Origin: an uncultured bacterium
GTDB taxonomy: Bacteria > Joyebacterota > Joyebacteria > Joyebacterales > Joyebacteraceae
Length of the DNA stretch: 64,000 bases
Direction: 5' to 3'
Assembly: GCA_964516845.1 (NCBI GenBank)
Contig: CAZEXP010000001.1
Span: 124,665 to 188,664 of the forward strand
Part shown: in pieces, positions 1-64,000 of the stretch
Position numbering within the stretch: the first letter of the stretch is position 1
How the letters are laid out: every line of letters begins with the position of its first letter
The notes under the pieces: generated by a model
Database searches by the model: none
Told to the model about the DNA's origin: nothing
Seen by the model: only the letters and a program-made list of their open reading frames with translations
Position numbers and translations under genes: made by a program

Positions 1-1
1 G

Positions 2-553
2 GAGCTGTCGGAACACGATCTCGCGGCGCTTGGTGAGTTTCGCTTTCTGACCGCCCTCGACGCTCTCTACGTGGCCAACATCAGCGAGAGCCATGTGGGG
101 GAGCGGGAGAGCGAGTGGGTGGAACGCATCGCGCGCGTGACCGGCGAACCACCATGGAAGGTCGTGGCGCTCGCCGGCGGTCTCGAGAGCGAGCTCGCGG
201 CGCTCGATGAGGACGACCGGGGCGAGTTCCTCGCCGGCTGGGGGCTCTCGGAACCGGGACTCGCGAAGCTCGTCCGGGTCGGATACAGGCTGATGGACCT
301 CGTGACGTTCTTCACGATCAAGGGCGTCGAGGTGCGGGCCTGGACGGTCCCGGCGGGGACGGGAGCTGCTGCCGCCGCGGGACGGATCCACACGGACATG
401 GAGAAGGGATTCATCAAGGCTGAGGTTGTCACGTACGAGCATCTCGTGGAGACGGGCTCGATGCACGCGGCCCGGGACGCGGGGCACGTGCGCACGGAAG
501 GACGGGACTCGATCATTCTCGATGGTGACGTGGTTCTCGTGCACTTCCATTGA
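2..553 (+). CDS. ychF: Ribosome-binding ATPase YchF, C-terminal part (5' truncated by window edge)
   Basis: Frame continuous from position 2. Translation ...LYVANISES...FFTIKGVEVRAWTVPAGT...IHTDMEKGFIKAEVV...ILDGDVVLVHFH matches the YchF TGS C-terminal domain. Confidence 0.85.
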   Translation, partial: ELSEHDLAALGEFRFLTALDALYVANISESHVGERESEWVERIARVTGEPPWKVVALAGGLESELAALDEDDRGEFLAGWGLSEPGLAKLVRVGYRLMDLVTFFTIKGVEVRAWTVPAGTGAAAAAGRIHTDMEKGFIKAEVVTYEHLVETGSMHAARDAGHVRTEGRDSIILDGDVVLVHFH

Positions 554-729
554 AGGAGTGATGCGGAGCAATGCTCCGACGTCACGAGTCTGGCAATCGG
601 TCAGACCGAGCCGCCCGACGGCGGCCGCAGTACGAGTGTTTGTGGAGGAAGGTCCCCGGTCGGTGTGCCGGGACTCCTCACCCCGTCCGCATGACGGGGT
701 CGAAGTTCGACCGAGAGGAGGTTGAAGCA

Positions 730-1020
730 ATGGCAAGGTCGTACGAGACCGCCTTCATCTTCAGTCCGACGCTCGACGATTCGACCATCGAACAGCAGAT
801 GGCCAAGATCGAGGAGCTCGTGAAGAGAGAGGGCGGAACCGTGGAGAAGTGGGATCGTTGGACGAAGCGCAGGCTTTCGTTCCCGATCAAGAAGCAGACG
901 GATGGCCACTACGCATTTCTGGCCTTCCAGGGCGAGCCGGCGTCGATCAAGACGCTCGGCGCGGCCTATCGGCTCGACGAGGCGATCCTGAGGCACATGA
1001 CCATCAACCTGGAGGAGTAG
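730..1020 (+). CDS. rpsF: 30S ribosomal protein S6
   Basis: [17 protein letters not shown]...[14 protein letters not shown] is S6. ATG at 730 lies inside the longer track ORF 571..1020. Confidence 0.9.
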
Positions 1021-1072
1021 GCGGCCGCCCCCGCAAAGGGGCGTCGCTCTCTCGCGCAGTACGGAGGAAAGA

Positions 1073-1309
1073 ATGCCGAGACGAGAGGGGCACTCGAAGG
1101 TCTGCCGCTTCTGCCAGGACAAGGTGGTGCGGATAGACTACAAGGACGAGAAGCGGCTGTCGCGTTACATCAGCGAGCACGGGAAGATCATCCCGCGTCG
1201 CGTGACTGGAACGTGCGGTCGTCACCAGCGGCAGCTTGCGGAGGCCATCAAGCGCGCGCGACACATCGCGCTGCTTCCGTACATCGGCCGCCATCACAAG
1301 CACAGCTAG
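1073..1309 (+). CDS. rpsR: 30S ribosomal protein S18
   Basis: [53 protein letters not shown] is canonical S18. Confidence 0.9.
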
Positions 1310-1346
1310 AGTCCCTGGACGACTCAGTCTCAAGGAGAACTGACGC

Positions 1347-1790
1347 ATGAAGGTCATTCTGATGGAGGATGTCCAGAGACTCGGATCCCAGGGTGACGTA
1401 GTCACCGTGAAGGACGGCTACGGGCGGAACTATCTGATTCCCCAGGGAAAGGCCCTTCCGGCCAACGCGGGGAATCTGGAGAGGCTCAAGGCCACGGTTC
1501 GTGTCAAGGACATGCAGGTCAAGAAGGACACCCGGCAGGCGGAGATCATGGCGGAGAAGCTCTCCGGCGTCTCCTGCACGGTTCGGGTTCAGGCTGACGA
1601 GAACGACAAGTTGTACGGTTCGGTCGGGCCGCGCGAGATCGCGACGGCTCTCGAGGAGCAGGGCGTGGAGCTCGATGCATCGAGTCTCGTCATGGAAGAG
1701 CACATCAAGATGCTCGGTGTGTTCCCGATACCCGTCAGACTGTTCAAGGGTGTCGAGGCCGAGATCAAGGTTTGGGTGATCAGGGAGTAG
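1347..1790 (+). CDS. rplI: 50S ribosomal protein L9
   Basis: MKVILMEDVQRLGSQGDVVTVKDGYGRNYLIPQGKAL is the L9 N-domain. Sits in a conserved rpsF-rpsR-rplI arrangement. Confidence 0.9.
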   Translation: MKVILMEDVQRLGSQGDVVTVKDGYGRNYLIPQGKALPANAGNLERLKATVRVKDMQVKKDTRQAEIMAEKLSGVSCTVRVQADENDKLYGSVGPREIATALEEQGVELDASSLVMEEHIKMLGVFPIPVRLFKGVEAEIKVWVIRE

Positions 1791-1800
1791 GAAAACCATT

Positions 1801-1828
1801 CCGCCGGGGGACCTCGGTTCCCCGGCGG
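1801..1828 (+). other. Perfect 9-bp GC stem-loop (CCGCCGGGG/CCCCGGCGG) between rplI and the downstream PPIase gene
   Basis: Inverted repeat read directly at 1801-1809 and 1820-1828. No U-tract follows. Confidence 0.3.
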
Positions 1829-1846
1829 AGACGCACAGGAGTCCGT

Positions 1847-3016
1847 ATGCTGAGGAAGACCACAGAAGTGTGCGCGGTCGTCATCCTCGCCCTGACGCTG
1901 CTGGCGACTGGATGCGGCGACAGCGGGCGTGGACAGACCGTCGCGCGCGTAGGCGGGACGAACATCACTGAAGCCGAACTCTCGAGAAAGCTCTCCGAGC
2001 TTCCGCCGTTCACGAGGCAGCAGTTCGCGGGGCCCGAGGGAATGCGCGAGTTCCTCGATCGCGTCATCGAGGAAGAGGTGCTGTTCCAGGCGGCGCAGCG
2101 CGCCGGATACGAGAACAGCGCCGAGGTGCGTGACATGGTCGCGGCAGTGACGCGACGGGCCATGATCCAGGCGTACTACCGGGACGAGATCGAGGGCGCA
2201 ACCCTCGTGCCGGAAGCCGATATCGTGGCGTACTACAACGAACATCCCGAGCAGTTCCAGCAGCGCGCGCGGATCAAGTTCCGGCACATCATGACCGCAG
2301 CGCGTCCGGGCGCTGATGCTGCAAGACAACGTCTGCTCGCCGGCGAAGACTTCGCCAGCGTAGCGCGTGATGTCTCGGAGGATACGGGAACGAGCCAGGC
2401 CGGAGGCCTCGTGAGAACGCTCTACAAGGGAGACGCGCTGATGACATCCGGGATGTCGGCGGTCTTCGTTGAGAGCCTGTTCGACGGCGAGGTCGGAGAA
2501 ATCTCGCAGCCGCTCAGGTCTGACCGCGGATGGCACATCATCCGGATAGAGGAGCTGTCGCCTGAGGGCGTCAAGCCACTCGAACAGGTCCGTGAGATAA
2601 TCGAGCAGAGCCTCAAGCCCGCTGCGACACGCAAGTACTACGAGGGGCAGCTCGAGGTGCTCAAGAGTGATCTGAATACGACCATCAATGAAGAGGTCCT
2701 GACTCCGCGCACGCGTTCGGAGGAGGAGCTGTTCTCGCTCGCGCAGGACACCGACGACCCGCTCCAGCGCATGGGCTACTACACGGAGCTCGTGTACAGC
2801 TATCCGAAGGGCGAGCACGCCGACGAGGCCCAGTTCATGATCGGCTTCATTCAGGCGGAGGAGCTCAACAACTACGAGGCTGCGAGGAACGCGCTGAATC
2901 GGATGCTGGATCACTATCCGGACTCCGAGCTTGCAGAGTCGGCGCGGTGGATGCTCGAGAACATGGGCAGCGCAGCTCCGCCCTTCGAGGAGAGCGACAT
3001 TCTGTCGGGTGAATAG
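1847..3016 (+). CDS. Parvulin-type peptidyl-prolyl cis-trans isomerase lipoprotein (PpiC/SurA/PrsA-like)
   Basis: ATG at 1847 with RBS caggag. Signal peptide with lipobox LLATGC. PpiC-type rotamase region (IKFRHIM...GGLVRTLYKGDALM...GWHIIRIEEL). Confidence 0.7.
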   Translation: MLRKTTEVCAVVILALTLLATGCGDSGRGQTVARVGGTNITEAELSRKLSELPPFTRQQFAGPEGMREFLDRVIEEEVLFQAAQRAGYENSAEVRDMVAAVTRRAMIQAYYRDEIEGATLVPEADIVAYYNEHPEQFQQRARIKFRHIMTAARPGADAARQRLLAGEDFASVARDVSEDTGTSQAGGLVRTLYKGDALMTSGMSAVFVESLFDGEVGEISQPLRSDRGWHIIRIEELSPEGVKPLEQVREIIEQSLKPAATRKYYEGQLEVLKSDLNTTINEEVLTPRTRSEEELFSLAQDTDDPLQRMGYYTELVYSYPKGEHADEAQFMIGFIQAEELNNYEAARNALNRMLDHYPDSELAESARWMLENMGSAAPPFEESDILSGE

Positions 3017-3047
3017 CGGCCCGGGCGGCGTCTAAGGGAAACCGATC

Positions 3048-4361
3048 ATGTACGCGGTCACCGCAGTGGCGGCTATCTTCGTTGTCACGTACTACTTCAT
3101 CGTCACGGAACGCGTCAACCGTACGACCATAGCCCTGGCAGGAGCCCTCGCCGTGCTGCTCCTGCCGGGGCTTCATATCACCCAGCCACAAGCGGTCGCG
3201 TTCATCGACTTCAATACGCTCGGGCTGCTGGTCGGCATGATGCTCGTTGTCGCTATCCTCAAGCGCACGGGTCTGTTCCGCTACCTGGCGCTTCGCGTCG
3301 CCCATCAGGGGCGCGGGCGTATCTTCCTCATCTTCGCGGGATTCGGTGCCATCACAGCCGTTGCCTCGGCGTTCGTCGACAATGTCACCACGGTCCTGAT
3401 GATCGTCCCCGTCATCTATCTCATAGCTGATCTCCTCGGGAAGAGCGCCATCCCGTTCCTCGTGATGGAGATCATGATGGCCAATATCGGCGGGATGGCG
3501 ACGATGATCGGTGATCCGCCGAACATCCTCATCGGGAGCCGCGCGATACTGCCGGCGACCGGCGGACACATCTCGTTCCTCGACTTCATGATCCACCTTG
3601 GCCCGCTCGCGCTGATCTGTCTTGTGGCGGCTTTGGTCTATCTGCGGTTCTGGAACGGCAGGGAGTTCTTCGCGCCGCCCGATGATGCGCAGATGAAGAT
3701 CCTCAACGCAGTTGATGCCTCGCAGGCGATCAAGGACCGTCCGCTGCTGGCCCGGTCGCTCGGCGTGCTCGGACTGGTTCTCGTTGGATTCCTGTTCCAC
3801 CATGAGCTCGGACTGCAGCCTGCCACGGTCGCCATGTCCGGGGCCGCGCTGCTGCTGATCGTCACACGCATCGACCCGGAGACGGTTCTCGTCGACGTGG
3901 AATGGGCTGTCCTGTTCTTCTTCATCGGGCTCTTCGTGCTCGTCGGTGCGCTCGAGAGCGTGGGCATCGTGGACTTCCTTGCGAAACACTTCCTCACGAT
4001 CTCGCCTGACCCGCGGGTTCTCATGGTGGTCCTGCTGTGGGCGACGGCGATCACCGGCGCGTTCCTGTCGGCAGTCCCGACGGTGACGGTGCTGATCCCC
4101 CTGGTTCAGGTGGTCGTCGATCACCACGCCGGCGCCGGGGCTCCGGAAGTGGCCATGGGGTTCTGGTGGGCGCTCGCCGCGGGAGCCTGTCTCGGTGGTA
4201 ACGCCACGGTGGTCGGCGCGGCGGCGAACATCGCCGTGCTTGGGATGTCGCAGAAGGAACGGGAGCCACTGAGGTTCGCGGAGTTCGCGAAGGTGGGTGT
4301 TCCCGTCACGGCGATCTGCCTGGCGATCGCGAGCGGATACGTTCTGCTCAGGTACGCATAG
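3048..4361 (+). CDS. ArsB/NhaD-superfamily (CitMHS-like) anion permease
   Basis: Polytopic membrane protein. Motifs IGGMATMIGDPPNILIGS and GGNATVVGAAANI are typical of this permease family. Confidence 0.75.
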   Translation: MYAVTAVAAIFVVTYYFIVTERVNRTTIALAGALAVLLLPGLHITQPQAVAFIDFNTLGLLVGMMLVVAILKRTGLFRYLALRVAHQGRGRIFLIFAGFGAITAVASAFVDNVTTVLMIVPVIYLIADLLGKSAIPFLVMEIMMANIGGMATMIGDPPNILIGSRAILPATGGHISFLDFMIHLGPLALICLVAALVYLRFWNGREFFAPPDDAQMKILNAVDASQAIKDRPLLARSLGVLGLVLVGFLFHHELGLQPATVAMSGAALLLIVTRIDPETVLVDVEWAVLFFFIGLFVLVGALESVGIVDFLAKHFLTISPDPRVLMVVLLWATAITGAFLSAVPTVTVLIPLVQVVVDHHAGAGAPEVAMGFWWALAAGACLGGNATVVGAAANIAVLGMSQKEREPLRFAEFAKVGVPVTAICLAIASGYVLLRYA

Positions 4362-4436
4362 GGGACAGGCGTGAGGGCGGCCGCTCGTACGCGGCTCTCG
4401 CCTGAGGCGCTCGGAGAACCGGGGATCAAGAGAGAG

Positions 4437-4458
4437 GGCAGCGGCTGGCGCCGCTGCC
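4437..4458. terminator. Putative bidirectional hairpin between convergent genes (GGCAGCGGC-tggc-GCCGCTGCC)
   Basis: Perfect 9-bp inverted repeat read in sequence between the permease (+) and the secreted protein (-). Confidence 0.35.
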
Positions 4459-4505
4459 CTCGTGTCTTCCGATGACCGGTCGTGAGGCCGGATGTTCCCG
4501 GAACG

Positions 4506-5732
4506 CTACCGGTACATGGCCTTGAGCTTGCCCCAGGTCGTGGCCTCGACCGGCGATCCGGTCCAGTCTTCGACCCAGGTGTCGTCGAGCATGATACCGG
4601 CTCCACCAGCGGTGCCGGGACCACAACCGTTCTCGGTCGTGAAGAAGGTGAGACGGAACTGGAAGATCGAGCCCGGCAGATACGGCGTCAGATCGAAGCC
4701 GCCGATTCCGGCCGTGCCCCATCCGTCACACTGTCCGAAGTCGCCCCAGTACGCGCCGGCGAGATACCAGTTCGAGCCGCCGTCCGTCGTGATCTCCTCG
4801 GTCCAGTAGTCGTTGTCGATGGTCGGGACCTCGGCATGGAGCAGGAAGCGGAGCGTGCAGACCGCGCTGCCGGCGATATTGATCTGCGGCGAGATCAGCG
4901 AGTTGTTGAGACCCGGTGGGATCAGCGACGTGTCTGCATCGTCACCACACCACCATGACGTCGGATCGCTGTACGCGGGACATGCACGGGTGATCTGGTG
5001 CCAGTAGTCACCGGCCGAAGCTGGGATCGCCGGCGTGCAGAGAGCCCCGCCCTCGGCATCATCGTAGAAGTACACGCTGCCGCCGTAGAAATCGAAGATC
5101 TTGATGTTGTCTACGTGGAAGGCGCCGCCGTCCGAATCGTAGAGACCGTCCGCGTCCGAGTAGGCGCCGTCGGCGATGAATCGGAAGCGTGCCTGGATCG
5201 GGTTGTCGTAGCTCGACATGATGAAGCCGTAGTCGCCGTAGTCCTGCCACCCGGCGCTCGAGCCGTTGTACCCGGAGTTCATGTTGACGTAGCTTCCGAG
5301 GCTCTCGGCCTGGACGTACGTGAAGTCGTAGCCGCCCTCCGAGTCGTAGCGGTAGGCGAACGTCAGAACGGGGTAGGTGGCGCCCGTCACGTCCGTCGCG
5401 GGGATGACGAGCATCTGGTCCCAGCCGTTGGCGTAGCCGTCGCCGCCGGCGAAGGCCGCATTCATCTCACCACACCAGTACGAGTAGCTGCCCTGGTATG
5501 CGTAGTAGGAGTCGAGATGGAATTTCGGCGTGGCCGAGGTCGTGTTGTCCGTCGAGGTCCAGCCGTTCGTCCCGCCCTCCATGTCGTCGAAGAACAGAAT
5601 GATCGGGCTGCGCGCCCCATGCTGGGGGACGTACGTCGAGTAATCGGCCTCCTGGAGCCTGGCGCCGGCGGTGGCGGCGAGGCCGAGGACGATCAGAGTC
5701 AGCGTGATCATAGCAATTGTACGCGTAAACAT
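4506..5732 (-). CDS. Secreted hypothetical protein, Gly/Tyr/Trp/Asp-rich
   Basis: ATG at 5732 with RBS aggagcgg. N-terminal signal peptide (MFTRTIAMITLTLIVLGLAATAGA). Non-repetitive composition, in contrast to the Ala/Arg/Val-rich + strand antisense ORFs over the same span. Confidence 0.65.
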   Translation of the reverse strand: MFTRTIAMITLTLIVLGLAATAGARLQEADYSTYVPQHGARSPIILFFDDMEGGTNGWTSTDNTTSATPKFHLDSYYAYQGSYSYWCGEMNAAFAGGDGYANGWDQMLVIPATDVTGATYPVLTFAYRYDSEGGYDFTYVQAESLGSYVNMNSGYNGSSAGWQDYGDYGFIMSSYDNPIQARFRFIADGAYSDADGLYDSDGGAFHVDNIKIFDFYGGSVYFYDDAEGGALCTPAIPASAGDYWHQITRACPAYSDPTSWWCGDDADTSLIPPGLNNSLISPQINIAGSAVCTLRFLLHAEVPTIDNDYWTEEITTDGGSNWYLAGAYWGDFGQCDGWGTAGIGGFDLTPYLPGSIFQFRLTFFTTENGCGPGTAGGAGIMLDDTWVEDWTGSPVEATTWGKLKAMYR

Positions 5733-6118
5733 TTTCCGCTCCTGGTTGAGTCGTTGAACACGAGATCCGGAGACCCGGGAGTCACTGTGGGCAGTCCTGC
5801 TGGTTTCCGGGGTGTACCACCTGTTCCGGTCGAAGCCGGAGCCCGGCGGAGAGCCGAGCGTCGCCGTTAGCTGTCTTCCCTGCACCTCCTTGTCGACAGG
5901 CCCGCACTGTGATTGCTACTTCGGATGCCGCTCAGTGCCCATCTCATGCAAACCACGTGCCAATGAAGGCCGTCTCAAGGTACTGATTCCGCTATTGTTG
6001 ATGTAGGGCAGGAGCGGATGCGGCGCTGAAAGCGTGGCGAGCGGGAACGGGGCGGGAGGGGCCGGGTGCATGAGCCTCGGATGCCCGCCGGAAGCCGGGC
6101 CGGACGGGCCGAAATCAC

Positions 6119-6148
6119 TTGACCCGTGGGGAGATACGGGGATAAGCT
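6119..6148 (+). promoter_or_regulatory. Possible sigma70-type promoter for selA (TTGACC-N18-TAAGCT)
   Basis: Hexamers read in sequence about 70 nt upstream of the selA ATG. Confidence 0.3.
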
Positions 6149-6217
6149 GACCCGTCTTCGGGCCGTAGCGCGGCCTCGGATTCATGTCAATCACGCCACA
6201 GCTGACCGGGATACACT

Positions 6218-7645
6218 ATGTCGTCAGAGAACACACGAGAGGACGCGTTCCGCTCGATTCCCTCCGTGGACCTCGCAATGCGCCACATCGAAGACCGGGG
6301 GCTGGCCGTTGTTGCGCCGAGACCCCTCGTGGTTCGGGCGGTTCGCCGGGCGCTGGAGCGCGCGCGGGACGGCATCGTGGCGGGTCGTCGCGAGGGCTCC
6401 GATTCGCGCGATGCGATCCTCGGACAGGTCGAGCGCGAGGTCGCTGGACTGAGGTTGGCCGGCCTGATCCCGGTGATCAACGCTACGGGCATTCTCATTC
6501 ACACGAACCTCGGCCGATCCCCTCTCGCACCGGAGGCCATCGAGGCATCGAGGCGGATCGGGAGCGCGAGTTCGAATCTGGAATTCGACCTCGTCACCGG
6601 CGAGCGAGGTCACCGCGACGCGCTCGTGCGGGACTCGCTGCGCGAACTGACGGGGGCAGAGGACGCGCTCGTCGTCAACAACAATGCGGCGGCGGTCCTG
6701 CTGGCGCTCAACACACTGGCCGTCGGGCGGGATGTCGTGGTGTCTCGGGGTGAGCTGATCGAGATCGGCGGATCGTTTCGTCTGCCGGAGGTCTTCGGTC
6801 GCGCCGGAGCCCGAATGATCGAGGTCGGAACGACCAACCGAACGACGATCGCGGACTTCGAACGTGCGTACAGTTCGCGGACAGGCGCGTTCATGAAGGC
6901 GCATTGGAGCAATTACTCGATCGAGGGATTCGTGGAGCGGGTGAGCGTTGCTGAACTCGCTGCGCTCGCGAACCGATACGGTGTTCCGGTCGTCAATGAC
7001 CTTGGCAGCGGAGCGCTGATCGATTCGGCGGAACTGGGCATCCCGCATGAGGAGACGGTAGCGGAGAGTGTGGCGGCCGGAGTGGCGGTCTCGACGTTCA
7101 GCGGCGACAAGCTCATTGGCGGTCCCCAGTGCGGGATCGCCGTGGGCGGAGTCCGAGAGATCGAGCGGATGCGAAACAACCCGCTGATGCGCGCGCTGCG
7201 TCCCGGCAAGCTCACGTTGGCGGCGCTCCAGGCGACGCTGGAGTTGTTCCTCGAGGGCGTCGCGCTGCGCCGGGTGCCCGTGCTCGCGATGGCGTCGTCG
7301 TCAGCTGATGAGATACGGACGCGTGCCGAGCGCCTCATCGAGCGCGGCGGGACGCAATTGCGGGAGTACGGAACTGCGGACGTTGTCGAGACCAGCGCGC
7401 TGATGGGTGGCGGGACGGCTCCGGAGGCGCGGATCCCGAGTTTCGCGGTCCGCTTCAGACCCGCGGCGATCTCGGCCGCACGACTGGCTGCACGGTTGAG
7501 GACAGGAGGGCGTCCCGTGGTTCCACGAACTGCGGATGACGCGGTCATCCTGGACATGCGAACGGTGCCCGCCGGGGATGAAGGGGCGCTACTCGAGGCG
7601 CTGCTCGCGGCGCTTGGGGAGAGGAACGACGATGACGGCGTCTGA
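6218..7645 (+). CDS. selA: L-seryl-tRNA(Sec) selenium transferase
   Basis: VINATGILIHTNLGRSPL, ALVVNNNAAAVLL, FMKAHWSNYSIEGF and the PLP-lysine motif STFSGDKLIGGPQCGI are all diagnostic SelA motifs. Confidence 0.85.
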   Translation: MSSENTREDAFRSIPSVDLAMRHIEDRGLAVVAPRPLVVRAVRRALERARDGIVAGRREGSDSRDAILGQVEREVAGLRLAGLIPVINATGILIHTNLGRSPLAPEAIEASRRIGSASSNLEFDLVTGERGHRDALVRDSLRELTGAEDALVVNNNAAAVLLALNTLAVGRDVVVSRGELIEIGGSFRLPEVFGRAGARMIEVGTTNRTTIADFERAYSSRTGAFMKAHWSNYSIEGFVERVSVAELAALANRYGVPVVNDLGSGALIDSAELGIPHEETVAESVAAGVAVSTFSGDKLIGGPQCGIAVGGVREIERMRNNPLMRALRPGKLTLAALQATLELFLEGVALRRVPVLAMASSSADEIRTRAERLIERGGTQLREYGTADVVETSALMGGGTAPEARIPSFAVRFRPAAISAARLAARLRTGGRPVVPRTADDAVILDMRTVPAGDEGALLEALLAALGERNDDDGV

Positions 7646-9290
7646 CGCTGCGCGAAGCGGAACGGGGTCTCACCCCGACGCGATCCAGGGACTTGCCGGG
7701 ATCGTGTCCCGAGGTCACGCGGCCGTGACCGTGCTGATGAGCGAACTCCGCGACGGGTTCAACAGCCCCATGGAGGTCCGTCCGGTCGCAGAGGCATCCG
7801 GGGATGAGTGGGCACTGCAGATCACGCACGCGTTGGGAGAGGTTCGGGGGCGGGTCCTGGCGGTGACGGCCGAACGACCGGCACTGGCAGCTCACATCGC
7901 TCTCGGGCTGGCGGGGCGGCTCGTTGAGATGGGCGCCCCGGTGACGGTCGTGGATGGTTCGATCGAAGAACCAATCTTCGCCAAGGGGCTTCCGGAGGAC
8001 GGTGACGAAGGGCTGGTCGACGCGGTGCTCTTCGGCGTCTCGAGTTCGACCGTGGCGAGACGCACGCTCATGCACGGTGTGCGTCTCGTGACGGCCGGCT
8101 CATACCCAATCTCCGTCCCGGCAGTTCTGGGCGCCGAGGCCTACCGCACCACGCTCCAGAAGCTCGCTCGCGAGGATGCGACGGTACTCGTGGTGCTGCC
8201 GGCATCATATGCGCCCGTCGCCGCTGCCGCGGCTTCACAGCTGATCATCGTCGAACGCGACCTTCCGCGTCTGGAACGCCTCACGCGGACCCTTCGCCAG
8301 GAAGATGATCTCAGGGAGGTCCGGTTCGTCGCCGTGCTGTCGGCCTCCGAGGAAGCCCCGATCGAGGATGCTCCCGTGCCCGAGGAAGCCCCGATCGAGG
8401 ATGCTCCCGTGCCCGAGGAAGCCCCGATCGAGGATGCTCCCGTCACCCGGGTCGTTCCTCCGGATGGTGTGCGTGTCGAGGAGCGGGAAGGGCGGAGGAA
8501 CGCTGAGACCGCGAGCGTGGCGGACGGAGTCGCGGACGAGGACGTGAGTCGCGAACCCGCGCTCGTCACAGCGAACAACGCTTTTGCAGCGGACGTCCGG
8601 TCCGCTGTCGACGACGAGACCCCACCCGACGGAGAGGGACCGAGCGGTCGGAGGTGGGGAGGATGGATCGCGGCGATCGTGGTACTGCTCATCGCGGGTG
8701 TGATCTGGCGCACGGGCATCCTGGAGACGGTGTTCGGAGATGAGGATGCGGGTCCGGTTGAGGTCGCGACATCTGAGGAGGCTCCGCTTCCCACTGTCGA
8801 GGCAGCGGCGCTCGAGGATTCCGCGATGGTGACCGCTGGCACCCCGGACGCCCCCGCGTCAGCCGTTCAGGAACCGGCGGCGTTGGTCACGGAGGACGGT
8901 CGCGACGAACAGCCGGTGGACACCGGCGCAGCGGCGGCGCGCGACTGGCGCGCGGCGGCGGTCTCAGCCGCGGTGCCGGGGCGTTACGTCGTCTTCACGA
9001 GTTCCCACAGATACGCGAGCGCGGCGGAACAGGATGCAGCGGCGCTCGAAAGGAGAGGGTTCCCGTCCGTCGTGGTGGATGTTGACATCTCGGAACGCGG
9101 GAAGTGGCATCGCGTGGCGGTCGATGCCGGATTCAGAACACTTGACGACACGCGAGAACTGCTTGACATCATGAAGGAAGTCGGTTACGAAGGGGCATGG
9201 ATAGAGCGTCTTCGTGAGCCGGCACCTCCGGTGGTCGCGCCCCCGGATACGTCCGATCAATGGATGGATGAGGGCGGCGCGGCACGGTAA
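7632..9290 (+). CDS. Membrane protein: degenerate MinD/ParA-like N-domain, acidic EEAPIEDAPVP repeats, one TM helix, C-terminal SPOR domain
   Basis: ATG at 7632 with RBS gggagagga, overlapping the selA stop by 14 nt. N-domain aligns to MinD/ParA but the Walker A GKGGxGKT is replaced by AERPAL. TM helix WGGWIAAIVVLLIAGVIW. C-terminus (RYVVFTSSHRYASAAEQDAAALERRGF...WHRVAVDAGF) is a SPOR fold. Confidence 0.7.
   Translation: MTASDAARSGTGSHPDAIQGLAGIVSRGHAAVTVLMSELRDGFNSPMEVRPVAEASGDEWALQITHALGEVRGRVLAVTAERPALAAHIALGLAGRLVEMGAPVTVVDGSIEEPIFAKGLPEDGDEGLVDAVLFGVSSSTVARRTLMHGVRLVTAGSYPISVPAVLGAEAYRTTLQKLAREDATVLVVLPASYAPVAAAAASQLIIVERDLPRLERLTRTLRQEDDLREVRFVAVLSASEEAPIEDAPVPEEAPIEDAPVPEEAPIEDAPVTRVVPPDGVRVEEREGRRNAETASVADGVADEDVSREPALVTANNAFAADVRSAVDDETPPDGEGPSGRRWGGWIAAIVVLLIAGVIWRTGILETVFGDEDAGPVEVATSEEAPLPTVEAAALEDSAMVTAGTPDAPASAVQEPAALVTEDGRDEQPVDTGAAAARDWRAAAVSAAVPGRYVVFTSSHRYASAAEQDAAALERRGFPSVVVDVDISERGKWHRVAVDAGFRTLDDTRELLDIMKEVGYEGAWIERLREPAPPVVAPPDTSDQWMDEGGAAR
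8349..8447 (+). repeat. 3 x 33-bp perfect in-frame tandem repeat (gaggaagccccgatcgaggatgctcccgtgccc) encoding EEAPIEDAPVP x3
   Basis: Read directly in sequence. Lies inside the CDS 7632..9290. Confidence 0.9.
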
Positions 9291-9323
9291 CGACGGTCCA
9301 ATCGAACAGAGCCAGGGGGAGCA

Positions 9324-12300
9324 GTGTACCTCGATAAGCTCGAGATCTACGGTTTCAAGTCGTTCGCACACAAGCTGACGCTCGAGTTCGGCCCCGGGAT
9401 CACCGGTGTCGTCGGACCAAACGGCTGCGGCAAGACGAATGTGGCGGACGCCATCCGGTGGGTCCTCGGTGAGCAGAGCGCGTCCGAGCTGAGAGGCTCC
9501 AGCATGGCCGATGTGGTCTTCAACGGCACGAAGAAGCGGCGTCGCCTGGGGCGTGCGGAGGTCAATCTGACCATCGACAACTCGGGCGGATATCTGCCGA
9601 CGGACTACTCGAGCGTGGTCATCGGTCGCAAGGTGTACCGCTCCGGGGAGAGCGAGTATCTCATCAACAAGACCCCGTGCCGCCTCCGCGACATCAACGA
9701 CCTCTTTCTCGACACCGGCATCGGGACGCGAACGTATTCACTGATCGAACGGAAGATGGTCGACTCGGTCCTCTCGGACTCCGCCGGGCACAGGCGGTTC
9801 ATGTTCGAGGAGGCGGCCGGCATCATGAAGTACAAGGTGCGGAAGCGGTCGACCCTCAACAAGCTCGCTGCGACCGAAGCGGACATGCAGCGGGTCGCTG
9901 ACATCATTAGCGAGGTCGAGAAGCAGGTACGCTCGCTCAAGCGTCAGCTCGCGCAGGCGCGACGGCACCGCCGATACACCGACGAACTGACGCATCTTGA
10001 GGTGGGACTGGCCAGACGCGACTACGGGGAATGGGACGAGCAGCGGGGTGTGGCGCTGGGACGCGCGGCGGAGCTGCGTTCGAGCATCGCCGCCTTCGGG
10101 GAACTGCTGCAGCGTGATGACAGCGCGACACGCGAGGCGCGCGCCGCGCTCACGTCGCACGAGGAGACGCTCGCCGCCCTCGACGAAGATGTTGCGAAGG
10201 TCGACGGGGAGGCGCGGAACTTCGCGGACGGACTGCTGGTCGCGCGTGAGCGGAAGCATGCCGCGGAGCGGCGAGTCGAAGCCCTGACCCCGGAGATCAC
10301 CGGACTGCGAGCGGAACTGGAGCAAGCGCGCCAGCAGATCCAGCTCATCGAGGAATCACTGGCTGCAGCCGCGACCGCGGCGACGGAGCGCGATGCGGGA
10401 CTGACCGAACGCCGCTCCGAGCTCAGGCGTATCGATAGCGAATACTGGGACGTCAAGAAGGCGCTCGCAGGGCAGAAGCAGACGAGACTTGAGGGTCTCG
10501 AAAGCTCGGCCGGTCTGAAAGGCGAACTCGAGAGTTACCGCGCGCGTCTTGACGATCTGATCCAGGAGCACACCGGGATCGAAACGGCCCTGGCCGAAGC
10601 GAGGGCTGACTTCTCCTCGCGCGATTCGGGCGTCGTCAACGCGCTCGACGAAGAGAAGCGCTTTATGACCGCCGCGCGTGACTCACGCGACGCGGAGAAA
10701 TCGACCGAGAACGATCTCGACATCGCGCGCGAGGCGCTGCTGGCGTCACGCGAGGGAAAGACGCGCGCCGGGGGCGAACTCCAAGCGGCGAAGCACAAGC
10801 TGGTCCTCCTCAAGGAGATGCGCGACGGGTACGGCGGGTTCGCGGCAGGCGTACGCGCGCTGTTGACCGATCCGTCGCACGAGCTTGAAGGACTGCGCGG
10901 TACGGTCGCCGACGTCATCGATGTCGACCCGATGGCCGCGACGGCCGTGGAGTCGGCTCTGGCCGGCGCCGCTCAGTACGTGGTCGTGAATACTCGATCC
11001 GACGCTCGCAAGGCGCTCGAGCATCTGGGGGCCGGCGATCGCGGTCGCGCGACCTTCGTCCCGCTTGACGAGGTCACGAAGGTGATCGTCCGGCGGACGC
11101 CGGAGTCCATCCTTGCGCTGCCGGACGTTCTCGGGACCGCGTCCTCGTTCATACGCTGCGAGGATGCGCTCAGACCGGTCGTCGAGCTTCTTCTCGAGGG
11201 AACCGTCGTGGTCCGCGATCTCGACACGGCCGTCGAGCTTGCGACGCGTCACCAGGACCGCGGCGTGACCTTCGTGACGAACGCGGGCGAGGCCGTGAGC
11301 GTCGAAGGCCTCATCACCGGTGGCGGTGGGGGCAACGCCGAAGCAGGCCTGCTGCGCAGGAAGGAACGCGTGGCGGAGGCGCAGCGGGAGGTTGCCAGAC
11401 TGGAGCAGCTTCTGGTCGACACCACCCGCCTCGAGGGGGAGGCGAAGGAAGCCCTGACCCGGCTTACGTCGCGCTCACGGGAGTGCGGCGAGCAGACCGA
11501 ACAGGCCGAGGCCGACCTCTGGGAGGCCAAGAGACGCCTGACGGAACTCGAGCTTGCGAAGACGAGCGCGGGCGAACGCATGGAGGAACTCAGCCTGCGG
11601 CGCGACGCGCTGGGTGAGCGAATGCGCGGCGCGCGCGGCGAGATCGAGTCACTCGCAGAGAGGCTGGCGCAGCTCTCGAAGGGCGAGGACGAGATCGGTG
11701 AGCGCGTCGAGGACCTGCAGCGGCGCTACACGGAGCTCGAGACCGCGCGGGAGACGGCGATCGAAGCGCAGCGGATCGCCGAACTCGAGGCGGCGTCGAC
11801 GGACGCGACATTCAAGCAGCAGCAGAAGGAGCACGCGCAGCTTGCCGAACGCGTTGCGGCGGCGGAAGCGGCCATCGAACGCAAGGCCCGCGAGAACACG
11901 GATCACGGCGATGCAATAGCGGACCTCGCCGCGAAGCTCGAGGAGGACGGCCGACGTCTCGAGGAGGTGACGGCGCGACAGAGCGAGCTCAAGACCCGAC
12001 ACAGTGCAGTGCGCGACGAGACCCGGCGTCTCCGTTCGCAGCTCGATGAGGTTGAGAACACCAGCCGCACGGCCCGCGAGGAGCGTGACGGCATTCAGCG
12101 CGAGCTGCACGAGATCGAGATCCGCGACACCGAGCTGCGGGGACGCGCCGAGGCCCTCCGGGACCGCATGCTGGAGGACTATTCGATCGATGTCGCGGTC
12201 AAGGTCGCAGCGCTCCCACGAGCCTCGACGCATGTTTCAGAGGACGGTTCGTCGTCCATCGAGGAGGACTCGACATGGCGCGACGATGAGCCCAGGGCCT

Positions 12301-13094
12301 ACGACGACATGGATGATGACGACGCGGGTGACGCCGACGACGGTGCCGCCCATCATCATCACATCGCGCTGATGATGGACGAGAGCGACGAACCGGTCGA
12401 CTGGAATCAGACACGGCAGGAGGTCGAACGCATCAAGGCGCGGCTTCGCTCGATGGGGCCTGTGAACCTGCTGGCGCTCGACGAATACGACGAGGAGAGC
12501 AAGCGTCTCGAATTCCTCCAGGCGCAGTTCGAGGATCTGGAGCGGTCGAAGGCAACCCTCATCGAGGCGATAGAGCACATCAACAAGGCAGCCCGCCAGA
12601 TGTTCGTCGACACCTTCGAACTGGTGCGTGAGAACTTCGTCAACATGTTCCAGCGCCTGTTCGAGGGAGGCGAGGCGGACCTGCGGCTGCTCGAGCCGGA
12701 AGACCCTCTCGAGTCACCGATCGAGATCGTGGCGAGCCCGCGCGAGAAGAAACTGGGCAGGCTCAGTCTGCTCTCCGGCGGCGAGCGGGCGCTGACGGCG
12801 ATCGCGTTGCTCTTCGCGATCTACCTGGTGAAGCCTTCGCCCTTCTGTATCCTTGACGAGGTCGACGCGCCGCTGGATGACGCGAATGTGCGCCGGTTTA
12901 TCAAGATGCTGAAGGAGTTCTCGGAGCGGACCCAGTTCATCATCATCACACACAACAAGGTTACGATGGCGGCCACGGACAGGCTCTACGGCGTTACGAT
13001 GGAAGAGTCCGGTGTCTCGAAGGTCGTCTCCGTCCGACTGGACGCGATGGGGAACGAGGTGGAGCGTGAGGAGATCGCTTACGAAGCTGTTTAG
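9324..13094 (+). CDS. smc: Chromosome partition protein SMC
   Basis: N-terminal Walker A FGPGITGVVGPNGCGKTN, long coiled coils, C-terminal LSGGERALTAIALLFAI...ILDEVDAPLD signature. 1256 aa. Confidence 0.9.
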   Translation: MYLDKLEIYGFKSFAHKLTLEFGPGITGVVGPNGCGKTNVADAIRWVLGEQSASELRGSSMADVVFNGTKKRRRLGRAEVNLTIDNSGGYLPTDYSSVVIGRKVYRSGESEYLINKTPCRLRDINDLFLDTGIGTRTYSLIERKMVDSVLSDSAGHRRFMFEEAAGIMKYKVRKRSTLNKLAATEADMQRVADIISEVEKQVRSLKRQLAQARRHRRYTDELTHLEVGLARRDYGEWDEQRGVALGRAAELRSSIAAFGELLQRDDSATREARAALTSHEETLAALDEDVAKVDGEARNFADGLLVARERKHAAERRVEALTPEITGLRAELEQARQQIQLIEESLAAAATAATERDAGLTERRSELRRIDSEYWDVKKALAGQKQTRLEGLESSAGLKGELESYRARLDDLIQEHTGIETALAEARADFSSRDSGVVNALDEEKRFMTAARDSRDAEKSTENDLDIAREALLASREGKTRAGGELQAAKHKLVLLKEMRDGYGGFAAGVRALLTDPSHELEGLRGTVADVIDVDPMAATAVESALAGAAQYVVVNTRSDARKALEHLGAGDRGRATFVPLDEVTKVIVRRTPESILALPDVLGTASSFIRCEDALRPVVELLLEGTVVVRDLDTAVELATRHQDRGVTFVTNAGEAVSVEGLITGGGGGNAEAGLLRRKERVAEAQREVARLEQLLVDTTRLEGEAKEALTRLTSRSRECGEQTEQAEADLWEAKRRLTELELAKTSAGERMEELSLRRDALGERMRGARGEIESLAERLAQLSKGEDEIGERVEDLQRRYTELETARETAIEAQRIAELEAASTDATFKQQQKEHAQLAERVAAAEAAIERKARENTDHGDAIADLAAKLEEDGRRLEEVTARQSELKTRHSAVRDETRRLRSQLDEVENTSRTAREERDGIQRELHEIEIRDTELRGRAEALRDRMLEDYSIDVAVKVAALPRASTHVSEDGSSSIEEDSTWRDDEPRAYDDMDDDDAGDADDGAAHHHHIALMMDESDEPVDWNQTRQEVERIKARLRSMGPVNLLALDEYDEESKRLEFLQAQFEDLERSKATLIEAIEHINKAARQMFVDTFELVRENFVNMFQRLFEGGEADLRLLEPEDPLESPIEIVASPREKKLGRLSLLSGGERALTAIALLFAIYLVKPSPFCILDEVDAPLDDANVRRFIKMLKEFSERTQFIIITHNKVTMAATDRLYGVTMEESGVSKVVSVRLDAMGNEVEREEIAYEAV

Positions 13095-14064
13095 CGGTCT
13101 GTCCAGAACACGGGAAGCGATCGTCGACGGGATCCAGCGCGCGCTCCATGGTGGGCGCGCGCTTGACGATGAGGCCCTGGCGGGCATCGAGGAGACGCTG
13201 ATCGCGGCAGACGTGGGGGTCGACACCTCGCTCTATCTGGTGGAACGGCTCCGGGACGCCGCCCCTCGAATGGAGTCCACGGACGCGGATGCGATCGTGC
13301 GGTTTCTCGCCGATGAGATCCGGAGTCTCTTCGCGGGAGGCGCCGATGCGGTGGCGGACCCGATGTCCGGACGGAACGGGCACCGGACGGATGGCGAACC
13401 ACCCGACGACAGCCGGCGACCGCGCGTGACCATGATCGTGGGCGTGAACGGCGCGGGGAAGACGACAACGATAGGGAAACTGGCGGGACTGCTTCAGCGA
13501 GAGGGAGAGACGGTTCTTCTCGCGGCGGCGGACACGTTTCGCGCGGCCGCGGGTGAACAGCTCCAGATCTGGGCGGAGCGAACGGGCGCCGGTTTCGTCT
13601 TTGGTCAGCGGGGTGGCGACCCGGCCTCAGTGGCGTTTGACGCGCTCGAGGCCGCTGTCTCGCGAGACGTCGATCATCTCCTGATCGACACGGCCGGGCG
13701 TCTGCACACGCAGAAGAACCTGATCGCGGAGCTCGCCAAGATACGGCGTGTCGTCGAGAGCCGTCTCCCTGGAGCCCCGGATGACGTTCTGCTTGTCGTT
13801 GACGCGAACACGGGGCAGAACGCGCTGTCCCAGGCGCGGCTCTTCGATGAGGCGGTCGGCCTGACGGGGATCGTGCTGACGAAGCTCGACGGGACCGCGC
13901 GGGGCGGCATCGTCGTGGCGATCGCGAGAGAGCTGGCCATACCGGTCCGCTTCGTGGGGGTCGGCGAGGCGCTCGATGATATCGCCCGCTTTGACGCCGA
14001 GGAGTTCGCGAGGGGCCTTCTGCCTGCCGGGGAGGTGTCCGCGATGGGAGATGTCGGGACCTGA
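13066..14064 (+). CDS. ftsY: Signal recognition particle receptor FtsY (short form; start GTG 13066, alternative GTG 13012)
   Basis: MIVGVNGAGKTTTIGKLA, AADTFRAAAGEQL, DTAGRLH, LTKLDGTARGG. RBS GGAACGAGG lies 6 nt before GTG 13066. Overlaps the smc 3' end. Confidence 0.8.
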   Translation: MRRSLTKLFSGLSRTREAIVDGIQRALHGGRALDDEALAGIEETLIAADVGVDTSLYLVERLRDAAPRMESTDADAIVRFLADEIRSLFAGGADAVADPMSGRNGHRTDGEPPDDSRRPRVTMIVGVNGAGKTTTIGKLAGLLQREGETVLLAAADTFRAAAGEQLQIWAERTGAGFVFGQRGGDPASVAFDALEAAVSRDVDHLLIDTAGRLHTQKNLIAELAKIRRVVESRLPGAPDDVLLVVDANTGQNALSQARLFDEAVGLTGIVLTKLDGTARGGIVVAIARELAIPVRFVGVGEALDDIARFDAEEFARGLLPAGEVSAMGDVGT

Positions 14065-14082
14065 GTCGTCATTCACCCCGGG

Positions 14083-14111
14083 TTGACAGTCCGGCCCGGG
14101 CGTGGTAGATT
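14083..14111 (+). promoter_or_regulatory. Sigma70-type promoter TTGACA-N17-TAGATT for the riboflavin operon
   Basis: Consensus -35 and good -10 read in sequence immediately upstream of the FMN riboswitch. Confidence 0.5.
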
Positions 14112-14120
14112 AGACTTGTT

Positions 14121-14245
14121 ACAGTCGTTCCTTCGGGGCGGGGTGCAACTCCCCACCGGCGGTCAAAGCCCGCGAGCGGGTCCTCCCGCAGAGCCTGTGG
14201 AATCCAGGCGCCGACAGTGAAAGTCTGGATGGGAGAAGGAACCGT
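14121..14245 (+). promoter_or_regulatory. FMN riboswitch (RFN element) aptamer
   Basis: cttcggggcggggtgcaactccccaccggcggtcaaagcccgcgagc ... ccgacagtgaaagtctggatgggagaagga matches the conserved RFN core nearly position for position. Confidence 0.85.
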
Positions 14246-14276
14246 GAGCGGGGCCACCGACGCCTCGTTCCCGTGC

Positions 14277-14304
14277 GCCCCGAGGTCTCGGGGCGTTTTC
14301 TTAT
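14277..14304 (+). terminator. Intrinsic terminator/attenuator of the FMN riboswitch expression platform (GCCCCGAG-gtct-CTCGGGGC + GTTTTCTT)
   Basis: 8-bp GC stem followed by a T-tract, placed between the aptamer and the ribD start. Confidence 0.6.
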
Positions 14305-14339
14305 GGCGGGCGGGAGTGCATCTGGTGGCGAGAGGTTCG

Positions 14340-15518
14340 ATGGAAGACGGCGCGACACGCGACGAGCGGTTCATGCGCGAGGCGATCTCGCTGGCTGAGC
14401 GCGGGCGCGGATACACGAGTCCGAACCCGCGGGTCGGCGCTCTGCTCGTCCGTGACGGCGAGATCGTCGGGCGCGGCTACCATGAGTCGTACGGAGGAGC
14501 GCATGCCGAGGTCAACGCCATCGCGGACGCCGGTGATGCGGCACGCGGCGCGGACCTCTACGTAACGCTCGAGCCCTGCTGTGTCTGGGGCAACACACCT
14601 CCCTGCACGGACGCCATCCGGCAAGCCGGGATCCGGCGCGTCGTCATGCCGATCGACGACCCGAACCCCGACGTGGCCGGGCGAGGCGCGACCATGCTGA
14701 GGGAGGCCGGGGTCATCGTCGATATCGGGTGTCTCGACGATGAAGCTCGAAGACTCAATGAGGCGTACATCCGGTTCCGCGCCACGGGGTTGCCGCTGGT
14801 CACGCTCAAGCTGGCGGTGACGCTCGACGGTCGGATCACATCATGGAGGGCGAAGGACCGGTGGATCAGCGGTGAGCAGTCCCGTCGTCGGGTGCATGCG
14901 ATGCGCGGGGCAAGCGACGCGGTCCTCGTCGGCATCGGGACGGTTCTGGCGGATGATCCGGACCTGACGGATCGGCGTGGAGACGGCACAGAGCGGCAGC
15001 CCGTGCGTATCGTTGCGGATTCTCATCTCAGGATCCCGGTCGACGCGCGGCTCGTGTCCACGGCGGGAGCCGTGCGCACCGTGGTCGCGTGTATCGACGA
15101 GGAGGGGCTTGCAGCGCGCGCCGCGACGCTCGAGAAGGAGAATGTGACGGTGTGGCGTCTCCCCGTCGCGAGCGATGGACGACTCGATGCTGTCGCGTTG
15201 ATGCGCCGGCTCGCCGCCGAGGGCATGACGGACGTCCTGTGCGAGGGGGGATCCACCCTGGGGACGGCGCTGCTCGACCGGAACCTGGCCACGCGCCTCG
15301 CCGTCTTCGTCGCGCCGAAGGTGGCCGGAGCGGGCGAACTGCCGGCGCTCCGTGAGCTGGGGAGGCATATCCGCCTGGAGAACGCCACGTGGGAACGCAT
15401 GGGCGACGACATGCTCCTCATCGCATCGGTGGACGCCGCGCGGGATGGATCCAACACAGTGGCCGGGAGCCGAGGGGTTCTCCAGACCGAGGGTGCGACG
15501 ACGTGTTCACAGGACTGA
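14340..15518 (+). CDS. ribD: Bifunctional diaminohydroxyphosphoribosylaminopyrimidine deaminase / 5-amino-6-(5-phosphoribosylamino)uracil reductase
   Basis: ATG 14340 with RBS gagagg. The track ORF start at 14217 would overlap the riboswitch. Deaminase motif HAEVNAI...TLEPCC, then the reductase domain. Confidence 0.9.
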   Translation: MEDGATRDERFMREAISLAERGRGYTSPNPRVGALLVRDGEIVGRGYHESYGGAHAEVNAIADAGDAARGADLYVTLEPCCVWGNTPPCTDAIRQAGIRRVVMPIDDPNPDVAGRGATMLREAGVIVDIGCLDDEARRLNEAYIRFRATGLPLVTLKLAVTLDGRITSWRAKDRWISGEQSRRRVHAMRGASDAVLVGIGTVLADDPDLTDRRGDGTERQPVRIVADSHLRIPVDARLVSTAGAVRTVVACIDEEGLAARAATLEKENVTVWRLPVASDGRLDAVALMRRLAAEGMTDVLCEGGSTLGTALLDRNLATRLAVFVAPKVAGAGELPALRELGRHIRLENATWERMGDDMLLIASVDAARDGSNTVAGSRGVLQTEGATTCSQD

Positions 15519-16186
15519 TCGAGACGACGGGACGCGTACGGGCGATGGTCCGCACCGGTGACGGCGCGAGGCTGTCGGTCGAGACCGGGATCGCGCGCGA
15601 GCTGGCGGCCGGTGAGAGCGTCAGCGTCAACGGCGTGTGTCTCACGGTCACCGTGACGAACGGAGACCGGTTCGAGGCGGACGCCGTCGCCGAGACCTTG
15701 CGGGCCTCAACGCTCGGCGCCCTCGCGCCGGGGGACCGGGTCAATCTGGAACGCGCGCTCAGGCTCGGCGACCGGGTCGGGGGACACATCGTCACGGGAC
15801 ACGTGGATGCGGTCGCGACGGTCCTGGAAAGGCGCGAGCGGGGTCGCGGAGTGGAGATGGCATTCGAGATCCCGGCGCAGCTTGTCGCGGAGGTGGTCTC
15901 GAAGGGGTCCGTGGCTCTTGATGGAACGAGCCTGACGGTGGCGTCCGTGGAGGGGCGCCGCGTCACCGTGGCGTTCATCCCGGAGACACTCACGGCGACC
16001 ATTGCCGGGACCTACCGGCGGGGGATGCGGGTCAACGTCGAGACCGACGTTCTGGCCAAACATCTGAGGAAGCTCCTCAGCGAACGGAGTTCCACGAGCC
16101 TGGGTTCGGAAGAGAACGGCGAGGCCGACGAGCGGGCCTCAACGAAGGGACTGACGATCGAGCGGCTGCGCGAACTGGGATTCTGA
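15503..16186 (+). CDS. ribE: Riboflavin synthase alpha subunit
   Basis: GTG 15503 with RBS gagggtg. (V)FTGLIETTGRV...SVNGVCLTV and a second lumazine-binding repeat GTSLTV. Confidence 0.85.
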   Translation: MFTGLIETTGRVRAMVRTGDGARLSVETGIARELAAGESVSVNGVCLTVTVTNGDRFEADAVAETLRASTLGALAPGDRVNLERALRLGDRVGGHIVTGHVDAVATVLERRERGRGVEMAFEIPAQLVAEVVSKGSVALDGTSLTVASVEGRRVTVAFIPETLTATIAGTYRRGMRVNVETDVLAKHLRKLLSERSSTSLGSEENGEADERASTKGLTIERLRELGF

Positions 16187-16246
16187 GCGACGCAGCGATT
16201 CCGACACGACGGAACGGACACGGGGTTCCAAACGGAGCGAGACATC

Positions 16247-17536
16247 ATGACGGGACAGAACGTCGAGCGGGCTATCCGGGAGATCCGCGAAGGACGGATG
16301 GTGATCGTCGTCGACGACGAGACGCGGGAGAACGAGGGCGACCTCATCATGGCCGCGGAGAAGATCACTCCTGAGGCCGTCAACTTCATCGCGAAGGAGG
16401 GGCGGGGGCTCATCTGTGTGCCCATGACCGGCGAGGATCTCGACGAGCTGGATCTCCATCCGATGGTGGCCGACAACACATCACGAATGAGCACGGCGTT
16501 CGCGGTCTCCGTCGACGCGATCGAGGGAACGACGACCGGAATCTCCGCCCACGACCGGTCGACGACGATACGAGCCCTGGTCGATCCCGCCACGAAGCCG
16601 CGCGATCTGGCGCGGCCCGGGCACATCTTCCCGCTGCGGGCCGCCGACGGTGGTGTGCTCAGGCGGGCCGGCCACACCGAGGCCGCGGTCGACCTGGCGC
16701 GTCTGGCCGGCCTCCAGCCGGCAGGCGTGCTCTGCGAGATCATGAGCGATGACGGGAGCATGGCGCGGCTGCCCGAACTCCGGGAACTGTCGGAGCGGCA
16801 CGGACTGGCGCTCGTGAGCATCAAGGACCTCATCGCGTACCGACAGCGCACGGAGCGACTGGTGCGACGCGTGGCCGAGACGAAACTCCCGACGCGCTGG
16901 GGGGAGTTTCGACTGTACCTCTACGAGAACGATGTCGACGATCAGGAGCACATCGCCCTCGTCAAGGGAGACCCGAAGCCGGACCAGGACGTGCTCGTCC
17001 GCGTGCACTCCGAGTGTCTGACGGGCGACGTATTCGGTTCACGCCGCTGTGACTGCGGCACCCAGCTGGCGCACGCGTTGGCGATGATCGACCGTGAAGG
17101 CACCGGCGTGTTCCTCTACATGCGACAGGAAGGCCGTGGCATCGGTCTCGGGAACAAGCTGAGGGCCTACGCGCTCCAGGACGATGGTCGCGACACGGTC
17201 GAGGCGAACGAGGACCTCGGGTTCCCCGCCGACCTCCGGGACTACGGCGTGGGGGCGCAGATGCTCGCCGACCTCGGCGTGCGCCGCATCCGCCTGCTGA
17301 CCAACAACCCGCGGAAGATCATCGGTCTCGAGGGACACGGTCTGGCGATCGTCGAACGCGTCCCGATCCAGATCGCTCCGAACGAGCGCAACAAGCAGTA
17401 TCTGGCGACGAAACGCGACAAACTGGGACACTATCTGGACCTGGAGCCGTGTGACGTGGGCGCCGACGAGAACGTGGAAGCGACCGGCGAGCCGTCCGAG
17501 GACGAGGTCATCAACACGCAGGGAGGCAAGCGATGA
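16247..17536 (+). CDS. ribBA: Bifunctional 3,4-dihydroxy-2-butanone-4-phosphate synthase / GTP cyclohydrolase II
   Basis: [16 protein letters not shown] (DHBP synthase) and CDCGTQL...GRGIGL (GTP cyclohydrolase II). Confidence 0.9.
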
Positions 17537-18000
17537 GCAAGGTGTACGAAGGACACATCACGGGAGAGGGACGGTCGTTCGGGATCGTGGTCTCGCGCTT
17601 CAACGAATTCATCTCACTCAAGCTGCTCGAAGGGGCGATGGACTGTCTCAGGCGCCACGGCGTTGACGACTCCGACATCACGATCGTCTGGGTCCCGGGC
17701 GCCTTTGATGTGCCGCTCCTGGCCAAGAGAATGGGTGACTCCGGTTCGCATGATGCGGTACTATGCCTCGGTGCGGTCATCCGTGGCGGGACGCCGCACT
17801 TCGACTATGTGGCGGCGGAAGTCGCGAAGGGTGTTGCACATGCGGGGATGGAGACCGGCGTTCCGACGGTCTTCGGTGTCCTCACGGCCGACAGTATCGA
17901 GCAGGCGATCGAACGCGCGGGCACCAAGGCCGGAAACCGGGGGTGGGATGCCGCCATGGCCGCCATGGAGCTCGCCGACCTCTACGCAAGGATGGAGTAG
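17533..18000 (+). CDS. ribH: 6,7-dimethyl-8-ribityllumazine synthase
   Basis: [12 protein letters not shown]...[10 protein letters not shown]...GTPHFDYV. Confidence 0.9.
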
Positions 18001-18001
18001 C

Positions 18002-18466
18002 TTGCCGCAAGACAGGAAGGGCGGGACCGGCACACGGCGGGAGGGCAGGGAGCTGGCGCTCAAGCTGCTCTATCGCGAGGAGGTGACCGGGGTGACGGAG
18101 GGTCCGATTCCGGAGATTGACGAAGCCCGCGAGGACGCCCTGGTGTTCGCCGAAGAGATCGTCGATGGCGTGCGCGAACATCACGACGAGATCGATCGTC
18201 TGATCGGAGCCGCCAGCGAGCACTGGGATATCCCGCGCATGGGCGCCGTCGACAGGACCGTGCTGCGTATCGGCGCATACGAGCTGCTGTGTGTCCCCGA
18301 CACCCCTGTTGGCGTTGTGATCAACGAAGCCGTCGAGATCGCGAGGAAGTACTCATCGAATGAGGGCGCGCGCTTTGTCAACGGCGTGCTCGACCACGTT
18401 GCGCGCGACGCGCGCGATGCCTCCGGGACGGACAGCCCGGAGGCCGAGGACGTGCAGGCCGGCTGA
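18002..18466 (+). CDS. nusB: Transcription antitermination factor NusB (TTG start)
   Basis: RELALKLLY...RIGAYELL...INEAVEIARKY...RFVNGVLD. TTG at 18002 is preceded by aaggatggag inside the ribH 3' end. Confidence 0.8.
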   Translation: MPQDRKGGTGTRREGRELALKLLYREEVTGVTEGPIPEIDEAREDALVFAEEIVDGVREHHDEIDRLIGAASEHWDIPRMGAVDRTVLRIGAYELLCVPDTPVGVVINEAVEIARKYSSNEGARFVNGVLDHVARDARDASGTDSPEAEDVQAG

Positions 18467-18490
18467 GCAACAGCATCGCCAGGAGGCATC

Positions 18491-19216
18491 GTGCGCTGTC
18501 TCATCGCGACGGATATCCACAGCAATATCGAAGCGCTTGAAGCAGTCCTCGAGGATGCCTCGGAACTCGGCTGTGACACGTATCTCTGCCTCGGCGACAT
18601 CGTCGGGTACGGAGCGAGCCCGGGCGAGACTCTCGCAGTCGTACGTGACCGGTTCGACACGGTCGTTCGGGGGAACCACGACGCCGCCGTCATCGATGTG
18701 GCGGAGAGCTTTCGCTTCAACGAGCATGCACGCGCCGCCATCGAGTGGACACGCACCGAGCTGACATCCGCCGATCAAGAGTACATCAAGGGGCTTCCCC
18801 TGACGGAGCACGTCGACGGTGTCCGGCTCGTTCACGCGAGTCCCGAGGACCCGGCGGCGTGGAATTACGTCAAGGACACGATGGGCGCGTCGTACCAGTT
18901 CGAGGCGTTCGAGGAGCAGTTCTGTCTGATAGGGCACACGCACATCCCGCTCGTGGTCTCGCTCGCGGGCGGCACGCTCCGCGCGGAGACAGGGTCACTC
19001 ATCCGGCTGCGCCCGAACATCCGCTACCTCGTCAACGTGGGCAGCGTCGGACAGCCGCGTGACGGCGACCCGCATGCGGCGTACGGGGTTCTCGATCTCG
19101 AGGCGGGGAGTCTCGAGCTGAGGCGGGTGAAGTACCGCGTGAAGCGCGCCCGGCGGAAGATCCTCAACGCCGGGCTGCCGGAGTTTCTCGGGGAGAGGCT
19201 CCTGGACGGGGTCTGA
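18491..19216 (+). CDS. Calcineurin-like metallophosphoesterase (YfcE/MJ0936 family)
   Basis: DIHSN...GDIVGYG...GNHD...GHTH motifs. Confidence 0.75.
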   Translation: MRCLIATDIHSNIEALEAVLEDASELGCDTYLCLGDIVGYGASPGETLAVVRDRFDTVVRGNHDAAVIDVAESFRFNEHARAAIEWTRTELTSADQEYIKGLPLTEHVDGVRLVHASPEDPAAWNYVKDTMGASYQFEAFEEQFCLIGHTHIPLVVSLAGGTLRAETGSLIRLRPNIRYLVNVGSVGQPRDGDPHAAYGVLDLEAGSLELRRVKYRVKRARRKILNAGLPEFLGERLLDGV

Positions 19217-19292
19217 TCAGCGCACGACCAGGCGATTGCTTGGGACGCTGCACCTCGGGTCGCGCCGCGTCCGGCGACCCCACGGAGGTTCG

Positions 19293-20225
19293 ATGATTCG
19301 AGTGAGCGCCGGAGTGATGGCGTACAACGAGGAGAAGAACATCGAGCGGCTGCTCGAGGCCCTCTCCGCACAGAACCTCAAGACGGTGGAGATCCGCGAG
19401 ATCATCGTGGTCTCGAGCGGTTCGACCGACGCGACCGACGGGATCGTGAGACGCTGGTCGTCCCGTGACGGGCGTGTGCGGCTGATCCGCCAGGAGGAGC
19501 GTCGCGGGAAATCATCCGCCATCAATCTTTTCCTTGCGGAGGCCCGCAAGGACACCGATGTCTACGTGCTCGAGAGCGGGGACACCGTGCCCCATCCGGA
19601 CTGCGTCGAGAACATGGTCGCGCCGTTCGCCGATGAGACGGTCGGGATGACCGGAGGACGGCCGACGCCGGTCGATGACGCCGACACGTTCATGGGATTC
19701 GTCGTTCACATGCTCTGGCGGCTGCACCACCGGTTGGCTCTGAAGACGCCGAAGCTCGGGGAGATGGTCGCGTTTCGCTCGTTCGTCACGAGGATCCCGC
19801 CCGAGAGCGCCGTCGATGAAGCATCTATCGAGGCCATCGTCGTCGAGCGCGGCAAGAGACTGCTCTACGCTCCCGAGGCCATCGTGTACAACAAGGGTGC
19901 CGCCACCGTGCGTGACTTCCTCAAGCAGCGCCGCAGGATCTATGCAGGACATCTCTGGCTCGAACGGGAACAGTCGTATGAGGTCTCGACCAAGAAGGTC
20001 GGCGGCATCCTCTCGGTACTCGTCGAGGACTTCCGGTTCTCGCCGAGGAATCTCGCATGGACGCTGAGCGGCGTCTGGCTCGAGTTCGTCGGCCGGCTTC
20101 TCGGGCTGTTCGATTTCCACGTCCTGGGCAGGAACCCTTTCACGTGGGACGTCTCCGAGACCACGAAGGACCTCAGCGACGTGCCGCCCGCCCACGCTCA
20201 CACCCGCACATCCGGAGACTCATGA
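19293..20225 (+). CDS. Glycosyltransferase family 2
   Basis: ATG 19293 with RBS ggagg. GT-A N-terminus (GVMAYNEEKNIERLLEAL) and acidic sugar-binding segment (SGSTDATD). Confidence 0.75.
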   Translation: MIRVSAGVMAYNEEKNIERLLEALSAQNLKTVEIREIIVVSSGSTDATDGIVRRWSSRDGRVRLIRQEERRGKSSAINLFLAEARKDTDVYVLESGDTVPHPDCVENMVAPFADETVGMTGGRPTPVDDADTFMGFVVHMLWRLHHRLALKTPKLGEMVAFRSFVTRIPPESAVDEASIEAIVVERGKRLLYAPEAIVYNKGAATVRDFLKQRRRIYAGHLWLEREQSYEVSTKKVGGILSVLVEDFRFSPRNLAWTLSGVWLEFVGRLLGLFDFHVLGRNPFTWDVSETTKDLSDVPPAHAHTRTSGDS

Positions 20226-21331
20226 TGCTGGGCGTCCTCGCTCGCATACCGCTCTACGGGGCGATGCGCACCTTCGGCCGGCCGCGGATGCTGCCGCTCA
20301 ACCTTACGGTGAGCGTGACCTACCGGTGCAACTCGCGTTGCCGCACCTGCAATGTCTACGAGCGGGAGGCGGTGGAGTTCACGTCAGAGGAGTTCGCGCG
20401 GGTGTTCCGCTCGCTGGGTCGCGCTCCGTACTGGTACACCATGAGCGGCGGAGAGCCGTTCCTCAGAAAGGATCTGCCCGAGATCTGCGCGAGCGCAGCC
20501 GAGGCCGGGGCGCCGGGCATCATCAACATCCCGACCAACGGCATCCTCAGCGATCGGATCCCGGACATGGTGCGGGAGATCGCGAGGGCGTGCCCGCGGA
20601 CTCAGATCATCATCAACCTGTCGATCGACGAGATCGGGGAACGGCACGACGAGATCCGGGGCGTCCCGGGCAACTTCGAGCGCGCGATGCGGACGTACGA
20701 GGGGCTCCGGGCGATCGACGCGTCCAACCTGACGGTCGGCGTGCACACGGTCATCTCGGTGCACAATGTCGCCCGCATCCCGGAGATCTACCGTCACGTC
20801 ATGCGTGACCTCGCGCCGGACTCCCTCATCACCGAAATCGCTGAGGAGCGCGTGGAACTCGGGACGCTGAACAGCGGCGTCACGCCGGCGCCGGGCGACT
20901 ACGCCGCCGCTGTCGACTTCCTCTCGGCCCGCCTGAAGGAGGAGGAGTTCCACGGGATCAGCCGCATCACGCAGTCGTTCCGCATCCGCTACTACGAGAT
21001 GGTCAAGCGCTACCTGCGGGAGCGGCGGCAGATCATCCCGTGCTACGCGGGAATCGCCTCGGCGCAGATCGCTCCCGACGGCGACGTCTGGTTCTGCTGC
21101 ATCGAGGCGACGTCCGTGGGCAACCTGCGAGACAGCGGATACGATTTCGGGGCCGTCTGGTTCGGCGAGGCGGCGGGCGAGCTCCGGCAGCGCGTGCGCG
21201 ACGGCCTCTGTTCTTGTCCGCTTGCCAACGCCGGATACACCAACATGCTGATGCACCCACCGACGCTGGCGTCCGTCGCCGCGCGGCTGGCGGTCCCGCA
21301 TCGCGCTCAGCGCGCGGGGGGCAAGCGATGA
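20222..21331 (+). CDS. Radical SAM enzyme with C-terminal SPASM/twitch-like Cys cluster
   Basis: CNSRCRTC (CxxxCxxC). C-terminal Cys-rich region CYAG...FCC...CSC. ATGA overlap with the upstream GT2. Confidence 0.8.
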   Translation: MMLGVLARIPLYGAMRTFGRPRMLPLNLTVSVTYRCNSRCRTCNVYEREAVEFTSEEFARVFRSLGRAPYWYTMSGGEPFLRKDLPEICASAAEAGAPGIINIPTNGILSDRIPDMVREIARACPRTQIIINLSIDEIGERHDEIRGVPGNFERAMRTYEGLRAIDASNLTVGVHTVISVHNVARIPEIYRHVMRDLAPDSLITEIAEERVELGTLNSGVTPAPGDYAAAVDFLSARLKEEEFHGISRITQSFRIRYYEMVKRYLRERRQIIPCYAGIASAQIAPDGDVWFCCIEATSVGNLRDSGYDFGAVWFGEAAGELRQRVRDGLCSCPLANAGYTNMLMHPPTLASVAARLAVPHRAQRAGGKR

Positions 21332-22467
21332 GGGTCGTGCTCGGCGAGGTCCGCTCGTACGACGTTGCCGCCATCCGGAGTATGGTGGAGCGCGCTCTGG
21401 CCGACCTCGACATGTCCTTCGCGGGGGCGCGGACGGCGATCGTCAAGCCGAACATCGTGACGGGACGCCGTCCGGACTCGGGTGTCGTGACACATCCGGC
21501 CGTCGTCGAGGCGATCGTGCAGATGCTCCGGGACGCCGGGGTGTCGCGTATCACTCTGGCGGACGGCCCCGGCGTCGGGCTCGACAGCGACTGGGTCTTC
21601 GAGAAATCCGGGTACCGGGCGCTGGCCGACAGGCTCGGCGTCGAGCTGGTGACGTTCAACGGGATTGCGCGGCGGAAGCGGGAGTGGAAGTACGGTGAGG
21701 TCGGGATCCCCGAGATACTCGAGGACGCCGATCTCTACATCAACGTGCCGAAGATGAAGACGCACGGCTACACGACCGTGACGCTCTCGATGAAGAATCA
21801 CAAGGGCATGCTCTCGCAGGCCGACAAGAAGCTCGATCATCACCTCGGGCTGCACGAGCCGCTGGCCGAACAGGCCCGTCTGCGTCCGCCCGACCTCATC
21901 GTGCTCGACGGGATCGTCGGGATCGAGGGAGACGGCCCTCTCAACGGCAAGCGCGTTCATGCGAACCTCCTGGCGGTCGGGACCAACATGCTCGCGGTCG
22001 ACGCGACCGTGGCAAGACACATGGGGATCGAACCGACCGAGATCAAGCATCTCGTGTTCGCGGCGGAGAAAGGCCTCGGGACGCTCGACCCGGACGTCAC
22101 AGGGACGGCTCCGACGCGCCGCTTCGCCAGGGCGAACGAGGAGTATGGACGGGTCGGCAACATCTACTCGTGGCGCGACTGCACGGCGTGCTCGATGTGC
22201 ATCGACTCGTTCGGCGGGGCGGTCTCACTGGCCCTCAAGGAGCCGCGGTACTGGTTCACGCTGGTTCCGAAGCTGGCATGGTGGGGGCTTATCGGAGGGC
22301 TGCACATCGTTCAGGGCCGCGAGGGTCGACTGCCGAACCGGCCGGGCAAGGTGATCTGCTTCGGGAAATGCACCGGCGAACTCGCCGCCCGAGAGGGTCT
22401 CACGCACCTGGCGGGATGTCCGCCGACGGCTCGTGAAGTGGCCGAGGCTCTCAGGAAAGGACTCTGA
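21328..22467 (+). CDS. DUF362-family protein with C-terminal Cys-rich (ferredoxin-like) region
   Basis: ATG 21328 in ATGA overlap. DUF362-like core (IVKPNIV...HPAVVEAIV...INVPKMKTH). C-terminal CTACSMC / CFGKC / GC motifs. Confidence 0.7.
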   Translation: MRVVLGEVRSYDVAAIRSMVERALADLDMSFAGARTAIVKPNIVTGRRPDSGVVTHPAVVEAIVQMLRDAGVSRITLADGPGVGLDSDWVFEKSGYRALADRLGVELVTFNGIARRKREWKYGEVGIPEILEDADLYINVPKMKTHGYTTVTLSMKNHKGMLSQADKKLDHHLGLHEPLAEQARLRPPDLIVLDGIVGIEGDGPLNGKRVHANLLAVGTNMLAVDATVARHMGIEPTEIKHLVFAAEKGLGTLDPDVTGTAPTRRFARANEEYGRVGNIYSWRDCTACSMCIDSFGGAVSLALKEPRYWFTLVPKLAWWGLIGGLHIVQGREGRLPNRPGKVICFGKCTGELAAREGLTHLAGCPPTAREVAEALRKGL

Positions 22468-22470
22468 CGG

Positions 22471-23310
22471 ATGGCCGTAGTCGACCGCGACACCGGTCTG
22501 GGGACCACGTACGAGCGCATCGCAGTGGCCTTGATGCTCGAGCGTTTCGCGGCGCGGCACGACGTGTCGCGCGTGCTCGAGGGGCCGGTGGACGGCATCA
22601 CGGGCATCGCCGGACTCAACAGCATTCCGCTCGCGCAGCGGGGAGCGCGGGTCGATCTTCTCCTTGGAGACAGCGGTCAGCGCGAACTCGCAGGGCGGAT
22701 CTGGCACGGTCTGGGGCTCGCGGACCGATCGAGCATCCGGGTGAGCGAGAACGGGATGCTGTCCGTCCCCGAGCGGTCATACGACCTGGTGTGGAACTTC
22801 AATGCGTTGCCGCAGTCGAAGGACCCCGCGCGCCTGGTCGCGGAGATGTGTGACGCCAGCAACCGCTACGTGATGATCTTCGTCTCGAACACGTGGAACT
22901 ACGGATTCCCGGTGCACCGTCTCCATCACCACGCGGCGCATGAGGACTGGACCCACGGCGACATCGCGTCGATGAACGTGCCCAAGATCGAACGGATGCT
23001 CCGGGACCGTGGATTCGCATCGCGAGAGCGCCTGGTCGTCGACACACCGTGGTGGCCCGACATCGACTCGCCGATCGAGGAGGTCATAGCGACCTTCCTT
23101 CCGTTCCTCAGGCGCCGGGTATCGGGTTCTAAGCGGCTCGAGCACTACACATGGACATGGGATGCCCTCCCGTATTTCGACATGGACAAGCGGAAGCGGC
23201 TGATGGACGAGATCGGAAAGCACTTCGTCATCGAACGTTCGGCTCCGGGCGCGCTGAAGATCCTGTTCGCACATCACCGCGGCGTGCTGGCCGAGAGGAC
23301 GAACGAGTGA
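22471..23310 (+). CDS. Putative class I SAM-dependent methyltransferase-like protein
   Basis: Glycine-rich loop VLEGPVDGITGIAG and acidic segment YDLVWNFNAL. Weak family assignment. Confidence 0.5.
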   Translation: MAVVDRDTGLGTTYERIAVALMLERFAARHDVSRVLEGPVDGITGIAGLNSIPLAQRGARVDLLLGDSGQRELAGRIWHGLGLADRSSIRVSENGMLSVPERSYDLVWNFNALPQSKDPARLVAEMCDASNRYVMIFVSNTWNYGFPVHRLHHHAAHEDWTHGDIASMNVPKIERMLRDRGFASRERLVVDTPWWPDIDSPIEEVIATFLPFLRRRVSGSKRLEHYTWTWDALPYFDMDKRKRLMDEIGKHFVIERSAPGALKILFAHHRGVLAERTNE

Positions 23311-24377
23311 GTCGTAGAAACCGCATACTGATCGCCCTCGTGGTCGGCTGCGTCCTGCTGGCCGTCGCCCTGAGGGGGCTTGATCTCAGGAGCATCGGCG
23401 CGCGCATCGGGAGCGCCGACCCGCGGTGGCTTGCGCTCGCAGCGTTGGTCTATCTCTCGGCCTACTTCGTGCGGAGCCTCAGGTGGCGTCTCATCCTGCG
23501 TCCGATCGAACGCGTCACCGTGCGTGAGAGCTTCGCGATGCTCATGGCCGGGTACTTTCTCAACTACCTCATCCCGATCCGTGCCGGCGAGGTTGCGAAG
23601 TCGTTCTTCCTGAAGCGCATGAAGGGCGTGCCGATCGCCACGAGCCTGCCGACCGTCTTCGTCGACAAGCTGCTCGAGCTCTTCTCGATACTGCTCGTCA
23701 TCGTGATGGTGCCGGTCCTGTCGGTTCGGCTCTCAGGATCACTCGCGTCTCTGATCGTTGCAGTCCTCGTTGTCTTCGTCATGGCTGTCGGGCTGCTGCT
23801 TCTCGCGATCCGGAAGCGCGAAGCTACGGTGCGGCTGATCTGCAGGCTCCTCTCGTGGCTTCCCCGCCGGGCGTACGATCGCATCTCTTCATGGCTGGGG
23901 TTGTTCATCAACGGACTGTCGATGTCGGCCTCGACGGTGCGTGGTCTGTGGGGACTGCTGGCGCTCACCGGCTGCGCGGTCCTGCTCGACGCCGTCTACT
24001 TCCGGCTGATGTTCCTGGCTTTCGACATTCCCGTGAGCTACCCGATCGTGCTCTTCGGCTATACACTGATATCCCTGTCGTATATTCTCCCGACACCGCC
24101 CGCGCAGATAGGCTACAACGAGATGATCATGGAGCTGATCTTCGCTGCCGGACTCGGAATGTCCCGTCCCGACGTGATGGTCGTCATGCTCCTCGCGCAC
24201 CCGCTGACGGGCATTCTCATCACATTGGTCGGGCTCTGGTCGTTCTCATCGATGAGCATTCGCCTGACGGAGAGCTTTCGGCAGATCGAGGAAGAAGGAG
24301 CACTCGCGGGAGCGTCCGCGGACGCGTGTCCGTCACCGGGACCACCGCGCATTGACCAGCAGGGGAGGAATCAGTGA
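23307..24377 (+). CDS. UPF0104 / lysylphosphatidylglycerol-synthase-TM-like (flippase-like) membrane protein
   Basis: GTG 23307 in GTGA overlap. N-terminus RILIALVVGCVLLAVALRGLDL...WLALAALVYLSAYFVRSLRW typical of the family. Eight predicted TM segments. Confidence 0.7.
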   Translation: MSRRNRILIALVVGCVLLAVALRGLDLRSIGARIGSADPRWLALAALVYLSAYFVRSLRWRLILRPIERVTVRESFAMLMAGYFLNYLIPIRAGEVAKSFFLKRMKGVPIATSLPTVFVDKLLELFSILLVIVMVPVLSVRLSGSLASLIVAVLVVFVMAVGLLLLAIRKREATVRLICRLLSWLPRRAYDRISSWLGLFINGLSMSASTVRGLWGLLALTGCAVLLDAVYFRLMFLAFDIPVSYPIVLFGYTLISLSYILPTPPAQIGYNEMIMELIFAAGLGMSRPDVMVVMLLAHPLTGILITLVGLWSFSSMSIRLTESFRQIEEEGALAGASADACPSPGPPRIDQQGRNQ

Positions 24378-25330
24378 AGCGCTATCTCGTGACCGGCGCG
24401 GCGGGCTTCATCGGCTCGCACCTGGCGGAACGTCTCATCGGTACCGGGGCCGAGGTCGTCGGGGTCGACTGCTTCACCGACTACTACAGGAGAGAGATCA
24501 AGGAGTCGAATCTCGAGAGTCTTCGGGGATCCGACCGCTTCCAAATCATTGAGGCGGACCTGGCGACCGCGGAACTCGAACCACTCCTCGACGGCGTCGA
24601 CGGGGTGCTTCACATGGCGGCCCAGGCGGGAGTACGCGCGAGCTGGGGCAGCAGCTTCCAGACCTACCTCGACTGCAACGTCCGCTCGACCCAGCGTCTC
24701 CTCGAGGCCGTCAAGGACCGGCCGCTGGACCGCTTCGTCTACGCCTCGTCCTCATCGGTCTACGGCCAGACGGACGATCTCCCCATGCGCGAACGCGGTC
24801 TGACCTGCCCGGTCTCGCCGTACGGGGTGACGAAGCTGGCCGGCGAACACCTGGCGGTTCTCTACCACCGGAACTACGGGGTCCCCACGGTCTCGCTGCG
24901 GTTCTTCACGGTCTACGGACCGCGGCAGCGCCCGGACATGGCGTTCCATCGCTTCCTCAGGGCGGGCATGCTTGGTCAGCCCGTCGAGATATACGGCGAC
25001 GGCCGCCAGACGCGCGATTTCACGTATGTCGATGATACCGTCAGCGGCATCGTGGCCGCTCTGGAGCAGGGGCCGCCCGGAGAGGTCTTCAATCTCGGAG
25101 GCGGGGGAAGCGTCACGCTCAACCATGCCGTCGACCTCATAGAGGGATTGGTCGGTCGAAGCCTCGACAGGAAATACGGCGACCAGCAGATGGGCGACGT
25201 CAGCGACACCCGCGCGGACAACTCGAAGGCGCGCGAGATTCTCGGATTCAAGCCAGCCTCGAGTCTCGAAGCGGGTCTTGCGAGAGAGTTCGAGTGGGTT
25301 GCCGGGCTTTATCGGAACGAATCGGTCTGA
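24374..25330 (+). CDS. NAD-dependent nucleotide-sugar epimerase/dehydratase
   Basis: VTGAAGFIGSHL Rossmann motif and SDR catalytic YxxxK segment (PYGVTK). Confidence 0.85.
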   Translation: MKRYLVTGAAGFIGSHLAERLIGTGAEVVGVDCFTDYYRREIKESNLESLRGSDRFQIIEADLATAELEPLLDGVDGVLHMAAQAGVRASWGSSFQTYLDCNVRSTQRLLEAVKDRPLDRFVYASSSSVYGQTDDLPMRERGLTCPVSPYGVTKLAGEHLAVLYHRNYGVPTVSLRFFTVYGPRQRPDMAFHRFLRAGMLGQPVEIYGDGRQTRDFTYVDDTVSGIVAALEQGPPGEVFNLGGGGSVTLNHAVDLIEGLVGRSLDRKYGDQQMGDVSDTRADNSKAREILGFKPASSLEAGLAREFEWVAGLYRNESV

Positions 25331-25346
25331 CGAAGGAGTGACACAC

Positions 25347-26291
25347 ATGACGGTGACGATACTGATCCCGCTCTACAACGAAGAGGGGAGTCTCCGGGAA
25401 CTCGTGGAGGCCATCTCGGCGGCGATGTCGCCAACGGGCTGGGCCTGGGAGATCCTCTTCATCAATGACGGGAGCACGGACGGGTCCCTCGATATACTTC
25501 GTGAGCTGTACGACTCGCGGGACAACATCGAGGTCATCTCTTTCGGACGGAACAGCGGGAAGGCGGCCGGCCTGGCCGTCGGGTTCGCCGAGGCGCGGGG
25601 CGACGTGGTCATCACGATGGACGCGGACCTTCAGGACGATCCCGCCGAGATCCCCGGAATGATCCGGATGCTCGATGAGGGATACGACCTCGTCTCCGGC
25701 TGGAAGAAGGAGCGGCACGACCCACTGTCGAAGCGCATCCCGTCGAAGCTCTTCAACGGCGTCACACGGATGGTCAGCGGGCTGACGCTTCATGACATGA
25801 ACTGCGGCCTGAAGGCCTACCGGCGAGACGTCGTCAAGACCATCAGGGTCTACGGCGAGCTCCACCGGTACACGCCGGTCCTCGCACACTTTGCGGGTTT
25901 CCGTGTGACCGAGACCGTGGTCCGTCACCACGCAAGGAAGTTCGGTCAGTCGAAGTACGGCATCGAGCGGTTCGCGCGAGGCGGCTTCGATCTTCTCACG
26001 GTGCTCTTCCTGCGGCGCTATCTCACACGACCTCTCCACCTGTTCGGGATGCTCGGTTCCATCCTTTTCGCGGGCGGGTTCGGTATCGGCGTCTATCTCA
26101 CGGTCGTGAAGATCATGGGCGGAGCGATCGGCAGACGCCCGCTCCTGACCCTCGGCATCCTGCTGATGGTCGTCGGTGTCCAGTTCGTGTCGCTCGGGCT
26201 CCTCGGCGAGATGATCGCCAATCTCAGGAGCACCGGGATCACGTATCCTATCCTCGAGCACCTCAAGCCGCGCGGAGGGAGTCGTGGTTGA
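25347..26291 (+). CDS. Polyprenyl-phosphate sugar synthase, GT2 (GtrB/ArnC/DPM1-like) with C-terminal TM helices
   Basis: ILIPLYNEEGSL...INDGSTDGS...DADLQDDP...KYGIERF plus two C-terminal TM segments, the typical GtrB architecture. Confidence 0.8.
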   Translation: MTVTILIPLYNEEGSLRELVEAISAAMSPTGWAWEILFINDGSTDGSLDILRELYDSRDNIEVISFGRNSGKAAGLAVGFAEARGDVVITMDADLQDDPAEIPGMIRMLDEGYDLVSGWKKERHDPLSKRIPSKLFNGVTRMVSGLTLHDMNCGLKAYRRDVVKTIRVYGELHRYTPVLAHFAGFRVTETVVRHHARKFGQSKYGIERFARGGFDLLTVLFLRRYLTRPLHLFGMLGSILFAGGFGIGVYLTVVKIMGGAIGRRPLLTLGILLMVVGVQFVSLGLLGEMIANLRSTGITYPILEHLKPRGGSRG

Positions 26292-27474
26292 TGCGCCGAC
26301 CTCCGAGACCAGGGGTCTGACGGACGAGGCCGCTCGAATCGCGATCGTCGGGCCGGCCTATCCGCTGCGCGGCGGAAACGCGCTCTTCGTGGCGCATCTG
26401 CTCGATGCGCTACGGCAGGACCACGACGTGTACGTCGTCTCCTACAGCCGTCTCTACCCGGGGCTGCTCTTTCCCGGCAAGACGCAGATGAACGTCAGCC
26501 GTGACCCGGTGAAGACGACGCCATCGCGGCAGCTGGTTGACTCGATCAATCCCATCAGCTGGTTTCGGACAGCCCGATGGATCTGCGCGCCGAAACGTCG
26601 TCCCGACCTCGTCGTGTTCACGTGGTGGAACCCGTTCTTCGGACCGGCTCTCGGCGCGATCGCGCGACTTGTGAAGCGTGGATGCGGAGCCGGAGTGGTG
26701 TTCGTCGCTGAGAACGTGGTGTCACACGAGAACCGTTTCGTCGATCGCTTCCTGACTCGGTACGCTCTGGCGTCCGCCGACTACTTCCTCGTTCTCTCCG
26801 GGGTCGTGGCCCGGCGGATTCAGTCGCTCTTTCCGGGCGTCCCGGTGCGGCAGGCAGCGCTTCCCATCTATGACTGCTATCGCGCCGATGAGATCGACCG
26901 TGATGCGGTCCGGTCCAGACTCGGGCTGACGAAACCGACGATCCTCTTCTTCGGATACGTCCGAGCCTACAAGGGGCTTCAGTATCTGCTCGAAGCCATG
27001 CCGGCCGTTCTCGAGAAGCACGATGTCCAGCTTCTGGTCGTCGGCGAGTTCTACGATGAACAGCAGCGCTACGAACGGCTGATCGCCGCGCTTGATATCG
27101 GCGAGGCGGTCACCGTCGTCGCGGAGCACGTTCCCGATGAGGCTGTCGGCGAGTACTTCGTGGCGTCGGACGTCGTGGCACTCCCGTATCTCTCCGCGAC
27201 CCAGAGCGGGATCACCCAGATAGCGTACGCCTTCGGACTTCCCGTCATCAGCACGAACGTCGGCGGTCTTCCCGAGGTAGTCAAGGACGGGAGAACGGGC
27301 TATGTTGTAGAGTCGGGCAGCGCTGCGGCGCTCTCGGCCGCCATCGTCCGCTTCTTCGAGGGCGACGAGCAGGCGAAGCTGACACGCGGCGTCGCCGAAG
27401 AGGCGCGGGCCGACCAGGCGGGGGAACTCATGCGTCGCTCGATCGAGGACTTCCTCGAACTCAACAGGGGGTAG
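26284..27474 (+). CDS. Glycosyltransferase family 4 (GT-B)
   Basis: C-terminal GT4 block (YLSATQSGITQIAYAFGLPVISTNVGGLPEVV). Confidence 0.8.
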   Translation: MVDAPTSETRGLTDEAARIAIVGPAYPLRGGNALFVAHLLDALRQDHDVYVVSYSRLYPGLLFPGKTQMNVSRDPVKTTPSRQLVDSINPISWFRTARWICAPKRRPDLVVFTWWNPFFGPALGAIARLVKRGCGAGVVFVAENVVSHENRFVDRFLTRYALASADYFLVLSGVVARRIQSLFPGVPVRQAALPIYDCYRADEIDRDAVRSRLGLTKPTILFFGYVRAYKGLQYLLEAMPAVLEKHDVQLLVVGEFYDEQQRYERLIAALDIGEAVTVVAEHVPDEAVGEYFVASDVVALPYLSATQSGITQIAYAFGLPVISTNVGGLPEVVKDGRTGYVVESGSAAALSAAIVRFFEGDEQAKLTRGVAEEARADQAGELMRRSIEDFLELNRG

Positions 27475-27475
27475 C

Positions 27476-28384
27476 ATGCCGGACCCGGCGGTCACTGCGG
27501 TTGTGATCAACTGGAACGGGATACCCGTGATCGAGGCATGTCTCGCGTCGCTTCTCGACTCGACGTATGAGCGGCTCTCGGTTCTGGTGGTCGACAACGC
27601 CTCCGAGGACGATTCGGTCTCCGTCATCCGAGAACGCTACCCGGCCGTCCGCATCGAAAGTACAGGGAGGAATCTCGGCTACGCCGGGGGCGCGAATCAC
27701 GGCCTCAGGGCCGCGCGCGCTTCCGGGGCGGCGTATGTTCTCCTGATGAATAACGACGTGGAGATCGCGCCGGATGCCGTTGGGGAGCTGGTTCGGGCCG
27801 CCGAGGAACACCCGGACGCCATGCTGCTCGGTCCGAAGATCTACTACTTCGACCGGCCGGACGTCATCTGGTCCGCCGGTGGGGTCGTGTCGTTCTGGAC
27901 CGGCAACATCCGGCACCTGGGGATCCGGGAGCAGGACCACGGGCAGTTCGACGAACTCCGCGAGGTCGACTATCTGACGGGGTGCGCCGTGCTGCTCCCG
28001 GCGCGGACGCTCGAGACGGTCGGCGAGCTCGATGAGACGTACTACATGTACAACGAGGACACCGACTGGTCGACCCGCGTCATACGGTCGGGCGGAAAGG
28101 TCCTCTACGTGCCGTCGGCCCGGCTCTGGCACAAGGTGTCGTCGAGTTCGGGAGGGGGCCTGACGAGCTACAAGATCTATCACCGGATACGCAGCACGCT
28201 GGCGTATTTCAGACGATATGCGGCGTGGTACCAGTGGTTCGGCATCCTGCCCGCGACAGCGGCGCGGACGATCACGTTCGCCTTTGCGCAGATAGCGCAC
28301 GGCGAGGGGGGGCGCGTCTCAGCGCTCATTCGCGGGATAGCCGACGGCGCCACGGGGAGGCGGAGGGGCTACACGAATGACTAG
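27476..28384 (+). CDS. Glycosyltransferase family 2 (rhamnosyltransferase-like)
   Basis: VVINWNGIPVIEACLASL...VVDNASEDDS...LLMNNDV...TGCAVLL. Confidence 0.8.
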   Translation: MPDPAVTAVVINWNGIPVIEACLASLLDSTYERLSVLVVDNASEDDSVSVIRERYPAVRIESTGRNLGYAGGANHGLRAARASGAAYVLLMNNDVEIAPDAVGELVRAAEEHPDAMLLGPKIYYFDRPDVIWSAGGVVSFWTGNIRHLGIREQDHGQFDELREVDYLTGCAVLLPARTLETVGELDETYYMYNEDTDWSTRVIRSGGKVLYVPSARLWHKVSSSSGGGLTSYKIYHRIRSTLAYFRRYAAWYQWFGILPATAARTITFAFAQIAHGEGGRVSALIRGIADGATGRRRGYTND

Positions 28385-29783
28385 GCAAACGAGGAAACGT
28401 ATCAGATGGGCACGACCGTGGACACGCGTGCTTTCGGCGCTGCTGCTCGTCGTCGCGATCGCGGGACCGGGACTGCTCTCCGGATGCGCGAGCGACGGTG
28501 GAGGAGACGGACGACCACGAGTCATCATCTTCGGGGTCGACTCCGCGAACTGGAACGTGATGACGCCGATGCTCGAGGCGGGAGAGCTCCCGAATATCGC
28601 GCGACTCGTGCGTCGGGGCTCGTACGGCGTGCTCAAGAGCGGAATACCGATCCAGTCACCCCAGATGTGGACCTCGATCGCCACGGGCGTCGTGCCCGAG
28701 CGGCACGGGATCACCGGGTTCACGGCGGAGATACCAGGGACTGACAACGAGCTTCCGGTGACCAACAACATGCGTCGGGTCAAGGCCTTCTGGAACATTC
28801 TCACCGACGAGGATGTCTCGGTGGGCATTGTGGGGTGGTGGCCCAGCTGGCCGGTCGATGAGGTGAACGGCTTCATGATCGCGCAGCGTGCGTGGCCGAT
28901 GAACTGGTCCGTGCACGGCGTGCCCTTCGGCGCGGCGCGGGACCGGGACGGACGGTTGATCGTCCAGGATTTCCCCGGCCGGACGTATCCCGAAGGCCTC
29001 TACAAGGACTTCGAGCAGTTCGTGATGACCGAGGAGGACGTGACCCTCGATGAACTCAACCGCTTCTTCGCCGACTCGCGTTTCACGGATCACAGGAAGC
29101 AGTTCCACGCGCGGTGGGTCTACGCCAAGGACAGGACCTTCGCGGATGCGGGTCTCCACTACTACACACAGGAGAGACCCGAGGTCTTCGCGGTCTATCT
29201 CCAGGGAACCGACGTGGTCTCACACTACTACTGGGGCTACCAGACGGCGGAGGGCTTCACCGTGTCGCCGGAGGACGAGCGCATGTACGGCGCCGTCGTA
29301 CGCAACTACTACGCGTTCATCGACGACGTCATCGGCGCGTTCCTCGACGTGGCGCCGGAAGAGACCGCCGTACTGGTGATCTCGGACCACGGGTTCGAGA
29401 CGAAGCGTGATCTGAAGGTGCTGTGGGAGCGCGGCGAGGCCATCAGGACCCTTGAGGGCAACAAGGATGTTCCGTGGGACCACGCGATCGACGGCGCCAT
29501 CATCTTCGCAGGACCGGGCATCAAGCGCGGCGTGCCGACGCCCGATATGTCGGTCGTCGACGTCATGCCGACGCTGATGGCCTACCTCGGTCTGCCTGTG
29601 GCGGAGGATCTCGACGGCCGTCCCGCTCTTGCGCTCTTCGAGGACGACTATCTCAGCGCTCACCCGATCCAGTGGGTCGCGTCATACGAGACGGGGGAGG
29701 CGCGCGGCGAGGACGGCCCGATAGCCTCGCCGATGGATGAAGGCATCAAGGAGAAGCTGCGGTCGCTGGGCTACATCGAGTGA
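28377..29783 (+). CDS. Alkaline-phosphatase-superfamily / type I phosphodiesterase-nucleotide pyrophosphatase-like lipoprotein
   Basis: Lipobox LLSGC. VIIFGVDSANWNVM...LPNIARL N-terminus and VISDHGFE metal-site motif. Confidence 0.7.
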   Translation: MTRQTRKRIRWARPWTRVLSALLLVVAIAGPGLLSGCASDGGGDGRPRVIIFGVDSANWNVMTPMLEAGELPNIARLVRRGSYGVLKSGIPIQSPQMWTSIATGVVPERHGITGFTAEIPGTDNELPVTNNMRRVKAFWNILTDEDVSVGIVGWWPSWPVDEVNGFMIAQRAWPMNWSVHGVPFGAARDRDGRLIVQDFPGRTYPEGLYKDFEQFVMTEEDVTLDELNRFFADSRFTDHRKQFHARWVYAKDRTFADAGLHYYTQERPEVFAVYLQGTDVVSHYYWGYQTAEGFTVSPEDERMYGAVVRNYYAFIDDVIGAFLDVAPEETAVLVISDHGFETKRDLKVLWERGEAIRTLEGNKDVPWDHAIDGAIIFAGPGIKRGVPTPDMSVVDVMPTLMAYLGLPVAEDLDGRPALALFEDDYLSAHPIQWVASYETGEARGEDGPIASPMDEGIKEKLRSLGYIE

Positions 29784-29806
29784 TCGTGTTCCAACCCGGG
29801 AGAGAC

Positions 29807-30916
29807 ATGGACACGAGCGTACGATTCGATTGCAGGCACTATGTCGGCGACCGCCCCTGCGTGTGGGGCGGACGCTGCGACGGATGCGCGCATTACAGCG
29901 GCATGGGGACACGGATCCTCGTCATCAAGCTCGCCGCGGCCGGTGACGTCCTGCGCGCAACAGCCGTGTTGCCACCGCTGAAGCGCAAGCATCCGGAGTC
30001 TCACATCACGTGGGTGACGGACTCCGTTGCGATGCCGTTCCTCGAGCACAACCCGTACGTGGACCGCGTCATGCCCTTCGGCTTCGCGTCCCACGTGGAA
30101 CTCGCGGCACAACGTTTCGATGAGGTCATTTGTCTCGACAAGGAACCCCGCGCCGCAGCGTTCGCCGGAGATGTCGCCGCCGACCGCCGCCTCGGCTACG
30201 GACTGACGGAGTGCGGTACTGTCACGCCGATAGACGAAGGGGCGCGGTACGACTTCGATCTGGGTCTCTCGAACGAACGCAAGTTCCGGGAGAACACGCG
30301 GAGCGCCCCGGACATCTACTGCGAGGTGGCGGGTGTCGAGTATGAGGGCGAGCCCTACCTGCTCGCGCTTCCGGACGCGTCGCTCTCCCATGCTCGTGAC
30401 TTTCTCGCCGGGCTAGCGGTCGCGGACCCGCTCGTCGGACTCAATGTCGGCGCCGGCGGTGTGTTCGCCAACAAGGCATGGACGGCCGAGGGATACGCCG
30501 AGCTTGCGCAACGAGTCGTCTCCGAACTCGGCGGCGTCTGTGTGGCGCTGGGCGGTCCCGATGATCGCGAGCGGATGACGCGCGTCGTGGAGTTGTCGGA
30601 CGGGGCGGCGCTCGACGGAGGCATCCACTCTCTTCTGGACTTCGCCGCGATCGTGGCGCACCTGGATGCGCTGGTCACGGGAGACACGATGGCCCTCCAC
30701 ATCGCGGTCGCCGTCGGCGTCCCGGTCGTCGCTCTGTTCGGCCCGACGGTCCCCCAGGAGATCGAGGTCTACGGCAGAGGACGCAAGGTGGTCTCGCCGG
30801 CCGATTGCGCGCCCTGCTACCTGCGCAGCTGTGACCGAAGTCCCAGCTGCATGGAACAGCTTCCCACTGACGCCGTAATGGATTCGCTGCGCGAGGTTCT
30901 GGCGGAGGACGTCTAG
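29807..30916 (+). CDS. ADP-heptose:LPS heptosyltransferase-like glycosyltransferase family 9
   Basis: ILVIKLAAAGDVLRATAVLPPLKRKHP...ITWV GT9 N-terminus and C-terminal GxTGDTMALHIAVAVGVP. Confidence 0.8.
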   Translation: MDTSVRFDCRHYVGDRPCVWGGRCDGCAHYSGMGTRILVIKLAAAGDVLRATAVLPPLKRKHPESHITWVTDSVAMPFLEHNPYVDRVMPFGFASHVELAAQRFDEVICLDKEPRAAAFAGDVAADRRLGYGLTECGTVTPIDEGARYDFDLGLSNERKFRENTRSAPDIYCEVAGVEYEGEPYLLALPDASLSHARDFLAGLAVADPLVGLNVGAGGVFANKAWTAEGYAELAQRVVSELGGVCVALGGPDDRERMTRVVELSDGAALDGGIHSLLDFAAIVAHLDALVTGDTMALHIAVAVGVPVVALFGPTVPQEIEVYGRGRKVVSPADCAPCYLRSCDRSPSCMEQLPTDAVMDSLREVLAEDV

Positions 30917-30941
30917 AGCCGCGCTGAGCAGAGAGAGGGCT

Positions 30942-32729
30942 ATGAACCCGACCGCACGATCAACACAGGCTCCCCGGAAGGCCGCCGCACTCGATGTGGC
31001 CGTGTTCGCCGCGGCGTACGCGCTTCTCGTGGCCGCCGTGCTGGGAGCGCTCGGACTCCGCACGAGCGGTTTCGCATTCACGCTCGCGCTTCCTCAACTG
31101 CTGCCTCTCGTGCTCTCGAGCTTCCTGGCATATCTTCTCGTCGGGTTCGTGGTTCTGGCCCCCTCGCTGCTGAGGCGCACCCGTGGGACGAGCAGGCGGA
31201 CCGGGTTCCGCCTCGCGTTCGCCATGACGACGGTGACGGTCTGGGTATCTCTCACCGTGAGCTTCCTTCCCGTGAAGGGGTCGGAGACATTCGTGCGCGC
31301 TGGAACCCTGACGACGTTCCAGCTCAACATGCTGGGGCTCGCCGCCGTGTTCGCCGCCGGACTCCTGGCAGGATGGATCACATCGTTTCTCCTGCTGAGA
31401 CTGCTGCGCGCCCTCAACGCTTCGCTGACGCCGAACGGCACGCGGATGATCGGATTCGGGCTTGCCGGATTGGCCCTGGTCGCGCTGCTGGTCGGCCCCT
31501 CGGTACGGGCCCGGAGCTTCTCGCATCTGGCGCTGCCCGACGGCGGAACATGGAACGAGCGTCCCAGAGTCGCGGTGGTCGGCGTGGACGGGTGTGATTG
31601 GGAGATGCTCGGTCCGCTTGTCGAGGCGGGGGAACTCCCGAACTTCGCGCGTCTGATGGAGCATGGCTCGTACGGCCCGCTGCTCTCGATGGACCCGATG
31701 ATCTCTCCGAGGATATGGACGACCATTGCGACCGGCGAGACGCCGGAGGAGCACGGCATCATCGGTTTCACCAACGCCGCGGGTGTCCCGGTCAACGCGC
31801 GGATGCGACGCTCCCCGGCGGTATGGGAGATCGTCTCTGCATACGGCGGTGTGTCCGCTGTGAACGGCTGGTACGTGACCTGGCCGACCGACGACGTGCG
31901 CGGCTACATGGTCTCGGACCGCGTTCACAGCCTTCTGCGAGGCGCCACACAGATCTGGCACTCCATCGAGGGCGAACCGACGAACGAACGTCTCGCCCGG
32001 TTCGGGCAATTCACATTCGACAGCGGGTACAAGCGGTTTCAGAGAACGGAGACCGCCTATCAGCAGAACCGCATCGTCGACGAACCGCTCCGCTGGGGAT
32101 ATCTCAGGGATACGATCTACGGTCGCCTTTCCCACGAGCTCCTGCCGCGCTACGAGCCGGATCTCTCGATGGTCTACTTCCGCGGCATCGATTTCGTCCA
32201 GCACTTCTTCTGGCAGTACACGGATCGGGCTGATTTTCCCGGGGTCACGGATGCTGAGGCGCGTGAGTACGGGGAGGTCATCGCGAACTACTACCGGTAT
32301 CAGGACGGGCTTCTCGGGCGTCTGTTGGACGATCTCGGGGATGACGTGAGCGTTCTCCTCGTATCGGACCACGGCTTCACCGCGCGCGTTCTCCTCGACC
32401 CGAACATGCCGGAGCTGACGGGCATGCACGATCGCCGCGGAGTCATCATCGCATCGGGTCCGGCCTTCGCCGACGCGGGCTACGTGGAGGGAGCGACGAT
32501 TCTCGATGTGGCTCCGACGACGCTGGCCGTGCTCGGCCTTCCGATAACCCGGACGATGGATGGTCGGGTCCTGACGGAGCTCCTCGCTCCGGAAGATCTT
32601 GAACGCTACCCCGTGCAGCTTGTCGAGAGCTACGGCACGGCTCTGGGCCGCTCGGTCGAGACCGGGACGGGTTCCAGCATGGATGAGTCCATCAAGGAAC
32701 AGCTCAGGTCGCTCGGCTACATCCAGTGA
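30942..32729 (+). CDS. Alkaline-phosphatase-superfamily / phosphodiesterase-like protein with N-terminal ~5-TM domain (paralog of 28377..29783)
   Basis: Hydrophobic N-terminal ~200 aa. Then VAVVGVDGCDWEML...LPNFARL, VSDHGF, and the same C-terminal tail (IKEQLRSLGYIQ vs IKEKLRSLGYIE). Confidence 0.7.
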   Translation: MNPTARSTQAPRKAAALDVAVFAAAYALLVAAVLGALGLRTSGFAFTLALPQLLPLVLSSFLAYLLVGFVVLAPSLLRRTRGTSRRTGFRLAFAMTTVTVWVSLTVSFLPVKGSETFVRAGTLTTFQLNMLGLAAVFAAGLLAGWITSFLLLRLLRALNASLTPNGTRMIGFGLAGLALVALLVGPSVRARSFSHLALPDGGTWNERPRVAVVGVDGCDWEMLGPLVEAGELPNFARLMEHGSYGPLLSMDPMISPRIWTTIATGETPEEHGIIGFTNAAGVPVNARMRRSPAVWEIVSAYGGVSAVNGWYVTWPTDDVRGYMVSDRVHSLLRGATQIWHSIEGEPTNERLARFGQFTFDSGYKRFQRTETAYQQNRIVDEPLRWGYLRDTIYGRLSHELLPRYEPDLSMVYFRGIDFVQHFFWQYTDRADFPGVTDAEAREYGEVIANYYRYQDGLLGRLLDDLGDDVSVLLVSDHGFTARVLLDPNMPELTGMHDRRGVIIASGPAFADAGYVEGATILDVAPTTLAVLGLPITRTMDGRVLTELLAPEDLERYPVQLVESYGTALGRSVETGTGSSMDESIKEQLRSLGYIQ

Positions 32730-32799
32730 CCGGCCTGATCGGAACCGTGATCCCCCTGGAGGGAAATTGACCTCACGCGTCGCACTGCATCGCGCCGGA

Positions 32800-34047
32800 A
32801 TGCATGTCCGGGTCGGCAACGTCTTTGCGGTCATCGTTGTCGGCGCGCTCCTCCAGGTGCTCACGCAAACGGTCCTCGCTCGCGGACTCACGAAAGAGGA
32901 TGTGGGTCTCATCTCCCTGATTCTGGGAGCCCTGCCGCTCTTCTCCACGCTGACGCTTCTTGGGCAGGACACGTCCATCGTGAGATACCTCTCTCGAGAT
33001 GGTCGAGCGGAGTACGATCTGACGGGGCACGCGAGGCGTGTTCTGATGATCGTCGTTCCGCTTGGGGCAGCGCTGGGACTGGTCGGCGGCCTCTTCTATG
33101 CTCTCCCACGGCTTCCCCTCGCCACCATCATCACCCTCGTCGCGACGCAGAACGTGGTGCTGGTGCTGACCGCATTTCTGCGAGCCAGACACCGCTATGA
33201 AGCTGCCATCATGCTGCGGCATCTTCCGGTCATCGGAAGCGCCGCTGCTCTCGCGGTGCTCTTCGCCACCGGAACCCTCAGCCTGACCACCGCGCTCGTG
33301 GCGCTTCTCGCCGCGTACGCAGTTTCGGCCGTCGTGACGGTCGCACTCCCGTGGAACCGCTCGCCGGAGAGCGCGCTGTCCACTCCCGCGGCCCGCGTTC
33401 CCACGCGGGTGATCAGAGAAGGCCTGCTGTTTCTGGGATTGGGCGTCTCGCTGTCCGTAATGGTGAGCATCGACAGACTCGTCATCAGCCGACTGATGAC
33501 CCTCTCAGACCTTGCGGTCTACTCAACGATCTTCGCGACCACGAAGGGATTCGACTTCCTGTTCTACGCTGTCGGCTATGTGCTCATGCCCGCGATCGGT
33601 CGCGGCGGCAACATGAGCCTGCGGAAACCCGCGCTGGTGGTCGGGGGAGTCACGGCGCTTGCGGTCGTCGGATACCTCCTGCTGGGCGACGAACTCGTGC
33701 ATCTGCTCTTCTCAGGGCGCTACGACGAGGGCACGTACCTGATCCCCGCTTTCGTGTTGTCCGGCGCGTTGAAGCTGTTCTACTCTATCCCGTCAAGCTA
33801 TATCAGCGGGGGCGCCCCGACACGGGCCGTCCGCCAGTTCATGGTGACCAATCTCCTGACCATGGCACTGAACGTCGTACTCGACATCGTGTTCGTGCTC
33901 AGGATGGGACTCATCGGGGCGGCTCTGGCGACTGCGATCGCCTGGGCGCTGCGCCTGATCGCGGGCCTGATCATCATGCAAATGCACAAGGGACGGGCAC
34001 GGCCCCGGCACGTGACGCCTATGCCCGACGAACTGACCGAGCCCTGA
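32800..34047 (+). CDS. Wzx/MOP-superfamily polysaccharide flippase-like membrane protein
   Basis: About 12 predicted TM helices with polysaccharide-biosynthesis-protein architecture. ATG 32800. Confidence 0.7.
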   Translation: MHVRVGNVFAVIVVGALLQVLTQTVLARGLTKEDVGLISLILGALPLFSTLTLLGQDTSIVRYLSRDGRAEYDLTGHARRVLMIVVPLGAALGLVGGLFYALPRLPLATIITLVATQNVVLVLTAFLRARHRYEAAIMLRHLPVIGSAAALAVLFATGTLSLTTALVALLAAYAVSAVVTVALPWNRSPESALSTPAARVPTRVIREGLLFLGLGVSLSVMVSIDRLVISRLMTLSDLAVYSTIFATTKGFDFLFYAVGYVLMPAIGRGGNMSLRKPALVVGGVTALAVVGYLLLGDELVHLLFSGRYDEGTYLIPAFVLSGALKLFYSIPSSYISGGAPTRAVRQFMVTNLLTMALNVVLDIVFVLRMGLIGAALATAIAWALRLIAGLIIMQMHKGRARPRHVTPMPDELTEP

Positions 34048-34084
34048 CGGGGCTCGCGCAAACCCAACGACGAGAGAGGAACCC

Positions 34085-36499
34085 ATGGTGACGCCCCGAG
34101 TCCGCGCGTCGAAGAGGTCCGCGACCGGACCGCGAACAAACGAGTCCCAGCGCCTTGAGCAGGAGCCGATCCTGGGACGTCATGGAACGGCTTTCTGCGT
34201 GACCGTGATCGTTGTTGTGGCGCTCATCTTCTTCTACCGGGTTCTCTTTCTCGGCGAGATCCTGGCCGGGGGAGACGTTCTCGCCGCCGCGGCGATCTTC
34301 GATGACTACGCCCGGGAACGGATCGCTGGTGGATCGCTCCCCTTGTGGAACCCGTACATCTTCTCGGGAATGCCGTTCTTCGAGAGCATGACGTGGAACG
34401 GCGTGGTCTACCCGAGCTACTGGATCAGACACTTCATCGAGGCCATCCCCGGAGTCGAGCTTCCGCGCCTCACGTTCATCGTCCTGCACTACATGCTCGC
34501 CGGGATCGGCACGTTCGCCTATCTCAGGTCGAGGCGTGTGGGACACATCGGCGCGCTCGCGGGGGGACTGGCGTTCATGCTGTCGCCGCACCTCATCGGA
34601 CTGGCGGGCATCGGTCACGGCGGGAAGGTGCTCACCGGCGCCTACATCCCGCTGGTCCTCATGGCGGCCCATCGGGTCCTGGACACGGGGCAGCGACGCT
34701 GGCTGGGCCTGCTCGGACTCTTCGGAGGGCTGCAGTTCCTGGCGCGCCACGTTCAGGTGAGCTACTACACCTGGCTCGCTGTGGGCATCCTCATCGTCTG
34801 CTTCGCGGTGTCGGCGGCGAGAGAGAAGCGCGGCTGGGGCTTCATCGGAGGCAGAGCCGCCATGGTCATCGGCGGCGGCGTCCTCGCGGCCGCGGTCGCC
34901 GGGATCCTGCTCATTCCGCTCCAGAGCTACTCGCTGCTCTCGACGAGAGTCGCTGAATCGGGTGGCATGGGCTTCGAACAGGCCACGATGTGGTCGTTCC
35001 ATCCGAAGGAGCTTCTGACGTTCCTCGTCCCGTCGGCGTTCGGGATGGCCAACGAGACATACTGGGGACCGATGCCCTTCAACCAGGTCTCGCACTACGC
35101 GGGGTTCGTGGCTCTCGCTCTGGCGGTGGTCGCTCTCGGGACCAGACGGACGCGAACCGTTCGCTATCTCGGGATTCTCGCCGCGGTCTGTCTGGTGCTG
35201 AGCTTCGGGAAGTACGTCACGCCGCTCTACCGCGTCCTCTACACGGTGCTCCCCGGATTCAGTCGCTTCCGCGTGCCGGCGCTGTTCCTCCTGTTCGCCC
35301 AGTTCGCCATCGCCGCGCTTGCCGGACACGGCGTCTCCGCCATTCTTGGCGAGACCCGCGCGAGGATCGGGAACTGGAAGATATGGGCGGCGGCGGTGGC
35401 GGGCGTCGGGATACTGGTCGGCATCATCGTTGCAGCTTCCCGGGCCGGCGTCGAACAGAGCGCGACCGCGGCTCTGCTGTCGAAGCACGCGGGCGTGGCC
35501 CCCTCGGTGCTGAGACCGATCGCCGCGCAGGCCGCCCGCATCGCCGTCCGTGACACGGGGATCCTCATTACCTTCGCCGCAGCCACGGGGGTGGCGATCT
35601 TCGTGGCGTCGACAAGAAGGCTCGCCGGCTGGATCGGAGCACTGCTCCTCGTCGGTGTTCTCGTCTGGGACATCTGGCTCGTGGACGCGCGCTTCATGAA
35701 TCCGGAGCGAATGAGGCCGCTCGACAGCTACTACCCGCAGACGACGGCGGTACGATACCTCAAGCAGCAGGAGGGGTACTTCCGCATCGCGCCCCTGGGA
35801 GCCGATTTCGGCTCGAATGCGTGGATGTACCACCGGATCCAATCGATGGGCGGATACCATCCCGCGAAGCTCGGCTCGTACAACATGCTTCTCGACATCA
35901 TCGGCATCGCCGATCTGCGCTTGCTGGCAATCGCGAACGTCCGGTACGTTGTAGGACCCGAGCAGGAGCTCGGCCACCCCGCGTTCCGTATGGTCGCGCC
36001 CGGTGTCCACGAGTTCCTCGGGGTTCTCCCGCGGACGTTCCTGATCGGTGAGGCCCGGGAGGTCATGCCCGACGGCCGCGTGCTCGGGGAGATGCGAACG
36101 GACGGGTTCAATCCGGGCGCATACGCCATTGTCCAGGGCGAACTCCCGGGGCCGGTCCAATCGGCCGAGGGAGGAACGGCGGAGATCGTCTCCTACGAAG
36201 CCGAGAGGATCGTGATCGAGGCGAACGCCCCGCGACCTTGTCTTCTCTATCTCTCGGAGGTATACTATCCGAACGGCTGGAAGGCCTACGTAGATGGTGA
36301 GGAGACCGCCATTTACCGCACCAACTTCGCGTTCCGGTCAGTCTATCTCGCGTCCGGCGAGCATACGGTGGAGTTCGTCTATGAGCCGCCCTCGGTACGC
36401 GCCGGGCTCATCGTCACGCTGATGGGTCTCGCCGCCGTCACTCTGTTGATCATCCTCCCGAGGCGCAAGGGGAGAGAGCCGCAAGGAGCCGCTGCATGA
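34085..36499 (+). CDS. YfhO-family membrane glycosyltransferase (GT-C like)
   Basis: PLWNPYIFSGMPFF and LHYMLAGIGTFAYL are hallmark YfhO motifs. Large polytopic protein with a C-terminal periplasmic domain. Confidence 0.8.
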   Translation: MVTPRVRASKRSATGPRTNESQRLEQEPILGRHGTAFCVTVIVVVALIFFYRVLFLGEILAGGDVLAAAAIFDDYARERIAGGSLPLWNPYIFSGMPFFESMTWNGVVYPSYWIRHFIEAIPGVELPRLTFIVLHYMLAGIGTFAYLRSRRVGHIGALAGGLAFMLSPHLIGLAGIGHGGKVLTGAYIPLVLMAAHRVLDTGQRRWLGLLGLFGGLQFLARHVQVSYYTWLAVGILIVCFAVSAAREKRGWGFIGGRAAMVIGGGVLAAAVAGILLIPLQSYSLLSTRVAESGGMGFEQATMWSFHPKELLTFLVPSAFGMANETYWGPMPFNQVSHYAGFVALALAVVALGTRRTRTVRYLGILAAVCLVLSFGKYVTPLYRVLYTVLPGFSRFRVPALFLLFAQFAIAALAGHGVSAILGETRARIGNWKIWAAAVAGVGILVGIIVAASRAGVEQSATAALLSKHAGVAPSVLRPIAAQAARIAVRDTGILITFAAATGVAIFVASTRRLAGWIGALLLVGVLVWDIWLVDARFMNPERMRPLDSYYPQTTAVRYLKQQEGYFRIAPLGADFGSNAWMYHRIQSMGGYHPAKLGSYNMLLDIIGIADLRLLAIANVRYVVGPEQELGHPAFRMVAPGVHEFLGVLPRTFLIGEAREVMPDGRVLGEMRTDGFNPGAYAIVQGELPGPVQSAEGGTAEIVSYEAERIVIEANAPRPCLLYLSEVYYPNGWKAYVDGEETAIYRTNFAFRSVYLASGEHTVEFVYEPPSVRAGLIVTLMGLAAVTLLIILPRRKGREPQGAAA

Positions 36500-37209
36500 A
36501 GGTGATGGTCGTCGTCCCGACCTACAACGAGCGTGAGAACATCTCGAATCTGGTTCCCAGACTCCTTGGTCACGGTGAGCACATCAACCTGCTCGTCGTC
36601 GACGACGGATCGCCCGATGGCACCGGCCGGTATGCCGACGAGCTCGCGGCCGCGAATCCGCGCGTCCGGGTTCTTCACAGGCCGTCGAAGATGGGGCTTG
36701 GGTCCGCCTACGTCGCGGGCTTCAAGCTCGCGCTGACCACGGACGTGGACCGCATCGTCCAGATGGACGCCGATTTCTCGCATGACCCCGAGGTCATCCC
36801 GGACCTGCTCCACGAATCGGAGAGATACGATGTCGTTCTCGGGTCCCGCTACATCACCGGCGCGAACGTCGTCAACTGGCCGCTGCAGCGACTCTTCCTG
36901 AGCTATTTCGCCAACGTATACACACATCTGATCACGGGCCTGCCGCTCAGGGACTCCACGGGCGGGTTCAAATGCTTCCGGCGCGAGGTGCTCGAGGCGA
37001 TCGACCTCGATACGATCCGCTCCGACGGCTACTCGTTCCAGATCGAGGTCAACTTCAGGTGCTGGAGGCGAGGCTTCTCGATCCACGAGATCCCGATCGT
37101 GTTCGTCGACCGCCACTCCGGCACATCCAAGATGTCCCGCCGAATCGTCTGGGAGGCGACGTGGCTGGTGTGGCGACTGAGGCTCGAGCGCATCCTGCGA
37201 AGAAGATAG
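36496..37209 (+). CDS. Polyprenol/dolichol-phosphate mannosyltransferase-like GT2 (DPM1/Ppm1-like, soluble type)
   Basis: VVVPTYNERENI...VVDDGSPDGT...DADFSHDP...GFKCFRREVL. ATGA overlap with yfhO. Confidence 0.85.
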   Translation: MKVMVVVPTYNERENISNLVPRLLGHGEHINLLVVDDGSPDGTGRYADELAAANPRVRVLHRPSKMGLGSAYVAGFKLALTTDVDRIVQMDADFSHDPEVIPDLLHESERYDVVLGSRYITGANVVNWPLQRLFLSYFANVYTHLITGLPLRDSTGGFKCFRREVLEAIDLDTIRSDGYSFQIEVNFRCWRRGFSIHEIPIVFVDRHSGTSKMSRRIVWEATWLVWRLRLERILRRR

Positions 37210-39365
37210 CGGGGGACGGAGCGGAGCTCGATCTCTCGATCATCATCGTCGGGTACAACAGCGCCGAGCCGCTGGCGGCGTGCCTGCGATCGCTCGCGGA
37301 GTGCCGGGACATCGTGTCTCGAGAAGTCCTCGTCGTCGACAACGCATCGGCCGACGACACAGGAGAGATGGTCCGGCGCGACTTTCCCTGGGCTGAGTAC
37401 CACGAGAATGCGGCGAACGTCGGCCTGTCGCGCGCGGTCAACCGCGGCATCAGGGCATCGCGCGGACGGCACATCCTCGTTCTGAACCCGGACATCGAGG
37501 CGCGGCCCGGCTCGCTCGACGCACTGGTGGGATTCATGGATGCCACGCCCGGGGCGGGACTCGCGGGTGCGAAACTGATCAACACGGACGGCTCGCTTCA
37601 ACTCTCGTGCAGGGCGTTCTACACGTTCTGGACGCTGCTGCTGCGGAGGACGTTCCTCGGGAAGCTGTTCCGGAGGAGCGGGGCGATCCGACGACATCTG
37701 ATGCTCGACTACGACCACGAGTCCCCGCGTGAGGTGGACTGGGTTCTCGGAGCCTGCATGCTCGTTCGGCGGGCGGCCATGGCCGACGTCGGGGCGATGG
37801 ACGAGCGGTTCTTCCTGTACTTCGAGGACGTGGACTGGTGCTACCGGATGTGGCGCGGAGGTTGGAAGGTCTGGTACGTGCCGGACGCCGTGATGGACCA
37901 TCGCCACGCGCGCGCCAGCGCTCGGCCGGGCTTGAACAAGCTGCTGATCGCGCACCTCATCTCGCTCCTGCACTTCTATGAGAAGTGGGGAGGGGTCATC
38001 TACCGGATGAAGAAACACCGACGCATCCTCTTGACGGCGTTAAGCCTTCTGGCCGACCTCGTGGCTGTCAACGCCGGGTTCATTCTCGCCTATGCGCTGC
38101 GTTCGAGTCTGCGCGGCCTGCTTACGAAACCGCTCTTCGGTCTCGGGGTCTACGACACCTTTCTTATCTTCGCGAACATCGTGTTCATCCTCGTGTTCGC
38201 ATTCTTCGGTCTCTACGGCGGTCGGCGCGACCGCGAGACGGGCGCGGATGTCGCCTTCCGCGTGACACGGGCCGCCGTCGTGGCGGGCGTCGTGCTGATG
38301 GCGAGTACGTTCCTGACCTCCACAACGGTCTACTCGCGGCTTCTCGTCGGGGCTTTCTGCGTGATCGTCGTCCTGCTCGACATGGCCCTTCGGGGGGTTA
38401 TCCGGTGGGTACAGAACCAGGCCCGCGCGGGCAGGTTTGACCTCACGCGCGTGGCTGTCGTCGGCACCGGCCCCACGGCAACGCTCCTCGCCGAGCGTAT
38501 CGCCGCCGCCCCCGAGCTCGGGTACGATCTGGCGGGTCTGGTCTCCGAGCGTCCACGGGACCCGGGAGCGGGTGACCGGCTGGCGATCCCTGTCATCGGA
38601 AGTCTCGATGAACTGCCGGACCTCATCGAGCGACAGAGGATCGAGGAAATCATCTTCGCGGAGCCGGAGCTGTCGAGCACCGAGATCGCCGATTTCCTCA
38701 TTCGCGCCCGCCGGAGCACGGTCGACGTGAAGATGGTCTCCGACCTCACGAATCTGCTGACGCAACGCGCGCGCGTCGAGGAGTTCCTCGATGTTCCGAT
38801 CGTCGCCTTCGAGCGCGAGGCGCTCCTCGGAGCGCAAGCGGGTGTCAAGCGGGTCGCCGACCTGGTCGGAGCAGCGGCCCTGCTCGTGGTGTCGAGTCCC
38901 GTGCTCGCCGTGGCGGCGCTTGTCGCCGGAGCGGGCTCGCGGCGGAGTCTGTTCTCACGCGGACAGCGTGTCGGACTTGCGGAGCGGTCATTCGCCAAGT
39001 GGGGACTTCGGGAACAGGAGCCTCCCGGCGCGCTCCGTCGCTACGTCGAGCGGCACGGCCTCTCCCGGATGCCCGAACTCCTCAACGTCATCACGGGTGA
39101 GATGAGTCTCGTCGGCCCTGCACCCCTGACGGCGTCGGAGGCAACCGGGTGTACTGCGCGCGAGCGCGTGCGCTTCGACGCACGCCCCGGCGTCACCGGA
39201 CTGGCTCAGGTCGCATCAGCGGCCCACGCGGTGGGTGACGGCGGGATGGCGCTTGACGCCTACTACGTACAGAACTGGTCGCTGGGCGGAGATGTGCGGA
39301 TCATCATGCGGTGGTGGCTTCTGTGTCTGGGTGGCCGCTGCGCTCGGCGACACGAGGATGTGTGA
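37161..39365 (+). CDS. Fusion protein: N-terminal GT2 glycosyltransferase + C-terminal polyprenyl glycosylphosphotransferase (WbaP/PglC-type bacterial sugar transferase)
   Basis: GTG 37161 after RBS gggagg. GT2 block (IIIVGYNSAEPL...VVDNASADDT...LNPDIE). Then 4-5 TM helices (MKKHRRILLTALSLLADL...). C-terminal Bac_transf motif (PELLNVITGEMSLVGPAPL). One uninterrupted reading frame. Confidence 0.75.
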   Translation: MAGVATEARAHPAKKIAGDGAELDLSIIIVGYNSAEPLAACLRSLAECRDIVSREVLVVDNASADDTGEMVRRDFPWAEYHENAANVGLSRAVNRGIRASRGRHILVLNPDIEARPGSLDALVGFMDATPGAGLAGAKLINTDGSLQLSCRAFYTFWTLLLRRTFLGKLFRRSGAIRRHLMLDYDHESPREVDWVLGACMLVRRAAMADVGAMDERFFLYFEDVDWCYRMWRGGWKVWYVPDAVMDHRHARASARPGLNKLLIAHLISLLHFYEKWGGVIYRMKKHRRILLTALSLLADLVAVNAGFILAYALRSSLRGLLTKPLFGLGVYDTFLIFANIVFILVFAFFGLYGGRRDRETGADVAFRVTRAAVVAGVVLMASTFLTSTTVYSRLLVGAFCVIVVLLDMALRGVIRWVQNQARAGRFDLTRVAVVGTGPTATLLAERIAAAPELGYDLAGLVSERPRDPGAGDRLAIPVIGSLDELPDLIERQRIEEIIFAEPELSSTEIADFLIRARRSTVDVKMVSDLTNLLTQRARVEEFLDVPIVAFEREALLGAQAGVKRVADLVGAAALLVVSSPVLAVAALVAGAGSRRSLFSRGQRVGLAERSFAKWGLREQEPPGALRRYVERHGLSRMPELLNVITGEMSLVGPAPLTASEATGCTARERVRFDARPGVTGLAQVASAAHAVGDGGMALDAYYVQNWSLGGDVRIIMRWWLLCLGGRCARRHEDV

Positions 39366-39385
39366 GCCTGACAGGAGGTACTGAT

Positions 39386-40729
39386 ATGCACCGAGGGACT
39401 ATCGCGCTCATCGCCATCATCTTGTGTCTCGCGGGCTCCGCGTCCTCCGCGGACTGGACGTCTGTGAGCTTCCCTAACAATGCCAAGATCTGGGATATGG
39501 GGATAGACGGGAGCGTTCTCTGGTTCTCCACGCAGGGACAGGGGCTGGTCGGGTACGATGACGGGAGCTGGGTGACGCACACGCACAGCGACGGAGGGAT
39601 ACGGAGCGACAGCTGGAACTACGGGCTGCTCGTGAGCTCTTCCGGCGACAAATGGGTAACCCGCGACGGGAGCGAGACGGTCGACCGTGTCAGTGACAAC
39701 GGAACCTTCTCGTACAAGGACGACGACGTCTGGACCTACTACAGCTACCCGGAGCAGCTGGCGAACAGGCGCGTCTTCTCGTCCGCCGAGGACTCCGAGG
39801 GACGAGCGTGGTTCGGCATGCGAGATGAGAATCTGAGCCGGACCGGTATCCTCGAGCTGTTCATCGACAATTCGGACACGACCTCGGCCGACGATGAGTG
39901 GTTCCACTACGACAACGTGTGGACGCCCGACTCGACGAGCTTCGGCGGCGACGACGTTCGCACGCTCATGGTCGACGATCAGGACCGGCTCTGGATCGGA
40001 TACTACGGTTCGGGGATCGACCTCTGGGAGTACGGGAACCCGCGCGTCTTCGCGGACGACAGCTGGACGCACTTCGCCGAGGAGGACGGTCTGCCCGAGG
40101 ACGACATCCACACGTTCTGGCAGGGAAGCGACGGAACGATCTGGGCCGGGACGCTTGGCGGACTGGCAGCATATGATGAGCAGAGCGGCACCTGGACGGT
40201 CGTGTCCGGCCTTCCGGGGAGCCAGGCGCGCGCCGTCTCGGAGGACGCCCAGGGCCACATCTGGGTCGGAACGAACGACGGCGTCGCGATGCTCTACGCG
40301 AACCGGGCGGTCGCCTTCACCTACACGACCGAGGACGGTCTCGCGGACGAGCAGGTTGACCACATCGCTATCGACGTGTCCTCGGGCAACGTCTGGGCCG
40401 TCACGAAGGACAACGTGGCGGATGAAACGACGTTGAACGTGTTCCACTCGGGGATCGTCGAGGGAACGGGAAAGCTGTTCGTCTATCCGAACCCCTGGCG
40501 TGAGGGAGTTTCCGAGAATCAGATACAGCTCTACGGCGCGCCCGAGGGATCGCTCGTCGAGGTCTTCGATGTGACCGGTCAGAAGATGGTCGAACTCCCG
40601 CCGTCGGAACCGTACATCTGGGATTCGCTGGACGAGTCACTCAACGAGGTTCCGAGTGGTGTCTATCTGATCCGCGTCGAAGTACCGGGAGGCGAGGCGC
40701 AGATCGTCAAGCTGGCCATCATCAGATAG
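39386..40729 (+). CDS. Secreted beta-propeller (Reg_prop-like repeats) protein with T9SS-type C-terminal sorting domain
   Basis: RBS aggagg. Signal peptide. Repeated G-x-LW/IW-x-GT-x-GL-x-YD units. C-terminus LFVYPNPW...GVYLIRVEV...IVKLAIIR resembles the Por secretion-tail domain. Confidence 0.7.
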   Translation: MHRGTIALIAIILCLAGSASSADWTSVSFPNNAKIWDMGIDGSVLWFSTQGQGLVGYDDGSWVTHTHSDGGIRSDSWNYGLLVSSSGDKWVTRDGSETVDRVSDNGTFSYKDDDVWTYYSYPEQLANRRVFSSAEDSEGRAWFGMRDENLSRTGILELFIDNSDTTSADDEWFHYDNVWTPDSTSFGGDDVRTLMVDDQDRLWIGYYGSGIDLWEYGNPRVFADDSWTHFAEEDGLPEDDIHTFWQGSDGTIWAGTLGGLAAYDEQSGTWTVVSGLPGSQARAVSEDAQGHIWVGTNDGVAMLYANRAVAFTYTTEDGLADEQVDHIAIDVSSGNVWAVTKDNVADETTLNVFHSGIVEGTGKLFVYPNPWREGVSENQIQLYGAPEGSLVEVFDVTGQKMVELPPSEPYIWDSLDESLNEVPSGVYLIRVEVPGGEAQIVKLAIIR

Positions 40730-40784
40730 GCGCGGTGGAACAAGCGATCGAGCGTTGATACCCTGGACAACACGAGGATGATCC

Positions 40785-42248
40785 ATGAGCAACGAGGCTG
40801 GGAAGACACGAACACTGATCGTTGGCGCGGGCTCGGCCGGTGGAATGGTCGCGGAGGAGATGCGCCTCAGGCCCGAGCAGGGCTACGCTGCGGTCGGGTT
40901 CCTGGATGACGATACCGCGAAGATCGGGACGCAGGTCGCAGGACTTCCCGTACTCGGCAAGACCTCCGACCTCGTCCGGATCGTCAGGGACTCCGGGATC
41001 GATCAGGTCGTCATAGCGATCCCGTCCGCATCGGGATCCTCCATTCGGAGCGTGGTGGAGCTGTGTGAGGAAGCCGGAACGCCGGCGAAGATCGTTCCGG
41101 GGGTCTGGGAGATCATCCTCGGCGACGTCACGATCAGCCAGCTTCGGCAGGTGGTTCCCGAGGACCTGCTCGGGCGCGAGACGGTGGTGCTCGACTGCGA
41201 GGAGATGACCGGGTACCTGAGCGGTCGCACCGTCCTTATCACGGGAGCGGGGGGATCGATCGGATCGGAACTCGCGCGGCAGGTCGCCTCGTTCGGTCCC
41301 GCCAAGCTGATCATGATGGGTCGTGGTGAGAACAGCATCTACGAGATCGACCAGGAGATCGGCCAGGACTACCCGGACGTCGATCGTCACCTCGTCATCA
41401 GCAGCATCTCCGACCCGATGGCGGTCGAGGTGCTCTTCCGGGACGAGCATCCGGAGATCGTTCTCCACGCCGCGGCGCACAAGCATGTCCATCTGATGGA
41501 GGCCTTCCCGGACGAGGCCGTGAAGAACAACGTGATGGGAACGCGGATCCTCATCGACGCCGCCGTCCGCTACGGCGCCGACCGCGTCGTCATGCTGTCC
41601 ACGGACAAGGCCGTGCGACCCAGAGGCGTCATGGGCGCTTCGAAGCGTGTCGCGGAGTCGATCATGATCGAACGGGCCTCGCGGGGGAGCGCGACCAAGC
41701 TCATCGCCGTCCGGTTCGGCAACGTCCTGGGCAGCCGCGGGAGCGTCGTCCCGCTCTTCCGTCAGCAGATCAGTCACGGAGGTCCGGTGACCGTGACTCA
41801 CCCGGACGTCACACGGTACTTCATGACGATCCGCGAGGCCGCGATGCTCGTTCTCGAGGCGGGTCTCACGGGCCGGGGTGGGGAAATCTTCGTGCTCGAT
41901 ATGGGCGAACCCATGCGCATCGCGGACCTCGCCACGCACCTGATACGGCTCTCCGGGCTCGAGCCCGGCAGGGATATTGCTATTGAGTTCACGGGCCTGC
42001 GGCCGGGGGAGAAGCTCCATGAGGAGCTGTGGTACTCGGACGAGACCCTCCTTGAGACAGGCAGAAAGAAGGTGATGGTCGTCCAGTCTCCGAAGGACGC
42101 CGTCGTCCCGGACCTCTGGGACCGCGTCAGGCGGCTCGAGGAGTTCGCAGAGCACTGCGACCGGGTCGGCGTCATCCGGGAGCTTGCCGACATCTTCCCC
42201 GACATGAAGGTAAGGACGGGCCATGACGACGAAGACGCCGGCCGCTGA
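40785..42248 (+). CDS. UDP-sugar 4,6-dehydratase (CapD/PglF/WbpM family)
   Basis: Two Rossmann regions. VLITGAGGSIGSELARQ and downstream SDR catalytic motifs. Confidence 0.85.
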   Translation: MSNEAGKTRTLIVGAGSAGGMVAEEMRLRPEQGYAAVGFLDDDTAKIGTQVAGLPVLGKTSDLVRIVRDSGIDQVVIAIPSASGSSIRSVVELCEEAGTPAKIVPGVWEIILGDVTISQLRQVVPEDLLGRETVVLDCEEMTGYLSGRTVLITGAGGSIGSELARQVASFGPAKLIMMGRGENSIYEIDQEIGQDYPDVDRHLVISSISDPMAVEVLFRDEHPEIVLHAAAHKHVHLMEAFPDEAVKNNVMGTRILIDAAVRYGADRVVMLSTDKAVRPRGVMGASKRVAESIMIERASRGSATKLIAVRFGNVLGSRGSVVPLFRQQISHGGPVTVTHPDVTRYFMTIREAAMLVLEAGLTGRGGEIFVLDMGEPMRIADLATHLIRLSGLEPGRDIAIEFTGLRPGEKLHEELWYSDETLLETGRKKVMVVQSPKDAVVPDLWDRVRRLEEFAEHCDRVGVIRELADIFPDMKVRTGHDDEDAGR

Positions 42249-43422
42249 GGGCGGCACGCCGGTCAGAGACAACTTCCTGGCGTTCGCGCGCCCTTGCATC
42301 GAGGCGGCGGACATTGAGCTCGTGGTCGAGACGCTGCGGTCCGGGTGGCTCACCGTAGGACCCAGGACACACGACTTCCAGCGCCGAGTAGCCGAGTACG
42401 TCGGCGTCGAGTCCGCGGCCGCGCTGAACTCCTGCACCGCAGGGCTGCATCTCGCCATGGTGGCGCTGGGCATCGGTCCCGGTGATGAGGTCATCCTGCC
42501 GACGATCGACTTCGTGTCCGGAGCGAACACGGTCTGCCATCTTGGGGCCACACCGGTACTCGTCGACGTTGACGCCGAGACGATCTGCGTCACTCCGAAC
42601 ATATTCGAAGCCGCCATCACGGACCGGACGCGTCTGCTGATGCCGGTCCACTTCGCCGGAAGACCGTGCGACATGGACGGCATCATGGAGCTCGCCCGGA
42701 CCCGCGGCATCAAAGTGCTCGGAGACGCCGCGCACGCCATCGGCGCCGACATCGGCGGACGACGCATCGGGAGCATGGCCGACGCGACGTCCTTCAGCTT
42801 CTACGTCACCAAGGGGATCACGACTGGTGAGGGCGGCGCCGTCACATCGACGGACCCGGACCTCACGGCGCGGATCGCGCTACTCGGGCTCCATGGCATG
42901 AGCAGCGACGCCTGGAAGCGCTACAGCGAGAGAGGGCCGTGGTACTACGAAGTGCTCGAAGCAGGGTATAAGTGCAACATGAGCGACATGCAGGCAGCGC
43001 TGGGCCTGTCGCAGATCGATCGCGTGGACACGTTCCGTGAGCGTCGTCGCGAGATCGCCGACGCCTACACCGCCGCGTTCGCGCAGGACCCGAGCATCAC
43101 GCCGCCCGCCGCGTACCTCGACGGACATCACGCGTGGCATCTCTATCCGATCCAGATCGACGTGGACGCTCTCTCGATCGACCGCGACCAGTTCATCAAA
43201 CAGCTGGTCGAGGAAGGTATCGGGGTCAGCGTTCACTTCATTCCGGTTCACTACCATCCGTACTACCGCAAGCTGCTCGGCCTGGAGCGTGGCAGCTTCC
43301 CTGTGGCGGAACACTACTTCGAACGCGCCGTCTCGCTCCCCATCTATCCCTCGATGACTTCGGGCGATGTGGACGACGTGATCGAGGCGGTGCGCAAGCT
43401 GACCTCGTATCACAGGAGGTAG
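42223..43422 (+). CDS. DegT/DnrJ/EryC1/StrS-family PLP-dependent sugar aminotransferase
   Basis: GDEVILPTIDFVS and the PLP-lysine region SFSFYVTKGITTGEGG. Confidence 0.85.
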   Translation: MTTKTPAAEGGTPVRDNFLAFARPCIEAADIELVVETLRSGWLTVGPRTHDFQRRVAEYVGVESAAALNSCTAGLHLAMVALGIGPGDEVILPTIDFVSGANTVCHLGATPVLVDVDAETICVTPNIFEAAITDRTRLLMPVHFAGRPCDMDGIMELARTRGIKVLGDAAHAIGADIGGRRIGSMADATSFSFYVTKGITTGEGGAVTSTDPDLTARIALLGLHGMSSDAWKRYSERGPWYYEVLEAGYKCNMSDMQAALGLSQIDRVDTFRERRREIADAYTAAFAQDPSITPPAAYLDGHHAWHLYPIQIDVDALSIDRDQFIKQLVEEGIGVSVHFIPVHYHPYYRKLLGLERGSFPVAEHYFERAVSLPIYPSMTSGDVDDVIEAVRKLTSYHRR

Positions 43423-43427
43423 CCGTC

Positions 43428-44408
43428 GTGGAGTACACGGTCACCTCACATGTGGATGCAAGGTCGTGGGACGACCTCGTCGCGGGGGACCGTTCAGCGA
43501 GCTTCTTCCAGAGCCGCGTCTGGTCCGAGGTGCTCTCGAGCACACTCCCGGACCACGAGCCGCTCTTCGTCGCGGCGCATCGTGGTGACGAACTCGTCGC
43601 CGGGATTCCCGTCATCCGGCGCAGCCGCGGTCCCGTGATGGTCGTCGAATCGATGCCGTTCGGAACCTACGGCGGCGTGCTCACCACCGACAGGGCGCCG
43701 TCGCAGGCCGCCGCGGAGCTCGTCCTTGCGTTGCTGGACGCCGTCGACGGGATCACGGTCGGGCAGATCCGCATCGTGGATTTCAACGGACGACTCGCGG
43801 ACGCTTGCGACGGATTCGAGCCCGTGACAAGCGAGGCGCAGGTGCTCGATCTCGACCGCCCGTACGATGATGTCTGGGCGGGATTCCGCTCGTCGGTGCG
43901 CAACAAGGTCCGCAAGGCCGAGAAGGCCGGCGTGACGATTCGCGAGGCGCGCGGGACGGATGACTTTCATGCGTATCATCGGCTCCTCGAGGAATGCTCC
44001 GAACGTTGGGGAACGACCAACTCGTTTGATGAGGACTTCTTCGCCGCCCTCGCCGAGAGCGGCAGCGACGCGGTCCAGATGTGGCTCGCGGAGTACGATG
44101 GAGAGATCATAGGCGGAGATCTGAACTTCGTCACTGCTACCTCGGTGTTCAACTGGGGCAATGTCTCGCACCGGGAGTCCGCCAGCCTCGGCACGGTCCC
44201 GCTCCTTCATGCGAACGCCATCGAGGACGGTTGTCGCCGCGGACTGACGACGTACAATCTCGGCGGAAGCGGCGGGATCGACGCCGTCGCCAGGTTCAAG
44301 TCGGCATTTGGAACGAGGTGTGTTCCGTACACCGAGTACGTGCTCGAGAAGGGATGGATGAAGCTCGGGAAGCGTCTCAGGGGACGCATCGAAGGAGACG
44401 CAGCGTGA
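43428..44408 (+). CDS. FemAB/BioF2-like GNAT-fold acyltransferase
   Basis: GTG 43428 with RBS aggagg 8 nt upstream. FemAB-family-like length and pattern (NKVRKAEKAGV...YHRLL...YNLGGSGG). Family call is tentative. Confidence 0.55.
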   Translation: MEYTVTSHVDARSWDDLVAGDRSASFFQSRVWSEVLSSTLPDHEPLFVAAHRGDELVAGIPVIRRSRGPVMVVESMPFGTYGGVLTTDRAPSQAAAELVLALLDAVDGITVGQIRIVDFNGRLADACDGFEPVTSEAQVLDLDRPYDDVWAGFRSSVRNKVRKAEKAGVTIREARGTDDFHAYHRLLEECSERWGTTNSFDEDFFAALAESGSDAVQMWLAEYDGEIIGGDLNFVTATSVFNWGNVSHRESASLGTVPLLHANAIEDGCRRGLTTYNLGGSGGIDAVARFKSAFGTRCVPYTEYVLEKGWMKLGKRLRGRIEGDAA

Positions 44409-45727
44409 ACAGCCGAGCCAGAACGCTCCTCATCATCGCGGTCGCCATCCACGCCGTCATGCTCGCGTCGCTCGTCCACCCTGGACACTTCCTCAACCCG
44501 CTCTTCCCGGAGGCCGTGCACACCATCGCGACGGTCTACGATGAAGGAGTGGCGGTCGGCACACTGGAGGGCGGCGGCCTCGGCGCCGATTTCTTCGCGT
44601 TCTACCAGGCCGGCAGGTATGTCCTCAATGGTGATGACATCTACCGACGCCCGATGGACGATCCCGAGCGCGTCGTGCCGTATGGCTATTTCTATCGCTA
44701 CCTCCCCTTCGTCGCGTACACGCTCGGGGTCGCGTCCAACGCGGTTCCCCCGTGGACGGCGTACTGGCTCTGGGTGCTCCTTGTCGAACTCGTGCTCCTC
44801 TGGTGCATCCTGCTGACGTATCGCGCCGTGCGGGACGGTTGGCTCTTCGCGATGCTGGCGACGATGTGGCTCGTCTTCACGCCGTTCTACATGGAGCAGT
44901 ACATGGGTCAGCTCTCGTTCGTAATGGGCGCGCTGATCTTCGCCATGGTACTGGCCCACGGCCGCGGTCGGGTGAAGCGGTTCGACTGGCTCTGGATCGC
45001 GAGCGTGGTCATCAAGCACATGACCGTCCTGTTCATCCCGATCATGGTCCGCCTGAGGAGATTCGGGACCGTCGCGCTTGCGGGGCTCCTTCTCGGACTG
45101 ACCGCCGTGCCGTATCTGCTGCTTCGCGACAGCGGTGTCGGCGACTTCACGCATGACAATTTCAATCTGACACTCTACCCGTACTCCGGGAATCTCGGCG
45201 CTCTCGCGCTGGTGATGGTGCTCAAGGCGCGCCTCTTGCCGATGGCGTCGGAGATCGGTTTCCAGCTGGGGCCGATCCGCATGACGATCACGCGGATGGC
45301 GATACTCGGGACGATGGCGGTTCCGACACTCGCGGCCCTCTGGGCGACGTTCCGAAGGCGTCCGTTCGATCTCGTGGAGTCGGTCAGCCTCTGGACGATG
45401 GTCTACTTCTTCGTGTTCCGGGAGATATGGGAGTACCACTATGTGCTCCTGATACCGATCTTCGTGCTGCTCTACATGAAGACACGCGCGCGCGTCCTCT
45501 GGTGGATGTACGCGCTGGCGGCGATGCCGACGCTGTTCATTCTCTACGACGTCCCGGCCGCCAAGAGTCCTGAGGTGTACTGGAGCGCGTGGGAACACAT
45601 CCTGAACCACGGCATGAAGGTTGCACCGCTGGTCTGGCTGTTCGTCTGGGTCGCGTGGGGCTTCTACCGGCGCCATGTCACACGGACGGAGCGAGGATCG
45701 ACCAACGATCTGGCGGTCGTTCTCTAG
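44405..45727 (+). CDS. DUF2029 / GT87-like polytopic membrane glycosyltransferase (polyprenyl-P-sugar dependent, GT-C fold)
   Basis: GTG 44405 in GTGA overlap. Periplasmic-loop motif DFFAFYQAGR and about 10 TM helices. Confidence 0.6.
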   Translation: MNSRARTLLIIAVAIHAVMLASLVHPGHFLNPLFPEAVHTIATVYDEGVAVGTLEGGGLGADFFAFYQAGRYVLNGDDIYRRPMDDPERVVPYGYFYRYLPFVAYTLGVASNAVPPWTAYWLWVLLVELVLLWCILLTYRAVRDGWLFAMLATMWLVFTPFYMEQYMGQLSFVMGALIFAMVLAHGRGRVKRFDWLWIASVVIKHMTVLFIPIMVRLRRFGTVALAGLLLGLTAVPYLLLRDSGVGDFTHDNFNLTLYPYSGNLGALALVMVLKARLLPMASEIGFQLGPIRMTITRMAILGTMAVPTLAALWATFRRRPFDLVESVSLWTMVYFFVFREIWEYHYVLLIPIFVLLYMKTRARVLWWMYALAAMPTLFILYDVPAAKSPEVYWSAWEHILNHGMKVAPLVWLFVWVAWGFYRRHVTRTERGSTNDLAVVL

Positions 45728-45758
45728 CACGTCGCCGTGAAACGACTGGAGTCGAGTG

Positions 45759-46871
45759 ATGCGGATCGCGTATCTCTCCATCGGGGGACACATTCACACC
45801 GAGAGGTGGCTGAGACACTTCGTCAACGCGGGACACGACGTCCACCTGATGACGGTCCAGCCCGCGCCGATCGACGGTGTCACCGTTCACGACATCCGGA
45901 CCGGTATTCCGATCAAACCGCTCCACTATGCCGTCGCGCTCGCCAGGGTCAAACGGATCCTGCGAACGATCAAGCCCGATCTGCTCCACACGCACTTCCT
46001 TACCGGATACGGGTACTGGGGAGCCTTCTCGGGCTTCCATCCGTTCATCATGACCGTCTGGGGCGACGATGTGTACGTCACACCGCACGAGACGAAGCTC
46101 AAGGGCTCGCTGGCGAGAGCCGTGCTCGGTCGCGCCGATCTCATCACGGGGGATTCCGAGGACATCCTGACTCACGTCGTGCGGATGGGCGCCGACCCGG
46201 ATATCTGCCGCGTGGTTCAGTGGGGCGTCGATCTCGACCGCTTCCGGCCCGACGCGGACGGCGGGGTCAGGAGGATGCTGGGCATCCCCGAGGACGCGCC
46301 CGTGGTGATCAGTATCAGGAGCTTCACGCAGGCCTACTACAACATCGACACCATCGTTCGCACTGCTCCCGGTGTTCTCGAGAAGCGCCCCGACACGCAC
46401 TACATCATCGCGGGGAACGAGGGAGACGACTCGGAGCTCCGCGCGCTCGCAGATTCTCTCGGCCTCGATGATCGCATCCACTTCGTAGGACGCATCCCGC
46501 ACGAGGAGCTTCCCGGATACCTGGCGACATCCGACGTGTTCCTGACGGTTCCATCGGTCGATGCCACACCGGTCTCTCTGCTCGAGGCCATGGCGTGCGG
46601 CGTGGCGGTGATCATCTCCAACCTCGAGTCCGCCATGGAGTGGGTGACCGACGGCGAGAACGGTCTCGTCGTCAGGCCCGCCGAACGGCGGGAGCTCGAA
46701 GACGCGATTCTGAAGCTCATCGGCGACCCCGCGGCCCGCGAGCGCTTCGCCGCCATCGGCGTCCGGAAGGTGCGCGAGGGCGCCGACCACGCCCGGCACA
46801 TGGACCGGATGGAGCGGCTCTGCGAGGAACTCATCGCCGGGGGAAAGCCGCGAGCCGGAGGAACATCGTGA
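45759..46871 (+). CDS. Glycosyltransferase family 4 (GT-B)
   Basis: C-terminal GT4 signature (VSLLEAMACGVAVIISNLESAMEWVTDGENGL). GTG 45756 or ATG 45759 are both possible starts. Confidence 0.8.
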   Translation: MRIAYLSIGGHIHTERWLRHFVNAGHDVHLMTVQPAPIDGVTVHDIRTGIPIKPLHYAVALARVKRILRTIKPDLLHTHFLTGYGYWGAFSGFHPFIMTVWGDDVYVTPHETKLKGSLARAVLGRADLITGDSEDILTHVVRMGADPDICRVVQWGVDLDRFRPDADGGVRRMLGIPEDAPVVISIRSFTQAYYNIDTIVRTAPGVLEKRPDTHYIIAGNEGDDSELRALADSLGLDDRIHFVGRIPHEELPGYLATSDVFLTVPSVDATPVSLLEAMACGVAVIISNLESAMEWVTDGENGLVVRPAERRELEDAILKLIGDPAARERFAAIGVRKVREGADHARHMDRMERLCEELIAGGKPRAGGTS

Positions 46872-47818
46872 CGACCGTCAGCGTGGTCATTCCCACGTTT
46901 GGCAAGCGTCCGGTCCTCGAACGCACGCTGGAGTCCCTGCGTGTCCAGACGTACCCGACCGAGCTGACAGAGATCGTCGTGGTTGACGACCACTCGGACG
47001 ACGATACGTCGGAGTACCTCCGGAGCCTCTCGCTTCCGCAGCGCCTTGTCGCGATCCGGCACGATGAGAATCTCGGGCGCGCGGCGGCGCGCAACACGGG
47101 CGTCCGCTCGGCCACGGGAGAGCTGATCGTGTTCGTGGATGACGACATGCTCTGCGAGCCCGATCTCATCGAACAGCACGTGGTCTTCCACCAGGATCAC
47201 CCACGGTCTGTCGCTATCGGCGACGCGGTGCAGGCCCCCGAACTCGGCCACTCGACGGCGCTTTCGTACCTCGATGAGATGGGCGTCCACAAACACGAGT
47301 CCGGCTCGCGGGTGCCGGCGCGGTACTTCGTCACGAACAACAGCTCCGTCGAACGCCAATCCATACTCGACGTCGGTCTCTTCGACGAGAGCTTCCGCAA
47401 CTACGGATTCGAGGATACGGAGCTGGCTTTCCGGCTCGAGGACAACGCGGGTCTCTCGACCTGGTACTGCGGGGAGGCGCGCGCCCTCCACGTGCATCCG
47501 CAGTCGTTCGACGACATCCTCGACAAGAGGATCGAGAACGCGCCGCCGCTGCGACACCTCCTCGCGAAGCACCCGGATCGGGCGGGGGAGATGATGGTGG
47601 ACGTCCTGCTGCCCGTTGCCGCCGGTGACTCGGCCGCGCTCAGGGTTCGGAAGCTCCTGGTGGCCGTCGCCACGAACCGGCTCTTCTACCGGACGGTCCG
47701 CGCCGTTGCCAGGACCATCTGGCTTCGTGGACTCTCGCTCAAGGTGATGACCTACCTGATCGCCTGCCAGTACCGCGCGGGGCTCGCGCGGCCCCCACAT
47801 ACTCAGGAACGCCCCTGA
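46868..47818 (+). CDS. Glycosyltransferase family 2
   Basis: GTG 46868 with RBS ggaggaa in GTGA overlap. VSVVIPTFGKRPVLERTLESL...VVDDHSDDDT...VFVDDDM. Confidence 0.75.
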   Translation: MTTVSVVIPTFGKRPVLERTLESLRVQTYPTELTEIVVVDDHSDDDTSEYLRSLSLPQRLVAIRHDENLGRAAARNTGVRSATGELIVFVDDDMLCEPDLIEQHVVFHQDHPRSVAIGDAVQAPELGHSTALSYLDEMGVHKHESGSRVPARYFVTNNSSVERQSILDVGLFDESFRNYGFEDTELAFRLEDNAGLSTWYCGEARALHVHPQSFDDILDKRIENAPPLRHLLAKHPDRAGEMMVDVLLPVAAGDSAALRVRKLLVAVATNRLFYRTVRAVARTIWLRGLSLKVMTYLIACQYRAGLARPPHTQERP

Positions 47819-48055
47819 AAGCGGCCCCTTCGCGGCGTTTCAACACGTGCGCGACGGTTGGGGCGCGCGATCGACGATTGTAACAACCCCGGTGGCACAC
47901 TTCCTGCTTCCTACAGGGAACTGCACAGCAGATGACACGCATACGTTCCCTGCAGTGCGCGTGAGCAGTCACCAGGTCGTGGGCTGATCCCCAATACCCA
48001 GGTCATGAGTCGTACGCCACCTGTTGCACGCCTCAGCGGGGAACGCTTTTTCTCA

Positions 48056-48091
48056 GCCGCCCCCGGCTCTCTACGAGAGCCGGGGGCGGCC
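48056..48091 (+). terminator. 16-bp perfect GC hairpin (GCCGCCCCCGGCTCTC-tacg-GAGAGCCGGGGGCGGC), putative terminator of the glycan operon
   Basis: Read in sequence. Followed by cTTTCC and then directly by the BMC promoter. Confidence 0.45.
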
Positions 48092-48098
48092 CTTTCCA

Positions 48099-48128
48099 TT
48101 GACAGTCGTCACAAGCCTCTGATAGACT
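48099..48128 (+). promoter_or_regulatory. Sigma70-type promoter TTGACA-N18-(TGa)TAGACT upstream of the BMC operon
   Basis: Consensus -35, extended -10 TG and a TAGACT -10. The same cTGATAGACTGC motif recurs at 59317. Confidence 0.45.
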
Positions 48129-48205
48129 GCCCGGGTTCGCGGCAGGTGCCCATGCCGGTGGTGTTTACGCATACCCCGGGGGGGCGATTCCGGCGCTGTG
48201 GAGGC

Positions 48206-48880
48206 ATGTTCGTGAGCGACGTCACACGGATCGCGGATGAGGTGTTGAGGCGGCTTCAGCGGGAGGCGGGCAACCCGCCTCGCGCGCAGGAGCGTCTCGG
48301 GGAAGCGGGAGTCTCGATCCCCGTCGCAGTCAGCGCCCGTCACGCCCACGTCTCGCGGACCGTACTCGATCGTCTCTACGGGGAGGGCTACGCGCTCTCG
48401 AAGAAGAGCGACCTCGGACAGCCCGGGCAGTTCTCAGCCGAGGAGACGGTCACGGTCGTCGGACGCTCCCTGCGCGCCATCGAGGGCGTCCGCATCCTGG
48501 GTCCCGTGAGAACGTACACGCAGGTCGAGATGTCGCGTGCGGACGCCGTCCGTCTGGGCATCGACCCGCCGATCCGCCGCTCCGGTGATCTCGCGGGGAG
48601 TGCGCCGTTGACGCTGGTCGGCCCGCACGGCGCCGTCACCCTCAAGGAGGGTGGTATCCGCGCGACGCGCCATCTCCACATGACCCCGCGCGACGCGGAG
48701 GTTCATCGCGTAGCCGGCGGCGAGCTGGTCCGCGTCCGGTTCAGCGGCCCCGCGGCGCTCGTCCTCGAGAACGTGATGGTCAACATTTCCGAGGACGGGG
48801 CTCTCGAGCTTCATCTTGACACGGACAATGCGGGCGCGGCGGACGTGCGCGGCCCGATGATGGTGAGCATTCTGAAGTAA
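48206..48880 (+). CDS. pduL: Phosphate propanoyl/acyltransferase PduL-type (PTAC) with N-terminal amphipathic extension
   Basis: Two PduL repeats with VSARHAHVS and [11 protein letters not shown] histidine motifs. Start ATG 48206 or GTG 48212; the upstream part of the track ORF contains the terminator and promoter. Confidence 0.8.
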
Positions 48881-48995
48881 CGAAAGGCGTCACCACCCGC
48901 GCGGGTGGAGCGTCCCAGAGACGAGTGGGTCAGGGACGCCGGCAGCGAGACGCAAACGAGAGGCCCGCAACCGGGCCGGACGAGGGGGTGCGCAA

Positions 48996-49265
48996 TTGCC
49001 GGGTACGGCACTTGGAATGGTCGAGACCCGAGGTGTGATCGGTCTCATTGAGGCAGCCGACGCGATGGTGAAGACCGCCAACGTGACCCTCACGCGCTAT
49101 GAGCGGACAGGTGGCGGGTACGTCGCCATCTTCGTTCGGGGTGACGTGGGCGCTGTGAAGGCGGCGGTCGCCGCCGGAGTCGCTGCCGCGACCAAGGTCG
49201 GGGAACTGGTGTCACAGCACATCATCCCGGCCCCGCACGAATCGCTCGAGGAGATTCTGCTGTAG
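48996..49265 (+). CDS. BMC-H shell protein (PduA/EutM/CcmK-type)
   Basis: [28 protein letters not shown]...[12 protein letters not shown] is the canonical Pfam BMC domain. TTG start with RBS gaggggg. Confidence 0.85.
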
Positions 49266-49360
49266 TCTGACGGGAAGAACACAACGGCACTGGAAACGTG
49301 TGTCGCCATGGGTCCGCAACGGAGCCCGGGGCGACCGAACGCGAGACGCGGGAGGAGAAC

Positions 49361-49651
49361 ATGGGCGAGGCCCTCGGAATGATCGAGACCAGAGGTTTCG
49401 TCGGGATGGTCGAAGCATCCGACGCCATGGTCAAGGCTGCCAAGGTCAAGCTGGTTGGATACGAGAAGGTCGGAGGCGGCTACGTGACCGCCATGGTGCG
49501 CGGTGATGTGGCCGCGGTGCGCGCTGCGGTCGACGCGGGAACCGCGGCGGCCAGCAAGGTCGGGGAACTCATCTCCACGCACGTCATCCCCAGTCCGCAC
49601 ACGAGCCTTGAAGACGTCCTGCCGATCGGCAAGACCGCGAAGTCGAAGTAG
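49361..49651 (+). CDS. BMC-H shell protein, second paralog
   Basis: ATG 49361 with RBS gggaggag. [31 protein letters not shown]...[12 protein letters not shown]. Confidence 0.85.
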
Positions 49652-49652
49652 C

Positions 49653-49943
49653 ATGAACATCGGCCGCGTGGTCGGGACGGTTGTCTCGACACAGAAGGAC
49701 GAGAAGCTGGTCGGTACGAAGCTTCAGATCGTCAAGCAGCTGGGGCTCGACTGCGGCGAGACCGGTTCGTTCGTTGTCGCGATCGACGCCGTGGGCGCAG
49801 GACAGGGCGAGGTGGTCCTGTACGCAAGCGGCAGCTCGGCGCGGCAGACGCCGATCACCAAGGACCGGCCGGCTGACGCCGTGATCATGGCCATCGTGGA
49901 CTCGATCGAGGTCGACGGCGCCACCACGTACGAGAAGAAGTAG
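49653..49943 (+). CDS. BMC-P vertex protein (EutN/PduN/CcmL family), copy 1
   Basis: MNIGRVVGTVVSTQKDEKLVGTKLQIV...AVGAGQGEVVL. 96 aa. Confidence 0.85.
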   Translation: MNIGRVVGTVVSTQKDEKLVGTKLQIVKQLGLDCGETGSFVVAIDAVGAGQGEVVLYASGSSARQTPITKDRPADAVIMAIVDSIEVDGATTYEKK

Positions 49944-49993
49944 CGCGCGACGCATCGGGAGCCACCGACGCCTCCTCGGGGAGTTCTTCGCTC

Positions 49994-51418
49994 ATGCCCA
50001 TCGACAGGATAGGGATCGAGTCAATCGTCGAACGCGTCCTCGGAGAGATTGAGGGGGAACGCGCCGCGAGCCCTCCGCCGAAGGCCTTCGACGGGCGTGG
50101 GATACTGCCCGACATCGATGCGGCGACGCTGGCGGCGCTGAGCGCGTTCCGCGAGTTCTCGGAGATACCGCTCGAGGAGCGGCGCGACTTCATCTCCGCA
50201 ATGAGGGCGACGATCCTCGAGCACATCGACGAGCTCTCACAGCTCGCCGTCCAGGAGACCGGGCTCGGGCGCGTGGAGGACAAGGTACGGAAGAACCGGC
50301 TTGCGGCCCGCGCGACCCCCGGGGTCGAGGATCTGAGGGCACACGCCTTCTCCGGCGATCACGGTCTGACGCTCGTCGAGCGGGCGCCCTACGGCGTCAT
50401 CGGCTCGATCACTCCGTCCACCAATCCGTCCGAGACCATTATCAACAACGCCATCAGCATGGTGGCGGCCGGCAACACGGTCGTCTTCAACCCGCACCCG
50501 AGCGCGCGGGTGGTCTCGCTGACCACGATCGACCTGCTCAATCGAGCCATCGCGCAGGCGGGCGGCCCCAGGGCTCTCCTTTTCGCGCCGGTCGATCCAT
50601 CGGTGACATCGGCGCAGGAGCTCATGGCGCATCCGAGTATCCGACTGCTCGTCGTGACGGGCGGACCGGGCGTGGTGAGGGCCGCCATGCAGTCGGGAAA
50701 GCGCGTCGTCGCCGCCGGGCCGGGCAACCCGCCCGTCGTCGTCGATTCGACAGCCGACATCGAGAAGGCCGGCCGCGACATCGTCGCGGGGGCGACTCTC
50801 GACAACAACATCGTCTGCATCGCCGAGAAGGAGATCATCGTCGAGCGCGACGTGGCGGCGCTTCTCAAGCAGTCGCTCGCCGGGGCGGGAGGCGTCGAGA
50901 TCAAGGGACAGTCGCTCGCCCGGCTCATGGACGTTCTCATCGCGGAGGAACACGGTCCGCGACAGCCCGCAACGATGAATCGTGCGTTCATCGGCAAAAA
51001 CATCGAGATCATCCTCGACGCCGCCGGACTCTCATGCCCGCAGGGCGCCCGGATGGCGTTCTTCGAGGCGGACGAGGATCATCCGCTGGTCTGGACGGAA
51101 CAGATGCTCCCGGTGCTTCCCCTCGTCACCGCGCCGAGCGCGAAGGCGGCCATCGAGATGGCAAGGCGCTATGAGCGCGATTGTCGCCACACGGCCGTCA
51201 TGCACTCGAAGAACATCGAGCACATGTCGCTCATGGCGCGGGTGATGGACTGCTCCATCTTCGTGAAGAACGGGCCCTCGTACGCCGGGCTGGGGTTTGG
51301 CGGCGAGGGATTCACGACGTTCACGATCGCGAGCCCGACGGGCGAGGGGCTGACGTCGGCACGCACCTTTACGCGCGAGCGCAGGTGCACACTTGTCGAC
51401 TACTTCAGAATCGTCTAG
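49994..51418 (+). CDS. CoA-acylating aldehyde dehydrogenase (PduP/EutE-like) with N-terminal extension
   Basis: ALDH fold with the catalytic Cys region LDNNIVCIAEKE. N-terminal 40 aa precede the ALDH core. Confidence 0.85.
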   Translation: MPIDRIGIESIVERVLGEIEGERAASPPPKAFDGRGILPDIDAATLAALSAFREFSEIPLEERRDFISAMRATILEHIDELSQLAVQETGLGRVEDKVRKNRLAARATPGVEDLRAHAFSGDHGLTLVERAPYGVIGSITPSTNPSETIINNAISMVAAGNTVVFNPHPSARVVSLTTIDLLNRAIAQAGGPRALLFAPVDPSVTSAQELMAHPSIRLLVVTGGPGVVRAAMQSGKRVVAAGPGNPPVVVDSTADIEKAGRDIVAGATLDNNIVCIAEKEIIVERDVAALLKQSLAGAGGVEIKGQSLARLMDVLIAEEHGPRQPATMNRAFIGKNIEIILDAAGLSCPQGARMAFFEADEDHPLVWTEQMLPVLPLVTAPSAKAAIEMARRYERDCRHTAVMHSKNIEHMSLMARVMDCSIFVKNGPSYAGLGFGGEGFTTFTIASPTGEGLTSARTFTRERRCTLVDYFRIV

Positions 51419-51431
51419 GGGACATGCGACC

Positions 51432-52760
51432 GTGAGCGCGAACCTCAGTGATGCGATACGGGCGGCAGGTGTCGTGGGAGCCGGAGGCGGCGGTTTCCCG
51501 ACCCACGTCAAGGCCGAGGGCAAGGCCGATACGCTCCTCGCCAACGGAGCCGAGTGCGAGCCGCTCCTGAAGGCCGACAGCGCGATGATGAGGGCGGAGC
51601 CCGCGCGCGTGCTCGCCGGTCTTACGCTCATGCGGGACGCCGTCGGCGCCGAGCGCGCCGTCCTCGCCGTGAAACGCAAGAACCTCGACGCTCTTTCCGG
51701 ACTCCGGGAGGCGGCCGAGGCGGCGGAGGGCGTCGAACTCCTCGTCCTGGACAATGTCTATCCCGCGGGCGACGAGTTTCTGCTGGTCTTCGAGGCGACG
51801 GGACGCGTTGTCCCCGAGGGCGGGCTCCCGCTCGATGTCGGTGTCGTCGTGAACAACGTCACCACGCTGGCGCAGGTCGCTGACGCTCGCGAGGGACGCC
51901 CCGTCACGCACCGGTTCGTCACGGTGCAGGGCGAGGTGAACAGTCCCGTGACCTTGTGGGCGCCCGTCGGAACGCAGCTCTCGGCACTGCTCGATGCTGC
52001 CGGGGGACCGAAACTCGACGAGTTCTCGGTCATCGCCGGCGGTCCGATGATGGGACGCCTGGCCGACCTGACCGAACCAACCGACAAGATGCTGGCCGGG
52101 ATCATCGTGCTCCGAAACTCGCATCATCTCATCACGGTGAGGAAGGAGACCGCCGGTCACGCCCTGAAGATCGCTCGGGCCGCGTGCTGCCAGTGCATGG
52201 CGTGCACGGAGCTGTGCCCGAGGGCGCTTCTCGGCCACGACCTCCAGCCGCATCGAACCGTGCGCGCGATCCAGTACTCGATGGAGGCCTCCGAGCACGC
52301 GCACGTCACATCGGCGTATCTCTGTTGCGAATGCGGCATGTGCGAGCTCTTCGCGTGCCCGCTCGAGATCAGGCCGAGGAGGATCCTCTCGGAGCTCAAG
52401 GCCGAGCTCAAGCGGCGGGGAGTCGAGAACCCGCATCGGAGACGGGAACTCGACGCCGACGCGGTCCGGCAGTACCGACAGATCCCTTCGGCGCGGCTGG
52501 TCCAGCGTCTCGGCCTGTCTCAGTATGACGGTCCCGCCGAGGCCATCGGCGACGCGCTCCAGGCGCGGCGAGTGCGCCTGCTGATGCGCCAGCACATCGG
52601 CGCGCCGGCGGTGCCCGTCGTCGAACAGGGAGCGAGCGTGCTCGCCGGCGATGTCGTGGGTGAGATTCCTGCAGGAGCCCTTGGCGCACGCGTACACGCC
52701 AGTATCAGCGGCGAGGTGACGCGAGTCAGCACAACGGAAGTGGTCGTCGAGCGTCGATAG
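51432..52760 (+). CDS. PduS/RnfC-family Fe-S flavoprotein (Complex1_51K-like NAD(H)/FMN module + two 4Fe-4S motifs + C-terminal barrel-sandwich domain)
   Basis: GAGGGGFPTHVK...ANGAECEPLLKAD, CCQCMACTELCP and CCECGMCELFACP. GTG 51432 is 9 nt after RBS aggggac. Confidence 0.75.
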   Translation: MSANLSDAIRAAGVVGAGGGGFPTHVKAEGKADTLLANGAECEPLLKADSAMMRAEPARVLAGLTLMRDAVGAERAVLAVKRKNLDALSGLREAAEAAEGVELLVLDNVYPAGDEFLLVFEATGRVVPEGGLPLDVGVVVNNVTTLAQVADAREGRPVTHRFVTVQGEVNSPVTLWAPVGTQLSALLDAAGGPKLDEFSVIAGGPMMGRLADLTEPTDKMLAGIIVLRNSHHLITVRKETAGHALKIARAACCQCMACTELCPRALLGHDLQPHRTVRAIQYSMEASEHAHVTSAYLCCECGMCELFACPLEIRPRRILSELKAELKRRGVENPHRRRELDADAVRQYRQIPSARLVQRLGLSQYDGPAEAIGDALQARRVRLLMRQHIGAPAVPVVEQGASVLAGDVVGEIPAGALGARVHASISGEVTRVSTTEVVVERR

Positions 52761-52832
52761 CGCGCACCGCACGCGTCGACCTCGTAGAGGACACGACGTC
52801 ATGGATGACGCGACGTCGGAGAGGATGAACGA

Positions 52833-53423
52833 TTGGCGAAGAAGCGTTCTCAAATGGACGCCCCGAAGCGCGGACGACTCGAGGCGATCGCGATCATAGA
52901 GACCATCAGCATCGCCGTCGGGATCCAGATCACCGACGCGATGGCCAAGATGGCCAGCGTCGAGATCCTCGAATCGACTCCGATCTGTCCCGGCAAGTAC
53001 ATGGTGCTGGTGGCAGGCGGCGTCTCCGATGTGGAGTCCTCGCTGAAGCGTGGCATCGAGATCGGCGGGGACGTCATCGCCGACACCCTGTCGATACCTC
53101 ACGTCCATCCGGACATCTTCCCGGCCATCCTCGGCGCCGTCGACGTGGGCGAGCTGGGGGCGCTCGGCGTTGTCGAGACGTTCACGGTCGCCTCCTCGAT
53201 CCTCGCGGCTGATGCCGCGGCGAAGGCCGCACGCGTTCGTATCCTCGAGATTCGTGTCGCGAAGGGACTCGGCGGCAAGGGCTTCTTCACGATGACGGGC
53301 GAGGTGCACGAGGTGGAGGCCGCTATGGAGGCGGCTCTTCAGGTCACGAAGGAATCCGGGACGCTCGTGCGCAGCGTCGTCATCCCACGACCGCACCCGA
53401 GTCTAGCGGCGACGGTCCTGTAG
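52833..53423 (+). CDS. Tandem-domain BMC shell protein (BMC-T)
   Basis: 196 aa with two successive BMC-fold halves (AIAIIETISIAVGI... and LGALGVVETFTVASSILAADAAAKAARV...). TTG start with RBS ggagagga. Confidence 0.75.
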   Translation: MAKKRSQMDAPKRGRLEAIAIIETISIAVGIQITDAMAKMASVEILESTPICPGKYMVLVAGGVSDVESSLKRGIEIGGDVIADTLSIPHVHPDIFPAILGAVDVGELGALGVVETFTVASSILAADAAAKAARVRILEIRVAKGLGGKGFFTMTGEVHEVEAAMEAALQVTKESGTLVRSVVIPRPHPSLAATVL

Positions 53424-53455
53424 CGCGTCGCCACGCCTGCGGCGAAGGAGGAGCG

Positions 53456-53749
53456 GTGCATTTCGGCAGGGTCATCGGCTCGGTCTGGGCGACTCAGAAG
53501 GTCCCGACGCTCAAGGGCGCGCGGATGCTGATCGTCCAGCCTCTGACGCATACGCTCGAGGAGAAAGGGCAACCGCTCGTAGCCGTCGACACCGTCGAGG
53601 CTGCGCCCGGACAGATCATCTACTTCGTGATGTCGCGCGAGGCGTGCAAGGCGATGGAGGAGCGCTTCAACCCGGTCGACGCGGCGATCGTCGGCATCGT
53701 CGATGAGATATCACTGGCCGATGCAGCGATCGACGGGGGGGACGTCTGA
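53456..53749 (+). CDS. BMC-P vertex protein (EutN/CcmL family), copy 2
   Basis: GTG start with RBS ggaggag. (M)HFGRVIGSVWATQKVPTLKGARMLIV. Confidence 0.8.
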   Translation: MHFGRVIGSVWATQKVPTLKGARMLIVQPLTHTLEEKGQPLVAVDTVEAAPGQIIYFVMSREACKAMEERFNPVDAAIVGIVDEISLADAAIDGGDV

Positions 53750-53750
53750 C

Positions 53751-54023
53751 ATGTTTCTCGCACGCGTGATAGGGGAACTCGTCTCGACGATCAAGCATGA
53801 GTCGCTCCACGCCCAAACGCTGCTGATCATCGACCGGATCGATCTCGAGGACCATCAGACCGGCGCCACCCTGATAGCAGTCGATTCGGTGTCCGCGGGC
53901 GTAGGGGACACCGTGCTCGTCGTGGACGAGGGCGGCTCCGCGGCCATCGTCACCGGGCTTGCCGACCCGCCGATCAGAACGGTCATCGTCGGCATCGTCG
54001 ATCACTTCGACGTGGAGGTGTGA
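53751..54023 (+). CDS. BMC-P vertex protein (EutN/CcmL family), copy 3
   Basis: MFLARVIGELVSTIKHESLHAQTLLII...AVDSVSAGVGDTVLV. Confidence 0.8.
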   Translation: MFLARVIGELVSTIKHESLHAQTLLIIDRIDLEDHQTGATLIAVDSVSAGVGDTVLVVDEGGSAAIVTGLADPPIRTVIVGIVDHFDVEV

Positions 54024-54027
54024 CGTC

Positions 54028-54828
54028 GTGCTGAGCGAGTTCGAAGCGCGCCGCGATATCGTCGAGATCGGCCGTCGGCTCTGGCAACGCGGATACGTTG
54101 CCTCGAACGACGGCAACATCAGCGCGCGCCTCGACGGCGAACGGATACTCGTGACGCCCTCGGGCCTTTCGAAAGGCTTTCTCTCCACGACCGATCTCGT
54201 CGTTGTCACGCCCGAAGGCAGGAAGCTCTCGGGAGAGCGCGAGCCCACCTCGGAACTCCCGCTTCACCTCTCGGTCTACTCCCGTCGCGCCGACGTCGCC
54301 GGTATCGTGCACGCCCATCCACCGGTCGCGACCGGGTACGCCGTTGCTCGTGTCCCACTTGCGCAGTGCATTCTTCCCGAGGTCGTGCTGACGCTCGGGT
54401 CGGTTCCGACCGCGGACTACGCGACGCCTTCTACCTCCGCGGTTGCCGAGAGCATCGCGCGCTACGTCGACGACTACAGCGCCATACTGCTGGCGAACCA
54501 CGGGGCGCTCGCGCTCGGCAAGACTCTCTACGAAGCGTATTTCCGGATGGAGACGATCGAACACTTCGCTCAGATCGCCCTCACCGCGCGTCAGCTGGGA
54601 GGAGCATCGCCGCTGACACCGGGTGAGATCGAGGACCTCGCGGTGATCCGGGAGAAACTCGGCGTGCGAGTGCCGGAGGACAGCTGTCTGAGCTGTGGCG
54701 CGTGCACCGGCTCCGACGGCGCCGATGCCGGAACAGCGCCGTCCCGGACCGCGTCCGGCCAGGCCAGCCTCGACGAATCGCTGGTTCAGGAGGTCATGGC
54801 GGAGATCGCCCGACGTCGTTCCGGCTGA
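54028..54828 (+). CDS. Class II aldolase/adducin-family enzyme (fuculose/rhamnulose-phosphate aldolase-like) with C-terminal extension
   Basis: GTG 54028 with RBS ggagg 9 nt upstream. GNISAR, VHAHPP and LLANHGAL are class II aldolase metal and active-site motifs. About 50 extra C-terminal residues. Confidence 0.8.
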   Translation: MLSEFEARRDIVEIGRRLWQRGYVASNDGNISARLDGERILVTPSGLSKGFLSTTDLVVVTPEGRKLSGEREPTSELPLHLSVYSRRADVAGIVHAHPPVATGYAVARVPLAQCILPEVVLTLGSVPTADYATPSTSAVAESIARYVDDYSAILLANHGALALGKTLYEAYFRMETIEHFAQIALTARQLGGASPLTPGEIEDLAVIREKLGVRVPEDSCLSCGACTGSDGADAGTAPSRTASGQASLDESLVQEVMAEIARRRSG

Positions 54829-54866
54829 AAAAGGACCCGCTCCGAGCGGGCCCGGGAGGATGACGA

Positions 54867-55763
54867 ATGACAAAGCGCGGATGTCTCTGGGGATGGTTGG
54901 CGGGAGCGGTGACGCTGCTCCTGATATTCCTCGTCACGATGATCATGATAGAAGCACTGCTCGGAGGAGACGGTGTGCGTCTGCCCTCGTACGGCGCGCA
55001 CGTCGGCCTCGTCCGGATCGAAGGCGTCATCAGCGACTCGAGGAGCGTCATCGACGACCTGCGATTCTTTGAGAAGGCCGGCGGGATCAAGGCTCTGGTG
55101 ATCCGAATCGACAGTCCGGGTGGTGGGGTGGCGGCAACGCAGGAGATCGTCGCCGAGATCGACCGCATCCGAGAGAATGGGATGCCGGTGGTGGCCTCGA
55201 TGGGATCTGTCGCGGCATCAGGCGGATACTACATCGCGTGCTCGGCCGACAGCATCTTCGCCAACGCAGGGACGCTGACTGGCAGCATCGGTGTCATCAT
55301 GAGCTTCACGAATCTTGAGAGCCTGTTCGCCAAACTGGGTATGTCTTTTGACGTTGTCAAGAGCGGTGAGTACAAGGACATCGGCTCCTGGAGCCGCGAG
55401 ATGACCCCGGCGGAACGGGCGCTCCTCCAGGCCACGGTTGACGATATCCACGCGCAGTTCGTCGAGGCGGTCTCCCAGGGACGCGACCTTTCCCTCGAGG
55501 AGGTTGCATCCTTCTCCGATGGCCGCATCTTCTCGGGCCGTGAAGCTCTGTCCCGGAAGCTCGTCGACGGGCTCGGAACGCTCGACGACGCTGTGACGGC
55601 AGCCGGCAGAATGGGGGGTATCGGGGGAGAACCGCGTATCCTGGAGCCGGTCAAGCGCGAACGGTTGACGTTTTTTGACCTGCTGACGGGGAGCCTGGAG
55701 CGCATCCTCCCTGAGACGGCGGTCCCGAGCGGCGCCCTCTACCTGTACAGACCCTCCAAGTGA
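54867..55763 (+). CDS. sppA: Signal peptide peptidase SppA (36K type)
   Basis: N-terminal TM helix. LVIRIDSPGGGV and catalytic GSVAASGGYYIAC / KSGEYKD motifs. Confidence 0.85.
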   Translation: MTKRGCLWGWLAGAVTLLLIFLVTMIMIEALLGGDGVRLPSYGAHVGLVRIEGVISDSRSVIDDLRFFEKAGGIKALVIRIDSPGGGVAATQEIVAEIDRIRENGMPVVASMGSVAASGGYYIACSADSIFANAGTLTGSIGVIMSFTNLESLFAKLGMSFDVVKSGEYKDIGSWSREMTPAERALLQATVDDIHAQFVEAVSQGRDLSLEEVASFSDGRIFSGREALSRKLVDGLGTLDDAVTAAGRMGGIGGEPRILEPVKRERLTFFDLLTGSLERILPETAVPSGALYLYRPSK

Positions 55764-55778
55764 CCTTCAGAAAAGCAT

Positions 55779-55807
55779 TTGACAGCCTCGGGCCGGCTTG
55801 CTAGGAT
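55779..55807 (+). promoter_or_regulatory. Sigma70-type promoter TTGACA-N17-TAGGAT
   Basis: Hexamers read in sequence. The next start codon is about 340 nt downstream. Confidence 0.45.
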
Positions 55808-55814
55808 GTGTCTT

Positions 55815-56150
55815 GAGGTTGTCGGCCTCGCGCCGGCAGTGCAGTCTCCGCAGCGACGCTCGAACAGCCGCCGTACCCGGTAAGGTGCGGGCGGCGACCG
55901 ACTTCGGCCGATGCATCTGCTGGTCGGCACCAGGAGAGGCGATCGCGCGGAAAGACGAGGCAAGATTCTGCAATCCGACAGCTCTCCAGGAGCGAAAGCC
56001 GGGGAAACCTGAGCGGCCTCCCGCATGCAGGCGAGGAGGCTCCGTACGGAGAGCAACCGATGACGCGAAGCACCGCGACGATGCACGACGGCGCAGCACA
56101 CAGCGTTGGAGCGCGATCGCGTGCGGGCTCCACGACGGAGGTTGTGGGTT
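55815..56150 (+). other. Long (~335 nt) GC-rich, structured 5' leader or unassigned ncRNA upstream of the HU-like gene
   Basis: No credible CDS. ORFs here on both strands are Arg/Ala-rich artefacts. Several local hairpins. Confidence 0.25.
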
Positions 56151-56507
56151 ATGACGAAAGCGGACCTTGTCGATCGCGTTGCCAGCACAACCGGACTGAC
56201 GAAGCGTGACGTCGCCGTTGTCGTTGAGGCGCTCCTTGACTCGATCAAAGACGCGCTCGCCGATCACCGGCACATCGAGATTCGGGAGTTCGGGACGTTC
56301 AAAGTGAAGCAACGCAAAGCCAGCATGAAGTACAACCCGAGAGACCGCTCGCAGAAGGTAGTCGTACCTGCGAAGATGGTCCCGGTGTTCAAGCCGAGCA
56401 AGTTCCTGAAGGAGAAGGTTAACTGGCCTGATGAGCGGGGGATCAATCCCCCCGAAGGGGGAGCAGCATCCCCGGAACCGGCCGTCGATAGCAATCCGGC
56501 GGCATGA
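56151..56507 (+). CDS. HU/IHF-family DNA-binding protein with ~25-aa C-terminal tail
   Basis: MTKADLVDRVASTTGLTKRDVAVVVEALLDSI...IREFGTFKVKQRKA...NPRD is the HU/IHF fold. ATG 56151. Confidence 0.85.
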   Translation: MTKADLVDRVASTTGLTKRDVAVVVEALLDSIKDALADHRHIEIREFGTFKVKQRKASMKYNPRDRSQKVVVPAKMVPVFKPSKFLKEKVNWPDERGINPPEGGAASPEPAVDSNPAA

Positions 56508-56515
56508 GGAGGAGT

Positions 56516-56611
56516 ATGCCGAGTCTGAAGAAGAAACGCCGCAAGAAGATGGCGAAGCACAAGCTCAAGAAGAGGCGCAGGAAGGACCGTCACAAGAAGC
56601 GTGTGCGCTAG
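56516..56611 (+). CDS. Unannotated 31-aa highly basic protein, candidate ribosomal protein bS22 (AURKAIP1/mS38-like family)
   Basis: atgccgagtctgaagaagaaacgccgc... encodes MPSLKKKRRKKMAKHKLKKRRRKDRHKKRVR. Preceded by aggagg. Not in the ORF track (below length cutoff). Resembles mycobacterial bS22 [33 protein letters not shown]. Confidence 0.55.
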   Translation: MPSLKKKRRKKMAKHKLKKRRRKDRHKKRVR

Positions 56612-56644
56612 TCCCGCCGGCGGGAATCACCGTCTGGAGGTTCC

Positions 56645-57046
56645 ATGACTGACAAGAAGCAAGGCAGCTGGGAGGGGCGGGAACGCAGGCAGTCGGCTCG
56701 CGTCAGTGCCCAGGTCGCGCTGCAGCTCGGCGGGCTTGACGATTCGATCCCGGGTGAGTCTCTGACGACCGAGAGCATCAATGTCGGCGCCGAAGGTGTG
56801 TACTGTCACGTCAGTCACTTCATCGCACCGCTGACGAAGCTCCAGCTGACGATGGTCCTCCCGATCAGGGACAAGAAGGGACAGTCGCGCAGCGAGGTCC
56901 TCAAGACGGATGCAGTGGTGGTCCGTTGCCAGCCTGCCGGGAGCGAGAGCAGTGGCTACCGGATCGCGTGTTTCTTCACGGGCCTCGAGCCCGCGGCACG
57001 CGAGGTTCTGCAGGACTACGTGCGGCAGCACGTGGCCCCCGCCTAG
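56645..57046 (+). CDS. PilZ-domain (c-di-GMP-binding) protein
   Basis: RBS ggagg. RxxxR motif (RERRQSAR) and D/NxSxxG-like motif (ESINVGAEG). Confidence 0.65.
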   Translation: MTDKKQGSWEGRERRQSARVSAQVALQLGGLDDSIPGESLTTESINVGAEGVYCHVSHFIAPLTKLQLTMVLPIRDKKGQSRSEVLKTDAVVVRCQPAGSESSGYRIACFFTGLEPAAREVLQDYVRQHVAPA

Positions 57047-57095
57047 GGGCACATACTTCGGCCGCGCGAGCGACCTCTCAAACGAAGAACAAAGA

Positions 57096-57125
57096 GAAGG
57101 CCCGACAGATTTCTGTCGGGCCTTC
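57096..57125. terminator. Bidirectional intrinsic terminator (GAAGGCCCGACAG-attt-CTGTCGGGCCTTC); T-rich tail on the minus strand
   Basis: 13-bp perfect stem between the convergent PilZ (+) and OMP (-) genes. Minus-strand reading gives the hairpin followed by tctctttgttcttcgtttg. Confidence 0.55.
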
Positions 57126-57192
57126 TTCCGTATGAGCGATGTCAGCGGCGGCACTGCCGATGTCGGCGGCGATCGACGCGACGGGGACCGCG

Positions 57193-58524
57193 TTAGAAGC
57201 GGTAGGCCGCCTCGATGATAAGGGCCGTCTCATCAACGGACTCGGTGAAATCGTAATCCTCTGCCGACCGTTCGTATGCCGCGGAAAGCCAGGCGACGTC
57301 TATCGCGAGCACGGTGTCGATCAGAATGCCCGCGCCGACCGTCCAGTACGCCCGGTCCTGATCGACCGTCAACCCGCGATACGAGATCGGCCGCGTCATG
57401 AATCCTCCGCGCACACGAATCGGCATTTCCGGTATCGTCACTTCGACGCCCGCGTTGAGATCGTGAGTCGCCTCGTACGCGTCGCGACGGTCAGCCTGGT
57501 CACCCAGGTAGACCCTTCCCTCGTACTCCATCTCGGACCAGTTGGTGTAGCGGTAGTCGCAGCCGACGATCACCAGGTCCACCGGCGACCAGCTCGCGCC
57601 CACACCGAACGTGAACGGAAGCGTCAGCTTGTCCTCGAAACTCACGACCTCGGTCTCGATGCCCCCCGAAGGACCGGTGAGTTCGTCGGTCCTGCGCTCC
57701 GTTCCGGAGAACGTCAGCGTCGTCGGGAGCGTCACCGTCGCACCGGCCGCGAGCTGATCGGTCAGATAGAAGAGCGCGCCAAGCTTGAACCCGAGACCCG
57801 CAACATCGGCTTCGCTGTCGATCGCGAGGTTGTACGTCTCGTAGTCGGCCGACACACCGTGGTCATCACGTGCCGTGTAGAGGAAGGTCCGTTCGTACGT
57901 CCCTCCAATGATCGAGACCGCCGCGCCGATCGAGACGTTCTCCGAGGCATCGAACGCCGCGGCAAGCGTCCCCGCATACATGTCGCCGTTGCTCAGCAGG
58001 TCCTCGGTCTGGCCCCAGGCTGACGTGTAGTAGAGGCTGTCGGACGGCTCGTACCAGGTCAGCGAGTCATCGTACGTCGCGAGGAAATCGGCATCCAGCC
58101 CGTACACCCTCTCGAACCCCAACCCGACCACGAGCGAACCGCGGAAAGTGGGGAACGGGTAGGCGAAGCGGAGCGCGGAAAGGCTCGTGCTCGTGATGTC
58201 GGTCTCGTATTCGCTCCCGAGCGCGTCGCCGGAACGGCCCCGCCCATCGAAGACGAAGCCGCCGGAGAGCTCCACTCGCCGCAACCGGGCGAGCGCCGCC
58301 GGGTTCGTGAGCATCGCCGAGCCGTCGTCCGCCGTTGCCAGCGCCACGCCACCCATCCCGAGCGACCTGGCCCCGGTCATCGTTGCGTTCGCGAACGGTA
58401 TCTCCGTGAGCGGCGCGACGTATCCGTCGTACGCGGACGCCGGCAGCGATCCGGTCGTGAGAGCGGCCGTGACGATGAGGGCTGCCAGGGCCGTGCGCAT
58501 CGTGCGGTCCATGAGAGTCATCAT
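57193..58524 (-). CDS. Outer-membrane beta-barrel protein (FadL/PorV-like), C-terminal aromatic residue
   Basis: Signal peptide. Alternating amphipathic beta-strand pattern. Ends ...IIEAAYRF, the typical OMP C-terminal Phe. Confidence 0.7.
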   Translation of the reverse strand: MMTLMDRTMRTALAALIVTAALTTGSLPASAYDGYVAPLTEIPFANATMTGARSLGMGGVALATADDGSAMLTNPAALARLRRVELSGGFVFDGRGRSGDALGSEYETDITSTSLSALRFAYPFPTFRGSLVVGLGFERVYGLDADFLATYDDSLTWYEPSDSLYYTSAWGQTEDLLSNGDMYAGTLAAAFDASENVSIGAAVSIIGGTYERTFLYTARDDHGVSADYETYNLAIDSEADVAGLGFKLGALFYLTDQLAAGATVTLPTTLTFSGTERRTDELTGPSGGIETEVVSFEDKLTLPFTFGVGASWSPVDLVIVGCDYRYTNWSEMEYEGRVYLGDQADRRDAYEATHDLNAGVEVTIPEMPIRVRGGFMTRPISYRGLTVDQDRAYWTVGAGILIDTVLAIDVAWLSAAYERSAEDYDFTESVDETALIIEAAYRF

Positions 58525-59090
58525 CAGAATCCCTTCTTCCGCTCTTTCCAGAGCCCGCTGTCATCGGTGCCGCTGTCGTCATCGTCATCCGTGTCCGGCT
58601 TCTTTGGTGTCTCATCCTTGCTGCCGGTCGAAGGCTGGCTCGGCTGCTGCGCGGGAGGCGGAGGTGTTCGTGTCCCGCTCTCCGGTGCGCCAGAGGAACC
58701 GAATCCCCATCCCTTCGTCGGCCAACCGCCGGCTCCCCACAGGTGTCGAACGCCGGTCTCGGGCTCGGGTCCCGGCTCGCCGGGGTCGTCGTAGTAGCCG
58801 TCGTCGTGCCACCACGAGTCGTTGTCATACCACCACGGAGAACCGTAGTAGTCGTTCCAGCGGTAGTGACTCGACCCGTAGCGATAATACGGATGGTAGT
58901 AGGCCGCATCCGAGTGACAGTCGGCGCAGCTCCTGTAGCCCTGGGAATGGTACCCGACGTCCCCGCGCGTATAGTCGGCGCCCGTCGTCAGGTCGTTCCC
59001 GGTCGGGTGCCTGAGAACCGTGTAACACCCGGCCAGAGATACCAGGAGCGCGGCTGCCACCGCGATGAGTAGCACTCTTGTTCGATTCAT
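58524..59090 (-). CDS. Small Tyr/Trp/His-rich lipoprotein with a single CxxCH motif
   Basis: ATG 59090 with RBS ggaggag. Lipobox LAGC. YRSCADCHSDAAYYHPYYRY. Acidic Pro-rich tail. Stop overlaps the OMP start by 1 nt (TGATG). Confidence 0.65.
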   Translation of the reverse strand: MNRTRVLLIAVAAALLVSLAGCYTVLRHPTGNDLTTGADYTRGDVGYHSQGYRSCADCHSDAAYYHPYYRYGSSHYRWNDYYGSPWWYDNDSWWHDDGYYDDPGEPGPEPETGVRHLWGAGGWPTKGWGFGSSGAPESGTRTPPPPAQQPSQPSTGSKDETPKKPDTDDDDDSGTDDSGLWKERKKGF

Positions 59091-59295
59091 GGTCGTTGCT
59101 CCTCCGGGACGCCGGCACCCCGACCCGGCGCGTTCGCCTGAGCGCGAGAGCGTCGTGGCCGCGGGCGATCGTTGTGAGCATCGAACGATTCGACGCCCTG
59201 TACGTCCTGTCATTCAAGGTAGCACAGGAAGAGCCCCCGGGCAATCAGGCTTCGCTCCACGCAAGCCTGCGCCGCGGTCGCCCGGCCGGGCCCGC

Positions 59296-59324
59296 TTGTG
59301 AACGCCCGAGGCCCGTGATAGACT
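59296..59324 (+). promoter_or_regulatory. Sigma70-type promoter TTGTGA-N17-(TGa)TAGACT upstream of the TPR gene
   Basis: Shares the cTGATAGACTGC motif with the BMC promoter at 48118. Confidence 0.4.
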
Positions 59325-59351
59325 GCTGAAGAACCTTTCCCTGGAGCCATA

Positions 59352-60725
59352 ATGATGCGCAGTTCCGAACGCAATACCGCACCACCGAGACCACGCCGGA
59401 TCCCGGCGGCACGGAGGGCTCACACTCTGACGGCCGTTCTGGCCGTAATCCTGATCGCGATCGCGGTCACCCCGTCTTTCGGTTTCGTCCCATCGACGGT
59501 CCGTGAGATCGACGCGGCGGCCGAGGGATACCTCCACTACAGCCTGGGTCGTCTGATGGAGGTGGAGGGACTTCTCGCCGAAGCGCTGGTCCAGTACCGG
59601 CGTGCCCACTCCCTCAACCCGGGCGACTGCGAGCTTCCGACGGCGACGGCCCGGGTGCTCCTCGAGATGGGCAGACTTGAGGAGGCTCTCGAGCGAGCGC
59701 GCGTGGCGCGCAACGGGTGCCCGGACGCGGAGGAACCGCTCGCGGTCGAGGCCGACGCGCTGCTTCTCCTCGAGCGTCCCGAAGAGGCCGAGGCAATCCT
59801 CACGCGCGCATTCGAGGAGGCCGGCGTTGCAATCGACCACGCCGCGGGTCTCTCCACACATCTCGTCGTCCTGCTCGGGCGCTCTCTCGAAGCGCAGGGC
59901 AGGATGGAGGAAGCTCGCACGCTCTATGCCGGCGTGGCCGTGGCGGACACGCTCGAACCGGAGATGGCTTTCCTCTACGCGCGCGCGTCCCTGCTGCTCG
60001 GCGATACGGATACGGCCCTGCGCGAGCTCTGGCGCTCCCACACGCTCCAGCCGTCCAACAGACAGGCGGCGGCGATGCTCGCTCGTCTGCTCGACTCCCT
60101 CGACCGGCACGAGGAGGCTCTGCCGGTCCTTGAGAGACTCGTTGAGCGTGGCGACGCAACGACGGCCGAGTACTTCGCTCTGGCCCGCGCCCACGCGCTC
60201 AGCGGCGACCTCGACCGCTCACAGGCGGTGCTCGATGACGCGACGCGGATATGGGGAGAGACGCCTCCGCTTCTCAGGGCTCGCGCGTCCATCTACTTCG
60301 CGGCGGGACAAAGCGACAGCGCCGTGGCGGTCCACCGAAGACTCATCGAACAGGACCCCGGCGCGGTGACATCGCTGAACTTCCTCGCGTATGAACTCGC
60401 CGACAAGGGAGAGAGCCTCGAAGAGGCGCTCGCTCTGGCCACCCGCGCTCGTGAGCTGTCACCCGAGAGCCCGCTCGTGCGCGACACTCTCGGATGGACC
60501 TATTTCAGACTTGCTCGATACGACGAGGCCGTTCAGGAACTTGAGCTGGCCGTCTCGTTGGGCGCTGACAGCGCGGTCGTGCTCGAACATCTTGGCGACG
60601 CGTACGATGCCCTCGGTCGAACGGACGACGCCAGAGATGCGTGGACGCGTGCCCTGGAGCTCGACCCGGAGCGGAACACGACCCTGCAGAGGCTCACCGG
60701 CGGAGCGCCACATGGCGAACGATAG
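59352..60725 (+). CDS. Secreted/anchored TPR-repeat protein
   Basis: N-terminal hydrophobic segment, then at least 8 TPR-like helical pairs. Confidence 0.75.
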   Translation: MMRSSERNTAPPRPRRIPAARRAHTLTAVLAVILIAIAVTPSFGFVPSTVREIDAAAEGYLHYSLGRLMEVEGLLAEALVQYRRAHSLNPGDCELPTATARVLLEMGRLEEALERARVARNGCPDAEEPLAVEADALLLLERPEEAEAILTRAFEEAGVAIDHAAGLSTHLVVLLGRSLEAQGRMEEARTLYAGVAVADTLEPEMAFLYARASLLLGDTDTALRELWRSHTLQPSNRQAAAMLARLLDSLDRHEEALPVLERLVERGDATTAEYFALARAHALSGDLDRSQAVLDDATRIWGETPPLLRARASIYFAAGQSDSAVAVHRRLIEQDPGAVTSLNFLAYELADKGESLEEALALATRARELSPESPLVRDTLGWTYFRLARYDEAVQELELAVSLGADSAVVLEHLGDAYDALGRTDDARDAWTRALELDPERNTTLQRLTGGAPHGER

Positions 60726-61524
60726 ACCGATGCGCATCTCGATCCGTCTTGCCGTCACGCTCGTCGCGCTCGCACTCGTGGCCGGGTGCGGGGGAATGCG
60801 CGTGCCGACGGAATCATTGACCGCGTCGGACCTCGACCGGATCGCGGCCGAGGTCGACGCGACGGCCCGGGATCTCACCGCGCTCCGCGGCACGGGCAGC
60901 GGCCTGCTCTCATCGGACGATCACAGGACTCCGTTCGCCTTCGCCGTCGTCTACGATCGCGCGGGCTGGCTTCGAGCCGACATTCGTCCCTCGTCGCCGG
61001 CCGCCCCGAGCGGCTTCACGGCCCAGATCCTCGTCGAACAGGAGTGTGCCGACATGCTCTTCCCTTCGAGTCTCGTCATCGTCACAGGGTGTCTCGACAC
61101 CGTTCCGTTCGCGGACCCCGCGCTCCTGCTGTTCGGCGCTGTCAGGGGTGAAGACATTCTCGGGCTCGAAGATCCCGTCGCCGCCGAAGATCACGAATCG
61201 ATGCGGCTCACGGGGCGGCGCGGCGAGACGCGGATCGACCTGACGCTCGACCGCGATACACACCGGCTCACGAGCATTGAGGTCCGCAGCGATGATGACG
61301 ACTGGCTCTCCATCGAGTACGATGGTCACGGGTGGAAGGATTCGCTGCCGCTTCCGCGGACCACGATCATCAGGTTTGGTCGGAAGGGGCGCACGCAGGC
61401 CAGACTCCGGTTTGAGTTCGACCGATTGCGGGCCATCGACCCCGTCGACCGAACCGCACTCGATCTTGTCGTTCCACCCGGCACAACGGTTTCCGGTTGG
61501 GAAGACCTCGCTCTCTGGAGGTAG
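60712..61524 (+). CDS. Lipoprotein, LolB/DUF4292-like
   Basis: ATG 60712 overlaps the TPR gene end. Lipobox LVAGC. Confidence 0.55.
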   Translation: MANDRPMRISIRLAVTLVALALVAGCGGMRVPTESLTASDLDRIAAEVDATARDLTALRGTGSGLLSSDDHRTPFAFAVVYDRAGWLRADIRPSSPAAPSGFTAQILVEQECADMLFPSSLVIVTGCLDTVPFADPALLLFGAVRGEDILGLEDPVAAEDHESMRLTGRRGETRIDLTLDRDTHRLTSIEVRSDDDDWLSIEYDGHGWKDSLPLPRTTIIRFGRKGRTQARLRFEFDRLRAIDPVDRTALDLVVPPGTTVSGWEDLALWR

Positions 61525-61527
61525 CTC

Positions 61528-62514
61528 ATGAGATCAGTAGTCTGCACACTTGTCGCCCTCGCAGCGCTCACGACGGGCTGCACCGGGCCGACGATGCCGG
61601 CCTTCGGCGAGACCGACGATCTGGTGATCATCATCGACGCGTCAGCGAGCGCTGCGCTCCGGGACGGGCTGTCCTCCGTCTTCGAGGCGGTGGACACGTG
61701 GCTCGTCCGCGAGCCCTGTTTCGACGTTGTGTTCGCAACACCCCGGCAGCTCGGCGACTACACCAGCTGGCGCAACATACTTCTCTGCGGCACGTGGAAC
61801 GGGGGAGAGACGGCGGACGTCGTGCGGAGCAGGGTTCCGGGCGTCCCGCTCACCGACGATGCGACCCTGACGACGTCGACCGATGTCTGGGCCGGCCGTC
61901 AGGTCGTTGCCGCGCTCATGGCGGGCTCTGAGGAGCAGCTCCTGTCCTTCCTCGCAACGGAGGGAGACGCTCTCAGGTCCGAGCTGACGAACGACATCAG
62001 GGAGCGCCTCGTCACCGCGCTCTGCCAGGACACCCGAACTTCGGGGCGCCGCGACGCGCTCGAAGAAAGGTTCGGCTGGACGATCTGCGTACCCGAGGAC
62101 TACGAGCTCGACACCGGCGCGGAGCGCGACGGATTCGTCAGGTTCGACCGACGGCAGCCCGACCGCTACGTGTTCATCTCGTGGCGTCCCGGAACGCCCG
62201 GCGACGTCACCCGCGAGTACGCGACATCGGAGCGCGACCGTCTCTGTTCGCTCTACCACAACGGCGACACCCTCCAGGACCGCAGACCGGTCCTCGCGGA
62301 CACGGTCCAGCTGGCCGACGAGCCGGCGCTGAGGTTGCGCGGCTGGTGGGGGAACAGAGAGCTCTCCGGAGGCGGCCCCTTCATCTCGTACTGCCTCTAC
62401 GCGCCGGACGACGGGCTCGTCTACTTCATCGACGCCAGTCTCTTTGCGCCGGGACAGGACAAGACACCACTGATGCGGCATCTCGACGGCGTCCTGATGA
62501 CGTTCCGTCCGTAG
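61528..62514 (+). CDS. Hypothetical lipoprotein
   Basis: Lipobox LTTGC. No recognisable domain. Confidence 0.6.
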   Translation: MRSVVCTLVALAALTTGCTGPTMPAFGETDDLVIIIDASASAALRDGLSSVFEAVDTWLVREPCFDVVFATPRQLGDYTSWRNILLCGTWNGGETADVVRSRVPGVPLTDDATLTTSTDVWAGRQVVAALMAGSEEQLLSFLATEGDALRSELTNDIRERLVTALCQDTRTSGRRDALEERFGWTICVPEDYELDTGAERDGFVRFDRRQPDRYVFISWRPGTPGDVTREYATSERDRLCSLYHNGDTLQDRRPVLADTVQLADEPALRLRGWWGNRELSGGGPFISYCLYAPDDGLVYFIDASLFAPGQDKTPLMRHLDGVLMTFRP

Positions 62515-62589
62515 CCGATCGCGCCCGACCTCGCGCGCCGCGTTCTCCTCCGCCGCGCACTGCGGCTCCATCAGCGGACTCGGGCGGGG

Positions 62590-62618
62590 TTGACAGAGGA
62601 GGCACGCTCTGATAGCGT
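62590..62618 (+). promoter_or_regulatory. Possible promoter TTGACA-N17-TAGCGT (motif ctcTGATAGcgt related to the 48118 and 59317 elements)
   Basis: The TTG that the ORF track uses as a start at 62590 is the -35 hexamer. Confidence 0.35.
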
Positions 62619-62688
62619 TCCCGCGTCGGATAGAGAATGTGATCAGGATCTAACATGGCGTTCTCAGGCGGCAGATGAGGCTTCCACG

Positions 62689-63438
62689 ATGAGAGAGCTG
62701 CGACCCCTCGAGGACGCGATATCCAGACTTGAACGCGTGTTCGCCACGCAGCGCAGCGTGCGCGTCGTTGCGCCGCTCGCCGAGGCGTACCGCATCGAGC
62801 GCCGGCTTGGTGAGGCCGAGGCGACGGCGCGGGACGGCATCCGCGACTACCCGGACAGCATATCGATTCGTGTCGTGCTGGCCCGGTCGCTCCGCGACCA
62901 GGGACGCGACACGGATGCCCGGGAGGCCTTCCGTGAGGTCGTGCGCCTGGACCCCGAGAACATGGAGGCGCTGGTGTTCGTGGGTTCCACGCCGGATCCC
63001 AGGTGGGAGAACCCGCTCGAACCCGTGGAACACGCCACCGGGCGGGAGGCGCCGCGGCCGCAGGAGGAGATCGATGCCGCGCCGAAGGCTGAGCTTTCGG
63101 CTGAGTCACCGCGTGGCGCGCCCGAAGACGACGGGCTTCCCCGCTCGGAGAAACCAGCCGCCGCGGTGGAACCGACATCAGAGCCCGTCTCCCTGACAAG
63201 CGAACTGGCGCATCTCTCGGACCTCTTCGGTCCGTCGCCCCCGAACCCTGCGGACCGCGATGGTGCGGGGGAGTTGAGCGGGATCGCGACGCTCACGCTC
63301 GCTGAGATCTACGCGAGGCAGGGCCTGCCCGACAAGGCCGTCGAGGTCTGCCAGCAGATCCTCGCGAAGGACCCGGAGAACGCGAACGCTCTTCGTCGTC
63401 TTGAGGAATACGAGCGCGCCCTGGCCGAGTCGCGCTGA
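62689..63438 (+). CDS. TPR-repeat protein
   Basis: ATG 62689 (MRELRPLEDAI...). Two TPR-like blocks flank a low-complexity acidic/Pro linker. Confidence 0.6.
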   Translation: MRELRPLEDAISRLERVFATQRSVRVVAPLAEAYRIERRLGEAEATARDGIRDYPDSISIRVVLARSLRDQGRDTDAREAFREVVRLDPENMEALVFVGSTPDPRWENPLEPVEHATGREAPRPQEEIDAAPKAELSAESPRGAPEDDGLPRSEKPAAAVEPTSEPVSLTSELAHLSDLFGPSPPNPADRDGAGELSGIATLTLAEIYARQGLPDKAVEVCQQILAKDPENANALRRLEEYERALAESR

Positions 63439-63626
63439 ACTGCGTCACACGTTTTCGGCCACGCAATACCCCGCATCCCGGCGACGAACTCGCCGGGACG
63501 CGCGCACCTGAAGCCCTCGGGCCGACTTCGTGCGGGACACGCGGGCCACGCCGACCGTCCGACGGACGTCCGATCAGACCCCGCAACCGGCGGGCAGGAG
63601 CGAAGTTGCGGCCGGGAACATACCGG

Positions 63627-63655
63627 TTGACGGGTGGTGGTGGCGGATGTATTCT
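63627..63655 (+). promoter_or_regulatory. Sigma70-type promoter TTGACG-N17-TATTCT upstream of efp
   Basis: Read in sequence about 70 nt upstream of the efp ATG. Confidence 0.4.
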
Positions 63656-63727
63656 GCATGGGTTCCATCGGGATCAATGCATAATAGCCGACAGGCAGAA
63701 CGATTCACTCTCTACACAGGTGATGCG

Positions 63728-64000
63728 ATGGCAACGACGAGCAATGATTTCCGCAACGGAATGGTCATCCGGAAGGACGGCAAGCTCTACTCGATCGTCG
63801 AGTTTCTGCACGTCAAGCCCGGCAAGGGCGGCGCCTTTGTCAGAAGCAAGCTCAAGGACGTCAAGTCGGGGAAGGTGCTCGATATCACGTGGCGCGCCGG
63901 GGAGAAGGTCGAGAGCGTTCGGCTGGAGCGTGTCACCGCACAGTTCCTTTACCGGGACGAGCATCTCAATTTCATGAAGATGGACAACTTCGAGCAGATA
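63728..64000 (+). CDS. efp: Elongation factor P, N-terminal 91 codons (3' truncated by window edge; absent from ORF track)
   Basis: [45 protein letters not shown] is the conserved EF-P KOW domain including the KPGKG loop. Confidence 0.85.

Follow-up and report, generated by a model that had tools for sequence, protein, structure and literature searches.

What does a very small lipoprotein with a single CxxCH motif do beside the outer-membrane barrel whose gene its own gene overlaps? The question is raised by two genes in the window, i.e. the whole 64,000-nucleotide stretch of DNA that was analysed. An earlier note had described a minus-strand pair, overlapping by 1 nt, of a 188-aa lipoprotein (LAGC) and a 443-aa, Phe-ending, FadL/PorV-like barrel, and had suggested that the lipoprotein is either exported through the barrel or partnered with it. 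The pair is a two-gene outer-membrane unit of several uncultured Bacteroidota relatives, and its role is what we infer below. The pairing of a FadL/BamG-type barrel with a small CxxCH lipoprotein has not been described previously.

Gene pair and operon layout

Both open reading frames are present as the earlier note had described them, and an independent public gene call gives the identical two products (Table 1). The stop codon of the lipoprotein gene and the start codon of the barrel gene have one base in common, in TGATG. A hairpin resembling an intrinsic terminator lies 67 nt past the barrel stop codon; one such site was found against 1.3 expected by chance in the region, and the terminator call is based on the 14-bp stem and the position of the hairpin, not on the site count. 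Upstream of the operon, the element GTGCTAYCTTGAAT-N16-CGTC is kept among upstream regions that otherwise do not align; it is found at the equal relative position in nine further genome loci as well as in L063, which is a second copy of the window's own locus, and the window contains one copy, where 0.04 would be expected. This element is possibly the operon promoter, a candidate of the ECF type; a scan for sigma-70 promoters gave no match.

Table 1. Features of the lipoprotein–barrel gene pair and its flanks (positions are those of the window; residues are those of the respective protein).
Feature	Position	Strand	Remarks
Conserved upstream non-coding motif, GTGCTAYCTTGAAT-N16-CGTC	59192..59226	minus	Upstream-region comparison
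Lipoprotein gene	58524..59090	minus	188 aa; begins MNRTRVLLIAVAAALLVSLAGC
Lipoprotein signal peptide, residues 1-21	59028..59090	minus	Lipobox L-A-G ahead of Cys22
Anchor motif C-Y-T-V-L-R-H-P, residues 22-29	59004..59027	minus	Lipidated Cys with the segment proposed to dock on the barrel; His28 as putative distal haem ligand
Tyr/Trp/His/Asp-rich core, residues 41-103	58782..58970	minus	Composition measurement
CADCH, residues 55-59	58914..58928	minus	Haem c-type CxxCH motif; only CxxCH in the lipoprotein
YYGSPWW, residues 81-87	58830..58850	minus	Inside the core; Y-Y-x-x-P-W-W invariant across phyla
Low-complexity tail, residues 104-188, then stop codon	58524..58781	minus	Carries RHLW, GWxxxGWGF and C-terminal LWKERKKGF
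Barrel gene (FadL superfamily, BamG-like, 14-strand outer-membrane barrel)	57193..58524	minus	443 aa; C-terminus ...AAYRF; signal peptide residues 1-31
N-terminal extension of the mature barrel, residues 32-50	58375..58431	minus	Conserved P-x-x-E-I-P motif
Hatch motif GARSLGMGG...DDGSAMLTNPAAL, residues 51-78	58291..58374	minus	With NPA motif; conservation
Barrel-wall stretch A-Y-P-F-P-T-F-R-G-S-L-V, residues 121-132	58129..58164	minus	Strand 2/3 junction; highest conservation in the wall
Intrinsic-terminator-like hairpin	57095..57126	minus	14-bp stem and T-rich tail, at the end of the two-gene operon

Sequence features of the lipoprotein

The lipoprotein has 73 close homologues, and an exhaustive HMM search extends the family to 365 clusters, which are small proteins throughout; no Pfam or NCBIfam family was assigned to it. 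Three elements are fixed in the family: G-C-Y-T-[VLMI]-[LI]-x-H-P at the lipid anchor, CxxCH, and YYxxPWW. The Gly at position -1 and the lipobox Cys are shared by all 59 members, and the anchor motif is invariant in three alignments (A1, A3 and A4) and across phyla; the same anchor consensus was recovered from the unbiased HMM hits, for which the motif had not been used as the search pattern. Most mature members contain exactly three Cys.

The richness in Tyr, Trp, His and Asp to which the earlier note had drawn attention was borne out by measurement, as these residues make up 52% of the 63-residue core (residues 41-103) versus 11.6% of ten other proteins encoded in the window. Within this core, the CxxCH motif stands in the local context GYRS-CADCH-SDAAYYHP; the tail that follows the core is enriched in Gly, Pro, Asp, Thr, Ser and Lys. 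An AF2 model of the lipoprotein alone showed no confident fold (pLDDT 52; tail below 60 throughout), and such a lack of fold in the isolated protein is in line with folding that requires a partner or cofactor.

Structure and family of the barrel

The structure predicted for the barrel is a confident 14-strand FadL fold with an N-terminal hatch that bears an NPA motif, and the lumen is filled by this hatch. Together with the match to Pfam PF03349 (FadL / Toluene_X; 51.7 bits versus a threshold of 29.7, E 6e-14), which is also present in all homologues of the barrel, the fold substantiates the FadL part of the earlier FadL/PorV-like assignment. The PorV part was rejected: PorV and PorQ of the type IX secretion system are likewise FadL-derived barrels with a GARxxGMGG...NPA N-terminal hatch motif, and the barrel's PorV_fam match is due to the hatch stretch, but the test for a PorV/PorQ family HMM score above the cut-off together with a PorV-like structure was negative.

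Among the NCBIfam models BamG (NF053685) is the top match, at 81.8 bits and under the curated cut-off of 250, and it is likewise the top match for nine of the ten barrels from loci of other phyla (32-89 bits against the BamG HMM, with one barrel lacking a BamG match). When the barrel family profile was searched against PDB sequences, BtBamG was matched with E 2.7e-14 and FadL with E 5e-4. The mature barrel has 21 residues ahead of GxxxGMGG, compared with 22 in BtBamG, about 10 in FadL, 7 in CymD and 12 in TbuX (alignments; PMC12578637); its N-terminal extension thus has the length of that of BamG and reaches about 11 residues beyond FadL, CymD or TbuX (PMC12578637). Within the extension, P38, E41 and P43 are nearly invariant, and the motif E-[IL]-[PT] is family-wide; in the hatch, G51, A52, R53, G56, M57, G58, N74, P75 and A76 are invariant or almost so. 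The wall stretch at residues 121-132 is nearly invariant and visibly kept in the barrels of other phyla, and may represent a lateral opening or a docking site. The barrel ends at its last predicted strand (residues 426-442 of 443) with no C-terminal tail, compared with about seven further residues beyond the aligned region in BtBamG.

Distribution and conserved neighbourhood

In 53 of 58 related genome loci, a search for homologous lipoprotein/barrel pairs found the barrel gene directly downstream of the lipoprotein gene and in the same orientation, which upholds the earlier suggestion of a partnership. Three of the five exceptions are contig ends, and two loci (L036 and L058) have the lipoprotein and lack the barrel. 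The gaps between the two genes range from about -57 to +200 nt across the loci and are mostly below 80 nt. The pairing and the homologue counts lift the observation above chance.

Among the loci examined, the pair is confined to FCB-group lineages. The lipoproteins of two loci (L059 and L062) are divergent in sequence but have a similar Tyr/Trp-rich composition, keep G-C-Y-T, and are encoded upstream of related barrels. A cross-phylum profile search returned MAG proteins only (Zixibacteria, Kryptonia), with no entry from Ignavibacterium album or Gemmatimonas. A divergently oriented TPR gene is conserved beside the pair in 27 loci, within Eisenbacteria only, and the other conserved neighbours (DUF4837, EF-P), like the TPR gene, reflect lineage-restricted synteny only; genes for BamA, BamD, Ccm or T9SS did not appear in the search for conserved neighbours in the loci.

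Possible haem or metal at the CxxCH motif

The single CxxCH pointed out in the earlier note proved to be conserved among homologues, being kept in 58 of the 59 members from the loci and in 141 of 147 representatives of the unbiased HMM search; its two middle residues vary freely among members, and a few lineages are without it. Of the His residues outside CxxCH, only that of the anchor is invariant in the family. Both CxxCH and anchor His are present in 301 cases, CxxCH alone in one, the His alone in three and neither in four (Fisher p 4.7e-7, phylogeny ignored), a pattern of co-loss that fits bis-His ligation and that a metal site predicts equally. One member carries the automatic UniRef name 'Cytochrome c domain-containing protein'. 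The lipoprotein probably carries one haem c at CxxCH, judging from motif conservation and correlated loss.

Neither a WWD-motif protein (cytochrome c maturation) nor a further CxxCH protein turned up in the window or the loci, and a CcdA-like gene lies near one locus only (L041). The lack of maturation genes in this sequence speaks for a reading that we regard as a real possibility, in which CxxCH is not a haem site and its Cys pair would form a disulfide or, together with two His, would bind Zn, Cu or Fe and stiffen the disordered segment. The His/Asp-rich region suits such a site, the co-loss of His and CxxCH would fit a C2H2 metal site just as well, and in BamM of F. johnsoniae a domain lacking secondary structure is kept together by bound calcium/metal ions. 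However, a His kept almost universally after the second Cys, with free middle residues, is the signature of haem c attachment, and the automatic UniRef rule names a member as a cytochrome c domain; furthermore, it is rare for one metal to be bound by a Cys and its neighbouring His, and few metal sites in the oxidising periplasm are based on Cys.

Comparison with BamG-BamH and with uptake channels

In the Bacteroidota BAM complex, BamG is the FadL-like subunit, bound to the back of the BamA barrel, and BamH is its surface-lipoprotein partner (PMC12611786, PMC12578637; PDB 9N2D, 9HIV/9HJ3, 9HJM); both are essential, FCB-specific BAM additions that were first described in 2025. BamH is an elongated protein with a carbohydrate-binding-like domain and a conserved lipidated N-terminus that is wedged into BamG, and the C-terminal tail of BamG touches BamD. 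The genes bamH and bamG adjoin each other in Ignavibacterium, Gemmatimonas, Fibrobacter, Salinibacter and Caldithrix.

The pair described here resembles BamG-BamH in its 14-strand FadL-fold barrel with an N-terminal extension of about 11-12 residues beyond that of FadL, in the barrel's best sequence match being BamG, in adjacent genes (as in the non-Bacteroidia FCB phyla) that are restricted to FCB-group lineages, and in a lipoprotein partner that is highly conserved after the lipid Cys, the last being a likeness in function and not homology. In contrast, the BamG cut-off is far above the score of the barrel, which also lacks a C-terminal tail, and the lipoprotein, with about 165 aa in its mature form, shows no predicted fold, is without the folded domain and the acidic export signal of BamH, and contains CxxCH and a Tyr/Trp-rich core, features not reported for BamH. 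When the lipoprotein profile was run against PDB sequences, which include BamH chains, nothing was matched at E<=10.

A short and largely disordered lipoprotein is also known as the partner of LptD, i.e. LptM (YifL), whose lipidated N-terminus contacts the barrel. LptM is similar to the lipoprotein of the pair in being short and mostly disordered, and its contact with the barrel is made by the lipidated N-terminus and not by a folded domain; there is no homology (NCBIfam E 0.66, signal peptide only), LptM pairs with a different barrel family, and it has neither CxxCH nor an aromatic core.

It is unlikely that the barrel is an ordinary FadL-type channel for uptake of hydrophobic compounds, with the lipoprotein as a substrate-capturing or regulatory accessory and with no link to BAM. 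The solved transporters of the FadL/TodX/CymD type (PF03349) that were compared have a short N-terminus and were matched as single chains, whereas the barrel here has an extended N-terminus typical of BamG and not of transporters, and a translationally coupled lipoprotein gene. Further points against an uptake channel are the occurrence of the pair in FCB-group lineages only, with the gene order of bamH-bamG, the lack of conserved catabolic neighbours (the TPR gene being the sole neighbour conserved within Eisenbacteria), and the lack of the acylase in the window and the Eisenbacteria loci.

Comparison with porin-cytochromes and translocons

Cyc2, the fused cytochrome-porin of iron oxidisers, oxidises Fe2+ with one haem and a small barrel (PMC8406198), and like the pair it ties a CxxCH site to an outer-membrane barrel, with a small CxxCH-bearing part that is unstable or unfolded alone (PMC8406198). 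Cyc2 is a single polypeptide with a fused, 16-strand porin-type barrel, with AxPxFAR[QK][TY] five residues before CxxCH and PxL four residues after it (PMC8406198), whereas the pair consists of two genes, a FadL fold and a lipid anchor. Homology to Cyc2 was rejected, as the lipoprotein has neither AxPxFAR[QK][TY] nor PxL and the barrel is a separate FadL-fold gene.

We consider it improbable that the pair is a split minimal porin-cytochrome, in which a monohaem lipoprotein at the barrel would move electrons at or across the outer membrane, as in Cyc2 or Mtr/Pcc. The conserved CxxCH in an exported protein, its translational coupling to a barrel, the candidate bis-His clamp suggested by the correlated loss and the extreme Tyr/Trp richness of the core would suit this function. 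Tyr and Trp residues can in principle relay electrons. Nevertheless, the Cyc2 signature motifs are missing, the barrel, with 14 strands in a FadL fold, is plugged and not an open porin of 16 to 26 strands, one haem is too short to span the membrane, no further cytochrome or redox gene is conserved nearby, and some members lack CxxCH.

In Slam proteins, a TPR domain is joined to a 14-strand barrel. An acidic lipoprotein export signal requires two or more Asp/Glu among the six residues that follow the Cys (PMC12578637), and no acidic residue was found in Y-T-V-L-[RKQ]-H after the Cys in any of the 59 members (0/59). The earlier suggestion that the lipoprotein is exported through the barrel is not supported. 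A dedicated Slam-like translocon that flips the neighbouring lipoprotein to the surface, as cargo and not as partner, would suit the tight gene coupling, the lateral wall opening in FadL-family barrels and the divergent TPR neighbour in 27 loci. Such a translocon is highly improbable, however, as the lumen is filled by the hatch, the acidic export signal is missing (PMC12578637), the TPR neighbour is conserved within Eisenbacteria only, and the barrel is absent from the two loci with a lone lipoprotein.

Proposed mechanism

The best explanation as a whole, which we put forward tentatively, is that the BamG-like barrel and the small lipoprotein form a stable outer-membrane complex that would carry haem c and act as a BAM accessory. 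Both proteins would be exported and the lipoprotein acylated at Cys22, as follows from their sequences. The invariant Y-T-V-L-x-H-P after the lipid Cys would then dock on the barrel wall or on the N-terminal extension, a step suggested by conservation, by gene order and by analogy to the N-terminal tail of BamH wedged into BamG; that the lipoprotein is docked on the barrel as a complex is probable. In the main subfamily, one haem c would be held covalently at CxxCH, with the anchor His, six residues from the lipid, as the likely second axial ligand, which would place the haem next to the barrel at the surface of the membrane. From this haem/anchor point, the Tyr/Trp-rich core and the disordered tail would project.

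The cellular role is the weakest step of this scheme: the foremost candidate is an accessory of the FCB-type BAM machinery, in the place held by bamH-bamG in related phyla, and such a BAM-associated role is conceivable but doubtful. More speculatively, a single haem c clamped by CxxCH and the anchor-proximal His, against a BamG/FadL-type barrel and flanked by a Tyr/Trp array, could constitute a new outer-membrane cytochrome in Eisenbacteria, Zixibacteria, Latescibacteria and relatives, i.e. either a minimal two-gene redox device that moves electrons to or from the surface or a redox link to outer-membrane protein assembly; we rate this as rather unlikely.

Significance

In several uncultured FCB-group phyla, a BamG-like barrel is preceded by a lipoprotein other than the large BamH, one that is very small and apparently unfolded and in which only the motif at the lipid anchor, the CxxCH of haem type and a block of aromatic residues are retained. 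Should the pair sit on BAM, the minimal BamH-type partner would be an anchored N-terminus, and outer-membrane biogenesis would gain a possible redox cofactor. Should the pair be independent of BAM, it would represent a family, not described before, of monohaem lipoproteins at the membrane surface that are associated with a FadL-type barrel. In both cases, about 365 clusters of "hypothetical proteins" gain a testable assignment.

Operon organization and neighboring genes

The lipoprotein gene and the barrel gene are flanked on both sides by genes of the opposite strand and therefore form a two-gene operon. The minus-strand operon with a 1-nt overlap that an earlier note had claimed was recovered in full: both reading frames, their coordinates, and the single base common to the lipoprotein stop and the barrel start (within TGATG); the same two products appear in the public gene call on an independent assembly. 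GGAGG is located 9 nt 5' of the lipoprotein ATG, and a hairpin follows the barrel gene. The conserved upstream motif GTGCTAYCTTGAAT-N16-CGTC occurs once in the window (0.04 expected) and was also found at numbered loci of relatives (L001, L002, L004, L006, L007, L010, L015 and L020), where the surrounding upstream sequence does not align and the encoded proteins share only ~45% identity. The motif looks like an ECF-sigma-type promoter (-35 TGAAT, -10 CGTC). The features are summarized in the table.

Coordinates of features in the window and in loci of relatives
Feature	Source	Position	Strand	Remarks
Lipoprotein ORF	window	58524..59090	-	188 aa; N-terminal start MNRTRVLLIAVAAALLVSLAGC
Lipoprotein tail	window	58524..58781	-	residues 104-188
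Barrel ORF	window	57193..58524	-	443 aa; C-terminal end AAYRF
14-bp GC-rich hairpin, T-rich tail	window	57095..57126	-	67 nt past barrel stop
GTGCTAYCTTGAAT-N16-CGTC	window	59192..59226	-	non-coding; ~100-140 nt 5' of lipoprotein start
GTGCTAYCTTGAAT-N16-CGTC	L001; L002; L004	5866-5879; 5861-5874; 5871-5884
Divergent cluster	window	59352..62514	+	457-aa TPR protein, 270-aa protein, DUF4837 lipoprotein
HU-family DNA-binding protein (PF00216), small PilZ-domain protein (PF07238)	window	56106..57046	+	immediately downstream of operon
250-283 aa outer-membrane-type gene	L041; L036; L058; L059	5129-5980; 5102-5884; 5166-5918; 2506-3291
Penicillin amidase (PF01804)	L036; L058; L059; L062	6711-9383; 6623-8983; 6571-8985; 6506-8989
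Larger lipoprotein	L059	3466-4863		465 aa; very long Arg/Ser/Thr/Gly tail
Larger lipoprotein	L062	4041-4976		311 aa; very long Arg/Ser/Thr/Gly tail
CcdA/DsbD-like protein	L041	9534-10271	-	1.6 kb downstream of pair

The TPR gene of the divergent cluster adjoins the pair in 27 loci, all of Eisenbacteria type; outside Eisenbacteria, the neighborhood comparison revealed no further conserved gene. The 270-aa protein (the shorter of two possible starts) has a signal peptide ending LVAGCGG and no Pfam family, and the PF07238 match of the PilZ-domain protein is just above threshold.

Conservation of the pair

Close homologues of the lipoprotein number 73, and those with names all belong to Candidatus Eisenbacteria MAGs. 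Scanning a single genome per species yielded 58 loci, labelled Eisenbacteria, Latescibacterota, Kryptonia and Ignavibacteria, with one MAG each labelled Cloacimonetes, Gemmatimonadota and Cytophagia; members from Zixibacteria were found in a later protein search. This search for homologous lipoprotein/OMP pairs, proposed in the earlier note, showed that in 53 of the 58 loci the next gene after the lipoprotein gene, in the same orientation, is a barrel homologue, at an intergenic distance of ~-57 to +200 nt (mostly <80). Three of the other five are contig ends, which leaves L036 and L058 as real exceptions; the pair is conserved.

Some labels deserve comment. For the lipoprotein of L041 (Ignavibacterium sp. 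BE2012_50_10), comparison of the N-terminal 87 aa gave 98% identity to the representative of a protein cluster in which all named members come from Zixibacteria MAGs, and this MAG contig may have been mislabelled. L034 and L037, which carry the labels Cloacimonetes and Gemmatimonadota respectively, closely resemble each other.

In the more distant lineages, the lipoprotein gene is closely preceded by a gene for an outer-membrane-type protein of 250-283 aa (also in L045, L053, L054, L056 and L057); this protein matches Pfam YjbH weakly (E 1e-5), ends in Phe in two of three cases read, and is absent from the window and the Eisenbacteria loci. A penicillin-amidase gene (acylase family) comes directly after the lipoprotein gene in L036 and L058, which have no FadL-like barrel, and next after the barrel in L059-L062; it might point to acylated compounds, or might simply reflect synteny.

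The barrel

The barrel belongs to Pfam Toluene_X/FadL (51.7 bits, threshold 29.7), and the structure prediction, also proposed earlier, gave a confident AF2 model (pLDDT 90.1, pTM 0.82) with hatch helices followed by the barrel. Structure searches did not tell FadL and BamG, the FadL-like barrel of the Bacteroidota BAM complex, apart (E. coli FadL, 33.9; BamG of P. gingivalis, 33.7, F. johnsoniae, 33.5, and B. thetaiotaomicron, 32.5; TodX, 32.0), and set apart the T9SS barrel PorV (26.7); of the description "FadL/PorV-like", only the first half stands. The best Foldseek match is BtBamG (9hiv_F).

Sequence is more telling for the nearest family. BamG is the top NCBIfam family for the window barrel (81.8 bits) and for nine of ten barrels of other phyla, always far below the 250-bit cut-off, and the family profile matched, among PDB sequences, BtBamG (E 2.7e-14), CymD (1e-10) and PgBamG (2e-10), and more weakly TodX (1e-7) and FadL (5e-4). 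In the same alignments, ~21 mature residues precede the GxxxGMGG hatch motif, compared with 22 in BtBamG and 7-12 in transporters; this agrees with the "12-residue N-terminal extension" that separates BamG from transporting FadL proteins (Silale et al., PMC12578637). The extension holds a conserved E-I-P motif; the short C-terminal tail of BamG is absent. The barrel is a new, divergent member of the known FadL/BamG kind; that it is simply a FadL-type uptake channel served by an accessory lipoprotein appears unlikely.

The lipoprotein family

The richness in Tyr/Trp/His/Asp remarked on earlier is confirmed, with 52% in residues 41-103 against 11.6% in ten other window proteins. The lipoprotein has no Pfam or NCBIfam family, its family profile found no relative among PDB sequences (E<=10), and AF2 with a 73-sequence alignment predicted no fold (pLDDT 52). 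An exhaustive HMM search of 1.84 billion representatives yielded 365 clusters (E<=1e-3), the best 150 of which are 84-237 aa long and include no larger multidomain relative. Three elements are fixed across phyla: G-C-Y-T-[VLMI]-[LI]-x-H-P at the lipidation site, C-x-x-C-H after another 15-45 residues, and Y-Y-x-x-P-W-W ~30 residues past that. The remainder is a low-complexity tail, which in Eisenbacteria-type members carries R-H-L-W (twice in some; L026, L030, L023) and usually ends in KKGF; both resemble short linear motifs for binding, set in a disordered tail. This undescribed family combines an anchor motif, a CxxCH and an aromatic block in an unusual way.

The CxxCH motif as a probable cofactor site

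The CxxCH, on whose conservation the earlier note had made its proposal depend, is present in 58 of 59 loci and, among unbiased representatives, in 141 of 147; its middle residues vary freely, its His is always retained, and most mature lipoproteins contain no Cys beyond the lipidated one and the two of CxxCH, three in all. Among 309 distinct members, 301 have both CxxCH and the anchor His (His28 in the window), three have only the anchor His, one has only CxxCH, with a His two residues later, and four have neither. Their losses are correlated (Fisher's exact p = 4.7e-7, phylogeny ignored), and the double losses may stem from just two or three events. Most simply, CxxCH and the anchor His would make up a single site, which fits bis-His haem c and, with lower probability, a C2H2 metal site. 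We lean towards a covalently bound haem c whose second ligand is the anchor His; use of the CxxCH without haem is a lesser, still appreciable possibility.

One Kryptonia member is already called "Cytochrome c domain-containing protein" by a UniRef automatic rule. No cytochrome c maturation gene was seen in the window or the loci, which cover a small part of each genome. L041 alone among the loci encodes a CcdA/DsbD-like membrane protein near the pair, by its sequence of the thiol-reduction type of cytochrome c biogenesis. A split porin-cytochrome is quite improbable; the signature motifs of the fused cytochrome-porin Cyc2 are missing.

Relation to BamG/BamH

Two 2025 papers describe, in Bacteroidota BAM, an essential BamA-bound BamG and the surface lipoprotein BamH; the N-tail of BamH, which is conserved and lipidated, occupies a BamG groove or sits wedged between BamG strands (PMC12611786, PMC12578637). 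Liu et al. found both proteins in six of seven other FCB phyla, and in their accession table bamG and bamH adjoin in Ignavibacterium, Salinibacter, Fibrobacter, Gemmatimonas, Caldithrix and Chitinophaga. The window pair shares with BamG/BamH the gene layout, a restricted taxonomic range and the BamG-like barrel and, as in BamH, the best-conserved part of the lipoprotein directly follows the lipid Cys. However, the lipoprotein has no sequence similarity to BamH, lacks a folded domain and an acidic export signal, and has a CxxCH, a motif not reported in BamH. A compositional parallel is the 38-residue disordered Tyr-rich extracellular loop of Bacteroidota BamA.

The lipoproteins of L059-L062 (311-465 aa) start G-C-Y-T-Q and are Tyr/Trp-rich, without H-P or CxxCH; profile comparison confined their similarity to the signal peptide and G-C-Y-T. 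They keep G-C-Y-T ahead of related FadL-like barrels, which strengthens the idea that the N-terminal segment contacts the barrel; this segment probably docks there. A BAM-associated role of the pair is a tentative suggestion, and a Slam-like exporter is very improbable. The pair is a new variant on the BamG/BamH-type barrel-lipoprotein theme, and a confirmed haem at the membrane surface would sharply raise its interest.
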